A DNA stretch of 49,728 nucleotides, from positions 1 through 49,728 of the IMG/VR virus record IMGVR_UViG_3300031228_000008, one strand, 5' to 3'. This DNA comes from a virus. Its lineage: Duplodnaviria; Caudoviricetes. Position 1 is the stretch's first letter. Every line of letters starts with the position of its first letter. Positions 1-49,728 of this stretch are shown here, in pieces. The position numbers and the translations under genes were made by a program. The notes under the pieces were generated by a model. That model was not told the DNA's origin. It saw only the letters and a list, made by a program, of their open reading frames with translations, and made no database searches.

Positions 1-541
1 GGTGGGGGGGGGGGGGGGGCTTCGGGGCCGGCGATCCGGCGGCGGACAGGAAGGCCCGGAGGTTGGCGGCGTACTGGGCCGCCTGGGCCGGCGTCCCCAT
101 GAACTCGAAGTGCATGGGGTCGGGCTTCGAGACGTACCGGCCACCCCACCGGAAGCCGTGGCCCTCCCAGAGTTCGACCGCCTTCTGGGGGATGTCGCAC
201 ACGATCGCGAGGCCGAAGGGGCGGGTCCCTCTCGCGTTCCGTCGATGCCAGGCGGCGGAGGCGTAGGGGTTGGAGGGGGCGTTGACGTCGACCGCCAGGC
301 CCCAGGAGTGGTTGGACGGGGTTGAGGTCCCGGAGATGGCGCGGCAGGCGGCCCCCCAGGACTGGCCGGCCTTGATGTCGTAGCCGGTCCCGGCCTCGGT
401 CAGGTCGACCATGAGGCCGACCAGATCGGCCACGCCCCGATGGACGGGGAGTCGGAGGTCATCGGCCCGGGTGAGGGTGACGAAGTTCGACCATTGACAG
501 TTGGGCCAACCGGGTCCCCACCCGCGGGAGGCGGCGGTCAT
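1..541 (-). CDS. Endolysin, N-terminal part: M15-family Zn peptidase (continues at 49264-49728)
   Basis: Manual translation from ATG 541: MTAASRGWGPGWPNC...SNHSWGLAVDVN...FRWGGRY..KPDPMHFE. SxHxxGxAxD and HFE are M15 motifs. Not in the ORF track because it spans the junction. Confidence 0.88.
   Translation of the reverse strand, partial: MTAASRGWGPGWPNCQWSNFVTLTRADDLRLPVHRGVADLVGLMVDLTEAGTGYDIKAGQSWGAACRAISGTSTPSNHSWGLAVDVNAPSNPYASAAWHRRNARGTRPFGLAIVCDIPQKAVELWEGHGFRWGGRYVSKPDPMHFEFMGTPAQAAQYAANLRAFLSAAGSPAPKPPPPPH
14..139. repeat. Terminal direct repeat, left copy (circular overlap)
   Basis: Identical to 49603-49728. The first 13 nt are a poly-G-distorted version of the preceding sequence. 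Confidence 0.95.
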
Positions 542-693
542 GACTGGCCCCAGGTCTCGGCCTCGTCGAGGGGAGGGAGATCCGGCGGGTCCTCGTCAGG
601 TTGAGCGTGGTGGTCTTCGGGCGGGGAGTCGACCTCGGGGTCTGCTTCCTCCACGGTCCAGCGCGACTCGGGAAGGTCGTCCGTCTCGGACAT
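538..693 (-). CDS. Small acidic Pro-rich protein (51 aa)
   Basis: AGGAGG RBS; MSETDDLPESRW...; ATGA overlap with the endolysin start. Confidence 0.65.
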   Translation of the reverse strand: MSETDDLPESRWTVEEADPEVDSPPEDHHAQPDEDPPDLPPLDEAETWGQS

Positions 694-748
694 GGTGGGT
701 CCTCCTGGGGGTTGGGTTCCCTCGGAAGGGTACCAACCGCGGTGGACG

Positions 749-1339
749 TCAGAACTGGACGGTGTCCGCGGAGATGAACTGAACGGACAGGGTGGGCGGC
801 GGGGTGGCCCCGGTGGGCTTGACGTGGCCGGAGTTCTGGAGGACGCGGAGGTAGAGCTTGTCGCCCTGGAGGAGAAGCCTGTTTATCGACGAGGCCAGGT
901 GGACGTCGACCGACCCCATGTTGTTACCGGCGATCGGGCCGGCGGAGCATGGGGTATCCGTGCGGTCGTTGACACAGATGTCGGCATAGCGCGCCCCTCC
1001 GCGTTGGCCAGAGTTGTCCTCGTTCGTCGAGACCTGGAAGCCGATGATGAAGACCCCCTCGGTCTCGATCCGTAGGGCCTCGGGTTCACCTGCATCCCAC
1101 GAGGCGATAGCGGCCCCGTCCGGGGTCCGGTATCCCCCGTCGAAGGTGATGTATTGCTCCAACGTCGCGTCGGAGGAGGAGACGAGGTTCTGGGCCGTGG
1201 ACCGTTCGAGGACGAAGGAATCGAGGCGGGTGGCCTTGTTCTTCTGGAGGCGTTGGAGGCGACGTTCGAGGAGGTCGATCCGGCGGAGGGCGTCCTTCAT
1301 GGACCCCTGGATGGTCGGGTGGATGAGGCCGTTGGACAT
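749..1339 (-). CDS. Minor tail protein (N-terminal coiled coil plus beta-rich domain)
   Basis: Last gene of the tail module; abuts the upstream tail gene. Confidence 0.55.
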   Translation of the reverse strand: MSNGLIHPTIQGSMKDALRRIDLLERRLQRLQKNKATRLDSFVLERSTAQNLVSSSDATLEQYITFDGGYRTPDGAAIASWDAGEPEALRIETEGVFIIGFQVSTNEDNSGQRGGARYADICVNDRTDTPCSAGPIAGNNMGSVDVHLASSINRLLLQGDKLYLRVLQNSGHVKPTGATPPPTLSVQFISADTVQF

Positions 1340-3193
1340 CTAGTCGGCTCCGTAGAACAGGTTGACGACCACGGACATCTTGTCGCTACTGGGGTTGAGG
1401 ATTGTCCGGACGACGCGATACCAGGCCTCGACCTGGACATACCCGCGGTCAATCCGGACCCGGACCCGGTCCCCGGTACGGAGCATCCCCGCGAGGGTCG
1501 TGTCTTTCAACATGAGTTCGAGGATCACGGGGTTCTTGATGATCTCCAGGCGGGCGGCCGCACGATCGTCGAGAGACGAGATGTCCGCCCCCTCGGTGGC
1601 CACGTAGACCTCCTCCAAGGAGACGCCCTCCAGGGCGTCGAGGTCGGTGGCTACGCCCTCCTCTCGGATCGACCCTTGGCCCGATCCGAGGGTTATGACC
1701 TGGTTCGAGGCCACGGCCCCGTCGAAGGCCCAGTTGAAGTCCTCGACGTTCTTGCCGTACTCCAGGACCAGATCCAGATGGTCGACCCCCTTCATGGGGT
1801 AGTGGGTCGTGAACGTCCGCCTGGACGGGGTGATCTCCACCGAATAGTCGAGACCGTCGCTCATGTCGGTCAGGTCATCCAAGGCCCCCTTCCCGTTCTC
1901 GTGTTCGGCGTGGAGGTACACGCGGTCCCGGATGACCCCGGTCGGCGGGCATGACGTCCCGATGTTGAGGTCGGTCTTGTCGTAGTCGGGGTCCTGGAGA
2001 TGTTCGACAACCCCCTCCGCGATCTGGGCTTGGTCGACCCCGTAGAACCTGGTCGCCTCGTCGAGAACCAGGCCGGCCCGGTCCCAGTAGATCGCCCCGT
2101 TCGGACAGGCCAGGGTCACCTGGACGAACTCGGCCTCACCAGTGGGTGGAGCTTCCATGGTGGCCTCCATCTTGACCCAGGTGTCTCGCGGGGTGTTCTC
2201 GTCGAGGGTGACCGTTACCGTCTCGATGGGGGCAGGGTAGTTCGTTGTCGGACCGCCCCCCTCGGGGGTGATCGCCACCGACTTCGTGGTGGAGAACCGA
2301 CCGAGTTCGAGGCCCATCTTCTGGAGGTTCGGGCCGCGCCACTTGGCGGAGGGGATGAAGCAGTACGCCACCGCGGACCAGACGTCCCCCTCCGGGGTGG
2401 CCACGGGATCGACCTGCCAGACGAAGCTATGGGCGGCGGCCACCCCGTACTTCGGCGTCGTCGATGAGGTCTGCTCCACGTAGAGGGATCGCCGGCCGGT
2501 CATCGCCCGAGCCTGGGAGATCCGCCAGAGGAAGTTGGTGTAGGTCTTGTTGGCCAACGGTTCCCACGGAGCGAAGTAGCCGATGCGCCATCCACCGGGG
2601 CCGTCCTCGAAGTCCCCGTTCGGGAGGTAGTTGGTCCGGTCCGCCTTCCCGAAGTGTCGACGGGAGAACCACCACTCCAGGCCGGCCCCGGTGAAGGCGA
2701 GACTCCGGGAGTTGGCCTGGGGTCGGAAGACTGGCCCCCACTTCAAGATCGTGTCACCCTTCCAGACCTGGACCTCGCGCATCGGTGGCAGGCGGGGGGC
2801 CTTCGGGTCGAGGACGGGCAGGCCGAACTCGATCGCCCCCTCCCCGTTGAGGTCATCGACGACAGACGTGATCTTGGCGTTGTCGATCTCGGCCAGGCGC
2901 GCCCCGTCTTGATCGACGGACACGAGACACCACTGGTCTCCGATGATCCGCGTGGTGAAGCCGATGCGGCCCCTGGACCGGAACTCGACCGACGCGTAGG
3001 AGATGTCGATGGTGGCGGTGGGGTCGAGGTCCACGGTCGCCTCGAAGGAGACCGAGGCCGGGAACTCGTCGGACGCCGCGGCGTCGAGGGGGGCGGAGCC
3101 GGAGAGGGAGACGGAAGCCTCGACGTCTTCCCCCGGAAGAACGCCCTCTCCTCCGTAGGCCTCGGAGCCGTAGGACCCAGATCCGAAGCTCAT
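1340..3193 (-). CDS. Minor tail/baseplate hub protein (ReqiPepy6 Gp37-like) with inserted carbohydrate-binding-like domain
   Basis: DLNGEGAIEF N-region; LEYGKNV...ASNQVITLGSG...GDRVRV C-region; central NYLPNGDFED module. Confidence 0.7.
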   Translation of the reverse strand: MSFGSGSYGSEAYGGEGVLPGEDVEASVSLSGSAPLDAAASDEFPASVSFEATVDLDPTATIDISYASVEFRSRGRIGFTTRIIGDQWCLVSVDQDGARLAEIDNAKITSVVDDLNGEGAIEFGLPVLDPKAPRLPPMREVQVWKGDTILKWGPVFRPQANSRSLAFTGAGLEWWFSRRHFGKADRTNYLPNGDFEDGPGGWRIGYFAPWEPLANKTYTNFLWRISQARAMTGRRSLYVEQTSSTTPKYGVAAAHSFVWQVDPVATPEGDVWSAVAYCFIPSAKWRGPNLQKMGLELGRFSTTKSVAITPEGGGPTTNYPAPIETVTVTLDENTPRDTWVKMEATMEAPPTGEAEFVQVTLACPNGAIYWDRAGLVLDEATRFYGVDQAQIAEGVVEHLQDPDYDKTDLNIGTSCPPTGVIRDRVYLHAEHENGKGALDDLTDMSDGLDYSVEITPSRRTFTTHYPMKGVDHLDLVLEYGKNVEDFNWAFDGAVASNQVITLGSGQGSIREEGVATDLDALEGVSLEEVYVATEGADISSLDDRAAARLEIIKNPVILELMLKDTTLAGMLRTGDRVRVRIDRGYVQVEAWYRVVRTILNPSSDKMSVVVNLFYGAD

Positions 3194-4525
3194 CTATCCG
3201 CCCCCCTTGAAGGTCTCCTCCAGGAGGCCTCCAGGTCCGCGCATGACGGCCTCGCCACCATCGGCGTCGACCAGATAGATCGGTTCCCCGGCGGTCACGG
3301 TGAAGTCTGTTCCGAACAGGACCGTGTGTGCGCCGGTCGTCGAGTCCACCAGTACCGCCTGCCACCGGACCGCCATCGAGCCGCCGGTGTCGACGATCCG
3401 AAGTCGGCCGTACCGACCACGCCCGCCGGAGGGTCCGGCATTCCATCCGACTCCCCGGTAGTTCGACCCCCTATCGAGGGACGCCCCCTGGAATACGTGG
3501 ATGCGCCCGGAGCCTCCGACTCCGGCAGGGTCGGCGTTCAGCTTGTAGGCGCATGAGTGCATGTCCCCGGACAGGATGATGACCTGGGGGACGTTCTCGT
3601 CCGCCATGAACTGGGCGATCTCGGCCCTCTCGGTGGAGAACTCCCCCCAATGGTCGAGGTCTCCCCCGAGGCTAGTTTCAACCCCAGTTTCGGCGGGCCA
3701 GACCTGGGTGTTCAACCAGACGATCATCTTGTACCCGGCATCGCGGGCCGTGGTGAGTTGGTTCTTGAACCAAGCCTTCTGGGTCGCCCCCATCATCGTC
3801 TTCGAGGCGTCATCCGTGTCCTCATTGGGGGACCGGAAGGATCGGAGGTCGGTGGCGATGACCCATACGCGTCCGAGGGGGAAGGCTTGCCAGATTCCGG
3901 TGGTCTCGGGCAGAGACAGATGGGGGACCATCTTGCGATACGCGCTGTTTGCAACCGCGACCGTGACGTCCTCCCCGTCCGAGTTGTCGGGGCCGAAGTC
4001 GTGGTCGTCCCAGAGGTAGACCCAGGGCATGGATCGGGACATGGCGGCCATCTTGGCCGACGCCATGTTGCCCTCGTACCCGGCGACGAACAAGGCTTCG
4101 TTGGCGGTCGAGATGTCGCGGTATTGGAGGTCCCCAAGGTGGGCGAAGACGTCGGGGTTGTGGACCCGGATGTTGTCCCAGATCGCGTGAGTCGACCCTT
4201 CGTCGTTGCATGACCCATGATCGAGGACGACAGAGGTCGGTTCCAGCGGGGTTGGGAGCGTGCGGAAGGTCCCGGTCACTCCAGAGTCCAAGACGGAGTC
4301 GATCTCGACCTGGCACCAGTATCGCTTCCGGGCGTCGAGGCCGGAGATCGACAGGCGGACGTAGTCGTCCGCGTCGGGACTGGCGGCGTCGGAGAAGACG
4401 GGGGACGCCATGTCAATCCGGTCGGACACGGCCAGGCGACAGGAGGTCGCGGTGTCGGACAGGGCGGCCACGACCGAGACGCCCGAGGGGGCGGGGCCTC
4501 CGATCCAGACCCAGGAGACGGCCAC
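3194..4525 (-). CDS. PhoD-like (alkaline phosphatase D) metallophosphoesterase with N-terminal Fn3-like domain
   Basis: Motifs GSC, HLGDLQY.D, WDDHD, DLRSFRS, MMGATQKAW, ILSGDMH. Confidence 0.88.
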   Translation of the reverse strand: MAVSWVWIGGPAPSGVSVVAALSDTATSCRLAVSDRIDMASPVFSDAASPDADDYVRLSISGLDARKRYWCQVEIDSVLDSGVTGTFRTLPTPLEPTSVVLDHGSCNDEGSTHAIWDNIRVHNPDVFAHLGDLQYRDISTANEALFVAGYEGNMASAKMAAMSRSMPWVYLWDDHDFGPDNSDGEDVTVAVANSAYRKMVPHLSLPETTGIWQAFPLGRVWVIATDLRSFRSPNEDTDDASKTMMGATQKAWFKNQLTTARDAGYKMIVWLNTQVWPAETGVETSLGGDLDHWGEFSTERAEIAQFMADENVPQVIILSGDMHSCAYKLNADPAGVGGSGRIHVFQGASLDRGSNYRGVGWNAGPSGGRGRYGRLRIVDTGGSMAVRWQAVLVDSTTGAHTVLFGTDFTVTAGEPIYLVDADGGEAVMRGPGGLLEETFKGGG

Positions 4526-4528
4526 CGG

Positions 4529-5686
4529 TCAGGCCAGTCCGTACTTGACGGCCAGTCCGTCGATCACGCGTCCGAGGTCGAAGTCGGGGATGGCCGTGGA
4601 GTAGACCGCGATCTCCGCGATGTCGCCATCGAAGAACCGGAGGTTGGCCCCGGGGTTACGGCCGATGTTCCATGTCCGGTTGGCCACGTTGTAGCCGGCG
4701 GGACTGGCCGTGTTATCGACGACCGATCCGCGGAGGAGTTCGAGGAGGCTCCCGTTGTAGCGGAGGCCAACGATCTCGAAGTTGGTGGTATCCGGAACGG
4801 TCGTGCCGGCCACGGTCGTCCGGGTGCTCGTGTTCTGGACGGAAGCTCCCCACCGATCGTTGACGGTGTTAGCCCCTTCTGGGTCGATGCCGAACAGGAG
4901 GTCGTTCGAGAAGCCGGTGGCGTCCTGGGAGAGAACGGTCCTCTCTCCGGAGTAGGTGTCGGGCTTGACGACGGCGAGGATCGTGTATTCGGTGAGGGCG
5001 GCCCCCAGGCCGGCAAACTCCAGGTAGTCGTCCGTACCGTCGAATCGGACGACCGGGTGGCCGTTGACGACCGCGGTCTGGTACGTCGGGCGGTTGCCGG
5101 AGGTCGCCTGGGTGGCGTTGTTGCCGGTCGAGGCCGTCCAGGTGGCGACCGGGTCCCCTCCGGAGAGTCCACCGATGGCGTCGGCCTTCAACCACTGGGC
5201 GAGGGTTCCGACCGCGTCCGGGTCCACGGGGGGCGGGTCTCCGTAGACGCGCCACTCGTCGATCGCTTCCCAGTCCAACGGTTCGACGGGGCCGATGTAT
5301 CGGACCACGAGGGCTTCCGCTGGGCGGTCGGGGTAGGCCTCCTCCCCCTCGTCCCAGACCACGACCTGGAGGACGTCCCCGGAGATGGAGACGTCCGAGA
5401 AGTCGTCCGCGGTGGGTCCGTGTCGCCAGGGCGTCGTGGAGGCGTGCTCCAGGGCAACGGTTCCCTCCTGGCCTCGGAGGATCGTGGCCGTGTCCGCCGC
5501 GGCCGTGTGGGCCGTGACGTGGACGATCTCGGGCGTTCCGTCCGGGTCGAGGATGATGACCGCGATGTCGGGGTCCGCGATGGTCGGGAGGTCGGTGAGG
5601 CCCGATGACGTGAGGGTCGTGGCCGCGTCGGTGAGGGGGTTGTCCTCGACCGTGCCGGTCACGAAGTTGAGGCGGATGCGGGCCAT
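4529..5686 (-). CDS. Tail protein with LamG/concanavalin-A-like domain
   Basis: EIVHVTA...ILRGQEGT tail N-domain; VRFDGTDDYL...IGR...FFDGDIAEIAVY LamG signature. Confidence 0.8.
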   Translation of the reverse strand: MARIRLNFVTGTVEDNPLTDAATTLTSSGLTDLPTIADPDIAVIILDPDGTPEIVHVTAHTAAADTATILRGQEGTVALEHASTTPWRHGPTADDFSDVSISGDVLQVVVWDEGEEAYPDRPAEALVVRYIGPVEPLDWEAIDEWRVYGDPPPVDPDAVGTLAQWLKADAIGGLSGGDPVATWTASTGNNATQATSGNRPTYQTAVVNGHPVVRFDGTDDYLEFAGLGAALTEYTILAVVKPDTYSGERTVLSQDATGFSNDLLFGIDPEGANTVNDRWGASVQNTSTRTTVAGTTVPDTTNFEIVGLRYNGSLLELLRGSVVDNTASPAGYNVANRTWNIGRNPGANLRFFDGDIAEIAVYSTAIPDFDLGRVIDGLAVKYGLA

Positions 5687-5688
5687 GG

Positions 5689-6069
5689 TCAGGTGAAGAT
5701 GGCGTCGATGTCGCCGGCATTGAAGACGAGGTTGTCGCCGGCCGTGAGGGTCTTGGGGGCGGTCAGGGCGGCGTGGAGAAGCATGTTCCCCGAGGAGACT
5801 GCATCGAACAGGGCGGCGTGGGTGACCGTACCGGCGGGCATGTTCGTGAAGCGGACCTCGGCCGTCGACTCGGAGACCCCCGGCGTGGCCGGCGCGGTGA
5901 AGGAGACGACCTTGCGGACGTAGCTACCCCCGTCGACCTCGGTCCCTCCACCCGCGTCGGTCGTGGCGTCGGTGAACAGGGCCAGGTAGACCCCGGCGGG
6001 GGCGGTGAAGGCCGTGGCCCGGAGGACGAGGTTGAGGACCTTGTTCTCCAGGTAGTCGGTCATGGACAT
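5689..6069 (-). CDS. Small phage tail (fiber-associated) protein
   Basis: MTDYLENKVLN...YLALFT...EVDGGSY.R...THAALFDA..GNML pattern. Confidence 0.75.
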   Translation of the reverse strand: MSMTDYLENKVLNLVLRATAFTAPAGVYLALFTDATTDAGGGTEVDGGSYVRKVVSFTAPATPGVSESTAEVRFTNMPAGTVTHAALFDAVSSGNMLLHAALTAPKTLTAGDNLVFNAGDIDAIFT

Positions 6070-6082
6070 CGGCGTTCTCCTT

Positions 6083-6847
6083 CTATGCGCTTGCCCATCC
6101 GGATCGGTACTGGACCGAGAAGCTGGACGCCCCCGTCATGGTTAGGGAGTTCACCCCCGGTTGGAGTTGCCACCATTGGGGGGAAGGTTGGACCGTACCG
6201 TACTCGTCGGTCCCTCCCACGATGACGGACCGGGCCTTGAAGTCGACGGTGGCGTCACCCGGGAGGTCGACCAGGGTGACGTCTTCGCCGGTCTCCTCGT
6301 TCGTGAGGACGACGGTCGTCCCTGGACCGGTGACAACCACGGTTGGCCAGACCGGATAGTTGCCGGCGTTCTCGACGTCGAAGGTTCCCGAGTCCGTGAC
6401 GTCGGAGGCGTCGTCGTCGTAGGAGACGGGGTCGTGGCAGACGAACCGACCCGAGGCGCGTCCGGCCCCGATGAAGAAGTCCGCGTCCCACGGGAGGATG
6501 AGACCCCGAGGCCTCCCCAGGAATCGACGGTTGCGGCCCCATCGTCGGTAGGAGGCGACGACCACGTCTTCGCGGGCGTTCCTTGGTCGGAAGACCCCCG
6601 TCATCGCCTGGACGATCTCGTCGGAGTCCGGGTCGTCGGGGTCGAGATCGACGTCCCATTGGAAGACCAGTTCCCGGACGGACAGGAAGTCGGGACCGGC
6701 CAGGCCGCCATCCCCGTAGGCCGGGTCCGAGTCGAGGGTCTTGGAGTCAGGGACCCCGAGGCCTTGGACTGTGACAGTCCCGTAGGGGGTGCCGGGTCCG
6801 AACAAGACCCCACCGATCTCCCAATGTCCGTTCTCGGTGACGGCCAT
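6083..6847 (-). CDS. Distal tail protein (Dit)
   Basis: Directly downstream of the tape measure gene; NAGNYPVWP and WWQLQPGVN motifs; start re-called at ATG 6847. Confidence 0.75.
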   Translation of the reverse strand: MAVTENGHWEIGGVLFGPGTPYGTVTVQGLGVPDSKTLDSDPAYGDGGLAGPDFLSVRELVFQWDVDLDPDDPDSDEIVQAMTGVFRPRNAREDVVVASYRRWGRNRRFLGRPRGLILPWDADFFIGAGRASGRFVCHDPVSYDDDASDVTDSGTFDVENAGNYPVWPTVVVTGPGTTVVLTNEETGEDVTLVDLPGDATVDFKARSVIVGGTDEYGTVQPSPQWWQLQPGVNSLTMTGASSFSVQYRSGWASA

Positions 6848-6849
6848 GG

Positions 6850-9678
6850 TCAGACTCCCGCGGATTCGTAGTCGAGTGGTTGCCCTTGGGCGGACGCCCA
6901 ACCCCAGGCCAGGTCTCGACCCAACTGTTCCCCGGACCGGCGGTCGACGGTCTCGATCTTCGCTTGGAACAGATTGCCGGCCTGGCCGCCGGCCCCGTTC
7001 CCGGCGATCTGGCGGAGGAGGCGTTCCGTCCGGTTGGCGTTGAGGACCTGGGCGGACCCGGAGAAGCCTGGGTCGACCAGTTCGGTCCGGCCGCCCTCGC
7101 CCGCGATGAACGGTTGGCCGGCAACGGACCGGCCACCCAAGGCAAGCTCCCGGATCTTCGGCGTCCCGATCGTGAAGCCGGAGAACTTCGGGCCAGGACC
7201 GGGAGGGTCGAAGCCTGGGATCTTGAACTCCAGGCGGTTCCAACCCTGGATGATGAAGTTGACGGCGGACTTGAAAGCCTCGCGGAGACCGTTGAACGCG
7301 CCGGAGGCGGCGGACGAGATCCGACCGGGGAGCTTGGAGATGAAGCCCACCAGGTTCTCGATCGGGGTCACGACCCAGGTGTGGAGGAAGTTGCCGACCG
7401 GGCGGAAGACCTCCCCGAAGGTGGAGACGATCCCGCCCAGGAGGGAGGCGATGGTCGAGGCGGCGGCCCGGATGACCCCGAACATGGCGTCCCAGACTCC
7501 TCGGAGGATCGTGAGGACCCCATCCCAGGCCTTCCCCCAATCCCCGTTGATGACGGCCAGAACGGTCTGAATGATGCCGCGGATCACGTCGAGGGTCGCG
7601 TTGATGAACTCCTGGATGCCCTTGAAGATCGCCTGGACGATCGACCAGATGTCGTCCCCCCAAGCCCTCCAGAGGGCGGCCACTACGCCCAGGACCGTCT
7701 CGATGATCGTCCGGACGATGCCCATGACGACCTGGATGACCGCGACGACATGGCCCAGGGCCTCCTTCACGTCGGGCGCGATCTTCTGGAAGTAGGCGAT
7801 GAGCTTGCCCACGTTCTCGGCCACGGCGGACGCGAAGTTCACGAGGGCCGGGACGACGGTCCCCACGATGAAGGAGACGACCGAGTTGACGACGTTCCGG
7901 AAGGTCTCGATCTTCTGGTAGGCCAGGACGAAGGCCGCAACCGAGGTTGCGATGGGGGCGACCAGGCCGGCGATCACGACCCCCAGGCCGATGAGGATGG
8001 GCTTCGCGTTGTCCTTGATGAAGCCGGCAACCTTCTCCAGGATCGGGAGGACGTCGGTCTTGAAGACGTCGGCGGCCTTGAAGGCGGCGTCCCGGATCTT
8101 GAAGGCCCCGTCGATGACCGGGGAGTCTTCGGAGAGAGGGCCACCCTTGAAGTCCCCCTTGAACAGGACGTCGAACAACTGCTTCGCGATGGCGGCGGCC
8201 TCGAACGCGGCGTCCCGGAGCTTGAAGGCCTGGTCGACGATCTTGGAGTCCTCCGCCAGGGGACCGCCCTTGAAGTCGCCGCGGAACAGGATGTCGAACA
8301 ACTGCTTCGCCACGCCGGCCACGCTCTCCAGGACAGGCTTGACCTTGTCCCAGTTCTTGTAGATGAGGAACCCACCCGCGGCGACGGCGGCGATGATCGG
8401 GATGGCCGGCCCGAGACCGAGGATTCCCCCGGCGGCCATGAGGGCCTTGACCGCGGAGAAGGCCTGGGCGAGCTTCCCGAAGATGATGAGCATGGGGCCG
8501 GCGGCCGCGGTGACGGCCAGGGCGATGCCGGCCACCTTCTGCATCTCGGGTGACAGTTTCGAGAACCCATCCGCGATGATCTGGAGCTTGTCCGCGATCG
8601 CTCCGGCCACGGGGAGGAGGGCGTTGCCGATCGCGATGGAGATGTTCTGGAAGGTGACCTTCAACCGTTCCATCTTCCGGGAGTTGGACTTCTCCATCTC
8701 CGTGAAGGCGGTCTCCGTCGCCCCTGCCGCGTTGGCCTGACGCTCCATCTCGGAGGTCATCTTGTCGACCGAGGTCCCGGCGATGACGTTGGCGGCGGAC
8801 ACGGCCTCGACCGACCCCAGGAGTTCGGTGAGGGTGCCGTTGTTGCCCTGGGAGGCGTCCTTGACCACCCCGAGGGCGAAGGCCAAGCCCTTCTCCTCCA
8901 GGGCCGCCTGGGCCGAAGCGAAGCCCACCTTCTGGAAGGCCTTGTCCAGGTCCTCCGAGGGACGCTGGAGGCCGGTGAGGGCGGCCCGGAGTTGGGTCGT
9001 GGCCACGGCGGTCGGGGTACCGGAGGCGGTCAGGGTGGCGATCGCCGCGTTGACCTCCTGCATCGAGACCTTCGAGGCGGCGGCGGCGGGCGCGATGTTG
9101 AAGATGGAGGCGGACAGTTCCTCGAACGTGGTCTTGCCACCCTGGACCGCGGCGAACATCGAGTCCGCCACGCCCTCCGCATCGCTCATGTCGAGACCGA
9201 ACGCGTTGATGATCGACGTGAGGCCGTCGACCGCGGTGTTCACGTCGGTCACGCCGGCCACGGAGGCCTTCGAGGCGATCTGCATGAACTCGAAGGCGTT
9301 GTCCTTGGGGACGCCGGCAGAGATGGCGTTGTAGAGGCCCTGGGTCAGGACATCCTGGGCGATGCCCACGTCCGCGGAGAGGCCCTGGACGAGGTCCTGG
9401 AGTTCCCCGAAGTTCTGTTCCGCGGCCTTCCCGGTGAGGCCGAACAGGGTGTTCACTTCCCGTAGGCCGGTCTCGACCTGAGAGGCGGACTTCAACCCCG
9501 CCGCGCCGAAGGCGACGATGGGGACGGTGAGGCCCAGGGTCGCCTTCTTGCCGACCCCGACCATGGCCCCGCCCACGCGGTCGAGGCCGGACTTGACCTC
9601 GCCCTCCGCCCCCTTCGTGTCGGCGTCGAGGCGGATCTTCTGGACCAGGGTGGGCAGATTGAGCGCGCCGGTTGCCAT
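6850..9678 (-). CDS. Tape measure protein (TP901 family)
   Basis: 942 aa, Ala/Gly-rich; GLYNAISAG and GKTTFEEL core; Trp-spaced amphipathic repeats; AGEGGRTE C-terminus. Confidence 0.95.
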   Translation of the reverse strand: MATGALNLPTLVQKIRLDADTKGAEGEVKSGLDRVGGAMVGVGKKATLGLTVPIVAFGAAGLKSASQVETGLREVNTLFGLTGKAAEQNFGELQDLVQGLSADVGIAQDVLTQGLYNAISAGVPKDNAFEFMQIASKASVAGVTDVNTAVDGLTSIINAFGLDMSDAEGVADSMFAAVQGGKTTFEELSASIFNIAPAAAASKVSMQEVNAAIATLTASGTPTAVATTQLRAALTGLQRPSEDLDKAFQKVGFASAQAALEEKGLAFALGVVKDASQGNNGTLTELLGSVEAVSAANVIAGTSVDKMTSEMERQANAAGATETAFTEMEKSNSRKMERLKVTFQNISIAIGNALLPVAGAIADKLQIIADGFSKLSPEMQKVAGIALAVTAAAGPMLIIFGKLAQAFSAVKALMAAGGILGLGPAIPIIAAVAAGGFLIYKNWDKVKPVLESVAGVAKQLFDILFRGDFKGGPLAEDSKIVDQAFKLRDAAFEAAAIAKQLFDVLFKGDFKGGPLSEDSPVIDGAFKIRDAAFKAADVFKTDVLPILEKVAGFIKDNAKPILIGLGVVIAGLVAPIATSVAAFVLAYQKIETFRNVVNSVVSFIVGTVVPALVNFASAVAENVGKLIAYFQKIAPDVKEALGHVVAVIQVVMGIVRTIIETVLGVVAALWRAWGDDIWSIVQAIFKGIQEFINATLDVIRGIIQTVLAVINGDWGKAWDGVLTILRGVWDAMFGVIRAAASTIASLLGGIVSTFGEVFRPVGNFLHTWVVTPIENLVGFISKLPGRISSAASGAFNGLREAFKSAVNFIIQGWNRLEFKIPGFDPPGPGPKFSGFTIGTPKIRELALGGRSVAGQPFIAGEGGRTELVDPGFSGSAQVLNANRTERLLRQIAGNGAGGQAGNLFQAKIETVDRRSGEQLGRDLAWGWASAQGQPLDYESAGV

Positions 9679-9717
9679 CCCTATCGTCCCTCGTCCGGCG
9701 TCGTCACCCCCCGGATA

Positions 9718-9927
9718 CTACGGCGGGGGACGCTTCGGGACCCGGACTCCACGGTGGCGTCCGAAGATCGCGAGGGCGTCCTGGATGGTTCCCTTCTTCT
9801 TGATGAGGCCGTGGGCCTTCAAGGCGTGGATGATCTGGGCTGGGGAGGACTCCCAGAACTCCGCGATGGGGCGGCCGGCGGAGATCCAGGAGGCCAACCA
9901 GTTCGACCAGGGGAGCCGGTGGTCTAC
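9718..9927 (-). CDS. Tail assembly chaperone extension (gpT-like), -1 frame, no clear own start
   Basis: LPWSNW...IAEFWESSPAQI between the chaperone and tape measure genes. Confidence 0.6.
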   Translation of the reverse strand, partial: VDHRLPWSNWLASWISAGRPIAEFWESSPAQIIHALKAHGLIKKKGTIQDALAIFGRHRGVRVPKRPPP

Positions 9928-10520
9928 TCCTCGTCCTCGTCCATCATCTCGTCCAACTGGGACGCCAGGGAGGCGCGGTGTGTGGCGACGGCGACGGCGG
10001 CCTTGTGGAGCATCTTGGCCGCCTCCGTAGGGTCCACGCCCTGGGAGATCGACCAGGCCACCCCTACGGCGTTGTTGTAGTCGAGGAGCTTGTCCGGGAT
10101 CATCGCCAGGCCCATCGACTGTTCGTCCGCATCGAGGGCGATCGCGAGGACCCGGCGGATCGTGGCGTTCTGCTTCACGTCGAGGGCCTTCTGGAAGGCC
10201 TCGGTCCCGTAGTAGGTGCGGGACTCCCGGACCTCGCCCTCCTCGGTCTGGATCACCTGGTCGGCCACGAGGCCGTCGAAGGCCTCCTCGATCTCCGCGA
10301 TGTGGTTGGCGTTGAACCGGAGATGGACCTTCCGCGTCGGCGGGTTCCAGTCCTCCTCGTCGTCGAGGTCGTCGGGCGGTTCGGGGAGCGTGCCGTCCTG
10401 GAGTCGGTACAGGGTGACCGGGACGCCGCGGTTGCGGAGGATGTAGGGCGGGACGAAGTCGGGGTTGGGGGGCGAGGCGGGAGGCGCGGCCTCGACCTCG
10501 GGGGCTTCTTCTTCGGACAC
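9924..10520 (-). CDS. Tail assembly chaperone (gpG-like)
   Basis: Lies between major tail and tape measure genes; LRFNANHIAEIEEAF; CAGGAG RBS. Confidence 0.7.
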   Translation of the reverse strand: MSEEEAPEVEAAPPASPPNPDFVPPYILRNRGVPVTLYRLQDGTLPEPPDDLDDEEDWNPPTRKVHLRFNANHIAEIEEAFDGLVADQVIQTEEGEVRESRTYYGTEAFQKALDVKQNATIRRVLAIALDADEQSMGLAMIPDKLLDYNNAVGVAWSISQGVDPTEAAKMLHKAAVAVATHRASLASQLDEMMDEDEE

Positions 10521-10579
10521 GGTGGGTCTCCTGGGGTAGTCGGTTCAACCGGGGAGGAGAGTAGCCCAGACGCGACGAA

Positions 10580-10601
10580 GGGGCCGGACATAGCCGGCCC
10601 C
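10580..10601 (-). terminator. Hairpin after the major tail gene
   Basis: GGGGCCGG-N6-CCGGCCCC, followed by UUCG on the minus strand. Confidence 0.55.
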
Positions 10602-10628
10602 CTCGGGCGATGACCTCGACTCGACGTC

Positions 10629-11204
10629 TTAGGCGGCGAGGAGGGTCGCCGGAACCCCGGTCGCCTCGTTGTAGAAGTCGATGTCCGCCATGACGTTCTG
10701 CCAGGGGGCGTCTCCGGCCAGGCCGATCGCCTCCAACTCCATGCCCGGTTGGCCGAAGTTGTCGGTCGACTGGCCCAGGATCGAACCCCCCGTGATCTGG
10801 CACTTGTAGAGGGAGACCACCAGGTCCTCGATCCCGTTGTCCGCGTCCTCGATGACGAAGGCGGCCCCGAAGTAGGGGAGGGAGACGCCCGCGGTCATCC
10901 GCATCCGGGCATGGTCGGCGTCGACATCGGTGGTCGTGGTGGCCATGATGACCTCCATGACGTCGGCGGAGAGGCGGCCGTAGGTGGCCGACAGGGACAG
11001 GCGGTCCAGCTTGCCCTTCTTGGCGATGACCTTGCCATCGCCCTTCAACTCGGCGGTCACGAGGGTCGGGTCCAGGCCGACCTCCGCGATGCCGTAGACG
11101 TCGATCCCCGCTCCGTAGACCGGGGAGGCCCCGGTATTCGAGGTCAGGGGGTAGACCTTGAAGTCGTGGACGTCGAACAGGATCGTCTCGTGGGCGGCGG
11201 CCAT
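10629..11204 (-). CDS. Major tail (tube) protein
   Basis: AELKGDG and LYKC motifs; size and synteny. Confidence 0.8.
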   Translation of the reverse strand: MAAAHETILFDVHDFKVYPLTSNTGASPVYGAGIDVYGIAEVGLDPTLVTAELKGDGKVIAKKGKLDRLSLSATYGRLSADVMEVIMATTTTDVDADHARMRMTAGVSLPYFGAAFVIEDADNGIEDLVVSLYKCQITGGSILGQSTDNFGQPGMELEAIGLAGDAPWQNVMADIDFYNEATGVPATLLAA

Positions 11205-11258
11205 GGGTGTCCTCCTAGGACGACAGAGTGAAGGGGAGGCGGGTCATCGGAGCAGAGG

Positions 11259-11639
11259 TTACCGAAGACGCGGGGTGGAGACCGTGATCGCGTGGTGGAT
11301 GATGTCATCCTCCGCTTCCGGCCCGGGGACGAGGACGACGTCGATGACCCGGAGGCGGAGGCCTTCGGTCACGGCGGCCCCGTCGATGGCGTCCACGACC
11401 GCGTCGATGATGACGTCCACCGCGGTCCCCTCGTCGGACCAGATGTCGACCTGGACGGACCGGCGGCGGGCCAGGGTCCGGGCGTCCCCCTGGAGGGCGA
11501 TGACGTCAGACACGGGGTCGAGGAAGCTCGCGTACGGGAGGGCGGCGTCGTCGGGGATGTGGCCGTCCCGGTAGGTCTGGGTCAGGGTCGTCCCCGCCCC
11601 ATCCACCAGGGCCTTGATCTCGCCTCCCAGAGTCGCCAT
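11259..11639 (-). CDS. Tail terminator
   Basis: LPYASF...VQVDIW...IIHHAITV; upstream of the major tail gene. Confidence 0.75.
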   Translation of the reverse strand: MATLGGEIKALVDGAGTTLTQTYRDGHIPDDAALPYASFLDPVSDVIALQGDARTLARRRSVQVDIWSDEGTAVDVIIDAVVDAIDGAAVTEGLRLRVIDVVLVPGPEAEDDIIHHAITVSTPRLR

Positions 11640-11654
11640 GGGGGGAGCCTACGT

Positions 11655-12146
11655 CTACGCCGCGATCTCTCGGGGGAGCCGGCCCACCCGGGTCCTCTCC
11701 TCCGCGACCACGCCGCGGACGATGAGGGCGACGATCTGGTTCGTCAGTTCGTCGATGGCCGGACGGAGATGAGGGCGGGCCTGCATGTACCGGGTCCCGA
11801 ACTCCAACCACGGGGCGTAGACCACGTTGGTCCCGACCTCGACGTAGACGCCCCGGAAGTCCTCGCCGGTCCTCCAGGTGTAGCTGGACCGGAGGCGGCC
11901 GGTGTCGACGGCGGGGGGTTGGCCTGGCGCGGAGGCCTGGTGGATGACCCCTCCGCGTTGGTAGAGGCGGCCGGTCCCCTTCTGGGAGAGGTTCTTCTTC
12001 ACCCGGTTCGAGACGAGGACCCCGACATCGGAGAGGCCCTTCTTCCCGCCCACCCCGATCCCGTCGAGGACGTCCGCCAGGTTCTTCGTGGCGATCCCCA
12101 ACGCCCTCTGGTTCGACTTCTGGAGCCGTGCCGACTCTCCGGCCAC
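11655..12146 (-). CDS. HK97 gp10-like neck/tail-completion protein
   Basis: PAVDTGRLRSS...VGTNVVYAPWLEFGTRYMQARPHLRPA. Confidence 0.9.
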   Translation of the reverse strand: MAGESARLQKSNQRALGIATKNLADVLDGIGVGGKKGLSDVGVLVSNRVKKNLSQKGTGRLYQRGGVIHQASAPGQPPAVDTGRLRSSYTWRTGEDFRGVYVEVGTNVVYAPWLEFGTRYMQARPHLRPAIDELTNQIVALIVRGVVAEERTRVGRLPREIAA

Positions 12147-12147
12147 G

Positions 12148-12492
12148 TCAGGCCCGGATCGTGGTCCTAGAACAGAGGAGGCGGAGATGGAGCCTCGTCG
12201 TCCGGACCGCGTCGATCGTGTAGGTCCCGAGGAGGTTGGGCCGTGCGGGGTCGTCGAGGGCGTCGACCCGGAGGCGCATCCGATCGTTGACCGCGGTACC
12301 GGACGGGACCTTGACCGCGATGTCGTGGGTCTGGCCGACCTGGGCGGCGATCTCCACGTCGCGGGCCGACAGTTCGTCCACCCTGGCCCCCTGGATGGCC
12401 GTCTCCTGGGCGGGACGGGTCGTCCGGCCCTCCGCGTCCACGACGGCCTCTCCGTCCGTCAGGAGGACCACGGAGTCCGTGGCCCCGATCAT
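12148..12492 (-). CDS. Head closure (stopper) protein
   Basis: Synteny; ATGA overlap with the adaptor stop (start re-called). Confidence 0.6.
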   Translation of the reverse strand: MIGATDSVVLLTDGEAVVDAEGRTTRPAQETAIQGARVDELSARDVEIAAQVGQTHDIAVKVPSGTAVNDRMRLRVDALDDPARPNLLGTYTIDAVRTTRLHLRLLCSRTTIRA

Positions 12493-13088
12493 CGACGCGC
12501 CCTCCGCCGCTTCCACCTGGCGAAGGCCTCCAACTCGTCCTCCATGAAGCCTCCACGTCCACCCTTCACGCCCCCGGCGGCGGAGAGTTGGGTTCCCTCG
12601 ACGTTGGCGAGGGAGACCCCGGCGAGGTCCTGGCGGACGACCCAGTTGAAGTCTCGGGCGGCGATCCGGAGAAGCGCGCCCCGAGCCTTCCGTCCGAAGC
12701 TCGTGGCGGGATCGTCGCCTGGGAGGCCCCCGGTGTAGGAGACGATCGGGCGGATGGTCTGGCCGGAGATGGCCGGCGGGGTCCCGAGGAACGACAGGCC
12801 GGACAGGCCGAAGGACTCCCGGGTGAAGTTCGCGATGGCCGCCCCGTCGTAGGAGACGGCGGTGACCTCGACGACAGGCGTGGCGGAGAGGAAGACCTTG
12901 CCGCGGTGGGAGATGGAGAACTCCTCGTCCACGACCGCGGTGGGGACGATGGGCCGCTTCACGTAGGCCTCCAGGTCCCCTTCGAGGCCGTCGATGATCT
13001 CGTCCGCCGCGTTGGCCTCGTCGGACTCCGCGGCGATGGGCCGCTTCATGTAGCCGGCGAGGTCTTGCGCGTCGATGATCTGACCCAT
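12489..13088 (-). CDS. Head-to-tail adaptor
   Basis: DLAGYMKR...LSATPVVEVTAV...VSYTGG pattern; synteny. Confidence 0.75.
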   Translation of the reverse strand: MGQIIDAQDLAGYMKRPIAAESDEANAADEIIDGLEGDLEAYVKRPIVPTAVVDEEFSISHRGKVFLSATPVVEVTAVSYDGAAIANFTRESFGLSGLSFLGTPPAISGQTIRPIVSYTGGLPGDDPATSFGRKARGALLRIAARDFNWVVRQDLAGVSLANVEGTQLSAAGGVKGGRGGFMEDELEAFARWKRRRARR

Positions 13089-13107
13089 GGCCGACAGGGT
13101 ACGCGAG

Positions 13108-13141
13108 AAGGCCCCCGACCCGGGGGAGAGTCGGGGGCCTT
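13108..13141 (-). terminator. 12-bp stem hairpin
   Basis: AAGGCCCCCGAC-N10-GTCGGGGGCCTT after the 72-aa gene. Confidence 0.65.
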
Positions 13142-13154
13142 GGTCCGAAGGATG

Positions 13155-13373
13155 TCAGACGATGGCGGCCGCCCGGGGCCGGCGACCCATGAGGACGTCG
13201 AGGTCCCGGCGGAACGACGGGGCCTCCTTGATGAAGGCGGCCATGATGAAGCCCCGGAGGAGGGACCGGCTCGCGAGGTTGGAGTAGATGGCCAGGCGGC
13301 CCTGGCGGTCCTGGGAGAAGACCCAGGTGGCGAAGGCTGGATTGTTGATGGCGTTGTCGGCGGTGATCTGCAT
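13155..13373 (-). CDS. Hypothetical protein in its own promoter-gene-terminator unit (moron-like)
   Basis: ATG 6 nt after CATAAT; hairpin downstream. Confidence 0.65.
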   Translation of the reverse strand: MQITADNAINNPAFATWVFSQDRQGRLAIYSNLASRSLLRGFIMAAFIKEAPSFRRDLDVLMGRRPRAAAIV

Positions 13374-13379
13374 GCCCTC

Positions 13380-13419
13380 ATTATGGGGGGTCCTCCCAGA
13401 GTTGTCAACCCCGGTTGGG
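13380..13419 (-). promoter_or_regulatory. Sigma-70-type promoter with operator over the -35; leaderless
   Basis: CCCAACCGGGG-TTGACA-N17-CATAAT-N6-ATG. Confidence 0.85.
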
Positions 13420-13440
13420 AACCTATCTAGAATCTAGATT

Positions 13441-14580
13441 CTAGGAGGAGGCCAGGAGATCGAGGTACAGGTCCCGCCACCGATGCGCGCCCTGGCGAAT
13501 GTCGAGGGCCTTCACGGCCCGGAGGTTCGAGGCCGCCTCCACGTACCACTCCTCACGGTCCACGAGAAGGTCGAGGGCCTTGGCCCAGTCTCGGGGCCGG
13601 CGGGCGGTCACCCCGATCCCGTAGTCCTCCTGGAGCTTCCGGTACTCGGGGAGATCCTGGGCGACGAACGGGACCCCGGCGGCGGCGTACTCGATCCCCT
13701 TGACCCACGACTTGGACCGGTTGAAGGCCACGTCCCGGAGGGGGACCATGCCGACGTCGAGGGGACGGAACAGGGCGGGGTAGTCGTCGATCGGGGCGAT
13801 GGGGTTCGAGTGGGTGGCCACTCCCTCGTCCAGGCCGACCGACTCGACGAAGGTGGGCGCGCCCTCGATCTCCCCTCCGTGGTACCAGATGGTCTCGGGG
13901 TGTCGGCGCGCCCACGGCCCCAGGACTCCCCGGAGGGTCTCCAGATCCCCCGACCGCCAGGGCGTGGCCCCGACCCATCCGACCACGGGGCAGAGTTGCC
14001 GGCCTAGCTCCAGGTGCTCCAGGCTGATCGCCTCGAAGGCCTTGGTATCGACGTGGTTGGGGAGGACCCAGATCGGGCACTTCACCCCCTGTTGACGAAG
14101 GGCGTCTTCGAGGGCCGGCGTAGAGACGGTCACGGCGGACGCTTCCCGGATTCCCCGGATGTACCACTCCCGGTTCTCGATCGGGTTGACCTGGGGGTCC
14201 GTGACCTGGGCGGCCCGGTTCTTCGGGTCCAAGGCCCAGAAGTGGTCGTCCACGTCCTGGACCACGACCTGGCCGGCGGCCTTCGCCACCCGGGTCTCCT
14301 CGACGATGGAGGCGAACATCCAGCGTTGGAGGACGATGAGGTCCGGGACTTGGATGGTGGCCTCGCCTTCGGGGTGGTCGGGCCACGACCGGACCCCGAA
14401 GACCCCGGCGGTCTGGTCGAAGACCAGGGTCCCCTCGAAGACCTCGAAGGCGTCCAGGATGTGGCGGCCCGGGAGGCCCAGGCGGTACCACCCCGCGCCA
14501 CCCAGGGAGGGCTTCTCGGTGGCGAAGCTCCAGTCCGACGTGGCCAGTCCGATCTTCACTCGAACCGTTCCTCGCGCCAC
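13441..14580 (-). CDS. Glycosyltransferase (GT-B, GT4-like)
   Basis: LIVLQR, DVDD, VTVSTPAL, LPN, VGWVG, DVGMVPL...FNRSKSWVKGIEYAAAGVP. Confidence 0.88.
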   Translation of the reverse strand: MARGTVRVKIGLATSDWSFATEKPSLGGAGWYRLGLPGRHILDAFEVFEGTLVFDQTAGVFGVRSWPDHPEGEATIQVPDLIVLQRWMFASIVEETRVAKAAGQVVVQDVDDHFWALDPKNRAAQVTDPQVNPIENREWYIRGIREASAVTVSTPALEDALRQQGVKCPIWVLPNHVDTKAFEAISLEHLELGRQLCPVVGWVGATPWRSGDLETLRGVLGPWARRHPETIWYHGGEIEGAPTFVESVGLDEGVATHSNPIAPIDDYPALFRPLDVGMVPLRDVAFNRSKSWVKGIEYAAAGVPFVAQDLPEYRKLQEDYGIGVTARRPRDWAKALDLLVDREEWYVEAASNLRAVKALDIRQGAHRWRDLYLDLLASS

Positions 14581-14759
14581 CCCATCGGGAACGTCACGTC
14601 CGGAGTGAACCGGGCGATCACCTTCCCGGTCAGGACTCGGTGAACCTCGGAGGTCTTGCCCTCCGCCGCGATCGCCTTGGCCCGGAGGCGGGCCTTCGTC
14701 TTGTCGTTCGTCCGGAAGGTCCTGGACCCCCCGGTGACCTTGAACCGGCGGGCACTCAT
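14556..14759 (-). CDS. Small basic hypothetical protein
   Basis: MSARRFKVTGG...; ATGA overlap with the methyltransferase stop. Confidence 0.5.
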   Translation of the reverse strand: MSARRFKVTGGSRTFRTNDKTKARLRAKAIAAEGKTSEVHRVLTGKVIARFTPDVTFPMGWREERFE

Positions 14760-15313
14760 CCTGGGACCTGGGCCTGGACGGCGGTCTGCCAGGGGGCCGT
14801 GGACGGGTTGGGCCAGGCGGGCTTGGCCACGGAGACGATCGGGACCGTGAAGGCGTCGGGGAAGACCGACTGGACGGCCTCCAACGTGAGGGCGGCCGTC
14901 GGCGTCCAGGCGTGGCCGTGACCGGTTGGTTCGGTCCGGGGGTCTGCCAGGATCGCCTCGATGAGCCAGTCCGGTTGCTTCGTCATGGCGGCCCGGACGA
15001 TGCAAGGGCCGACCACCATGACGGTCCCGCCTGGGCGGACCACGCGGGCGACCTGGTCCAGGGCTTCGGGGATGCGGGACCATTCCAGGTGTTCGAGGAA
15101 GTGGCCCACGTAGGCGGCCTGGAAGGAGTCCTCCGGGAACTGGTCGGCCAGGTCGAAGACCGAGACCTTCACGTCCGGGGGCCGGCATTCGTCGGGCGGA
15201 TCGTGGAGGTCGACGTTGACCCACCCCTCCGCGTAGTGAGGTCCGGAACCCAGGTTGAGGCCGTGGGTCTGGAGGAGGGCGTCCTTCGCGGACGCGGTCG
15301 GGGGCTTGGGCAT
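14756..15313 (-). CDS. Class I SAM-dependent methyltransferase (Methyltransf_11-like)
   Basis: LNLGSG...GWVNVD...HFLEHL...RVVRPGG. Confidence 0.88.
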   Translation of the reverse strand: MPKPPTASAKDALLQTHGLNLGSGPHYAEGWVNVDLHDPPDECRPPDVKVSVFDLADQFPEDSFQAAYVGHFLEHLEWSRIPEALDQVARVVRPGGTVMVVGPCIVRAAMTKQPDWLIEAILADPRTEPTGHGHAWTPTAALTLEAVQSVFPDAFTVPIVSVAKPAWPNPSTAPWQTAVQAQVPG

Positions 15314-15353
15314 GGGTGGGTCTCCTTGCGTGGGCCGGCGTGGCCGGCGGGGG

Positions 15354-15569
15354 TTACAGGTCGAAGTAGGGGGCGGACTTCTTCTCCAAGACCGGGCCGT
15401 CCTCGTCCCAATCCGTGGCCTCGTCGGGCGTGGCGAAGACGGTCTCGACCGCGTCGATGGCCTCGTTCCGGGACATCTCGTCCGCGCCCTCGATCCCGAG
15501 GGAGCCGGCGTAGGCCTGCCAGTCCTCGGTCCCGGCGTTCTTGGCGGGGGCGTTGTCGGGGAGGCTCAT
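15354..15569 (-). CDS. Small protein with helix-extension-helix-like motif
   Basis: PAKNAGTEDWQAYAGSLGI..MSRNEAI; similar to the C-terminus of 32532-32741. Confidence 0.6.
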   Translation of the reverse strand: MSLPDNAPAKNAGTEDWQAYAGSLGIEGADEMSRNEAIDAVETVFATPDEATDWDEDGPVLEKKSAPYFDL

Positions 15570-15937
15570 CGGCCGGCCACCTTGTTCTGGAGGGGGACCA
15601 CGCCGGTCGCGTCGTCGGACGTAGGGACCTTCTTCTGGGTCCCGTCCTTGCGGACCCCGAGGGCCTTGGCGACCTCGGAGGGGATCACCTGGCCCGGGGT
15701 GTACCGGAGGACCTTCCGGGTCCGGGTCTTCGATCGGGGGATGCGGACCTTCTCGAAGATCCGCTCCGACGCTACGACATCGGCCATGGTGGGCTTCCTC
15801 TCTGCTGGGGGTCGGTACTCACGCGACCATTCCGAGAAGGCTACGTGGTCGGGAACATCCGTGGACCCATCCCGGGGTCCACAAGCTCCCTGGGGCGCGC
15901 CACAAGCCGGACACGGCGGGACGTCATCGAGGGCCAC
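15566..15937 (-). CDS. Hypothetical protein with CPAC..C motif (start 15937 or 15787)
   Basis: Open frame with GC-rich third codon positions. Confidence 0.55.
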   Translation of the reverse strand: MALDDVPPCPACGAPQGACGPRDGSTDVPDHVAFSEWSREYRPPAERKPTMADVVASERIFEKVRIPRSKTRTRKVLRYTPGQVIPSEVAKALGVRKDGTQKKVPTSDDATGVVPLQNKVAGR

Positions 15938-16289
15938 GGAGGAGGTTCGGGTCGAGGGGGACGGACTGGCCGCCGGTCGGGATGACGAGGCGCGGGGTCC
16001 GGGCCTCCTGCATCTCCTTGATGATGGAGATGAGGACGTCCCGCTTCCTCTCCTGGACCCGGACGTCGAACAGACGGCGGACGGTGGCCTCGGGGTCGGG
16101 GGGCACGAACAGGGAGACGAGGGTCTCCACCTGGGCCTGGATGTCGAGGAGGGGGCCGATCGTCCCCCCGTTGGCCTCGACCACGTTCGCGAACTTCTCG
16201 ACCTCGGACCGGAGGGCGTCGAGATCGGCGGCGGACGGGAGGCGGGGATCGTCGGCGGGGATGGCGTTCCCCTGTTCGTCGGTGAGCAT
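15924..16289 (-). CDS. Hypothetical protein
   Basis: CAAGGAG RBS; TACCAT -10 with operator upstream. Confidence 0.7.
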   Translation of the reverse strand: MLTDEQGNAIPADDPRLPSAADLDALRSEVEKFANVVEANGGTIGPLLDIQAQVETLVSLFVPPDPEATVRRLFDVRVQERKRDVLISIIKEMQEARTPRLVIPTGGQSVPLDPNLLRGPR

Positions 16290-16339
16290 GGGAGGTCTCC
16301 TTGGAGTCGGTGGGTCTCAACCGGGGATGGTAACACGCG

Positions 16340-16365
16340 AAGAAGGACCCCCGAAGGGGTCCCTC
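16340..16365 (-). terminator. Intrinsic terminator after the capsid gene
   Basis: GAGGGACCCC-UUCG-GGGGUCCUUC then UU. Confidence 0.75.
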
Positions 16366-16396
16366 TCCTGGCCGGGTCCAACCGGAACTGGGTGGC

Positions 16397-17755
16397 CTAG
16401 GCCGGCGCGGCGTCGAACTCGACCTCGACGAAGGCCTCGGGCCGCTTCGTGGCGAGGGCCAGACGCTCCTCCGCCAGGACCACGATCGCGTTCTCCACGA
16501 AGAATGTGGAGTGCTGCTCCGCGATCCGGATGTTGCCCTCCTCACGGTCGTACAACTGGGCACCGATGCCGAAGGCCCCGACGAGGCCGAAGCCTTCGTC
16601 CATGGCCGGCGTGGTGACGACCGGTGACCGCCAGACCCTCTGCTCCCCGCCCATGGCGATCGACAGGGCCAGGAGGTACTGGCCGTTGTCGTCCTTGAGG
16701 AGTTCCATGTCCTCCCAGTCGCCATCGTGGAGGACGACGCCGGTCGGCTCGTAGTACGCCAGGAGCGCGAGGGTCATGGCACGCCGGAGCGCGTCCGCCT
16801 TGTTGTCGGCGGTCCCGTTCTCGGCGGCCGTCGCCCCGTCGCTCCAGGCGTAGGTCTGGATGCCCGGGACGTTGCGGATGCCCAGGAGGTCCTGGCCGGT
16901 CCCCGTGCCGTTGAGGATCTGGTCGTCCTCGACGAGGCGGAGGCCGTACAGAAGCTCGTTCTCGATGAGGCCCCGAAGCTGGGGTTCATCCGCGAGGGCG
17001 TTCCGGTGGGCCGCCTCCCAGTGGGCGATGGTCCGGACCGAGGCCTGCTCCCCCGTGAACGTCAGGGCCGACTGGTTCTTCGTGCCGAACCCATCGTTGG
17101 CCTCGTTCCGGTCCGCGACCGGCGACGCGTTGTTGGTGAAGCCGGTGACCCGGAAGTATTCGATCACCGCGGCGGTCGTGTTCTGGACCGGGAACAGGTC
17201 CCGGACCCGACGCGTCCGCTGGGGGCGACCCACCATGGGGTCACGCTGGACGGTGCCGAACCGACCAGGGGTCCCACCCGGAAGATCCGAGTAGACGTCC
17301 TTGGTCTGCATCATCGAACCGAGGTCGCCCTTCACGGAGAAGGGGCGGCGGGTCTTGAACTCCCCGGCCTCCATCATCTCCTTGAAGACGTCGGACTCGA
17401 TGAAGGCCTGGCCGACCGTCTTGACGGCCTCCGCCTCCGACCCACCGAAGAAGTCGGCCATGGCGGACTTGATCCCGCCGGCCACCTTCTCCGGCTCGTC
17501 CAGGCGGTCGAGGAAGGACTTGCCGTCCTCGACGTCGAGGATCGCCTGGAGGGCCTCCTGGGCCTCCTTCTTCTCCGCCTGGAGGGTCTGGAACTCCTCC
17601 TTCATCCCCTTCTCCATCTGGAGGGGGGCGTCTTCGGTCCCCTCCCCCTTGATGGCGGAGACGATCTCGTTCTGGCGGTTCTGCTTCTCCTCGATGGTGG
17701 AGCGAAGGGTCTTCTTCTGCTCCAGGTGCTCCGACACGGTCTTCGATGCGGGCAT
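16397..17755 (-). CDS. Major capsid protein, HK97 fold, with delta domain
   Basis: RVRDLF, TIAHW, EDDQILNGTG, LLKDDNGQYL, FVENAIVVLAEERLAL..RPEAFV. Confidence 0.97.
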   Translation of the reverse strand: MPASKTVSEHLEQKKTLRSTIEEKQNRQNEIVSAIKGEGTEDAPLQMEKGMKEEFQTLQAEKKEAQEALQAILDVEDGKSFLDRLDEPEKVAGGIKSAMADFFGGSEAEAVKTVGQAFIESDVFKEMMEAGEFKTRRPFSVKGDLGSMMQTKDVYSDLPGGTPGRFGTVQRDPMVGRPQRTRRVRDLFPVQNTTAAVIEYFRVTGFTNNASPVADRNEANDGFGTKNQSALTFTGEQASVRTIAHWEAAHRNALADEPQLRGLIENELLYGLRLVEDDQILNGTGTGQDLLGIRNVPGIQTYAWSDGATAAENGTADNKADALRRAMTLALLAYYEPTGVVLHDGDWEDMELLKDDNGQYLLALSIAMGGEQRVWRSPVVTTPAMDEGFGLVGAFGIGAQLYDREEGNIRIAEQHSTFFVENAIVVLAEERLALATKRPEAFVEVEFDAAPA

Positions 17756-17849
17756 GGTCTGTCCTCCTCGGACGGGTTGCGATTGGTTGAGGGGGACCGT
17801 CCCCGGTCAGTACCGGCGTCGGGTTCCGTTGTGGGACCACGATAACGAC

Positions 17850-17947
17850 CATCTCAACGGGAGATGGGGACATCCCCACCTATCCCCAGGAACGGGGGCG
17901 GGGTGCCAGATCGTCACCCGGGGTTGGCATCTCAGACGGAGATGGGG
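17850..17947. promoter_or_regulatory. Two copies of palindrome CATCTC-N5-GAGATG(GGG) upstream of the capsid gene
   Basis: Copies at 17850-17869 and 17928-17947. Confidence 0.55.
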
Positions 17948-17999
17948 CCGGCCAGGCGGGCGGAGAGTTGCCTATGGGGCTTGGCCGGCCCCGGACCCG

Positions 18000-19319
18000 T
18001 CAGGCTTCGGCGTCCGCCATCATCGCGACCAGGTCCGCATCCGAGACCGGGACCAGATCGTCCTCGTCCTCGTCGTCCGTCCCGGGATCGGGGTCCGGGA
18101 CCGATCCAGTGGAGGGGTCCGTGGAGGCCGACCCCGGGACGGTGACGGTCTTGGTCTCGCCCTGGCCCTTCGGGACGATCTCACGGGCCACCACGGCGGT
18201 CTTCTCGCCCTCGGACTCCTCCTCCTTGGCGGCGGCCGCCAGGACCTTCGAGATGGCCTCCTGGGCCGCCTGGAGCTTCGAGGCGTTGGCGGCGGACAGG
18301 ACCGCCCCCTTCTTCGTGTCGAGGGACGCCAGGATCTCCTGGGCGTCCTTGAAGTCCATGTCCCCGAGGTCGGCGGACGCGGTCTCCGGCGCGGTCGGCG
18401 TCGACCCGGCAGGCGCGACCGTCGCTTGGATGTCGACCTCCTGGGCATCCCCGAGGAGAACCCCGCCATCGTCGTCGATCGTGTAGGGGAACTGGTACGT
18501 CGTGGTCTGCTTCTCGCCGGAGTAGACCCGGATCGTTGCCACCACGGAGGAGTCGAAGGTCCCCTCGACCGAGACCCACCAGTCATTCTCGGGACCGACC
18601 TCCCCGTAGACCTCGACGGCCCAGGCGCGCACGGCCCCACGGACCGCCTCCTGGGTCTCCTCGAAGCTCCCAGACAGGGCCGGCAGGGACTTGGTCTCCC
18701 CGGCCTCGCCGGCCACGGACTCGAACAGTGTCTCGATCGTCTTGGCCTTGGCCTCGTCGAGGTCGAGGCGGTCGAGGGTCGAACGGATGAGGGACTTGGC
18801 GGACATGGTGCGGGCCTCCTGGTTCATGCCGAACGTCGTGGGTGATCCTTCCCAGACGAAAATCTTGGTCAGTAGCCGGCGGCCATCCGGTAGGTTCTTG
18901 AAGCCGTCCATGGGCGTCTCGTAGCCGATGCTCCACCCCAGGTCCTCGTGGAAGACGACCTTCCGGTAGGCCTTGAACGACTCGGGGTCTTCGAGGTCGA
19001 AGGCCACCTTGAACTGGAGCGCGCCCAGGCCCTTCGCGATGAGGTCCGCCGGGAGGCGGGGGTCACCCGGTGCAAGCTCCTCGTACTCCAGGACCTTGCC
19101 CACCAGGGTCTTCAAGTCGTGGGACCAGACGACCTTGGGGTTCCGCTTGAACTGGAACGCGCCCGGGGCGATGATGTCGCCTCCGTCGTCCGTGTTCCCG
19201 GTCACCGCGACGAGGGCGATGACCGTTCCCGGCTCATCCTCGACGACGGTGGCGGCGAGGCCGTCGAAGGCCTTGAACTCCAGGACGGGAGCTTCCTTGG
19301 TCGTCGTCGCTACTGGCAC
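18000..19319 (-). CDS. HK97-family prohead protease with long C-terminal extension
   Basis: GNTDDGGDIIAPGAF, WSHD, WSIGY, WEGSPTTFGMN; GAVLSAAN motif in the extension. Confidence 0.9.
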   Translation of the reverse strand: MPVATTTKEAPVLEFKAFDGLAATVVEDEPGTVIALVAVTGNTDDGGDIIAPGAFQFKRNPKVVWSHDLKTLVGKVLEYEELAPGDPRLPADLIAKGLGALQFKVAFDLEDPESFKAYRKVVFHEDLGWSIGYETPMDGFKNLPDGRRLLTKIFVWEGSPTTFGMNQEARTMSAKSLIRSTLDRLDLDEAKAKTIETLFESVAGEAGETKSLPALSGSFEETQEAVRGAVRAWAVEVYGEVGPENDWWVSVEGTFDSSVVATIRVYSGEKQTTTYQFPYTIDDDGGVLLGDAQEVDIQATVAPAGSTPTAPETASADLGDMDFKDAQEILASLDTKKGAVLSAANASKLQAAQEAISKVLAAAAKEEESEGEKTAVVAREIVPKGQGETKTVTVPGSASTDPSTGSVPDPDPGTDDEDEDDLVPVSDADLVAMMADAEA

Positions 19320-19427
19320 GGGATCGCCTCCGGTCGTGAAGGGTGAGGGGTTGGGGCTTAGTCCACTTCCGTCCCATGTAGGAGTCCGTGACGGACTTCT
19401 TGGGACCGCGGAGCCTGGCCATCGGGG

Positions 19428-19625
19428 TCAGGGTACCGGTCCGGGGTCATCGGGGTCCGTGACCTCGACGAGGCCCGGGTGGGGATCTCCGTGGGCCATG
19501 GCCAGGTAGGCGGACGCGTGGTACTCGGGGAGGCCGGTCAGTTCCATGATGATCTCCAGGGCCTCATCGTCGTCGAGGTCCGTGATCGGGATGGATTCGT
19601 CGTCGAGGTCATCCGGGGTTGGCAT
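19428..19625 (-). CDS. Small acidic protein; candidate immunity protein for the MuF C-terminal domain
   Basis: AGGAG RBS 12 nt after the MuF stop; 65 aa, Asp/Glu-rich. Confidence 0.55.
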   Translation of the reverse strand: MPTPDDLDDESIPITDLDDDEALEIIMELTGLPEYHASAYLAMAHGDPHPGLVEVTDPDDPGPVP

Positions 19626-19637
19626 GGGTGGCGTCTC

Positions 19638-21332
19638 CTACTCGATGAGGCCGGCGGTCTTGAAGACCTTGCGGAAGGCCTTGGCGATGGGTGCGAAGTC
19701 GTCGTCCGCCCACTGGACGGGGTACTGGGGGGAGACCTCCCCGATGAAGTTGGCGAAGTCCTTTGCGAGGGCGGCGTTCCCGGACTCCATGGTGATCCAC
19801 TGGTGGTAGCTCCGGGCGAAGACCTCGCGTGGGTCGAGGAGGTACTTGACGAAGTCGTAGTCGATGCGGATGTTCACGACCCGGCCATCCGGGAGGACCT
19901 TGGTCGGGATCTGGGCGTTCTTCCCGGTGAGAGATCGGAGGGTCGTGATCGCGTCGGACTGGTCGACGGCGTCCCACCACTCCTTCAAGATCGCATCCGG
20001 GACCCCACGGGCCGCCTCCTCGGACGAGAACGCGCCGGCCTTCCCGAAGTCCTGGTGGTCGAAGTAGTGGCCGAACTCGTGGGCGAAGACCCCGCCCTGT
20101 TGGTTGCCGGCGGAGGAGACGTTGAGGTCGACAGAGTCCCCCTTGTGGGTGTACCGGTACGCGCCCAACTGCTTCTGGCCCGAGGTCTGCTGGATCGGTA
20201 TGGAGGGCATACCGGTCGGGGACGAGTGGATCTTGTCTATCTCCGCCTTGGCGTTGGCCACGCCCTTCTGGACCTTGGTCCCCGGTCCGATGGCGTCACC
20301 CCCGGTTGTCTCGTACTGGCGGGTCGTCCGGTTCCACTTCTGCTTCACGGGCTTCGTGACGCGGTCGGGGAGATGTTGGGTGGCCGTGGCCCGGTCCGGC
20401 CCCTTCCTGGGTCGTAGCGGGGCGTTGGGGACGTCTGGGGCGGCCTCGGTGGGGACGGGGGTGATCTCGTCGGGGAGGTCGGGGGTCTCGGCGTCATCGA
20501 CGACCCTCTCGTAGAGCATCGTGCATCGGCAGTTGACGACCTCCGCCGCGCCACCGGTCGGGTCCCCGGGGTAGTCCATCCGCGACGCGCCCACGGAGAA
20601 CTTCTCGTCCAGGCCCACGGTCTGGCCGTCCGCCATGACGTGGGACGACCTGGTCCGATGGTCGACGGCGGCCAACCACTTCTTCTTCCCGACCACGCCG
20701 GAGGCCTTGGCCCCCCGGAAGCTCCCAGCGTTGGCCGCGCCGATCGTCTCGGTCCGGGCGATGGTGCGCGCCCGGTAGCCCTTGGCCTGGGCGAAGACCC
20801 CGCCGATCCGCTTGGCGATCCCGTCGATGGACTCCCCGGCGATCTCTCCGTCCGCTATCGCCACCTGGACCTTCAACCAGGTCGACTCGACGGTCCCACG
20901 GAGGCGGTCGGATCGGTGGAGGAGGTCGGAGGTAACTTCCGGGTCCTGGAGGTTCCAGGAGACCCCGAGGCCCTGGGAGGTCTCCTCCCCGAAGGCCTCG
21001 TAGACGTTCGTGATCGTGGGCAGGACGCCCTCGACGAAGGCGTCCGCCTCCTTGACCGGGTCGAAGACGCGGCGGGGGTCGATGGCCTTCTTCTCCATCG
21101 TCGGGTCCCAGGTGTCCCCGTAGTCCCAATGCCGGGTCCCCTTGCGCGTACCGGCGGACTGGAGCTTGGCCAGGGTCTTCGCCTCCTGGGCGGCCATGGC
21201 CTTCTTCACGGCCCGGAAGACCTCGACCTCGAAGCGGTCCAGCTTCGCCCCGGCGGCCTTGCGGGCGTGGCGGAACGGGTCCCGATCCGACCCGGGCTTA
21301 GGCCCCCCGTTGGGGGTGGTAACGAAAGGGGG
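19638..21332 (-). CDS. MuF (SPP1 gp7-like) minor head protein with C-terminal HExxH metallopeptidase-like domain; frame open from 21332, first GTG at 21209
   Basis: RARTIARTE, KKWLAAVDHRTRSSH, YPGDP...VVNCRC; FAHEFGH...EVFARSY. Confidence 0.9.
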   Translation of the reverse strand, partial: PPFVTTPNGGPKPGSDRDPFRHARKAAGAKLDRFEVEVFRAVKKAMAAQEAKTLAKLQSAGTRKGTRHWDYGDTWDPTMEKKAIDPRRVFDPVKEADAFVEGVLPTITNVYEAFGEETSQGLGVSWNLQDPEVTSDLLHRSDRLRGTVESTWLKVQVAIADGEIAGESIDGIAKRIGGVFAQAKGYRARTIARTETIGAANAGSFRGAKASGVVGKKKWLAAVDHRTRSSHVMADGQTVGLDEKFSVGASRMDYPGDPTGGAAEVVNCRCTMLYERVVDDAETPDLPDEITPVPTEAAPDVPNAPLRPRKGPDRATATQHLPDRVTKPVKQKWNRTTRQYETTGGDAIGPGTKVQKGVANAKAEIDKIHSSPTGMPSIPIQQTSGQKQLGAYRYTHKGDSVDLNVSSAGNQQGGVFAHEFGHYFDHQDFGKAGAFSSEEAARGVPDAILKEWWDAVDQSDAITTLRSLTGKNAQIPTKVLPDGRVVNIRIDYDFVKYLLDPREVFARSYHQWITMESGNAALAKDFANFIGEVSPQYPVQWADDDFAPIAKAFRKVFKTAGLIE

Positions 21333-22680
21333 TCACCACCCCTTCCTTCTTCTCCAGGGCTTCGAGGGCCGCCTTCGCGCCGGCCTCCGCCGCGGCCTGG
21401 ACCATCGAGATCGGGGCCGTGTTCTGGCCGTCGATGGCGTAGGGGACCTCACCCATGGGACGCCAGTAGGCGCGGGCCTCGTCGGACCCCACGGGATCGC
21501 GACCGGTCTCCTCCAGGTAGGAGTCCAGGGTCCGGGTCCCCTTCGTGACCTCGTCCCGCATCTCCTCGCGGCGGGCCTTCTCGGCGCGCTGGAGAACCTC
21601 CACGCCGGACAGGTCGAAGCCGGTGAAGGTGTCCTCCGCCCCATCGAGTTCGTCGAGGCCGGCTCCGAGGAGGGCCAGGTGGCCCAACTCCTGGGCCTCC
21701 CAGAGGAGGGACCGTTCCGCTTCGGCGTTGTCGTAGGTCCGCTGGGAGGCGTTCCCGTAGGCCAGGGACTCGGGGACACCGAAGGCCCCGAGGATGTCGA
21801 CCTTCGTGTTCGCCAGGGCCTCGACGTACTGGGCGTCCCTCGGAGAGGTCGCGGTATCGACCCAGTCCAGGCCGTCCGCTTCGAGGATCGTGATACGACC
21901 GGCCCCGGACGTGCCGACGTTGAACCGGGCGTCCAGTTCCTCCTCGACCTCCTCGTCCATCTCGCCCTTCACGCCCACAATCCCGCCTGGCCGTCCGTCG
22001 TTCTGGAGGAACGTCCGGTTGTAGAGGCGGGCGAGGACGTCGATGTCGATGGGCAGGCCGGCGGCCTCCAGGGGCGTCATGCCGGCGAGAGGGTCGACGG
22101 GATGCGGGAGGCGAATCCAGGCGACCTCGGACGGGTCGAGGGTCTCCACGTTGCCCTGGCCGTGGTCGACCTCGAAGTGGTCGACGAGACGGATGGCCTC
22201 GCCCTTGGCCATGCCGGACGTGGCGAGGCGCGGGTTCGGGACCGGCGACGTCTTGCGCGGGTCGAGGAGGTACAGGTGACGGATCGCCCCACCCCGGTCC
22301 ATGATCTTCTGGATGAAGGCCCCCTTCCGCGAGAGAAGGACCTGGGCGGACAGGCGGTAGCGGAAGACGTAGGCGTTCTCGTCGGGGTTGGCCCGGTGGT
22401 TGAGGAGGCGGACGAGGTCGTGGTCCTCGATCGGTTGGCCCTTGTCGCGGTCGTCCTGGCGGACCACGGCGGGGAGGCGGGCCTGGGTGTCGGAGATGAC
22501 GTGGACCGCCCGGAAGACGGGTACCACCTTCTTCAACGCGTCCTTGATGACCCGGTCCAGGTCCCACGAGTCCTTGTAAGGGACGCCCACCTTCTGGGGA
22601 CCCAGAGCAGGGAAGTACGCGGACCGCGCGTCCTTGGTCTCCATGGACCGGCCGGACTTGATGTCGGACACGAACTTCAT
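21298..22680 (-). CDS. Portal protein (HK97 family)
   Basis: VFRAVHVISD..ARLP, LLNHRANP, GMTPLEAA, FLQNDGRPGG, ILGAFGVP, RTYDNAE. Confidence 0.95.
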   Translation of the reverse strand: MKFVSDIKSGRSMETKDARSAYFPALGPQKVGVPYKDSWDLDRVIKDALKKVVPVFRAVHVISDTQARLPAVVRQDDRDKGQPIEDHDLVRLLNHRANPDENAYVFRYRLSAQVLLSRKGAFIQKIMDRGGAIRHLYLLDPRKTSPVPNPRLATSGMAKGEAIRLVDHFEVDHGQGNVETLDPSEVAWIRLPHPVDPLAGMTPLEAAGLPIDIDVLARLYNRTFLQNDGRPGGIVGVKGEMDEEVEEELDARFNVGTSGAGRITILEADGLDWVDTATSPRDAQYVEALANTKVDILGAFGVPESLAYGNASQRTYDNAEAERSLLWEAQELGHLALLGAGLDELDGAEDTFTGFDLSGVEVLQRAEKARREEMRDEVTKGTRTLDSYLEETGRDPVGSDEARAYWRPMGEVPYAIDGQNTAPISMVQAAAEAGAKAALEALEKKEGVVTPFRYHPQRGA

Positions 22681-23069
22681 CGGTAGCTACCCCAGTTCAA
22701 GGCTTCGTCACGACGCCGGTTGTTCTCGTCTCCCGTGACCGGTTCCAGGTGCTCCGGGTGCGGTCGGACACAAAGGGAGTTCCGGCAGACGTGGTCGATC
22801 TCGTATCCGGCCGGGATGGGGGCAACGAAATGCTCCCAAGCCCACCGGTAGGCGTAGACGTTGTGGCCATCGCCGGACCAGAAGACGGGGTAGCCCTCCG
22901 GGGTCTTGGCCCCGGTCCAGATCCAACAGGTCTCGGTCTGGTCGACCTTCTCCATGAAGCGGTCGAGGGCGGGGCGACGACGGGCGTGGCCGTTCTTGAA
23001 CCGTCGAGGGCGACCCTTCCGGTCGCACGGTTCGATCATCGTTCCGCATCCGCACGCGCACGGCGTCAT
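22677..23069 (-). CDS. HNH endonuclease (free-standing homing type)
   Basis: CACGCG, CWIWTG, IDHVCRNSLCVRP..HLEPVT..EN. Confidence 0.88.
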   Translation of the reverse strand: MTPCACGCGTMIEPCDRKGRPRRFKNGHARRRPALDRFMEKVDQTETCWIWTGAKTPEGYPVFWSGDGHNVYAYRWAWEHFVAPIPAGYEIDHVCRNSLCVRPHPEHLEPVTGDENNRRRDEALNWGSYR

Positions 23070-23073
23070 CTAG

Positions 23074-23352
23074 CTACTCACTTCCCATGAGGTAGGCAAC
23101 AACCAGGGATGATCCTGCCAGGCCGGCGAGGCCGTACCCCACCGGATGGCCGATGGCGATGAGGGCGGCGGCCGGTCCGGCCACGGCCCAGAAGACGATG
23201 AGGGCGGCCAGGGCGACGATCGACGTCCAATGGAACCGGGGGGCCTGGTCGTCGGCCTCGACGGTCCGGAGCTTCTTCTTCGGCGGATGGATCGCGACGT
23301 CCACCATGTCCTCCATCCGGGGACGGGGACGGACTCGTGGAGTGGCGGCCAT
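23074..23352 (-). CDS. Membrane protein (2 TM), probably leaderless
   Basis: Hydrophobic C-terminal half; TAGCAT 8 nt before the ATG. Confidence 0.6.
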   Translation of the reverse strand: MAATPRVRPRPRMEDMVDVAIHPPKKKLRTVEADDQAPRFHWTSIVALAALIVFWAVAGPAAALIAIGHPVGYGLAGLAGSSLVVAYLMGSE

Positions 23353-23385
23353 GGCCTCGGATGCTACCTCCGGGCCTGGCGCGGT

Positions 23386-23450
23386 GGAGGGAGTGGACCG
23401 AAGCCCACCCCCTCCGGACATGGGCGAGACCCACCAGTCCAACCCATGTC
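23386..23450 (-). terminator. Tandem hairpins between the terminase and portal units
   Basis: GACAUGGG...CCCAUGUC and GGAGGGGGUGGGC-UUCG-GUCCACUCCCUCC. Confidence 0.55.
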
Positions 23451-23494
23451 GAGGGTTGACGGTAGACGCGGAACGACCCCCGTCCGAGGAGGGC

Positions 23495-23707
23495 CTACCG
23501 GTTGCGGCGTCGTGAGGCCTTCTGGAGTTTCCGCCTGGCCCTCCGCTTCGCCTGGAACGAGGCGTCCCTTTGGACGGTGCGCGACAGGAGGGCGACAGTC
23601 TCGGGCGTTCCGTGTATCTGGACCCACTCGTCTCGGGGGAAGCCTGGGGCCTTGGCCCTCGACTCGAACTCCGCGGCGGAGATCGTCTCTCCGGTGGGGA
23701 CGTGCAT
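23495..23707 (-). CDS. Hypothetical protein with basic C-terminus
   Basis: AGGAGG RBS; MHVPTGET... Confidence 0.6.
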   Translation of the reverse strand: MHVPTGETISAAEFESRAKAPGFPRDEWVQIHGTPETVALLSRTVQRDASFQAKRRARRKLQKASRRRNR

Positions 23708-23794
23708 GATGGGACCTCCTGGTCTGGTGGATGAGGTCCCGCCTCCCGGCCACCTGGCGATGCCAGTCCCGGCCACGACGGGGATGACGGGAGC

Positions 23795-25270
23795 CTACGT
23801 GACGACGCGGACCTTCTTCTTCTTCGTGTCCCCGAGGAGTTCGGTGATCGCATAGACGAGGGCGTCGACCCGGTCCGGGGAGTCCGTGGTCTCCCCCGGT
23901 ACCCACTCGACCATCTGGGTCTCCAGGCCCTCCTCCCCTTCGACCTCGCCGGACGTGCCTACGTGGGCCTGTTGAGAGTCCAGCATCCCGACGTGGTGGA
24001 CACGGTGAAGTTCGTACATGGTGGAGACCGGTTCGGCCCTGGTCTTCTTGCCGCGCTTGGCCGTGACCTTCTCGACTTTCACCCGGGGCCGGATGGCGTG
24101 GATGTTCCGGGCCACCAGGTCCCAACCCATGTTGACCTCCGCGACGATCTTGTCCGCGTCGTGCATGTCGTAGGCGGCGAGGACCGCGTTCGCCCACTCG
24201 ATGGGGGTCCCTCGGAGGGAGTAGTCCCCGAGGACGTAGGCGTGACCGTTCTCCCTCGACCCTTGGCGGCCGGCGACGATGATGCCGGTCTCGTCGGCGT
24301 CGGGTCCGGACGTGCCGGCGGGGTCGACGGCCACGACCACGACGTCCAGATCCGGGACCGGAAGGTAGAGGCCGCCTTCTTCGTTCTGGACCCAGCGGAC
24401 CCGGTCGGCGTCGATCATCGACCTCCGCCACAACGCTCCCTCCACGTCTTCGAGGACGAGGGCGTGAAGTTCCTGGAGGCCCAGGCGGGTCCCCTCGTAC
24501 TTCTTCAAGATCCGGCGGATGAACGACTCGGCCAGGTTGGCCAGGTTCCGGAACGAAGACCCCGTGGTGACGATCGTCTCGTCGTCGTTCATGATCGCCT
24601 TCAACCAGGGGAGAGGTCGGGGCGTCCCGGTCAGGAGGGCTTGGGGTGATCGCCCGAGGCGTAGGCCGAACTCGATGTTGTCCCAGGCCTCCTCTCCGAA
24701 TCGCCACGAGGCGGGTTCGTCACCCCAGACGAAGTCGTACTGGGGTCCACGGAGGCGGTCGGGTTCGTCGGCGGAGAAGACGGTGGCGGTGGCCCCGTTG
24801 TCCCAGGTGACCCTCCGCTTCGAGGGTTCGTAGTCGGGCTTGTCCCAGTCGGGATGTACCGCGAGGAGTCCGGATTCCCCCTCGATCATGATGTCCCGGG
24901 CATCGCCCGCGGTGGGGGCGACGATGGCGATACGTCCGGCCTTCCCGTCCCGGACCCTCCGCTTCGTCGTCTCCGCCCCGGTCCGGGTCTTCCCGTAGCC
25001 ACGACCGGCCCGGATGAACCAGACCTTCTTCTCCCCCACGTTGAACGCGACCGGTTCCTGTTGGTCGGGTCGGCCCCAGAAGTGCCAGTCGTACCGGAGG
25101 GCGCGGGCCTGGTCTTCGGTGAGCTTGCGGAGGGCGTCGTCCCAGTCCCCGGTGAGGACCAGTTCTTCCGCCATGGACCAGGTGTCCCTGGGAAGGTTGG
25201 CGACGTTGAAGGAGTCGAGAGTGAGGGTGGGGATCGGTTCCGTAGCGGTCAACGGTCCCCCCCAGGTCAT
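23795..25270 (-). CDS. terL: Terminase large subunit
   Basis: Walker A AGRGYGKT, Walker B VWGDE, TGTP, nuclease VAVDPA, DETGII, PDRVDA. Confidence 0.96.
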   Translation of the reverse strand: MTWGGPLTATEPIPTLTLDSFNVANLPRDTWSMAEELVLTGDWDDALRKLTEDQARALRYDWHFWGRPDQQEPVAFNVGEKKVWFIRAGRGYGKTRTGAETTKRRVRDGKAGRIAIVAPTAGDARDIMIEGESGLLAVHPDWDKPDYEPSKRRVTWDNGATATVFSADEPDRLRGPQYDFVWGDEPASWRFGEEAWDNIEFGLRLGRSPQALLTGTPRPLPWLKAIMNDDETIVTTGSSFRNLANLAESFIRRILKKYEGTRLGLQELHALVLEDVEGALWRRSMIDADRVRWVQNEEGGLYLPVPDLDVVVVAVDPAGTSGPDADETGIIVAGRQGSRENGHAYVLGDYSLRGTPIEWANAVLAAYDMHDADKIVAEVNMGWDLVARNIHAIRPRVKVEKVTAKRGKKTRAEPVSTMYELHRVHHVGMLDSQQAHVGTSGEVEGEEGLETQMVEWVPGETTDSPDRVDALVYAITELLGDTKKKKVRVVT

Positions 25271-25635
25271 GAACCCTCGATGACGTTGAGGGCGGCGAGG
25301 ATCGCTGGGTGGCGGCGTGAACCGTCGCGCCGGGTCTCGTCGAGGATCGCCAGGACCTCCTCCAACTTGCGGCCGGCGTCGGAGTCGACCTCGGTGGTCA
25401 TGCCCTCGTACAGGGACAGGATCTCCTCTGGCGTGGGCTGGAGGAGGGCGGCGGCCTGGGCGAGGGTGGCCATGGTCTGGGCGGCCTGGAGCTTCTCCTG
25501 GACGGAACAGTAGGCCCCGGGGGCGTTGGCCTCTCCCCAGGCCTCGTCGAGGACGCGACGCGCCCAGGCGATCATGGGGCGGGGGTTCGGCGTGTAGGTC
25601 GTCGGGTCGCCCTGGGCGTCTTCGTGCATGGTCAT
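25267..25635 (-). CDS. Hypothetical protein
   Basis: ATGA-coupled ORF. Confidence 0.6.
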   Translation of the reverse strand: MTMHEDAQGDPTTYTPNPRPMIAWARRVLDEAWGEANAPGAYCSVQEKLQAAQTMATLAQAAALLQPTPEEILSLYEGMTTEVDSDAGRKLEEVLAILDETRRDGSRRHPAILAALNVIEGS

Positions 25636-26015
25636 GGATGCTCCAATGCTTCGGGGCCGGGACAGTTCTCCTGGAGGAGCTTGTGGAACGGGGTCCCGTC
25701 CCGGGTGAACTGGATCGCCCCCTGGCAGTTCCGGCAGACCGGGAAGACCTTGTGGGGCATCCCGAGGGAGAACGGTCGGAGCGCGGTCCCCTGCTGGGTG
25801 TACCAGAAGACGCGCTCCCCGTTGCCGATGCGGGCCACGTCGATCTCGTCGAGGACGATCCGGATGTGGAACATGGGCGTCCCGTCCACGATCTCGGTCA
25901 AGGCCTCGACCGCCTCGATCCCGCCCTCTCCGGTCAGGTCTCCGTCAGGGGCGGCGATGACCTTCCGGGTGGCGTTCTCCCAGACCTCCTCGTCCGGGAT
26001 GATCGACGGCCTCAT
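25632..26015 (-). CDS. Hypothetical protein with C-terminal CxxC...H...C
   Basis: Coupled ORF. Confidence 0.6.
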   Translation of the reverse strand: MRPSIIPDEEVWENATRKVIAAPDGDLTGEGGIEAVEALTEIVDGTPMFHIRIVLDEIDVARIGNGERVFWYTQQGTALRPFSLGMPHKVFPVCRNCQGAIQFTRDGTPFHKLLQENCPGPEALEHP

Positions 26016-26017
26016 GG

Positions 26018-26245
26018 TCAGGCCTGGGGGGAGTCGGTGACCGGGCGGCCCGGAACGCGGGCGGCCTCGACGTCGGCCTTGATCGCGAGGGCCTGGTCGA
26101 CGGGAACCAGGACATCCCGAAGCAGGCCCAGGCCCTTCTCGACGAGGACGGCGGGACTGACCATCCGGGCGTCCGCCTCCTCGCGGACCCAGGCCTCCAG
26201 GTCCGGCTCGATCGAGACGGTGAGGGACTTCTTCTTCGTGGGCAT
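26018..26245 (-). CDS. Ribbon-helix-helix-like DNA-binding protein
   Basis: LTVSIEPDLEAWVREEA...SPAVLVEKGL. Confidence 0.6.
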   Translation of the reverse strand: MPTKKKSLTVSIEPDLEAWVREEADARMVSPAVLVEKGLGLLRDVLVPVDQALAIKADVEAARVPGRPVTDSPQA

Positions 26246-26258
26246 GGTGGGTCTCCTT

Positions 26259-26495
26259 CTACTGGGGTTGGGGTGAGCCTAGCTCGATGCAGGCGGGGCA
26301 GGTCAGGACCGAGTCGTAGCCGGTCGCGCCGGCCAGGCGGTCGAAGCTCCGGTACTTCGGCATCGACGCGCCACAACGGACCTCGATGGTTCTGGTCCCC
26401 CTCTCGGTGGAGACCTCCTTCAAGGCGTGGATGAGGCCATCGAACGGTGAGGCCTCGACCTCTCGGGGCGTGGGCCACGCGACCTTCCTACCCAT
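26259..26495 (-). CDS. Hypothetical protein (HAL..CG..TCPAC)
   Basis: Start re-called at MGRKVAW. Confidence 0.5.
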   Translation of the reverse strand: MGRKVAWPTPREVEASPFDGLIHALKEVSTERGTRTIEVRCGASMPKYRSFDRLAGATGYDSVLTCPACIELGSPQPQ

Positions 26496-26700
26496 CGGGG
26501 TCCTCCGGGTCTCCGAACTCGATGTCCTGGTGGAAGTCGACCGGGTCCGCATCGGCACGGGACAGGGAGACCATGACGGTGATCCCATCGAGGACGAGGC
26601 CGATGGAGGCCCGGGACAGGACCTCGCCGGCCCTGGCGGCCTTCTCCGGGTCGTCGGTGACGACGGTGGCGGAGATGACCATGGTGTCGTCGGGGGTCAC
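26488..26700 (-). CDS. Hypothetical protein
   Basis: GTGA-coupled start. Confidence 0.55.
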   Translation of the reverse strand: MTPDDTMVISATVVTDDPEKAARAGEVLSRASIGLVLDGITVMVSLSRADADPVDFHQDIEFGDPEDPDG

Positions 26701-26897
26701 GAGACCGGCTCCAACTTCTCGACGGTCAAGGCCCCGGGTTGTTGGGCCAGGTGCATCCGCGTGGCCACGTCGGCCACGTACCCCTCCGCATCGTCGAGGG
26801 TGAAGAAGGTGGCCAACCACCCGGGACGCCCCTTGGGTGAGGCGACCAGGGCGACGCGGTAGCGGGGAACGGAGAGGTAGCGGTTCGGCGTCGTCAT
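26697..26897 (-). CDS. Hypothetical protein
   Basis: ATGA-coupled; MTTPNRYL... Confidence 0.55.
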   Translation of the reverse strand: MTTPNRYLSVPRYRVALVASPKGRPGWLATFFTLDDAEGYVADVATRMHLAQQPGALTVEKLEPVS

Positions 26898-27394
26898 CGC
26901 TTCCACTCCTGGGGCGACGTCGTGTCCCGGATGTAGAGGGGATGGCGGGGTGCGCCGGCCTTCGTGAGGCCCAGGACGTAGGGCGTCCGGTTGGCGTCGG
27001 CCATGAGGTCGAGGACCGGGTCCGCCCGATAGGTGGCGACGGTGGCGGCCCCCCACGCGGCCATGACGTTCCCGGCCTCCTCGAAGACGGCCTGGAGGAC
27101 CACGTCGTTCCCGGGGCCTACGGGGTCATCGACGAGGAGGAGGTCCGCTGGATCGGTGGCCCGGTAGGCGAACAGGTTGACCACGGAGATTCCCGAGAAC
27201 CCCCAGGTCTGGGCGAACTTCTGGCACTTCCGGATGGTCGGGTCGTCCTCGGTGGCGTCGGCGGTCGAAGGGTTCAACATGACCCAGACAAGGTCCGGGC
27301 CGTCCTCCCACTTCCGGGTCAGGGCGTACCGGTAGAGGCCGTCCGGGGAGACGATGGCGTCCGCCTCGACGTCGGGCAGGAGAGGGAGGGTCAC
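26894..27394 (-). CDS. DUF1643 family protein
   Basis: YRYALTRKW, VMLNPSTADATEDDPT, NLFAYRATDP, AAWG, PRHPLY. Confidence 0.92.
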   Translation of the reverse strand: MTLPLLPDVEADAIVSPDGLYRYALTRKWEDGPDLVWVMLNPSTADATEDDPTIRKCQKFAQTWGFSGISVVNLFAYRATDPADLLLVDDPVGPGNDVVLQAVFEEAGNVMAAWGAATVATYRADPVLDLMADANRTPYVLGLTKAGAPRHPLYIRDTTSPQEWKR

Positions 27395-28029
27395 TCGTCA
27401 GGGTCCACGATCTCGATGAACGAGGCGGGGTCCACGACCGTCAGGGGGAAAGCCGGTCCGGGTCGGGCCGGCCCGATCCCCGTGGTCGGGAGGAGGCCTT
27501 GGAGATCCCGGCCCTCCCCGGCCCCGTAGAGGGTCCCCTTGGCAAGCTGGGCGTACTGGAGGGCATGGAGCCAGGCCTGGACCGGTTCCTCCCCGGCCCG
27601 GATGCGTTCCTCCACTTCGTCTTCGATGTCGAATCCAAGGGCGGCGGCCTTCACCCGGAACGATTCGATCATCGAGGCGTGGAGGATCTTCTGGAACGGG
27701 GTGACCGTGCCGGCCCAGATGGCCCGGAGTCCGTCGCCCATGAGCCGGGAGAGACGCTGGGTCCAGGTCTCGGGCCAATGGGCGGTGAGGGGGCCACTCC
27801 AGTCCATGGGCTTCCACCAGTCTCTCCAGGTGTCCACGCCGGCCTGGAGCTTGTCGGCGGCCGCCTGGGCGACGGGGAGGCCGGTGATCTCCCAGAGGTC
27901 CACCAGGGAGGCGTGGAGGGCCTGGGCGGCTTCGGGGAAGGTCGGGTGGGGTTCAGTCCCCTCCTCCCAGAACGGGTCGTCCTGGGCGTCCTGGGGGCGG
28001 AAGCCGAAGTCGGGGCGGTTGACACTCAT
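27391..28029 (-). CDS. Hypothetical protein with capsid-like C-terminal motif
   Basis: GGAGG RBS; start MSVNRPDFG. Confidence 0.6.
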   Translation of the reverse strand: MSVNRPDFGFRPQDAQDDPFWEEGTEPHPTFPEAAQALHASLVDLWEITGLPVAQAAADKLQAGVDTWRDWWKPMDWSGPLTAHWPETWTQRLSRLMGDGLRAIWAGTVTPFQKILHASMIESFRVKAAALGFDIEDEVEERIRAGEEPVQAWLHALQYAQLAKGTLYGAGEGRDLQGLLPTTGIGPARPGPAFPLTVVDPASFIEIVDPDE

Positions 28030-28493
28030 CGTGGACCCTCCAAGGCGTCGCGAAGGCGGGAGAGGGCCTGGTTCTCGGTGACGGTGGGGGCGTCGTGGTA
28101 CGTCCAGGCGATCTCTAGGGCGGCCCGGACGTCGTCGGCCCGGACTTCGATGGGGCGGGTCTTGTCGATCCGATGGATGGCGTGGAGGAGATTGGCGGCG
28201 GCGGTGAGGAGGGTGGCGCGCCACTCCGACTCTCGGAAGTGGACCTGGGCGAGGAGGTCCCGGGCGGCCTGGGCGTGCTCCTCGGAGGTCCCGTCGAGGA
28301 CCTGGCCAACCTTCTCGACGACCTCCCGGGTGATCCGGTCGACCTCGGACCCCCCGTCGTACTCCACGCCGGCCAGGAGGACGGTCGTCTCGTATGGGCC
28401 GGGTGCCAGGGAGGCCGGGAGCTTCTGGGGGCGGCCGTCCACGTACATGCCGTGGCGGACTTCGCCGGAGCGGAACTCGATGCGCGCCTTCAT
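28026..28493 (-). CDS. Hypothetical protein
   Basis: ATGA-coupled; MKARIEFRSG. Confidence 0.6.
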   Translation of the reverse strand: MKARIEFRSGEVRHGMYVDGRPQKLPASLAPGPYETTVLLAGVEYDGGSEVDRITREVVEKVGQVLDGTSEEHAQAARDLLAQVHFRESEWRATLLTAAANLLHAIHRIDKTRPIEVRADDVRAALEIAWTYHDAPTVTENQALSRLRDALEGPR

Positions 28494-28888
28494 CGGGCCA
28501 CGTCTTCGGGGGAGGCCAGGTAGGTCGGGACCTGGGGGTACTTGGGGAGCCGGCGTGGTGGTTCGGAGACCCGGGCCATGACGTCGGCCATCTCCAGGTC
28601 GTCGAGGCCGGCGGCGGCCTGGACGGATCGGAAGGCCCCGATGAAGAAGTGGCGGAGCTTCTGGACCGATGGGGTCTCGCCGGCCACGGAGGACTCGACG
28701 ACGTCCCAGGCCCAGGCGAGGGGTTCGATGGCGTCGGTGGCGTGGTCCAGGAGTTCGTGGGCGTGGGCGGCGCGCATCTCGGCGTCGTCCAGGTCCTCCT
28801 CCGCCTTCTGTTTCTGTTGGATGGCCACGGCGGTCGTGGCGAGGAACAGGGCGGTCGTGAGGGCGAGGACGATGGCGATGAAGGTCAT
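28490..28888 (-). CDS. Protein with N-terminal TM helix and coiled coil
   Basis: CCCCAAGGAG RBS; hydrophobic N-terminus. Confidence 0.7.
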   Translation of the reverse strand: MTFIAIVLALTTALFLATTAVAIQQKQKAEEDLDDAEMRAAHAHELLDHATDAIEPLAWAWDVVESSVAGETPSVQKLRHFFIGAFRSVQAAAGLDDLEMADVMARVSEPPRRLPKYPQVPTYLASPEDVAR

Positions 28889-28914
28889 GGGGGTCTCCTT
28901 GGGGTCGGGTGGGT

Positions 28915-28955
28915 CTACCGGGGTTGAGACTAGGCGCGATGCGGCCGGCGGTCAA
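28915..28955 (-). promoter_or_regulatory. Promoter with operator variant at +1
   Basis: TTGACC-N17-TAGTCT-CAACCCCGGTAG. Confidence 0.75.
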
Positions 28956-29632
28956 CCATCGGACGTCTCCTCCTCGTCGGGGGTCTCGACCCCGAGGCGT
29001 TCGGCCACCTGGGCCATGGATTGGCGGAGGACGTCGCGGGCGGAGACCTCGACCTCGATGGGGATGCCGGCCCCGTCAGGACCGGAGATCTCGACCTTGT
29101 CTCCCCAGTGGTGGGCGAAGCCCTTGGACAGGAACCACCGGAGGGAAGGGCCGTCAGGCTTCGAGTAGCGGATGGTGCGGCCGGTCACGGTCTCGTCCTC
29201 GTCGAAGTGTTCCTCGACCTCCAGGACCTCCCCACCCAAGGCGAGGCGTTGGATGGCCTCGGTGGCCGTGGCCTCGACGGACGCCCGCGCCCCGTCGATC
29301 GCCTCCAAGAAGTCCAGGAAGATCCGTTCCTTCTGGGGGATCTCGCCGGTTGCTTCGAGGACGGCGCGGGCCTCCAGGCCTCGGGCCTTCCACGAGTGGT
29401 AGGTGGACGACGGGACCCCTTCGGCCATGGCCGCGGTCTCCTGGAAGCTCCCGGCCTGGATGCGGCGGACGATGCGGGCCTGGAGGTCCGGGTGGAGGCG
29501 CGTGGGGCGGCCTGTTCGCTTCCGGTGGATCTTCGGGGGCGTGGCCCCATGGCGGGCCTCGCGGGCCTTCGTGGCCTCCTGGCGGGCGCGTTCGAGGACC
29601 TCCTGGAGATTGTCGGAGACGTGGGTGGTCAT
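28952..29632 (-). CDS. Terminase small subunit-like HTH protein
   Basis: GRPTRL...AAMAEGVPSSTYHSWKARG...FLEAIDGARA...WFLSK...WGDKVEISGPDG. Confidence 0.7.
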   Translation of the reverse strand: MTTHVSDNLQEVLERARQEATKAREARHGATPPKIHRKRTGRPTRLHPDLQARIVRRIQAGSFQETAAMAEGVPSSTYHSWKARGLEARAVLEATGEIPQKERIFLDFLEAIDGARASVEATATEAIQRLALGGEVLEVEEHFDEDETVTGRTIRYSKPDGPSLRWFLSKGFAHHWGDKVEISGPDGAGIPIEVEVSARDVLRQSMAQVAERLGVETPDEEETSDG

Positions 29633-29778
29633 CGGTCGTCGTCCTCTCGGGGGCCGCACGGACCGTCGTGGTGGGTGGGGAGGCGGCATGGGGTCCACCC
29701 CTTGGTCCGTTGGCCGTAGACCTCTCCGGGCGTGGGGCTTCGGACGATGGTGGCCAGGTACATGCCGGTACAGGTCAT
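29629..29778 (-). CDS. Small hypothetical protein (49 aa; C...HDGPC)
   Basis: ATGA-coupled at both ends. Confidence 0.55.
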   Translation of the reverse strand: MTCTGMYLATIVRSPTPGEVYGQRTKGWTPCRLPTHHDGPCGPREDDDR

Positions 29779-30608
29779 GACGTCCCCAAGGCGACGTCGA
29801 GGGCTTCGAGGGTCCGGGCCAGGTGGTCACGGACGCCCTGGAGGTTCCGGTCGATGGTTCCGCCCTGGACGACGGAGGCGATGGCCTGGACGTGGGGGGC
29901 GAGGCCGAAGGGTCCGGCGGAGTGACGGGAGAGGCCGGCGGCCTGGAGATCCCCCTGGAGTTGCCGCCAGTTGTCGAGGTCCTGCTGGAGGAGGCCCTTG
30001 CGGTCGGACTCGAACTTCCGGCCGGCCTCGTACCCGTCCCGGTAGCCGGCGGTCTTGGCCTCCTCGATCTCGCGATCCGATGCGGAGGGCAGGCGGCCGC
30101 CTGGGACGGCCCCGGGGATGGACCGGAGCATGGAGACGACCAGGCCACGCTGGAGGGGGCCTCGGTTCTTCTGGCCGGCGTCGAGGAGGCAGGGTGCGGC
30201 GGTCTTGGTCCGGAGCCTCCAGGCGTCCTCCTGGGTGCCGGTCCCGTGGATCTCGATGAGGCCCCAGGTCGGGGGGAGTTCGCCCTTCTTCACCACGCCC
30301 TTCGGCGCGACGATCCAGAAGAACTCGACGAGGCGACAGGCGTCCTCCGCCTTGGCGGGGTCCTTGACCTCGCGCAACCAGTCGGGACGGGAGACCTTGA
30401 TCTCGAAGCCGTGGAGGGCGAGGCCTCGGGATGGCCAGAGATGGAGGGCGAGGGCGTCGAGGGTCCTGGTGGCGTTGAAGCCGGCGGCGTTGCGGACCTG
30501 GGCCATGAAGGCCCACTCCCCTCCTCCACCGTTGCCACTGTTCTCGTGACGTTCCCGGAGGAGGCGGGTGGCGATCGCCTCGGTGAGCTTCGGCGCGGCG
30601 TCGGTCAC
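29775..30608 (-). CDS. MmcB-like PD-(D/E)xK nuclease-fold protein
   Basis: RTLDALALHLWPS...GFEIKVSRPDWLRE...FWIVAP...ELPPTWGL. Confidence 0.75.
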   Translation of the reverse strand: MTDAAPKLTEAIATRLLRERHENSGNGGGGEWAFMAQVRNAAGFNATRTLDALALHLWPSRGLALHGFEIKVSRPDWLREVKDPAKAEDACRLVEFFWIVAPKGVVKKGELPPTWGLIEIHGTGTQEDAWRLRTKTAAPCLLDAGQKNRGPLQRGLVVSMLRSIPGAVPGGRLPSASDREIEEAKTAGYRDGYEAGRKFESDRKGLLQQDLDNWRQLQGDLQAAGLSRHSAGPFGLAPHVQAIASVVQGGTIDRNLQGVRDHLARTLEALDVALGTS

Positions 30609-31069
30609 CCCTCGGACTCCTGGGCGTTGCCCTGGCCCAGGCCATCGGGGAGGCGGGGGCGGGCCTTCTGGAGGGCAGGGTCCTTGATGCGGGGGGCCGG
30701 TCGGATCTTGCGCCGGCCTACGACGTCGAGGGTGCCGGAGGCGACGACGTCCACGGTCTCGGGGTCCCCCTGGATCTTGGCGTGGGGCGTGGTCCGGGGT
30801 TGTTCGTCCTTCGTGGTGACGGACCCGGGGTACTCCGGAACGATGTCGCGGTGGAGGAAGGCGCGGACCTCGTCGATGGCGGCCAATGCGACCGGCGGAC
30901 TCTCGAAGGCCTGGAGGACGTCCTGGATGGCGAGGAGGGCGTCTTCTTCGCACGGGACGAGGCGGGTGTCGACCAACTCCCGGGCGAGCTTCAAGACGGC
31001 GGCCGCCTCGATCCCCAGGTTCTCCCCAGTTGTGGACGGGCGATCTTCGTTGGCGAGGCTCATGGTCAT
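30605..31069 (-). CDS. Hypothetical protein
   Basis: Coupled ORF with AGGAG RBS. Confidence 0.6.
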   Translation of the reverse strand: MTMSLANEDRPSTTGENLGIEAAAVLKLARELVDTRLVPCEEDALLAIQDVLQAFESPPVALAAIDEVRAFLHRDIVPEYPGSVTTKDEQPRTTPHAKIQGDPETVDVVASGTLDVVGRRKIRPAPRIKDPALQKARPRLPDGLGQGNAQESEG

Positions 31070-31458
31070 CTCCTGCTACGGGGCTTGACGGGTCCGCGGC
31101 CGCCTCGACGTTCCGTCCCCGGTGCGGGGCCAGGCGAGGGCTTGGCGGTCTTGGGTGGGATCACGGGCGGGGTGTCGGTGTCGCCCTGGGCTTCGGCCTG
31201 TTCCTCCCCCACCCGGCGGAGGCGGGGCGAGGTCCGGGCGTTGGCCTCCTGGGCGGACCTCTGGACCTTCGGGTCCGCCGGCATCTTCGTCAGGCGGGGG
31301 GCCTTCAACTTGAAGTGGGCGTCGAGGATCTGTTCGATGAGGGCGTTCCGCGACAGGCCCGGGGTCGCCTCGACGACTTGGTCCAGGGCCTCCCGGTGGT
31401 CGAGGCGGAGGCGGACCTTCGTGTCGATCCGGCGGACGTACTTCTGGGGTCGCGGCAT
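31066..31458 (-). CDS. Ribbon-helix-helix-like protein, leaderless
   Basis: TKVRLRLDHREALDQVV...SRNALIEQIL. Confidence 0.6.
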   Translation of the reverse strand: MPRPQKYVRRIDTKVRLRLDHREALDQVVEATPGLSRNALIEQILDAHFKLKAPRLTKMPADPKVQRSAQEANARTSPRLRRVGEEQAEAQGDTDTPPVIPPKTAKPSPGPAPGTERRGGRGPVKPRSRR

Positions 31459-31464
31459 GGTGGG

Positions 31465-31505
31465 ATCATATCCCCACTAATCCCCAGGAGGTCAACCCCG
31501 GATGG
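31465..31505 (-). promoter_or_regulatory. Promoter with operator variant; 19-nt spacer
   Basis: CCATCCGGGG-TTGACC-N19-TATGAT-N6-ATG. Confidence 0.65.
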
Positions 31506-32297
31506 TCAGGCGTTCCAGTCGTCGGCCACGACCACGTCCGAGGTCCTGGCCTCCTCGATGATGTCGGCCATGGAGAGGTCGTTCCGGAAGCGGTGGTCGA
31601 TGCGGACCTCGACCTGGCGGTACTCCTCCGCCAACTCGGGATTGAGCTTGGCCGCCAGGACCAGGGCACCCTTCGAGGCGAGGACACAGAAGCAACAGGA
31701 GAGGCGGGGCATCCCGGCGTCATAGGCCGGATGGTGGGGGATGCCGGAGGCCTTGATCGTGGCCCAGACCTCGTCCTCCGTCATGTCGAAGATGGGGAGC
31801 CAACGGTCCACGTACCGGGTGGTCTTCGTGCTGGCGCGCTTGTCGTGCTCGAAGGAGGCCTTCTTGGCCCTGGCCGGCGACTCCTGGGCACGGATGCCCA
31901 GGCAGTTGAGGAAGCGGACCGGGCGGTCCAGGTCGAACTCCCGGGCGAGCTTCGTGAGGACCCGGGCCACCTGGCCGGTCTTCTGGTCACTCGTGCAGTA
32001 GCGGGCGGTCGAGGAGGGGAACATCCCCCGGGCCTCGATCTGGTCGAGGAGGTCGCCTTGGGGCCGGCGGACGATCTCGAACCGGATGCCGTAGGCCTCC
32101 GCCTGGGCCTGGGCCAGTTCGGCGGTACCGGCCCACTCGACCCGGCCCAGGTCGGCGTGGACGGCCACCAGGCGGTCCCGGACTCCGGCGGCGTCGGCCA
32201 TCTCGACCAGGCGGGTCATCATCGCCTGGGAGTCCTTGCCGGCGGAAGTGTTTACGAGGATCACGTCGTAGGTGGTGAGGTCGGGGGTCGAGGTCAT
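31506..32297 (-). CDS. PAPS-reductase-family (PP-loop) protein, leaderless
   Basis: SAGKDS, RYCTSDQK, GIRAQES..R, LPIFD, HPAY..GMPRLSCCFC. Confidence 0.88.
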   Translation of the reverse strand: MTSTPDLTTYDVILVNTSAGKDSQAMMTRLVEMADAAGVRDRLVAVHADLGRVEWAGTAELAQAQAEAYGIRFEIVRRPQGDLLDQIEARGMFPSSTARYCTSDQKTGQVARVLTKLAREFDLDRPVRFLNCLGIRAQESPARAKKASFEHDKRASTKTTRYVDRWLPIFDMTEDEVWATIKASGIPHHPAYDAGMPRLSCCFCVLASKGALVLAAKLNPELAEEYRQVEVRIDHRFRNDLSMADIIEEARTSDVVVADDWNA

Positions 32298-32304
32298 GTC
32301 CACC

Positions 32305-32345
32305 ATTATGAGGGGTCCCCCTGGAACTGTCAACCCCGGTTGGGG
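32305..32345 (-). promoter_or_regulatory. Promoter with operator; leaderless
   Basis: CCCAACCGGGG-TTGACA-N17-CATAAT-N7-ATG. Confidence 0.85.
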
Positions 32346-32372
32346 ACGATGGGCAAGACGACCCACGCGCAA

Positions 32373-32520
32373 GGACCGCCTCCCCGGCAGAAGGCGGGAC
32401 TGAAGGGCGGTCCGAAGACCTCCCGACCGATCACCTGGCGAGGTCGACGTCTCGACCTCTACGCCCTCCCCGGGGAGGACTCGGTGGGCGGCGTCCCGCC
32501 CCCGGCGAGGGAGGCGGTCC
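32373..32520 (-). ncRNA. Putative multi-branched structured RNA, family unknown
   Basis: 12-bp and 11-bp closing helices enclosing three hairpins, one with a C-UUCG-G loop. Confidence 0.6.
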
Positions 32521-32531
32521 GTGAGGCGAAG

Positions 32532-32741
32532 CTAGCCGGCGGCCTCGATGATCTGGGCCTTCGTCATGCCGGACGTGTCGATCCCGATGGATTCGGCGTA
32601 GGCCTCCCAGGCGTCCTTCTTGTCGCCCTCGGAAGGCTTGCCCGGTGCGCGGCGGGCCTTCAAGGCCTGGGCCTCCTGGACGGCCTGGGGGACCACCTGG
32701 GTCTTCTCCCGGTCTCCGATCTCGGACGTGGCGTTCTTCAT
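32532..32741 (-). CDS. Small protein with helix-extension-helix-like C-terminus
   Basis: GAGGAG RBS; KDAWEAYAESIGIDTSGMTKAQII. Confidence 0.65.
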   Translation of the reverse strand: MKNATSEIGDREKTQVVPQAVQEAQALKARRAPGKPSEGDKKDAWEAYAESIGIDTSGMTKAQIIEAAG

Positions 32742-32752
32742 GATGGGTCTCC

Positions 32753-33391
32753 TCACGGGGCGATGGATGACGTCAGGGTACCCATCGGGCGATGGTCGAG
32801 GACGGAACCGTCCGGGACGAGGTCCCCGCCTCGGGTCAACCATCCGACCTGGTCCCCGTGGAGGAGGGCTTGGGCGATCACGTCCTCACGTCGGCGGCCG
32901 GTCGTGGACTGGGCCACCACGGAGGTCGACTGGTGGAGGGATGGCGCGAGGGGCCGGAACTCGATGAGGCCGGCGGCGTGGGCTTCGTCGAGGTCGGCCT
33001 GGCACCGATACCACTCCACGACGGCCTGGGCCTCCTCGATCGCCTGGGCGTGGCCTCGGGCGGCCCTGGCGGCCTTCTGGGCGTGGGCCTCTGTCCAGGC
33101 GCGGTCGAAGCCGTAGCGGGCGATCACGGGGAGGATCTGGCGGGACAGGGCCTCGCGGGCCGCGTCGGTGAACGTCTCCCGTGTCCCCTCCGGCGTGGTC
33201 CGGCGCGTGGCCCAGAGGGACAGGCGGTCCCCCCGGAAGGCCTCCCACTCCTTGACCTCGAACCAGGCCATCGCGTACGCGTTCCGGTGGAGGGTCCCCG
33301 GCTCCATGAGTCGCCAGGTCAGTTGCCGGCGGCCGTGCTCCATGTAGGCCCCGACCTCGACCGAGGCGAAGGGGTCAGGAAGCTCCAGCAT
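32753..33391 (-). CDS. Hypothetical protein
   Basis: AAGGA RBS; coding-like codon usage. Confidence 0.65.
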   Translation of the reverse strand: MLELPDPFASVEVGAYMEHGRRQLTWRLMEPGTLHRNAYAMAWFEVKEWEAFRGDRLSLWATRRTTPEGTRETFTDAAREALSRQILPVIARYGFDRAWTEAHAQKAARAARGHAQAIEEAQAVVEWYRCQADLDEAHAAGLIEFRPLAPSLHQSTSVVAQSTTGRRREDVIAQALLHGDQVGWLTRGGDLVPDGSVLDHRPMGTLTSSIAP

Positions 33392-33617
33392 CGGATTCCT
33401 TTCCGTCGAAGATGAGGGAGACCGGCGACTCGACCTCGACCCAGACCGCCCCGTGGGTGTCCCGACCGGCGTCCACCGCGGTCGCCATCCCTAGGTCCTG
33501 GACGACCTCGCCGGCCCGGTCCCGGACGTTGAGGTCGAAGGACTGGCCCACCAGGCCCGCGATGGCCTCATCCGTCAGGCCCTCGACCGGTAGCTGGAAG
33601 CGGAACCTAGAGGCCAC
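33375..33617 (-). CDS. Hypothetical protein
   Basis: Tightly packed ORF. Confidence 0.55.
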   Translation of the reverse strand: MASRFRFQLPVEGLTDEAIAGLVGQSFDLNVRDRAGEVVQDLGMATAVDAGRDTHGAVWVEVESPVSLIFDGKESDAGAS

Positions 33618-33618
33618 G

Positions 33619-33873
33619 TCAGGTCACCCCTCGGGCGAGGGCGTCGAGGTCGAGGGCCAACTGGGGCAGGGCCAGGGTCCGGGCCTTGTCCAGGGAGGCG
33701 GCGAGCATCGACCACCCAGGGAAGTCGGAGTGGGTGACCTCCCACGGGGTCCCGGTCATCTCCAGGCGGTGGAAGCTCCACTTCCCGTCCTTCGAGGACG
33801 CGGCCCACTTCTCCATCCGGCCGGTCCGGAGGTTCTGGTACTTCGTGAAGCCGGCGGGGTCGAGGTCGATCAT
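33619..33873 (-). CDS. Hypothetical protein
   Basis: ATGA-coupled; MIDLDPAGF. Confidence 0.55.
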   Translation of the reverse strand: MIDLDPAGFTKYQNLRTGRMEKWAASSKDGKWSFHRLEMTGTPWEVTHSDFPGWSMLAASLDKARTLALPQLALDLDALARGVT

Positions 33874-33971
33874 CGCACGGCCCACAAGGCGAAGATGGCG
33901 ATGGAGGCTCCGGTCACCATGCCCAGGAGGAAGGCCAAGTTCACGGCCCGGTCGAAGTCCTCGCGGCTCAC
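33870..33971 (-). CDS. Small membrane peptide (33 aa)
   Basis: AGGAGG RBS; GTGA-coupled; one TM segment. Confidence 0.5.
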   Translation of the reverse strand: MSREDFDRAVNLAFLLGMVTGASIAIFALWAVR

Positions 33972-34240
33972 GTTCCGGCCTCCTGGCGAACGAGGCGGTC
34001 GTGGATGGCGGCCGACTCGATGGCCGCGTCCAACGCACCCAGGTTGCCGACCATGGCGCGGAAGTGCTGGACGGACCGGGTGACGGCGGGGGTCCACTCC
34101 TTGGCCATGTCGTGGAGGTCGGTCTTCGGGGACATGGCCACGAGGCGGTCGATCTCGTCGGCGGTATCCCGGAGGCGGATCGCCATGGTGGCGAGGGCGT
34201 CCGCGGTCCGGTCGTGGTGGTATTGGATGAGGTCATCCAT
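33968..34240 (-). CDS. Hypothetical helical protein
   Basis: CCCCAAGGAG RBS. Confidence 0.65.
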   Translation of the reverse strand: MDDLIQYHHDRTADALATMAIRLRDTADEIDRLVAMSPKTDLHDMAKEWTPAVTRSVQHFRAMVGNLGALDAAIESAAIHDRLVRQEAGT

Positions 34241-34257
34241 GGGGGTTCTCCTTGGGG

Positions 34258-34365
34258 TCAGATGACGTCGAGGATCGGGCGGGCCATCTCGACGAACTCG
34301 ATGACCTTGGAGGCCATCGCGAGGGCGATGAGGGCCACCAGGGCGAGGAGGTAGGTGGCGGGCAT
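34258..34365 (-). CDS. Small membrane peptide (35 aa)
   Basis: GAGGAGG RBS; MPATYLLALVALIALAMAS. Confidence 0.55.
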   Translation of the reverse strand: MPATYLLALVALIALAMASKVIEFVEMARPILDVI

Positions 34366-34366
34366 G

Positions 34367-34558
34367 TCAGACCTCCTCTCGGCGGTAGATGCCGACCTTC
34401 ATGGTCGGGCGGAAGGTGGGGCGGATGGTGCGGCCCTGGAACTGGAGGGCGGTGACGTCGGTGGTCTCGACGGTCTCGACGATGGCCCGGGTGGTCTTGA
34501 TGATGTCGCCGGCCTGGAGGTTCTGGGCTTCGACGATGCGGTAGGTGCGGTTGGTCAT
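34367..34558 (-). CDS. Small beta-rich protein, leaderless
   Basis: MTNRTYRIVEAQNLQAGDII; ATG 6 nt after CATAAT. Confidence 0.65.
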   Translation of the reverse strand: MTNRTYRIVEAQNLQAGDIIKTTRAIVETVETTDVTALQFQGRTIRPTFRPTMKVGIYRREEV

Positions 34559-34564
34559 GACCCC

Positions 34565-34604
34565 ATTATGGGGGGTCCTCCTGGAGTTGTCAACCCCGGT
34601 TGGG
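34565..34604 (-). promoter_or_regulatory. Promoter with operator; leaderless
   Basis: CCCAACCGGGG-TTGACA-N17-CATAAT; nearly identical to 13380-13419. Confidence 0.85.
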
Positions 34605-34605
34605 A

Positions 34606-35349
34606 TTACGTCTCCCTCCGGTGGGGGTGGCGGTTGAACCAGGCGTTGTCCCAGAGGCTCCCGTACTCGTAGGGGTTCGTCGGGTGGGGTGGTTCGAGGG
34701 CGAGGATGCCCACGGTCTCCCTGGTGGCCTCCAGGACGAAGGGGAGGATGAGTTGGTCCAGCGCGGTCACGGAAGCTCCGGACCATCGGAGGGTCTCGGA
34801 CCAGACCCAGGCGTCGACCACGCGGGCCTCCTCCTCGTTCCGGCGGGCCAGGATGGTCATGGCCCAGAGGGACGCGGTGGCCAGGGGAACGATGGCGTCG
34901 AACTCCTCGACCATCTCGCGGTGGGAGTTGCCGGCGTACTTGCCCAGGGTCTCGGCCGCCTCGATCTCGTCCCAGACGTTGTCGCGGTCCGGGTGTTCGA
35001 TCGCCCCGTAGCTCCATCCCCGGGTGATCGTGCCGGCGACGTCCCGGGCGAAGCGGTCGGACACGACCTCGATGCAGGAGTCCACCCAGATCGTCAGGTC
35101 CGCGTCCGGGAACAGGACGTGGGGGTGGGTCTTGTACCAGCGTCCCGTGAGGCGGTCGTTCCCGATGTTGTCGAGAAGGGTGGGGTGGTGGATGGAGGGC
35201 CTCATCTCCCAGAGGGGAAGGCCGGACATCGGGCGGGGTTGGTCGTCGAAGCGAACGAAGGAGACGTCCATCCCGCCCCACTGGGGGACCGGCTCCCAGA
35301 CCTCGTCGTAGCCTCCGACGTCCGCGGTGTAGATCACGACCGAGGTCAT
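34606..35349 (-). CDS. DUF616 (TOD1/MUCI70-like) glycosyltransferase-domain protein
   Basis: VIYTA.VGGYD, RWYKTHPHVLFP, IWVD, HPDRD....E, DQL.LPFV. Confidence 0.8.
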   Translation of the reverse strand: MTSVVIYTADVGGYDEVWEPVPQWGGMDVSFVRFDDQPRPMSGLPLWEMRPSIHHPTLLDNIGNDRLTGRWYKTHPHVLFPDADLTIWVDSCIEVVSDRFARDVAGTITRGWSYGAIEHPDRDNVWDEIEAAETLGKYAGNSHREMVEEFDAIVPLATASLWAMTILARRNEEEARVVDAWVWSETLRWSGASVTALDQLILPFVLEATRETVGILALEPPHPTNPYEYGSLWDNAWFNRHPHRRET

Positions 35350-36002
35350 CCGATCGACTCCAGGAGGAGATCCCGCGCCTGGACAAGGCGGCGGTAGTCG
35401 TCGGCGTCTCCTCCGGCGTCCGGGTGGAGGACCTTGGCCTGGCGGCGGAACGACCGATGGAGGGCGTCGCGGTCAACGTCGGATGGGTCGAGGTTCATGA
35501 CCCGGGCGGCGACGTCGAAGGTCATGGCCGGCCCCATGGGCGTCCCGGGTGGGAGCGCGCCCCATCCGCGGTACTGCTCCCCGCGCTTGGAGACCCCGTA
35601 GCGGTCGACGGCCCGGAGGGCTTCGAGGGAGAGGGCGATGGCCCGGAGGTTCGCTTCCCACCCGTGGATTCGCTGGGACCCCTTGCCGGAGACGTAGTAG
35701 CTACCGCCCTCGAAAGTGTCGGTCAGGTAGCGGAGGGGGCCGTGGGTCGAGTCGAACGACAGGATCACCCCGGGGAAGCTGGGGACCCTGGCGTCGGCCC
35801 TGGGCCATCCGTCGTTCCGGATGTCGCGCTGGGCGTGGGCGGTCTCGATGACGATGTCCCGGGCCTTGATCGCCTCCAGTTCGGTCCCGAGGAGGTCGAG
35901 GGTGGCGGAGAGGGGCGACCGGAACTGGGGCGATCTCCGGAGCCTGGTGAGGGGCTGGGGCCAGGAGGAGGGGTCGAGGGGTCGGAAGCGGGCGTCGATC
36001 AT
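35346..36002 (-). CDS. Phage protein with C-terminal DnaJ-like J domain
   Basis: NLRAIALSLEALRAVDRYGV...QYRGW; AKVLHPDAGG. Confidence 0.82.
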   Translation of the reverse strand: MIDARFRPLDPSSWPQPLTRLRRSPQFRSPLSATLDLLGTELEAIKARDIVIETAHAQRDIRNDGWPRADARVPSFPGVILSFDSTHGPLRYLTDTFEGGSYYVSGKGSQRIHGWEANLRAIALSLEALRAVDRYGVSKRGEQYRGWGALPPGTPMGPAMTFDVAARVMNLDPSDVDRDALHRSFRRQAKVLHPDAGGDADDYRRLVQARDLLLESIG

Positions 36003-36027
36003 CTGGTGGGGTCTCCTTGGGAACGGG

Positions 36028-36065
36028 TGAGGCCCCCGGGCCTTGTGGCGGTACCCGGGGGCCTC
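36028..36065 (-). terminator. 12-bp stem hairpin
   Basis: GAGGCCCCCGGG...CCCGGGGGCCTC. Confidence 0.55.
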
Positions 36066-36082
36066 TGGTGGGATGGTGGGGC

Positions 36083-36388
36083 CTACGACCCGATCTGGGC
36101 GTAGTACCCGGGGGCCTTGACGTGACGGGTCCCGTCGTCGAGGACCTCGATGGTCCCGCCTCCGCCGGCCATGAAGTCGATGGCGGCCAGGATCTCCTGG
36201 TCGTCCTGGAGGATGGACTTCACGCTGGGCGTGATCTTGACGTCCACCGGGAGCTTCCAGTTCCCGTCGTCCTGGATGAAGCCGAAGACCTCGCGGAGGC
36301 GGTCGGCCCCGTAGCCCTTGGTCAGGAAGGCTTCGATCTCCTCCTGGGTCGAGTCGGTGAACGAGATGGAAGCGGGGATGGTGGACAT
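36083..36388 (-). CDS. Hypothetical protein
   Basis: CCCCAAGGAG RBS; MSTIPASI...NWKLPVD...APGYY. Confidence 0.7.
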   Translation of the reverse strand: MSTIPASISFTDSTQEEIEAFLTKGYGADRLREVFGFIQDDGNWKLPVDVKITPSVKSILQDDQEILAAIDFMAGGGGTIEVLDDGTRHVKAPGYYAQIGS

Positions 36389-36427
36389 GGCGGTCTCCTT
36401 GGGGTTGGGGTCGAGGGCCATAGGGAC

Positions 36428-36467
36428 ATCCTTGCAGGTCCTCCCAGAACTGTCAACCCCGGTTGGG
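36428..36467 (-). promoter_or_regulatory. Promoter with operator
   Basis: CCCAACCGGGG-TTGACA-N17-AAGGAT. Confidence 0.7.
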
Positions 36468-36782
36468 TGATTCCTCCGGGCGGTCCCCATGGAGGTCCCG
36501 GATCGCGAGGGCGATCTTCTCCACGGTCTCCATCGTCGGGACACGGCCCAGATGATGGTGGGGCACCCGGGCGAACGGACACCGGTACCCACGGAGAGGG
36601 GTCCCGCCTCGACGCGCACGGCGGGCGACATCCCGGACCCGATCCATCGACATGATCGTCTTCGTCAGACAGGACGACCGGATGATCCCCCGGGTCGCCG
36701 GGTTGAGTTCCCACCACTCCGGCTCCCGGAGGCGGAGGCGGTCGAAGACGAGACGGACTTCATCCTCGACCGGCTCGATCAC
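36453..36782 (-). CDS. Hypothetical protein (YRCP...HHL motif)
   Basis: GTGA-coupled start. Confidence 0.55.
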   Translation of the reverse strand: MIEPVEDEVRLVFDRLRLREPEWWELNPATRGIIRSSCLTKTIMSMDRVRDVARRARRGGTPLRGYRCPFARVPHHHLGRVPTMETVEKIALAIRDLHGDRPEESPNRG

Positions 36783-37135
36783 GTCTCCATCTCCTGGCGG
36801 CGACGGTGGGTCCACTCCTCCAGGCGGCGGCAGAGACGATCCGGGCAGAGGTTCCACGGTCCAGCGTGGCCGGCGTCCCGGTGGATCTCGTCGAACAGGT
36901 CCACGACCGGCGAGAGGGCGGCCCCCAGGGACTCCTCCAGGTCGTCGTAGGCCATGGACACGGAGGTCAGGTCGGCCTGGGTTCGTTCAAGCTCGGACGT
37001 GGCCTCGTCGAGGTCGGACTGGAGGGCGCGGGCCTTGGTCACCAGGCCCTCCAGGTCCTCCTCGATCGTGGTGGGAGCTTCCTTCCTCTCCTCGACGACG
37101 CGGGGCGTGAACTCGTGGACGTTCGAGTCCGTCAT
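36779..37135 (-). CDS. Coiled-coil protein with C-terminal H/C motif
   Basis: ATGA-coupled ORF. Confidence 0.65.
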   Translation of the reverse strand: MTDSNVHEFTPRVVEERKEAPTTIEEDLEGLVTKARALQSDLDEATSELERTQADLTSVSMAYDDLEESLGAALSPVVDLFDEIHRDAGHAGPWNLCPDRLCRRLEEWTHRRRQEMET

Positions 37136-37398
37136 ACGGGGACCTCGACCTTCTCGATGTCGACCACGATGACGTCGTCCGATGTCCGGACGATCCGCTC
37201 CGCCCCGGTCTCGAACTTCAAGACGAGGGAGTCCGGTCGGTCGGGAACCGGGAGGGCGGCGGTCAGGGTCCGGGTCTTCTCCCGGGCGTTCAACTGGACA
37301 TGGTCCCCGGGGCGGAGGGTGATCGCCTTCGCCAGGCGCGGGGTCTTGATCGTCTTCGTCCTCGTGGTCTTGGGCGTGGACTGGCGACGGTTCGCCAT
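37132..37398 (-). CDS. Hypothetical protein
   Basis: CCCCAAGGAGG RBS. Confidence 0.65.
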   Translation of the reverse strand: MANRRQSTPKTTRTKTIKTPRLAKAITLRPGDHVQLNAREKTRTLTAALPVPDRPDSLVLKFETGAERIVRTSDDVIVVDIEKVEVPV

Positions 37399-37462
37399 GG
37401 GTGGGCCTCCTTGGGGCTTGGCCGGATGGTACCGAGAGTGGGCGAGGCGGGGCGGGTGGTGG

Positions 37463-38464
37463 TCAGAGGTCGGCCACGATCTCCTCGTAGCGGTCCGCGA
37501 TCTCCGCCAGGCGGTCCCTCTCGATCTCGGCGCGGTTGTCGTGGTGGGTCCACCGGTCCATGTCGACGACCTCGCGGATGTTGTCCTGGATGAGGGCGTC
37601 CAGGGTGGCGGGGTCGAGGGCGTCCAACTCCCAGGACTGGCGGCCGTAGGCCTCGATGTAGCCGGCCACGCGGGAGTCGGTGAGCTTCGCGGGGTTCGGT
37701 GGCGGGTTGAACTCCTGGACCTGGTCCATGTTGAGGGCGATGCGGCGGACCTCCAGGCGGTCCACCACGGACGCGATCCTCTCCGTGGCCGCCTCCTGCC
37801 AGTTCTCGTCCCCGAGGTCCTGGTGGGCCTCGTGGGCCGCCTCGATCTCCTCCAGGACCGTGTCCTGGCGGACGAACAGGTTGAGGCGGTCGATGATGTC
37901 CCGGGTCATGTCGATCCCGCTGGGGTCGTGGTCGCCCAGGTGGAGGACCAGGACGTCCTTCCCCTCGCGGGCCTTGTCCCCGAGGCGTTGGCCGGCCCCC
38001 CAGAGTTCGGACTGGGAGACGTAGCCGCGACACGAGAAGTACGCGACGTCCCAGGTCCCGGCGGCGCGGGCCACCACGCCGGCCAGGGCTTCCTTCTCGA
38101 CCCAGACCTCTACGTGGACGTCCTGGTCCTCCCAGTGGTCGACGTCGAAGCCGCGGGCCAGGTCGTTCAACCATTGCTGGGGGGTCCGGTAGCTCCCGAT
38201 GCCGGCGAGGTTCCGGGTCCGGTCGGTCATCCAGTCCCAGTCGAACAGGCCGGCCATCCGGGCCTTGTTCAAGATGGACCCCAGACGCTTGTAGCTCCGG
38301 TCCGTGTTCGGGATGTACCCCCGGGCCACGAACTGGTAGTAGGTCTGGCGGAGGGTGAGGTCGTACCCCTGGCGGGCGTACTCCCGGGCGATCACTTCGG
38401 CCTGGGCGATGACGTCCAGGGCGTCGGACCCGGGCTTCCAGTCTTCGTAACGTATCTTGGCCAC
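37463..38464 (-). CDS. Winged-helix plus Toprim protein (TopoVI-A/Spo11/JetD-like)
   Basis: LTLRQTYYQ, VEVWVEKEAL, RGY.S, LGDHDPSG, WELDAL. Confidence 0.82.
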   Translation of the reverse strand: MAKIRYEDWKPGSDALDVIAQAEVIAREYARQGYDLTLRQTYYQFVARGYIPNTDRSYKRLGSILNKARMAGLFDWDWMTDRTRNLAGIGSYRTPQQWLNDLARGFDVDHWEDQDVHVEVWVEKEALAGVVARAAGTWDVAYFSCRGYVSQSELWGAGQRLGDKAREGKDVLVLHLGDHDPSGIDMTRDIIDRLNLFVRQDTVLEEIEAAHEAHQDLGDENWQEAATERIASVVDRLEVRRIALNMDQVQEFNPPPNPAKLTDSRVAGYIEAYGRQSWELDALDPATLDALIQDNIREVVDMDRWTHHDNRAEIERDRLAEIADRYEEIVADL

Positions 38465-38508
38465 TGGGTTCTCCTTGGGGTGAGAGTGGCGGTCGGTTGT
38501 CGAGGTCG

Positions 38509-38549
38509 AGACTAGACCAGGTGGTCCCTCCGGTCAACCCCGGTTGGGG
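38509..38549 (-). promoter_or_regulatory. Promoter with operator
   Basis: CCCAACCGGGG-TTGACC-N17-TAGTCT. Confidence 0.8.
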
Positions 38550-38718
38550 AGTCGATCCATCCGAGGGCCATGGCTTCGGGGAGGGGAGGGGCGTGGTCCC
38601 AGCATCGAGGGACCGGGTGGGTCGTGTCCGCCTTGTAGACGACGGTCGAAGGCTTCGGGCACCGGCCACACTTGGGCATGGTCGAGGCGGTGGGTGGGGT
38701 CGTGGTCTGGTGGGTCAT
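38512..38718 (-). CDS. Small Cys/His protein
   Basis: CGRC...CWDH. Confidence 0.45.
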   Translation of the reverse strand: MTHQTTTPPTASTMPKCGRCPKPSTVVYKADTTHPVPRCWDHAPPLPEAMALGWIDSPTGVDRRDHLV

Positions 38719-38749
38719 GCCCACTCATCGACCAACCCCGGTTGGGACT

Positions 38750-39007
38750 TTAGTGATTCTTGTTCAAGGCCTTGTGGACGGCCTGCTCCGACTTGCCGAC
38801 CGCCGCGCCGATCTCCCGGAACGTGGCCCCATCGACGTCCCGAAGCTCCCGGAAGACCCGGAGCCTGTCCCGGCCCAGTTCCTCGATCTCCGAGAACCTC
38901 GCGTCGATCCTCTCGGTCAACTCCTTCGCCCGGACCAGGCGTTGGGCCTTGGTCTTCGGGTTCTTAGGTGCGCGTGAACCGGACCGGGTCTTCTTCTCTG
39001 CGGCCAT
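38750..39007 (-). CDS. HTH DNA-binding protein (sigma region-4-like); candidate operator-binding regulator
   Basis: GATFREIGAAVGKSEQAVHKAL; GAGGAG RBS; flanked by operators. Confidence 0.75.
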   Translation of the reverse strand: MAAEKKTRSGSRAPKNPKTKAQRLVRAKELTERIDARFSEIEELGRDRLRVFRELRDVDGATFREIGAAVGKSEQAVHKALNKNH

Positions 39008-39042
39008 CTGGTGGGTCTCCTCGATCATGGGGGTCGGTCTAA

Positions 39043-39071
39043 CCAACCGGGGATGGTACTACCCCGGTTGG
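39043..39071 (-). promoter_or_regulatory. Inverted double operator bracketing a TACCAT -10
   Basis: CCAACCGGGG-ATGGTACTA-CCCCGGTTGG. Confidence 0.75.
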
Positions 39072-39086
39072 GGCGTCAGTCGACTA

Positions 39087-39479
39087 TCAAACCTGAGACC
39101 TCACGTTCGCGCTCATGGTCTGGAGGGCGTTGACTCGGGCGCGGGCAGAGTTCAACGCTTCCTTCCCGGCGTCCTTGGCGGCGGCGGTCCGCTTGTAGGC
39201 CCGATACTTCTCCTCGTTCATCGCGAGGACCCGGGCCTCCATGATGTGTTTCGCCTCGGGGCGTGTCCGTCCACCTGGTGGCTTGTCGTTCTGGGCAATG
39301 AGGCCTTTGGCCTGGGCGATCTTCCAGTCCGCCTCCGCATCGCCGGCCATCTCACAGACGGAGTCGAAGCCGGTCAGGGTGTCCCCCGGGAACTTCGGGG
39401 ACTCTCCCCCGTTCGTGATCGCCTCCAGGTGGTCGATCTCGGCCTGGAGGTCTTCTTCGATCTCACCCTGGGACTTCAT
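39087..39479 (-). CDS. Helical hypothetical protein
   Basis: ATGA-coupled; MKSQGEIEE...LQTMSANVRSQV. Confidence 0.65.
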   Translation of the reverse strand: MKSQGEIEEDLQAEIDHLEAITNGGESPKFPGDTLTGFDSVCEMAGDAEADWKIAQAKGLIAQNDKPPGGRTRPEAKHIMEARVLAMNEEKYRAYKRTAAAKDAGKEALNSARARVNALQTMSANVRSQV

Positions 39480-39613
39480 CGAAGCTGGACCCCGTCGAAC
39501 GTCCCGGACAGGAGGCCGACGAGGAGGTACCCGGTGAGACCGACGAGGGCGATGATGAGGATGAGTTTCGCGACGGCGGCGCGTCCTCGTCCTCGGGCTT
39601 CGTTGTCGGTCAC
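39476..39613 (-). CDS. Small membrane protein (45 aa)
   Basis: CCCCAAGGAG RBS; one TM segment. Confidence 0.55.
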   Translation of the reverse strand: MTDNEARGRGRAAVAKLILIIALVGLTGYLLVGLLSGTFDGVQLR

Positions 39614-39807
39614 GGGTTCTCCTTGGGGGCGAGGTCGGGGGGATGATGGTACGTCCGGACGTGAGACGGTGGGAGGATCTGGGCGCGCTTCCTGTTGCGT
39701 TCCTCCTGGCGGAGACGTTCGGCCCGGTCGAGGACCCGGACGCGGAGGATGATGAGGGCGGCCATCCCGGCGAAGCCGATGAAGACCGCGGCGAGTGCTT
39801 CAACCAT
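39610..39807 (-). CDS. Small membrane protein
   Basis: N-terminal TM segment. Confidence 0.55.
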   Translation of the reverse strand: MVEALAAVFIGFAGMAALIILRVRVLDRAERLRQEERNRKRAQILPPSHVRTYHHPPDLAPKENP

Positions 39808-40225
39808 CGACCCGGAACCGGCGTCCGTCTTCGGTGAGGTTGAAGACCTGGGCGACGTTGCCCAGGGAGGTCTCCCGGTAGAGGGGGCCGGCGTCGTCCC
39901 GGACGGCCTCGACGAGGCCGACGCGCTCCAGGGCCTTCCGGGCCGTGCGAAGACCGGAGGGGGACGGGAGCTTCGTGGAGCCGGCGGTACGTTCCGCGTT
40001 CTGGACGTCGGCCACCATCTCCTCGTCGGTGAAGCCTCGACCGGCGTCGTAGGCGTAGCGGACCTGGAAGGCGTCGATCACCTGGACCTGGCGGCGGGTC
40101 AAGTTGACCTGGGCGGCGGCCAGGTGGGACGTGGTCGGGTCCGAGGTCCTGGCGTGGGCCGTGGACTCCAGGTCTGCGGCGGCCGTGGCGGCGGCCCGGG
40201 GGGCGTCGGGGGTGATCGTGGTCAT
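39800..40225 (-). CDS. Winged-helix-like DNA-binding protein
   Basis: HARTSDPTTSHLAA...TDEEM...SGLRTARKALERVGLV; CAAGGAG RBS. Confidence 0.7.
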   Translation of the reverse strand: MTTITPDAPRAAATAAADLESTAHARTSDPTTSHLAAAQVNLTRRQVQVIDAFQVRYAYDAGRGFTDEEMVADVQNAERTAGSTKLPSPSGLRTARKALERVGLVEAVRDDAGPLYRETSLGNVAQVFNLTEDGRRFRVDG

Positions 40226-40480
40226 GGTGGTCTCCTTGGTCTTGCGGCGAGGGTTCCGCCGGATATGCCGGCGGACGGGAACGGTTCGGGGTTGGGGGTG
40301 GGGGGTCGTGGGGTGGGAGTTCGATGAGGCGGGGACGGTCTGGGTCTTCGGTGGGAGGCTCCTTCGGGGGTAGGTGGCGGTCGTGTTCTCGGACTCGATG
40401 ACGGGGCGTTCCCTCGTGGCCCGGGAACAGGGGGTCATGGTTGGGGTCGAGGTCGGCCTGGACCTCGGGCGGGAGGTCGG

Positions 40481-40708
40481 TCATCGGGGGACCCACCTGG
40501 TCCCGTCGATGTCGGTGAGGAGACGCCAACGGCGGCGGAACTCGTCGAGGGTCGTGGTCTCGGAGGAGAAGGGTTCGATGGCCAGGTCCCGGCGGCGGAA
40601 GTGCCGGACGCGGAGCTTGGGTCCATCGACGTCTTCGTATCCGCCCTGGTGCGGGGAGATGGCCCCGTGTGGGTTCTGGGCCTTTCGGGTGTCGGACCGG
40701 GTGGTCAC
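40481..40708 (-). CDS. Hypothetical protein
   Basis: AGGAGG RBS; GTGA-coupled. Confidence 0.5.
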   Translation of the reverse strand: MTTRSDTRKAQNPHGAISPHQGGYEDVDGPKLRVRHFRRRDLAIEPFSSETTTLDEFRRRWRLLTDIDGTRWVPR

Positions 40709-40914
40709 GAGGCCGCCTCCTGGATGAAGTCTCCGACGCGCTCCAGGCCATCGGAGCGGACCCAGGCCGCCTCCCCTTCGATGATCCAGCGGAATCGGCC
40801 ATGCTCCACGCCATCGGCGGCGTGGTCCGGGCAGAGATCCACCAGGTCCCCCTGGGCGGTCATGGCTACCCAGGCAGGGTCGTCGGGGCATCGGAACGAT
40901 CGGCACGGTCTCAT
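40705..40914 (-). CDS. Small Cys/His protein
   Basis: CCCCAAGGAG RBS; C....C...LCPDH. Confidence 0.6.
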   Translation of the reverse strand: MRPCRSFRCPDDPAWVAMTAQGDLVDLCPDHAADGVEHGRFRWIIEGEAAWVRSDGLERVGDFIQEAAS

Positions 40915-41360
40915 GGATTCTCCTTGGGGTTGAGTAGATGGTACGTCTCCTCGTCCAACTTGGTCAACCCCGGTTGGGGTGCGGGCGCGGAGAACCCGAC
41001 CCTCTCGGCCAGATCCGGCTCCCGGGTGACCAGGTCGTGGTGGACCTGGCAGAGGGCGCGGCAGTTGTCGGCCACCAGGTAGCCCTTCGCCCATCGGCCT
41101 CGGGAGATGACCTCGTGGACCTCCAGTCGAGGTCGGTCCGGGAACGGGGACGCGCATCGACCAGGGAGGACCCCTCGGGCCACGCATCCCGCATCCCGAG
41201 CCAGTACCTCCTGGCGGACTCGGTCGCGCTTGGGCTTCTCCGCCTTCCGCCTGGCGGACATGGCGGGGAGCTTCTGGCGGGACCGGTCCTGCCAGGCGCG
41301 GGTCTTGGCCGGGTCGGCCTTCAATCCCTTCTTGCGGGCCGGCGGGCCGGACCGCTTCAC
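40911..41360 (-). CDS. HNH-type endonuclease
   Basis: VLARDAGC...VHEVISRGR...NCRALCQVHH. Confidence 0.7.
   Translation of the reverse strand: MKRSGPPARKKGLKADPAKTRAWQDRSRQKLPAMSARRKAEKPKRDRVRQEVLARDAGCVARGVLPGRCASPFPDRPRLEVHEVISRGRWAKGYLVADNCRALCQVHHDLVTREPDLAERVGFSAPAPQPGLTKLDEETYHLLNPKENP
40938..40979 (-). promoter_or_regulatory. Promoter with operator, inside the HNH 3' end
   Basis: CCCAACCGGGG-TTGACC-N18-TACCAT. Confidence 0.75.
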
Positions 41361-41372
41361 GGGGTTACCCCG

Positions 41373-41585
41373 CTACTTGTCCCACCATCGCCGGTCCTCG
41401 GGGAAGTCGAGGGCGCGTTGGCCATCGTCCTCGACGACAGACAGGGGGCGGGGACCCAGGTACTTCGTCCGCTTCTCGCGGGACTTGTCCTGGAGCTTGC
41501 GGACACGGGCGACCAGGTCATCCCGTCGCGCCTCGGGCGTCGGGGTCGTGACCTCGGGGAAGTCCTCGATCGGGACCGCGTCCAT
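41373..41585 (-). CDS. Hypothetical protein, leaderless
   Basis: TAGGGT-N6-ATG. Confidence 0.55.
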   Translation of the reverse strand: MDAVPIEDFPEVTTPTPEARRDDLVARVRKLQDKSREKRTKYLGPRPLSVVEDDGQRALDFPEDRRWWDK

Positions 41586-42060
41586 GACTCAACCCTACTA
41601 GTGAACCGGGGGAGAGGGGAACCCCTTTCCAGGAGGATGCCAGGGAATCCCGGACCTCCCGGTCCCGTGCGGCCCGGTAACTATCCCGGAACTGGGCGAA
41701 GATCACGCCCTGGGTTCCTGTCCGTAATGCCCAGGTACCTCCCACGGTGGTCACGGCCTCACGGACCGAAGGGGGAAGGGTGACCTGGTCGGGGTTCCGG
41801 GACCACGCCATGGCCATCTGCCAGGCCTCGTCCTCGTCGAGGGGGAGCTTGCCGGCGGCGGCCAGGATCTCGCGACGGAGGACGGCGGGCGGTGGCCACC
41901 ATTGCATCCGGCGGAGGAGGTCGAGGACCAGGCCCCGGGGGTTGTCGACGTCGAGGTCTTCCAGGGCGGCCTCGTAGACCTCGAAGGTCTCAGCGGAGGT
42001 CTCACGTCCGAAGGCGACGGCCAGGAGGCCCACGACCCCCACGATGTCTTCTGGGGTCAT
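41518..42060 (-). CDS. Replicative helicase loader/inhibitor (G39P-like)
   Basis: Coupled to the initiator; VYEAALEDL...WWPPPAVLR...AW. Confidence 0.65.
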   Translation of the reverse strand: MTPEDIVGVVGLLAVAFGRETSAETFEVYEAALEDLDVDNPRGLVLDLLRRMQWWPPPAVLRREILAAAGKLPLDEDEAWQMAMAWSRNPDQVTLPPSVREAVTTVGGTWALRTGTQGVIFAQFRDSYRAARDREVRDSLASSWKGVPLSPGSLVGLSHGRGPDRGLPRGHDPDARGATG

Positions 42061-42827
42061 GTCCCGGTCTTCCTCTCCAGGTACTCCTGGGCGGCGGACT
42101 TCACCTGGGCGGACGATCCACGGCGGCCCTGGGGTCCTTCGCCTGGGCCGTCCAACCAGTCCTCCCACCACTTCGAGGTCAGGAACCTCTCCGCATCTCG
42201 GGCGATCGTGGAGCCGGCCTCGACGGCGGTGGCGTAGTTGAGGACGGCGGCGTAGGCGGCGCGCTTGGACTCATACGAGAGGGCGCGCCACTTCGTCCGG
42301 GCCTTGGCTTTCCCGACCTTCTTGCCGTGGCGGCGCGGGTAGGCCTCCCAGAAGACGTCGAAGCCTCGGTCTCGATCATCCCCCTCGTCGCCAGACGAGG
42401 CAGAGGGGTTACCGGACGGGTCCTTGGACGGGTCTATGGATGGATTGGGTGACAAGGGTGTCGCCCCGTCGACGCGCTGGATGTCACCCCGTTCCGCGCC
42501 AGGTGTCACCCCGTCATCCTCCTCGGGGCGACGATCTGTCACCCCGTCCATGGGGACCTCGTACAGGTTCGGGCGGCGGTCATCGCGCATCTTGCCGGTA
42601 CCGCCGGCCTGGGCCTGGACCCGGAGTTCCCCGAGGTCGACGAGGGAGCGGATGGACCTCTGGACTGTTCGCTCCGAGACCTGACACTTCCGGGCGATGG
42701 TGGCCACGGAGGGCCAGGCGTTGGTCCCGTCGTGATCGGCGGAGTCCGCTATGGCCAACAGGACCAGGCGATCCGTTCCGCCGGCCTGGGAGTGGTCCCA
42801 GACCCAGGACATGACCTTGACGCTCAT
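42057..42827 (-). CDS. Replication initiator (HTH_36, lambda-O-like)
   Basis: RLVLLAIAD..AWPSVATIARKC..SERTVQRSI..L; FDVFWEAYPR...KA. Confidence 0.85.
   Translation of the reverse strand: MSVKVMSWVWDHSQAGGTDRLVLLAIADSADHDGTNAWPSVATIARKCQVSERTVQRSIRSLVDLGELRVQAQAGGTGKMRDDRRPNLYEVPMDGVTDRRPEEDDGVTPGAERGDIQRVDGATPLSPNPSIDPSKDPSGNPSASSGDEGDDRDRGFDVFWEAYPRRHGKKVGKAKARTKWRALSYESKRAAYAAVLNYATAVEAGSTIARDAERFLTSKWWEDWLDGPGEGPQGRRGSSAQVKSAAQEYLERKTGT
42447..42547. repeat. Iterons: putative replication origin inside the initiator gene
   Basis: TGTCRCCCCGT at 42459, 42482, 42504 and 42537, plus inverted partial copies. Confidence 0.7.
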
Positions 42828-42918
42828 GGTGTTCCCGAACGTGGGTTCGGTGGGCTATCGTGCATCTTGTCTCCTTTGGCGAGGTAGGCATCCACGGTCG
42901 GGCTTGACCGTTGAACGT

Positions 42919-42953
42919 GGGAGGGGGGTCGGATGCTACTCCGGCCCCCCTCC
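42919..42953 (-). terminator. Hairpin after the DUF932 gene
   Basis: GGAGGGGGG-TCGGA...TCCGG-CCCCCCTCC. Confidence 0.55.
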
Positions 42954-42963
42954 TCGCGTCTGG

Positions 42964-43899
42964 CTACGACCGGACCAGTTCGGCCACCCGGCGGGTCATC
43001 GACCCGAAGGTCCCGTCCAGGGATCGGACGATGATCCTCTCCGCCCGGTTGGACTCGTCCTTCACGGGCTTCATCCACTGGTCGTAGGAGTTGAAGGCGT
43101 TGACCACGCCCCACCCGGTGCCGGCGTAGCGGCCCCCGTCGCGGTCGGACTCGTACATGGCCCGGACGCCCTCGCGCTTCTCCTCGACGTTCCCCCTCTG
43201 GCGGGGGGTCTGCATGTCGGAGATGGGGAGGAGTTGGGCCACGATGGCATCGAAGCGGCGGGCCGTGACGTCGATGTCCATGAGCCGGCGGACCTCCTCC
43301 TCGAAGTGGTCGATCTCCTCGACCGCCTGGAACAGGATGCGGCGGGCGTCGTCGGTCTTGGCCATGACGTTCGTCGAGTGGCGATGGGACCAGGTGGAGA
43401 CCGCCTTGGCCTGGAGGGCGGGCATCTGGTTCATGCAATCGAGACGGAGGAACCCCAGGGACGCCCGGACCCCGGAGCTTCCATCGTGGGAGGTCGAGAC
43501 CGTGAGGAAGGCGTTGAGGCCGTCTCCGTCGATCTCGATGTGGCGGTTCACCGCGGCCTGGACCCAGACCCGGCGGCCGCCCTTGGCGGGGCCGGCGGAT
43601 TCGACCACGACCGCCTCCGTCTCCAGGAGGCCTTCGACGAGAGTGAAGGCCTCGCGGTTCTGGACCGTCTGGTAGCCCTTCTTGGCGAAGCCGAAGACCT
43701 CGTCGATGTCGGTCCGGCGGATGGCCCGGAACTCGGGGCGGGCCTTGCCCTCGACGATGGGGACGACGGTCTCGACCTCCCAGTCCAGGCCGGCGGCGGT
43801 CAGGATCTCGTCCACGGAGGTCGGGCCGTCGAGGGCCGTCCCGATCGTGGTCCAGGGGTTCTTGCGGTCGTAGTGGGAGGCTTCGACTTCGGCAACCAT
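42964..43899 (-). CDS. DUF932/DUF945 family protein
   Basis: AGLDWEV, YQTVQNREAF, GGRRVW, SHDGS, R..C.N, RH, GTGWGVVNA. Confidence 0.9.
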   Translation of the reverse strand: MVAEVEASHYDRKNPWTTIGTALDGPTSVDEILTAAGLDWEVETVVPIVEGKARPEFRAIRRTDIDEVFGFAKKGYQTVQNREAFTLVEGLLETEAVVVESAGPAKGGRRVWVQAAVNRHIEIDGDGLNAFLTVSTSHDGSSGVRASLGFLRLDCMNQMPALQAKAVSTWSHRHSTNVMAKTDDARRILFQAVEEIDHFEEEVRRLMDIDVTARRFDAIVAQLLPISDMQTPRQRGNVEEKREGVRAMYESDRDGGRYAGTGWGVVNAFNSYDQWMKPVKDESNRAERIIVRSLDGTFGSMTRRVAELVRS

Positions 43900-43932
43900 G
43901 AGGGTTCTCCTTGGGGGTGAGGGGTGGCGTCT

Positions 43933-44008
43933 CCACCCCGGTAGGGCCATCTTCGCGGGTCCTCCCAGACTTGTCAAGGAGTCCCCCTGGAAGTCTCAAC
44001 CGGGGATG
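43933..44008 (-). promoter_or_regulatory. Promoter flanked by two operator variants
   Basis: TTGACA-N17-GAAGAT; variants at 43933-43944 and 43997-44008. Confidence 0.7.
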
Positions 44009-44727
44009 CGACGACAGACCAACATGGTCGAGTAGTTCCCCCGGGAGTGCTCCTGGATGCGGAGCTTCTTGGCCCCGTGGCAACGCGGGCAGATGACGGC
44101 CTGGTGGTGGCCGGCGTCGTCGGGGGCCTCGTAGGCCACGGACCCCTTGCCCTTGCACTCCGGGCACTTCCTCGGGGGCTGGGTCCGGTAGCCCTCGATG
44201 TGAAGCATGTCGACCAGGCGGAAGCCGTGGCCCTCGATCCGGTCCGCGAACTCCCGGGTCTGCCATCGCTTCGCCTGGGAGACCACCTGGTCCTGACACT
44301 TCATGAGGAACCAGGACCGGGTGAGGGGGACGAGGGCGTCGATCCCCTCCTCCATGAGGATCATCCGGTCCTGCCATCGGGCGGGGACGTCGACCCCGTA
44401 GCGTTCGTCGACCTCCTCGGTTGGCGTCCCGTTCAGCTTGTACGGGCCGTCGAAGACGATGGCGTCGAACTGGCCGGCCGGCCAGGGGAGGTCCCGGAAG
44501 TCCGCTCCCCCGTCGAGGTCCGGGGACTTCAAGGGGTGGTGGTCGGTGGCCACCAGGTTCTCGGGGTACCACTCCTTCCAGAAGGTCCCCTTCCCGTAGG
44601 TGGGGTCCAGGATGGCCATGGAGTCGTCGAGGTACCCGAGGGTCCGGCAGGCCACGATGAGGCCGGCGTTCGAGGAGTAGCGGCCCATGGCCATGACCTC
44701 GTCTTGGTCGGGGTGGAGGTCAACCAC
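43996..44727 (-). CDS. Phage amino-DNA methyltransferase-like protein with inserted Zn finger
   Basis: LDPTYGKGTFW (motif I), DFRDLP, IVFDGPY (motif IV variant), KCQD; CPECKGKG...CPRCHG. Confidence 0.75.
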   Translation of the reverse strand: MVDLHPDQDEVMAMGRYSSNAGLIVACRTLGYLDDSMAILDPTYGKGTFWKEWYPENLVATDHHPLKSPDLDGGADFRDLPWPAGQFDAIVFDGPYKLNGTPTEEVDERYGVDVPARWQDRMILMEEGIDALVPLTRSWFLMKCQDQVVSQAKRWQTREFADRIEGHGFRLVDMLHIEGYRTQPPRKCPECKGKGSVAYEAPDDAGHHQAVICPRCHGAKKLRIQEHSRGNYSTMLVCRRIPG

Positions 44728-44926
44728 GGTTCACCACCTTCATCGGCGTGAGGATGTACCCAGGCGCGAGGGTGAAGGTGATCGCATCGTCCGGACCCTC
44801 CTCCTCGACCCCGGCGTCCACGTCCAAGGTCAGGACGATCTCTCCGGCCTGGATCTGGTCCTCGATGAAGTCGAACAGGTCGAGGCGACCGATCACGTTC
44901 CCGTCCGCGTCGCGGATCGCCTTCAC
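44720..44926 (-). CDS. Small acidic hypothetical protein
   Basis: GTGA-coupled. Confidence 0.5.
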   Translation of the reverse strand: MKAIRDADGNVIGRLDLFDFIEDQIQAGEIVLTLDVDAGVEEEGPDDAITFTLAPGYILTPMKVVNRG

Positions 44927-45531
44927 TTCGTCACCTGGACCTGGGGGTCCTTCTTCTCGGACTGGCAGTAGTCGTCGGGGTCGAGGTCGAGACGCTTGAT
45001 CCCGCCGGTCTTGGCGTTGGAGCCGTTGAGGGAGACGACGTCGAGGACCGCGTCCACAAGCTCCCGGGGGTCGTAGGTCTCCCCGGTGTCCATGTTCCCG
45101 AGGCGGGGGGCCTTCTCGACGAGGCGACGGATCACGGCGGCCTGGAGGAGTTCGTTGTCCCAGGCCTTCCGGTCCTTGGGGAAGCGGGGCTTCATGGGCC
45201 GGAGGTCGGGGTAGGCGACGAAGGCCGTCCCGTAGGGGAGGGCACGGGCGAACGTGGCGGCCACTTCGGCCTGGGTCTCCCGGAGGATGTCCACGGCCCA
45301 CTCGATCTTGTCGATGAGCGTGGCCAGGTCGTGGAGGTAGACGGGCCAGGCCTCCTCGTCGGCCTTGACCGGGGCGGTCTTGATGAGGTCGAAGGACCCG
45401 GACTCGATGTAGCCGGCGGCGTCGAGGAGGTCTTCCAGTGACCGCGTCATCGTCTCGGTCATCCGGGTCCCCTCCGGTACTGGCCACCGCGAAGGGTCGA
45501 GGTCTTCGTGGGTCTCGGTCGTGTCGGACAT
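44923..45531 (-). CDS. Hypothetical protein in the recombination module
   Basis: CCCCAAGGAG RBS; adjacent to the AAA_24 gene. Confidence 0.7.
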   Translation of the reverse strand: MSDTTETHEDLDPSRWPVPEGTRMTETMTRSLEDLLDAAGYIESGSFDLIKTAPVKADEEAWPVYLHDLATLIDKIEWAVDILRETQAEVAATFARALPYGTAFVAYPDLRPMKPRFPKDRKAWDNELLQAAVIRRLVEKAPRLGNMDTGETYDPRELVDAVLDVVSLNGSNAKTGGIKRLDLDPDDYCQSEKKDPQVQVTK

Positions 45532-45558
45532 GGTGATCTCCTTGGGGGTGGGGTGGGG

Positions 45559-46986
45559 CTAGAAAGGTGGCTCGGCCTTGTGGCCATCGGCGTCGAGGGA
45601 CGGGTCCAGGTGGCGGATCGTGGCGTCGTGGTTGGCGGGGTCCCAGATGATCGTCTCCCCGCACACACACGTATCCTCATCCCACCCCTCGGGGATGTCT
45701 TCGGTCTGAGGGAGGGCGTCGTCCCGGGTGATCCCCAGGTGGGCCATGATCCGGTCCCGGACCTCGTCGACGCGACCGGAGACGGCCAGGTCGAAGCCCT
45801 TGGCGATCTCCTGGAGTTCCTGACCTCGGGCGTCGTCGAGGAAGAAGACGGCCTCCCTGGCGTCGAGGGTGCGGCCCTCGACCACGAGGACCGGGCCGGC
45901 GTCGGACTGGGCGTCCCCCTCTGGGGCCTCCGTGTCCGTCTCCGGGGCGGGAGGGGGTTGGTCTGCATCCTCGGACCCCTCGCCCTCCTGGGCCTCTCCT
46001 GGGGCCTCTGGGGCGGCGTCGGGGATGCGGCCTTCCGCGATGGCCAGGAGGGTCTCCGTCAAGGTCTCCTGGGTGATCTCGGCCTCCTTGCCGTTCGGTA
46101 GGCCGAAGGCCGACCAGATTCGTCCGGCCTCCGCCTTGGCGTCGTCGTCGGAGAGGCCCTGGATGTTGCCCTTCACGGCGGACAGGACGCGGCCCTTGGC
46201 GTGGGCCACGGGGACGCCCACCTTGGCGGAGACCGCCTGGGACTCCCCGAAGTCCTTGCCGGCCCCGATGATCTCGAAGACCAGGTGGTCGAGGACGTCG
46301 GCGTCCGGAAGGGGCAGGCCCCCGTCCGGGACGTGAATGTCGAGGGAGCGGACCCCGATGAGGGAGGCGGCGTGGGGTCGACGGATGCGGACCCAGGCGT
46401 TGGCCTTGGCCGCGGTCGTCTTCTCGGCCTCGACGGTCCAGACCGTCTCCTTGGTCGGCGCGCCGTTCTCGACCTTCGTGACCTCGGAGCCTTGGGCCAA
46501 CATGACCCCGATCCCGGGGAAGCCTTTGAGGATGCCCAGGACCTCCGCCCACCGATCCTTCGAGTCGTTCCAGAGGTTCATCGACGCGTCGATCTCGGCG
46601 TCCGGGTCCGTCTTCAACGTCTCGCGACCCTTGCGGGAGTTGCGGGCGCGGCCATCGGTCCATCGCTTCAACATCTGCCAGAGGTCGGAGCCGGAGTCGA
46701 TGCCGATGACGTTGGGCTTCTCCGGGTCCGATGGTTCGGCGGCGGCGGCCCGGATCTGTTCGATGATCGAAGACCAGGTCCCGTCGTGGACGAGAAGCTC
46801 GTAGTCCCCGAGGCGGGCGTACTCGTCGAGGGTCCCGTCTCCGAGGTCGAGGTAGAAGCATCGACCGACCCGGGGGGAGGCGGCGAACTGGGCGAGCATG
46901 TAGGACTTGCCGGCCTTCTCCTCACCCTCGACGAGGACGAACGGGAAGGCGACGCGCCCGGTGGGGGGTCGGGTCTGGAGGGGCAT
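45559..46986 (-). CDS. AAA_24/Sak4-like recombination ATPase with C-terminal SAP-like motif
   Basis: Walker A GEEKAGKS, Walker B IGIDS; ELQEIAKGFDLAVSGRVDEVRDRI; acidic tail ending EPPF. Confidence 0.78.
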   Translation of the reverse strand: MPLQTRPPTGRVAFPFVLVEGEEKAGKSYMLAQFAASPRVGRCFYLDLGDGTLDEYARLGDYELLVHDGTWSSIIEQIRAAAAEPSDPEKPNVIGIDSGSDLWQMLKRWTDGRARNSRKGRETLKTDPDAEIDASMNLWNDSKDRWAEVLGILKGFPGIGVMLAQGSEVTKVENGAPTKETVWTVEAEKTTAAKANAWVRIRRPHAASLIGVRSLDIHVPDGGLPLPDADVLDHLVFEIIGAGKDFGESQAVSAKVGVPVAHAKGRVLSAVKGNIQGLSDDDAKAEAGRIWSAFGLPNGKEAEITQETLTETLLAIAEGRIPDAAPEAPGEAQEGEGSEDADQPPPAPETDTEAPEGDAQSDAGPVLVVEGRTLDAREAVFFLDDARGQELQEIAKGFDLAVSGRVDEVRDRIMAHLGITRDDALPQTEDIPEGWDEDTCVCGETIIWDPANHDATIRHLDPSLDADGHKAEPPF

Positions 46987-47030
46987 GGGTTCTCCTTGGG
47001 GATGTTGGCGAGGTACTGGGGTCGATGGTA

Positions 47031-47228
47031 CTAGACGGGAGTGACAGGTTCAACGGGGGTTGGGTGGAATGTCCGCGTCTCGCCGGAGGGGGTCCCCCCT
47101 GGGGGAGGGCCGGCGAAGACGGGTCGGAGATGGCAACGGTGGCCCATGTCGAAGTCGGTGATCCGACCTCGGTGGAGGTCCTGGTGGACTTCGCACCACC
47201 AGGCGTCCCAGATGCGATCGCCGGTCAC
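47031..47228 (-). CDS. Small Cys/His protein
   Basis: GTGA-coupled; WCEVH. Confidence 0.5.
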   Translation of the reverse strand: MTGDRIWDAWWCEVHQDLHRGRITDFDMGHRCHLRPVFAGPPPGGTPSGETRTFHPTPVEPVTPV

Positions 47229-47485
47229 GCCCGGACCTCGTCGGCCTTCATGGACCGGTGGAGGACGGCGGGGGTGAAGGTCCGCATCCGGGGCGGGCGG
47301 CCCCCGTAGACGTCGATCTCGACGATGTCCTTCCCGCCGATGACGAAGGCCCGGATGGCCTTCACCTTGTAGCGGTAGGACCCCTTCGATCCTCGGACGG
47401 TGGAGTCGGTGTAGACGACATCTCCGACCGCGATGACCTTGCCGGTCCCGGATCGCCAGACGTCCAGTTCATTCTTCGGTGTCAT
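47225..47485 (-). CDS. SH3-like hypothetical protein; first gene of the early region
   Basis: CCCCAAGGAGG RBS; IAVGDVV...MRTFTP. Confidence 0.65.
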   Translation of the reverse strand: MTPKNELDVWRSGTGKVIAVGDVVYTDSTVRGSKGSYRYKVKAIRAFVIGGKDIVEIDVYGGRPPRMRTFTPAVLHRSMKADEVRA

Positions 47486-47550
47486 GGGTTCCCTCCTTGG
47501 GGTGAGGTACGGAGTCTGGTGGGGACTCCTGGAACCAGGCTATCACACCA

Positions 47551-47567
47551 TGTCAACCCCGGGTGGG
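47551..47567 (-). promoter_or_regulatory. Operator variant plus TTGACA at the start of the early region
   Basis: CCCACCCGGGG-TTGACA; no good -10 at 17 nt. Confidence 0.55.
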
Positions 47568-47698
47568 AATGGGAGAGGGGGGTGGTCCTGGGACCTACCC
47601 CCCTCGATGCGATCACGGCCCAGGCCCCAAGGTGTACCGAGGTCATCGGTCTGGGGACGTCGACCACGGGAACCCACTTCCCGGACCTTGTCGCCCCC

Positions 47699-47935
47699 TC
47701 AGTATGCCCACCCCCGGTTGGGATGTCCACCACGGAGATCCTGGAGCTTCCGGGCGTTCTCGATGGTGGCGTCCCTACACGCGGGACACGGCCACCCCCG
47801 GTAGGGCTTCCGCTTCCCGTGGGGGCAGAAGTCTCGGAGGCGGCCGGCGATCCCTGGGCCTTGGCAGGAGAGGCAGGGGGCTTCCCCTCTCCACTCGATG
47901 TCACAGACGAGGCAGCATCGCCCCTCCGCCAGGGC
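47699..47935 (-). CDS. Cys-rich zinc-ribbon ORF without a canonical start, in frame after the holin stop
   Basis: Manual translation: ALAEGRCCLVCDIEWRGEAPCLSCQG...FCPHGKRKPYRGWPCPACRD...WAY*. Confidence 0.55.
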   Translation of the reverse strand, partial: ALAEGRCCLVCDIEWRGEAPCLSCQGPGIAGRLRDFCPHGKRKPYRGWPCPACRDATIENARKLQDLRGGHPNRGWAY

Positions 47936-48358
47936 CTAGCCCGCTACGGGGAGGGACTGGAGGTCGAGGCGTGCCGGGAGGAGAGCGGCGGTCTCGTGGT
48001 CGCCCACCTTCGAGGCGAGGCCGGACTTGACCACGGTGAGGACCGCCGGGATCGACGCGGCCACGGCGGCCTGGAGAACCCCGTAGTCGAGGGAGAAGAC
48101 CGGGAGCGCGATGAGGAATCCGAGGAACGAGGAGGCGAAGGTTCGGATGGTCCGAAGCAGGAGGTCCACGTAGAACGGGAGACCGACCGGGACGAGGGGC
48201 AGGCCGTTGGCGACGACCGTGAGGCCGGCGGGGATCGCCGCGAGGGCGGCGGCCTGGGCCGTGGAGATGTCGATGGCGGGGCCGACGATGAGGCCGGCCA
48301 CGAAGGCCTGGACGAAGGTCGCGATGACCTTCTCCAGGAGGGAGACGATGGCGTTCAT
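47936..48358 (-). CDS. Holin (r1t-like, internally duplicated)
   Basis: EKVIATFVQAFVA / LRTIRTFASSFLG repeats; 4 hydrophobic segments; lysis module. Confidence 0.75.
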   Translation of the reverse strand: MNAIVSLLEKVIATFVQAFVAGLIVGPAIDISTAQAAALAAIPAGLTVVANGLPLVPVGLPFYVDLLLRTIRTFASSFLGFLIALPVFSLDYGVLQAAVAASIPAVLTVVKSGLASKVGDHETAALLPARLDLQSLPVAG

Positions 48359-48369
48359 TGGGGATGCTC

Positions 48370-48864
48370 CTAGTTGTCGGGGATGTCTTCTGGGGACAGG
48401 ATCGGGGGGCCGCACCCTTCGGGGGGCGGGGAGTTCAAGACCTCGGGGGTCAAGGACAGGGAGGCGGCGGCGTGGGCTTCGTCGGCGGCCTCGAAGCGCG
48501 CCAGGTTCTCCTCCACTCCGAACTGGTCGTCGAGGACGACCCCGGAGATGATCCCCCGGGACGAGGCGGACAACATGACCCCGAGGGACTCGGTGAGGGC
48601 GTTCCGCCTGGCCTCGATACAGGCCTCGCGGCGGTTGTCGGCCAGGGCGGCGGCGGTCGTCTCGGCGGAGGTCTCGGCGGCCGATCGACCGGTGGCGGAG
48701 TACCAGATGGAGGCCCCGCCCATGAGGAGGAACGCGAGGGCGAGGAGGGCGATCTTCATGTTCTGGGCGCGCATGATGGCCTTGACCTCCGCCGCGGTGG
48801 GCGTGGTCCCAGGGCGGGCCTCCATGTAGGCCTCTGCCAGGTTGCGGGGTGGGCGATCGCTCAT
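48370..48864 (-). CDS. Membrane protein (1 TM), lysis module
   Basis: AGGAGG RBS; IALLALAFLLMGGASIW. Confidence 0.65.
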   Translation of the reverse strand: MSDRPPRNLAEAYMEARPGTTPTAAEVKAIMRAQNMKIALLALAFLLMGGASIWYSATGRSAAETSAETTAAALADNRREACIEARRNALTESLGVMLSASSRGIISGVVLDDQFGVEENLARFEAADEAHAAASLSLTPEVLNSPPPEGCGPPILSPEDIPDN

Positions 48865-48869
48865 GGGGA

Positions 48870-49205
48870 CTAGACCTCCTGGATGGGGCGGCGGCGTGGG
48901 ATGAACGGCCCCGGGTCGACCTGGCGTTCTCCGTGTCGGAACCTCATCGACTCCAGTTCCCATTGGAGGTAGTGGATCGTGTCCTGGAGGTCGGCCTTCT
49001 CGGCGTCCTTGGCGGCGACGATCTGCCAGATGGCCTGCTGGGACTGGACGACCTGGCGGACGAGGAGGCCGGCGAACCCGAGGACCGCGACGATCGCCCC
49101 CGCTGTCAGGGTCGTCGACTCCCCAACGGCGAGGACCCCGGTGATCGCGGAGATGGCCGCCCCTCCGATCTCACCCAGGTACTTCACTCCTAGACCCCTA
49201 TCCAT
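48870..49205 (-). CDS. Membrane protein with coiled coil, lysis module
   Basis: Two hydrophobic segments followed by a coiled coil. Confidence 0.65.
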   Translation of the reverse strand: MDRGLGVKYLGEIGGAAISAITGVLAVGESTTLTAGAIVAVLGFAGLLVRQVVQSQQAIWQIVAAKDAEKADLQDTIHYLQWELESMRFRHGERQVDPGPFIPRRRPIQEV

Positions 49206-49263
49206 GGGTTGGCTCCTTCGGTGACCAGGAGGCTACCGCGACCGCCTCGGGGTGCTGGGGAGG

Positions 49264-49728
49264 TCAGAACTCGATCAAGGCCTTCCAGGTCTCCGGGCCA
49301 GCGATGGCATCGGACCGGGCCTGGTCGAGGCGACCGACGTAGCGGAGGATGTCCTGGGAGACCTCCAGGGCCTTCCGGGTGCCAGGTCCGGCGACTCCAT
49401 CGGGGACGCGGTAGGCGTTGACGATCCCGTTGACCAGTTCGCCTCGACCGCCGAAGACGAGGACCCCGATCATGTTGGCTTGGAGGTTGTCGACGTGGGG
49501 GCCCTTCACGAAGCTCCGGGCGTCCTTGGTCACGTTGGAGAGGTCGAGGGTGTCCATGGCGTACTCCTGGGTCGAGGCGGGGGGCTTGGGCTTGGGTGGG
49601 GCGGGGGGCTTCGGGGCCGGCGATCCGGCGGCGGACAGGAAGGCCCGGAGGTTGGCGGCGTACTGGGCCGCCTGGGCCGGCGTCCCCATGAACTCGAAGT
49701 GCATGGGGTCGGGCTTCGAGACGTACCG
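49264..49728 (-). CDS. Endolysin, C-terminal part: Pro-rich linker plus peptidoglycan-binding-like domain
   Basis: Continues from 1-541; DGVAGPGT and DAIAGPETWKAL motifs. Confidence 0.85.
   Translation of the reverse strand, partial: RYVSKPDPMHFEFMGTPAQAAQYAANLRAFLSAAGSPAPKPPAPPKPKPPASTQEYAMDTLDLSNVTKDARSFVKGPHVDNLQANMIGVLVFGGRGELVNGIVNAYRVPDGVAGPGTRKALEVSQDILRYVGRLDQARSDAIAGPETWKALIEF
49603..49728. repeat. Terminal direct repeat, right copy
   Basis: Matches 14-139. Confidence 0.95.

What the first reader, a model, noticed from the sequence alone, without database searches (positions are those of the whole stretch)
21298..21350. Candidate programmed +1 frameshift (CCC-UUU-CGU in a hairpin loop) fusing portal to MuF-metallopeptidase
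Seen: the portal ends ...GTG ACC CCC TTT CGT TAC CAC CCC CAA CGG GGG GCC TAA. The MuF frame is the +1 frame. It opens right after a TGA at 21335-21333, exactly at this site. It then runs 41 codons (PPFVTTPNGGPKPGSDRDPFRHARKAAGAKLDRFEVEVFRA), the later ones strongly GC3-rich, with no start codon, and the first GTG (21209) has no SD. TTT and CGT are uncommon codons in this genome. The site lies in the 8-nt loop of an 11-bp stem (GGGGUGGUGAC-CCCCUUUC-GUUACCACCCC, 21342-21313), and a purine run AAGGAAGGGG lies just upstream. Known: UUU-CGN is the +1 slip motif of influenza PA-X (UCC-UUU-CGU), an internal SD stimulates the prfB +1 shift, and in-frame portal-MuF fusion genes exist in some phages. 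Inference: a minority of portal subunits are made as a ~1013-aa portal-MuF-protease (452+561 aa), so recoding would set the dose of a virion-borne effector.
Basis: partly seen in the sequence, partly recalled or inferred. Interest (0 to 1): 0.88.

Follow-up and report, generated by a model that had tools for sequence, protein, structure and literature searches.

The report
Forward frameshift joins portal to MuF
Near the end of this phage's portal gene, a CCC-UUU-CG site whose Pro-Phe-Arg reading is kept in most close relatives likely makes some ribosomes slip forward one base, so that part of the portal subunits would carry the MuF head protein and a predicted zinc protease as a tail.

Summary
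The portal ends ACC CCC TTT CGT, and MuF continues in the +1 frame with no start for 41 codons. 28 of 30 close stand-alone portals end in VxxPFR, which makes an assembly error very unlikely. The one relative with DNA keeps CCC TTT CG and the +1 phase. TTT is 4 of 364 Phe codons here. The start-less leader is conserved and aligns with natural in-frame fusions; one matches the predicted 1013-aa product at 46% along its length.

A separate clade keeps C_CCU_UU(A/G) at the same joint in 38 of 38 junctions, split or fused. This scan noted -1 portal-MuF shifts before on other DNA, including that clade; none of the notes I saw was +1. Eight paper searches found no portal frameshift.

The parts
21298..22680 (-). 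Portal gene, 460 aa (PF04860). Zero-frame product ends GVVTPFRYHPQRGA.
21322..21330 (-). Predicted +1 shift site CCC TTT CGT (portal codons 451-453). A slip CCC to CCU, UUU to UUC, or both gives the same junction EGVVTPF-VTTPNGG.
   Evidence: same site in L088; Pro-Phe-Arg in 28 of 30 relatives
21333..21342 (-). SD-like GGGGTGGTGA (Gly-Val-Val codons), including the TGA that closes the +1 frame upstream. Its core ends 5 nt before CCC and 8 nt before TTT, which is not the prfB spacing.
   Evidence: -10.7 kcal/mol; -13.1 in L088; identical in L088; 3 nt for +1
21313..21342 (-). 11-bp stem enclosing the site. Present, but not shown to be functional.
21305..21316 (-). Small C-run/G-run hairpin 8 nt after TTT, with a counterpart in L088. 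No stronger than shuffles.
   Evidence: z 0.47 and -0.03 for the downstream regions
21210..21332 (-). Start-less +1-frame leader of 41 codons. Homologous to the linker of in-frame portal-MuF fusions, and forms the first half of a predicted helix (residues 21-62).
21207..21224 (-). Possible internal start GTG 21209 with GAGGT 10 nt upstream. The codon is GTA in L088.
20517..20873 (-). MuF domain (PF04233), residues 154-272 of the +1 frame
19638..20300 (-). C-terminal zincin-like domain with HEFGH (20081-20067) and conserved E503. Predicted metallopeptidase, with an LPD1-like lead.

Best explanation
The portal and MuF frames overlap at a conserved CCC-UUU-CG site that is likely a programmed +1 ribosomal frameshift: ribosomes that stay in frame would stop eight codons later and make the 460-aa portal, and those that slip would make a 1013-aa portal-MuF-peptidase. 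Shown: the site, the phase, the conservation, and the homology of the start-less leader to natural fusions. Inferred: tRNA-Phe re-pairs from UUU (wobble) to UUC, with or without tRNA-Pro moving from CCC to CCU. Also inferred: a pause from the SD-like GGGGUGGU upstream may help. Further inferred: the fused subunits co-assemble with bare portal, which would tether MuF and a zincin-like domain inside the head for delivery with the DNA. The shift rate is unknown, and some free MuF may also start at GTG 21209.
For: - The 30 closest stand-alone portals (49-90% identity) are 430-470 aa. 28 of 30 end in VxxPFR followed by a variable tail of 4-13 aa.
- L088 (portal 67% identical) has GTG ACC CCC TTT CGG, MuF in +1 after the same TGA, and no start at the GTG position.
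- TTT is 4 of 364 Phe codons here and 2 of 43 in L088.
- Leader: 17 of 34 residues are identical to L088, 5 of them through synonymous changes, and the +2 frame (relative to the portal) has stops in both.
- The leader aligns ungapped from residue 6 with the in-frame linker of P0028 (44% over 295 aa).
- The predicted product aligns with natural fusions P0226 (46% over 1026 columns, peptidase domain included) and P0225 (50% over 737). Both keep Pro-Phe at the joint and sit in the same clade.
- Gene-caller starts of MuF relatives scatter over many positions.
- AlphaFold2 gives one helix over residues 21-62, across the GTG (block pLDDT 82-96; the helix's N-terminal half rests on few alignment rows).
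- CCC_U is a known phage +1 site (SPP1 gp17.1*, PMC6316719), and UUU_Y is +1-prone in bacteria (PMC5009743).
- Control: none of 80 other MuF loci has CCCTTT at the joint, and many have a start codon right at the upstream stop.
Against: - No read, ribosome or peptide data.
- DNA of the site was seen in only 2 genomes; the rest is amino-acid inference, so TTT versus TTC is unknown for the other relatives.
- 2 of 30 relatives (P0026, P0027) lack the motif.
- The 20-nt block identical between window and L088 is not exceptional: runs of 20, 27 and 29 nt occur in the portal body, and the chance that the five codons match is about 0.045.
- Leader differences are spread evenly over codon positions (11/13/12).
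- Internal starts with SD-like sites exist in both genomes (-8.5 and -8.0).
- No stimulator passed a test. In PA-X, changing UCC to CCC or other codons lowers shifting by 40-70%.
- Many distant fused relatives show no shared slippery heptamer (46 loci), so a bare portal is not universally required.
Confidence: 0.74

Rival explanations
1. MuF is made only as a separate protein from GTG 21209 or ATG 21197. VVxPFR is a protein motif at the portal's end, and the leader is a decaying relic of an ancestral fusion.
For: GAGGU SD at -8.5 before GTG 21209, -6.5 before ATG 21197, and -8.0 before an ATG in L088. Pro-Phe is also kept in two in-frame fusions. Separate muf genes after the portal are the usual layout (PMC5576092).
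Against: The start position is not conserved (GTA in L088; scattered calls). The leader is conserved in window, L088, P0133 and P0136 across portals only about 60-67% identical. The rare TTT is used in both genomes. The GTG would cut a predicted helix in half.
Confidence: 0.12
2. The fusion is made, but by another slip: a -2 ribosomal shift of tRNA-Pro on the run of five C (giving VVTPPFV), or RNA-polymerase slippage on C5T3 that drops one base.
For: Both sequenced sites have C5T3, and the +1 frame opens exactly at CCC CCT TTC. -2 shifts (phage Mu) and loss of one C at T5C5 (Roseiflexus IS630) are known (PMC5009743).
Against: P0013 and P0016 have Arg before Pro (VVRPFR), which cannot give CCC two bases back. 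Tandem -2 would put tRNA-Phe on CCU. The sister family keeps only C3T3 or C4T3, in fixed codon phase with an SD at a fixed distance, which points to the ribosome.
Confidence: 0.11
3. A one-base assembly error or a recent mutation broke an ordinary in-frame fusion gene.
For: The break lies in a C run, most distant relatives are in-frame fusions, and no reads could be checked.
Against: 30 independently assembled relatives stop at the same place, 28 with the same motif. The window's own 90% cluster has members from other contigs with lengths 459-460. L088 has the same phase.
Confidence: 0.02

Closest known systems
SPP1 gp17.1/gp17.1* and Listeria phage PSA Cps/Tsh +1 frameshifts (PMC6316719 passages; PMC5009743 passages)
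   Same: A +1 shift at CCC_U near the end of a phage structural gene adds a C-terminal extension to a fraction of subunits of an oligomer.
   Different: There CCC is rare and is followed by a stop or a pseudoknot. Here CCC is the commonest Pro codon (372 of 716), the next codons are sense (UUU CGN), the protein is the portal, and the extension is a whole 561-aa MuF-peptidase.
Influenza PA-X UCC_UUU_CGU and related UUU_CGN sites (PMC5009743 passages)
   Same: Conserved UUU_CGN in the zero frame with the product in +1, and no clear stimulator.
   Different: Bacterial ribosome rather than eukaryotic; CCC instead of UCC upstream; an SD-like element is present.
In-frame portal-MuF fusion genes (Microbacterium EA3/EA5/EA8/EB, PMC7302621 passages; Streptomyces phage Gilgamesh gp46; phrog_2662)
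   Same: Same domain order and homologous linker. phrog_2662 matches both the portal (profile 38-441) and the +1 frame (profile 489-709).
   Different: Encoded as one ORF, whereas here the two halves are out of frame.
SPP1 gp6-gp7 and MuF polymorphic toxins (PMC6316719, PMC5576092 passages)
   Same: MuF follows the portal, is portal-associated, and carries variable C-terminal domains: HEFGH peptidase-like here, zeta-toxin plus Peptidase_Mx in relatives.
   Different: gp7 is a separate protein bound non-covalently at 1-2 copies per capsid. Here the link would be covalent and set by recoding.
E. coli prfB +1 and dnaX -1 frameshifts (PMC5009743 passages)
   Same: Internal SD-like element near a shift site. 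The sister family has a dnaX-like -1 cassette (SD 13 nt upstream, within the 9-14 nt range).
   Different: The window's site has no stop in the A site and its SD core is 5-8 nt away, not 3.

Membership tests
PA-X-type +1 site (UUU_CGN) | UUU followed by CGN in the zero frame, product in +1 | tested here: met
   TTT CGT in window, TTT CGG in L088; Phe-Arg in 28 of 30
PA-X-type +1 site (UUU_CGN) | UCC codon before UUU | tested here: not met
   CCC in both sequenced sites; Pro in 28 of 28 motif carriers
PA-X-type +1 site (UUU_CGN) | Transframe product detected | not testable with these tools
   No reads or peptides available
prfB-type +1 site | SD 3 nt before the P-site codon | tested here: not met
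   Core ends 5 nt before CCC and 8 nt before UUU; rule
prfB-type +1 site | Stop codon directly after the shift codon | tested here: not met
   Stop is 9 codons after TTT
SPP1/PSA-type CCC_U +1 site | CCC followed by U near the end of a structural gene | tested here: met
   CCC T at 21330-21327
SPP1/PSA-type CCC_U +1 site | CCC is a rare codon | tested here: not met
   372 of 716 Pro codons
SPP1/PSA-type CCC_U +1 site | Adjacent stop or 3' pseudoknot | tested here: inconclusive
   No adjacent stop; only weak hairpins; pseudoknots not modelled
MuF polymorphic effector (Jamet 2017) | MuF domain directly after the portal gene | tested here: met
   PF04233, E 1.2e-14
MuF polymorphic effector (Jamet 2017) | Variable C-terminal domain among relatives | tested here: met
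MuF polymorphic effector (Jamet 2017) | Toxicity and a cognate immunity gene (recalled as part of the definition) | not tested
   A small acidic ORF follows at 19637-19428; not examined
Zincin metallopeptidase | HExxH plus a downstream acidic residue | tested here: met
   H418-E419-x-x-H422 and E503 are 90% or more conserved in 19 sequences
Zincin metallopeptidase | Zincin fold | tested here: inconclusive
   Z 8.4 (rmsd 3.8, 143 aligned, lethal-factor catalytic domain), Z 8.1 (3.8, 146, PPEP-2), Z 7.0 (thermolysin); near the background level, whole model searched. No Foldseek hit at E 0.001.

The most novel reading that the evidence does not exclude
CCCUUU at the portal-MuF joint is a reversible phase switch. 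Read as CCC_UUU_C it shifts +1 into MuF (this clade). Read as C_CCU_UUN it shifts -1, either into MuF (split genes) or out of it to a stop (in-frame genes, as in 26 of 29 fused junctions of the sister family, and perhaps P0225 and P0226). Lineages flip between these states by single indels yet always keep both products, so a mixed portal ring with tethered effector subunits is what selection preserves, and a bacterial UUU_CGN site could shift at high rate.
Probability: 0.35. Interest if true: 0.86.

Novelty: new variant of a known kind. Interest (0 to 1): 0.72.

Why it matters
Programmed frameshifts in tailed phages are described for tail chaperones, capsid and tail-tube proteins. I found none for the portal in the papers searched. 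If real, the DNA-packaging portal is a mixed ring in which some subunits carry a covalently tethered MuF with a swappable enzyme domain, which gives a direct way to set how many effector molecules a virion delivers. It would also supply a natural bacterial UUU_CGN/CCC_U +1 cassette that is easy to test in a reporter. And it means that gene callers truncate MuF in this whole clade.

Tried and rejected
Read mapping was not possible, so the indel question rests on relatives.

Searches for more DNA of the +1 clade:
- Single-protein scans of viral contigs found no relatives.
- Alignment scans of viral, metagenome and genome contigs gave one clade member with DNA besides the window's own contig (L088).
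- A DNA pattern scan of viral contigs gave 3 hits, none at a portal end by inspection.
- A MuF-alignment scan gave 80 loci, none of this clade.
- No cultured phage of the clade was found; the best portals are about 40% identical.

Stimulators and other mechanisms:
- Stem covariation from amino-acid pairs is not significant (19-26% of null triplets score as well), although Val/Tyr or Val/His at the inner pair (23 of 28) would allow pairing.
- A hop between matched CCC codons fits the window and L088 but not P0133, which has no Pro there, so I rejected it.
- A non-standard start after the SD-like element was rejected: the +1 codons there are CCC, CCT, TTC and GTT/GGT.
- No shared XXXYYYZ heptamer was found in 46 other fused loci (strict pattern only).
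- Pro-Phe in the last 25 residues occurs in only 3 of 36 short portals from the wider profile search, one of them a clade member, so the motif is clade-restricted.

Other negatives:
- No solved-structure homologue by sequence or Foldseek.
- No tRNA genes and no sigma-70-like promoter in 19000-23500. That scan flags a weak 5-pair terminator-like match at the site (5 found in the region against 2.0 +/- 1.8 in shuffles); not pursued.
Full report
Setting. The window is a whole 49,728-base contig, 68% G+C, with a siphovirus-type late operon on the minus strand: terminase, HNH, portal, MuF, prohead protease, capsid, neck, tail tube and tape measure. No tRNA genes were found. The closest cultured portals are from Gordonia, Streptomyces and Brevibacterium phages at about 40% identity, so a high-GC, probably actinobacterial host is an inference.

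Observation. The portal (22680-21298) ends GTG GTG ACC CCC TTT CGT TAC CAC CCC CAA CGG GGG GCC TAA. The MuF frame is +1, opens after TGA 21335-21333, and has no start for 41 codons. Reading TTTC as one step gives 1013 aa. TTT is 4 of 364 Phe codons in 48 high-GC3 ORFs, and CCCTTTCG occurs once in the contig (the smaller gene set held some doubtful frames and is not relied on). Three details fail. CGT is 63 of 854 Arg codons. GTG 21209 has GAGGU 10 nt upstream at -8.5 kcal/mol, against medians of -7.4 for 32 putative starts and -3.1 for 82 internal ATG/GTG, using a recalled anti-SD sequence. The 11-bp stem is matched by 19 of 200 shuffles.

Not an assembly error. Of the best 120 listed of 491 portal homologues, the top 31 are 30 stand-alone proteins of 430-470 aa (49-90% identity) and one fusion, P0028. 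28 of the 30 end in VxxPFR: Val at -3 in 28 of 28, Val at -2 in 27, then a tail of 4-13 residues that varies freely. P0026 and P0027 lack the motif. In the alignment of 31 sequences Pro, Phe and Arg are each 94% conserved, while the residues after them are 23-71%. No reads could be examined.

DNA and phase. Only one clade member came with DNA. L088 (portal 67% identical) has GGG GTG GTG ACC CCC TTT CGG, the same TGA, and MuF in +1. Its TTT is 2 of 43 Phe codons. The shared 20-nt block is not exceptional on its own: other runs of 20, 27 and 29 nt occur, and the chance of five identical codons is about 0.045. A third case is indirect. The same test also allowed one short 5-codon chance fit with P0016, and found no fit for four other MuF proteins.

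The leader looks translated. Between the portal stop and the first start, 17 of 34 residues are identical in window and L088, 5 by synonymous change, though differences are even across codon positions (11/13/12). The GTG corresponds to GTA. The same DPFR-x-x-RKA stretch is in P0133 and, as DPLR, in P0136. It aligns without gaps from residue 6 to the linker of the in-frame fusion P0028. phrog_2662 matches the portal at profile 38-441 and the +1 frame at 489-709. A search for longer proteins gave two in-frame fusions near the clade. P0226 (990 aa) matches the predicted product at 46% over 1026 columns, including the HEFGH domain, with EGGPPFV opposite EGVVTPFV. P0225 matches at 50% over 737 with GVMPPFP. 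A maximum-likelihood tree of 43 portal cores places P0226 beside the PFR portals P0029 and P0031 (99) and P0225 next (99), inside a clade supported at 100. Called MuF starts scatter widely. AlphaFold2 predicts one helix over residues 21-62, across the GTG. As a control, none of 80 other MuF loci has CCCTTT at the joint, and many start at the upstream stop.

Mechanism. CCC_UUU_C allows +1 re-pairing of tRNA-Pro (CCC to CCU), of tRNA-Phe (UUU to UUC, a better pair by standard wobble rules), or both, with the same product. CCC_U is the +1 site of SPP1 gp17.1* (PMC6316719, passages) and of Listeria phage genes. UUU_Y is described as +1-prone in bacteria, and UCC_UUU_CGU is the PA-X site (PMC5009743, passages from the first 300,000 of 449,034 characters). 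A -2 shift does not fit the two VVRPFR relatives. No stimulator is shown. The conserved GGGGUGGUGA pairs well with the anti-SD (-10.7 and -13.1), but its core is 5 nt from CCC and 8 nt from UUU, not the 3 nt given for +1, so at most it is a pause element. The stem keeps 9 of 11 pairs in L088 without compensation, and the amino-acid pairing test is not significant. Downstream hairpins are at shuffle level. Internal initiation with an SD is possible in both genomes and may coexist with the shift.

Cargo. The C-terminal domain has H418-E419-x-x-H422 and E503 conserved, weak hits to Peptidase_M78 and LPD1 in relatives, LPD1-containing Atlas clusters (11-14% of members in the top rows), and zincin-like folds at Z 7-8.4, near background. 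Relatives swap it for zeta-toxin plus Peptidase_Mx domains. SPP1 gp7 binds the portal at 1-2 copies per capsid (PMC5576092, passages), and only about 25% of virions lacking it are infectious. Tethering and delivery here are inferred from this.

A second family with the same six bases. Loci whose portals are about 42% identical to the window's form a separate clade. All 38 distinct junctions (29 fused, 9 split) have C_CCT_TTA (35) or C_CCT_TTG (3) in portal phase. 34 of 38 have GGAGG or GGGGG exactly 13 nt upstream. TTA is only 135 of 1146 Leu codons in these genes. In the 9 split genes the -1 frame runs into MuF. In 26 of 29 fused genes it stops within 4 codons, against a background of 17% (related sequences, not independent). 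Split forms fall in three places among fused ones, with modest support. This suggests that both products are kept whichever frame MuF lies in. In contrast, 46 other fused loci show no shared strict heptamer.

Prior work. Eight answered paper searches gave no report of a portal frameshift; the library holds open-licence papers and preprints only. 'Portal' has 0 hits in the held part of PMC5009743 and in PRFect (PMC10885494; listing). 'Frameshift' has 0 hits in PMC5576092 and PMC5512222. PRFect's section 19 (read whole) speculates in general that genes fused in some genomes may be joined by frameshift in others, naming VIP2 and MuF. In-frame portal-MuF fusions are described in PMC7302621 (passages). 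PMC7911831 (passages) has only the tail-chaperone shift. No supplements were read. This scan's own unchecked notes hold 49 findings with the words frameshift, portal and MuF, of which one search showed 8; two searches showed a few more. All those shown are -1 or poly-A sites, one of them the C_CCU_UUA family. No look-alike of this locus was found, and two +1-worded look-ups found no note holding all the words.

Verdict. A likely programmed +1 frameshift fuses the portal to MuF-peptidase (0.74; recoding of some kind at this site about 0.85). It is a new variant of the known frameshift-extended structural protein. Interest 0.72.

Noticed in passing
L023:1910-1970, L028, L029, L030, L085, L097, L098, L147, L223 (split); L010, L037, L048, L050, L051 and 24 more (fused): Separate clade with a -1 cassette (GGAGG/GGGGG, 13 nt, C_CCU_UUA) at the portal-MuF joint, kept in both split and in-frame genes. 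In fused genes the -1 frame stops within 4 codons in 26 of 29.
   Followed up: yes
P0225, P0226 (proteins only): In-frame portal-MuF fusions inside the +1 clade that keep Pro-Pro-Phe at the joint, compatible with C_CCU_UUC as a -1 exit; DNA not available.
   Followed up: partly
window 19428-19637 (-): Small acidic ORF (about 65 aa from its Met) directly after the MuF-peptidase stop; candidate partner or immunity gene.
   Followed up: no
window 9718-10520 (-): Likely tail-chaperone pair: a 198-aa ORF ending GAG GAG TAG, with a gpT-like continuation in the -1 frame (to 9718) but no XXXYYYZ heptamer in the first ORF. The route into the second frame is unexplained.
   Followed up: partly
P0056, P0052, P0034 (proteins only): More distant stand-alone portals end near GPFW, DPFR and DPL, which could be further shift sites (UUU_U, UUU_CG, C_CCU_UU); no DNA.
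   Followed up: no
L312, portal-MuF overlap: Run of nine A at the point where the MuF frame opens in -1 phase, first start 65 codons later.
   Followed up: no
window 3194-4525 and 13441-14580 (-): PhoD-like phosphatase among the tail genes and a glycosyltransferase among the head-tail genes.
   Followed up: no
L088:4953-5579: In L088 the MuF ORF ends after 324 codons, and a second long frame with coding-like content overlaps its end, so the C-terminal domain may be broken or separately encoded.
   Followed up: no
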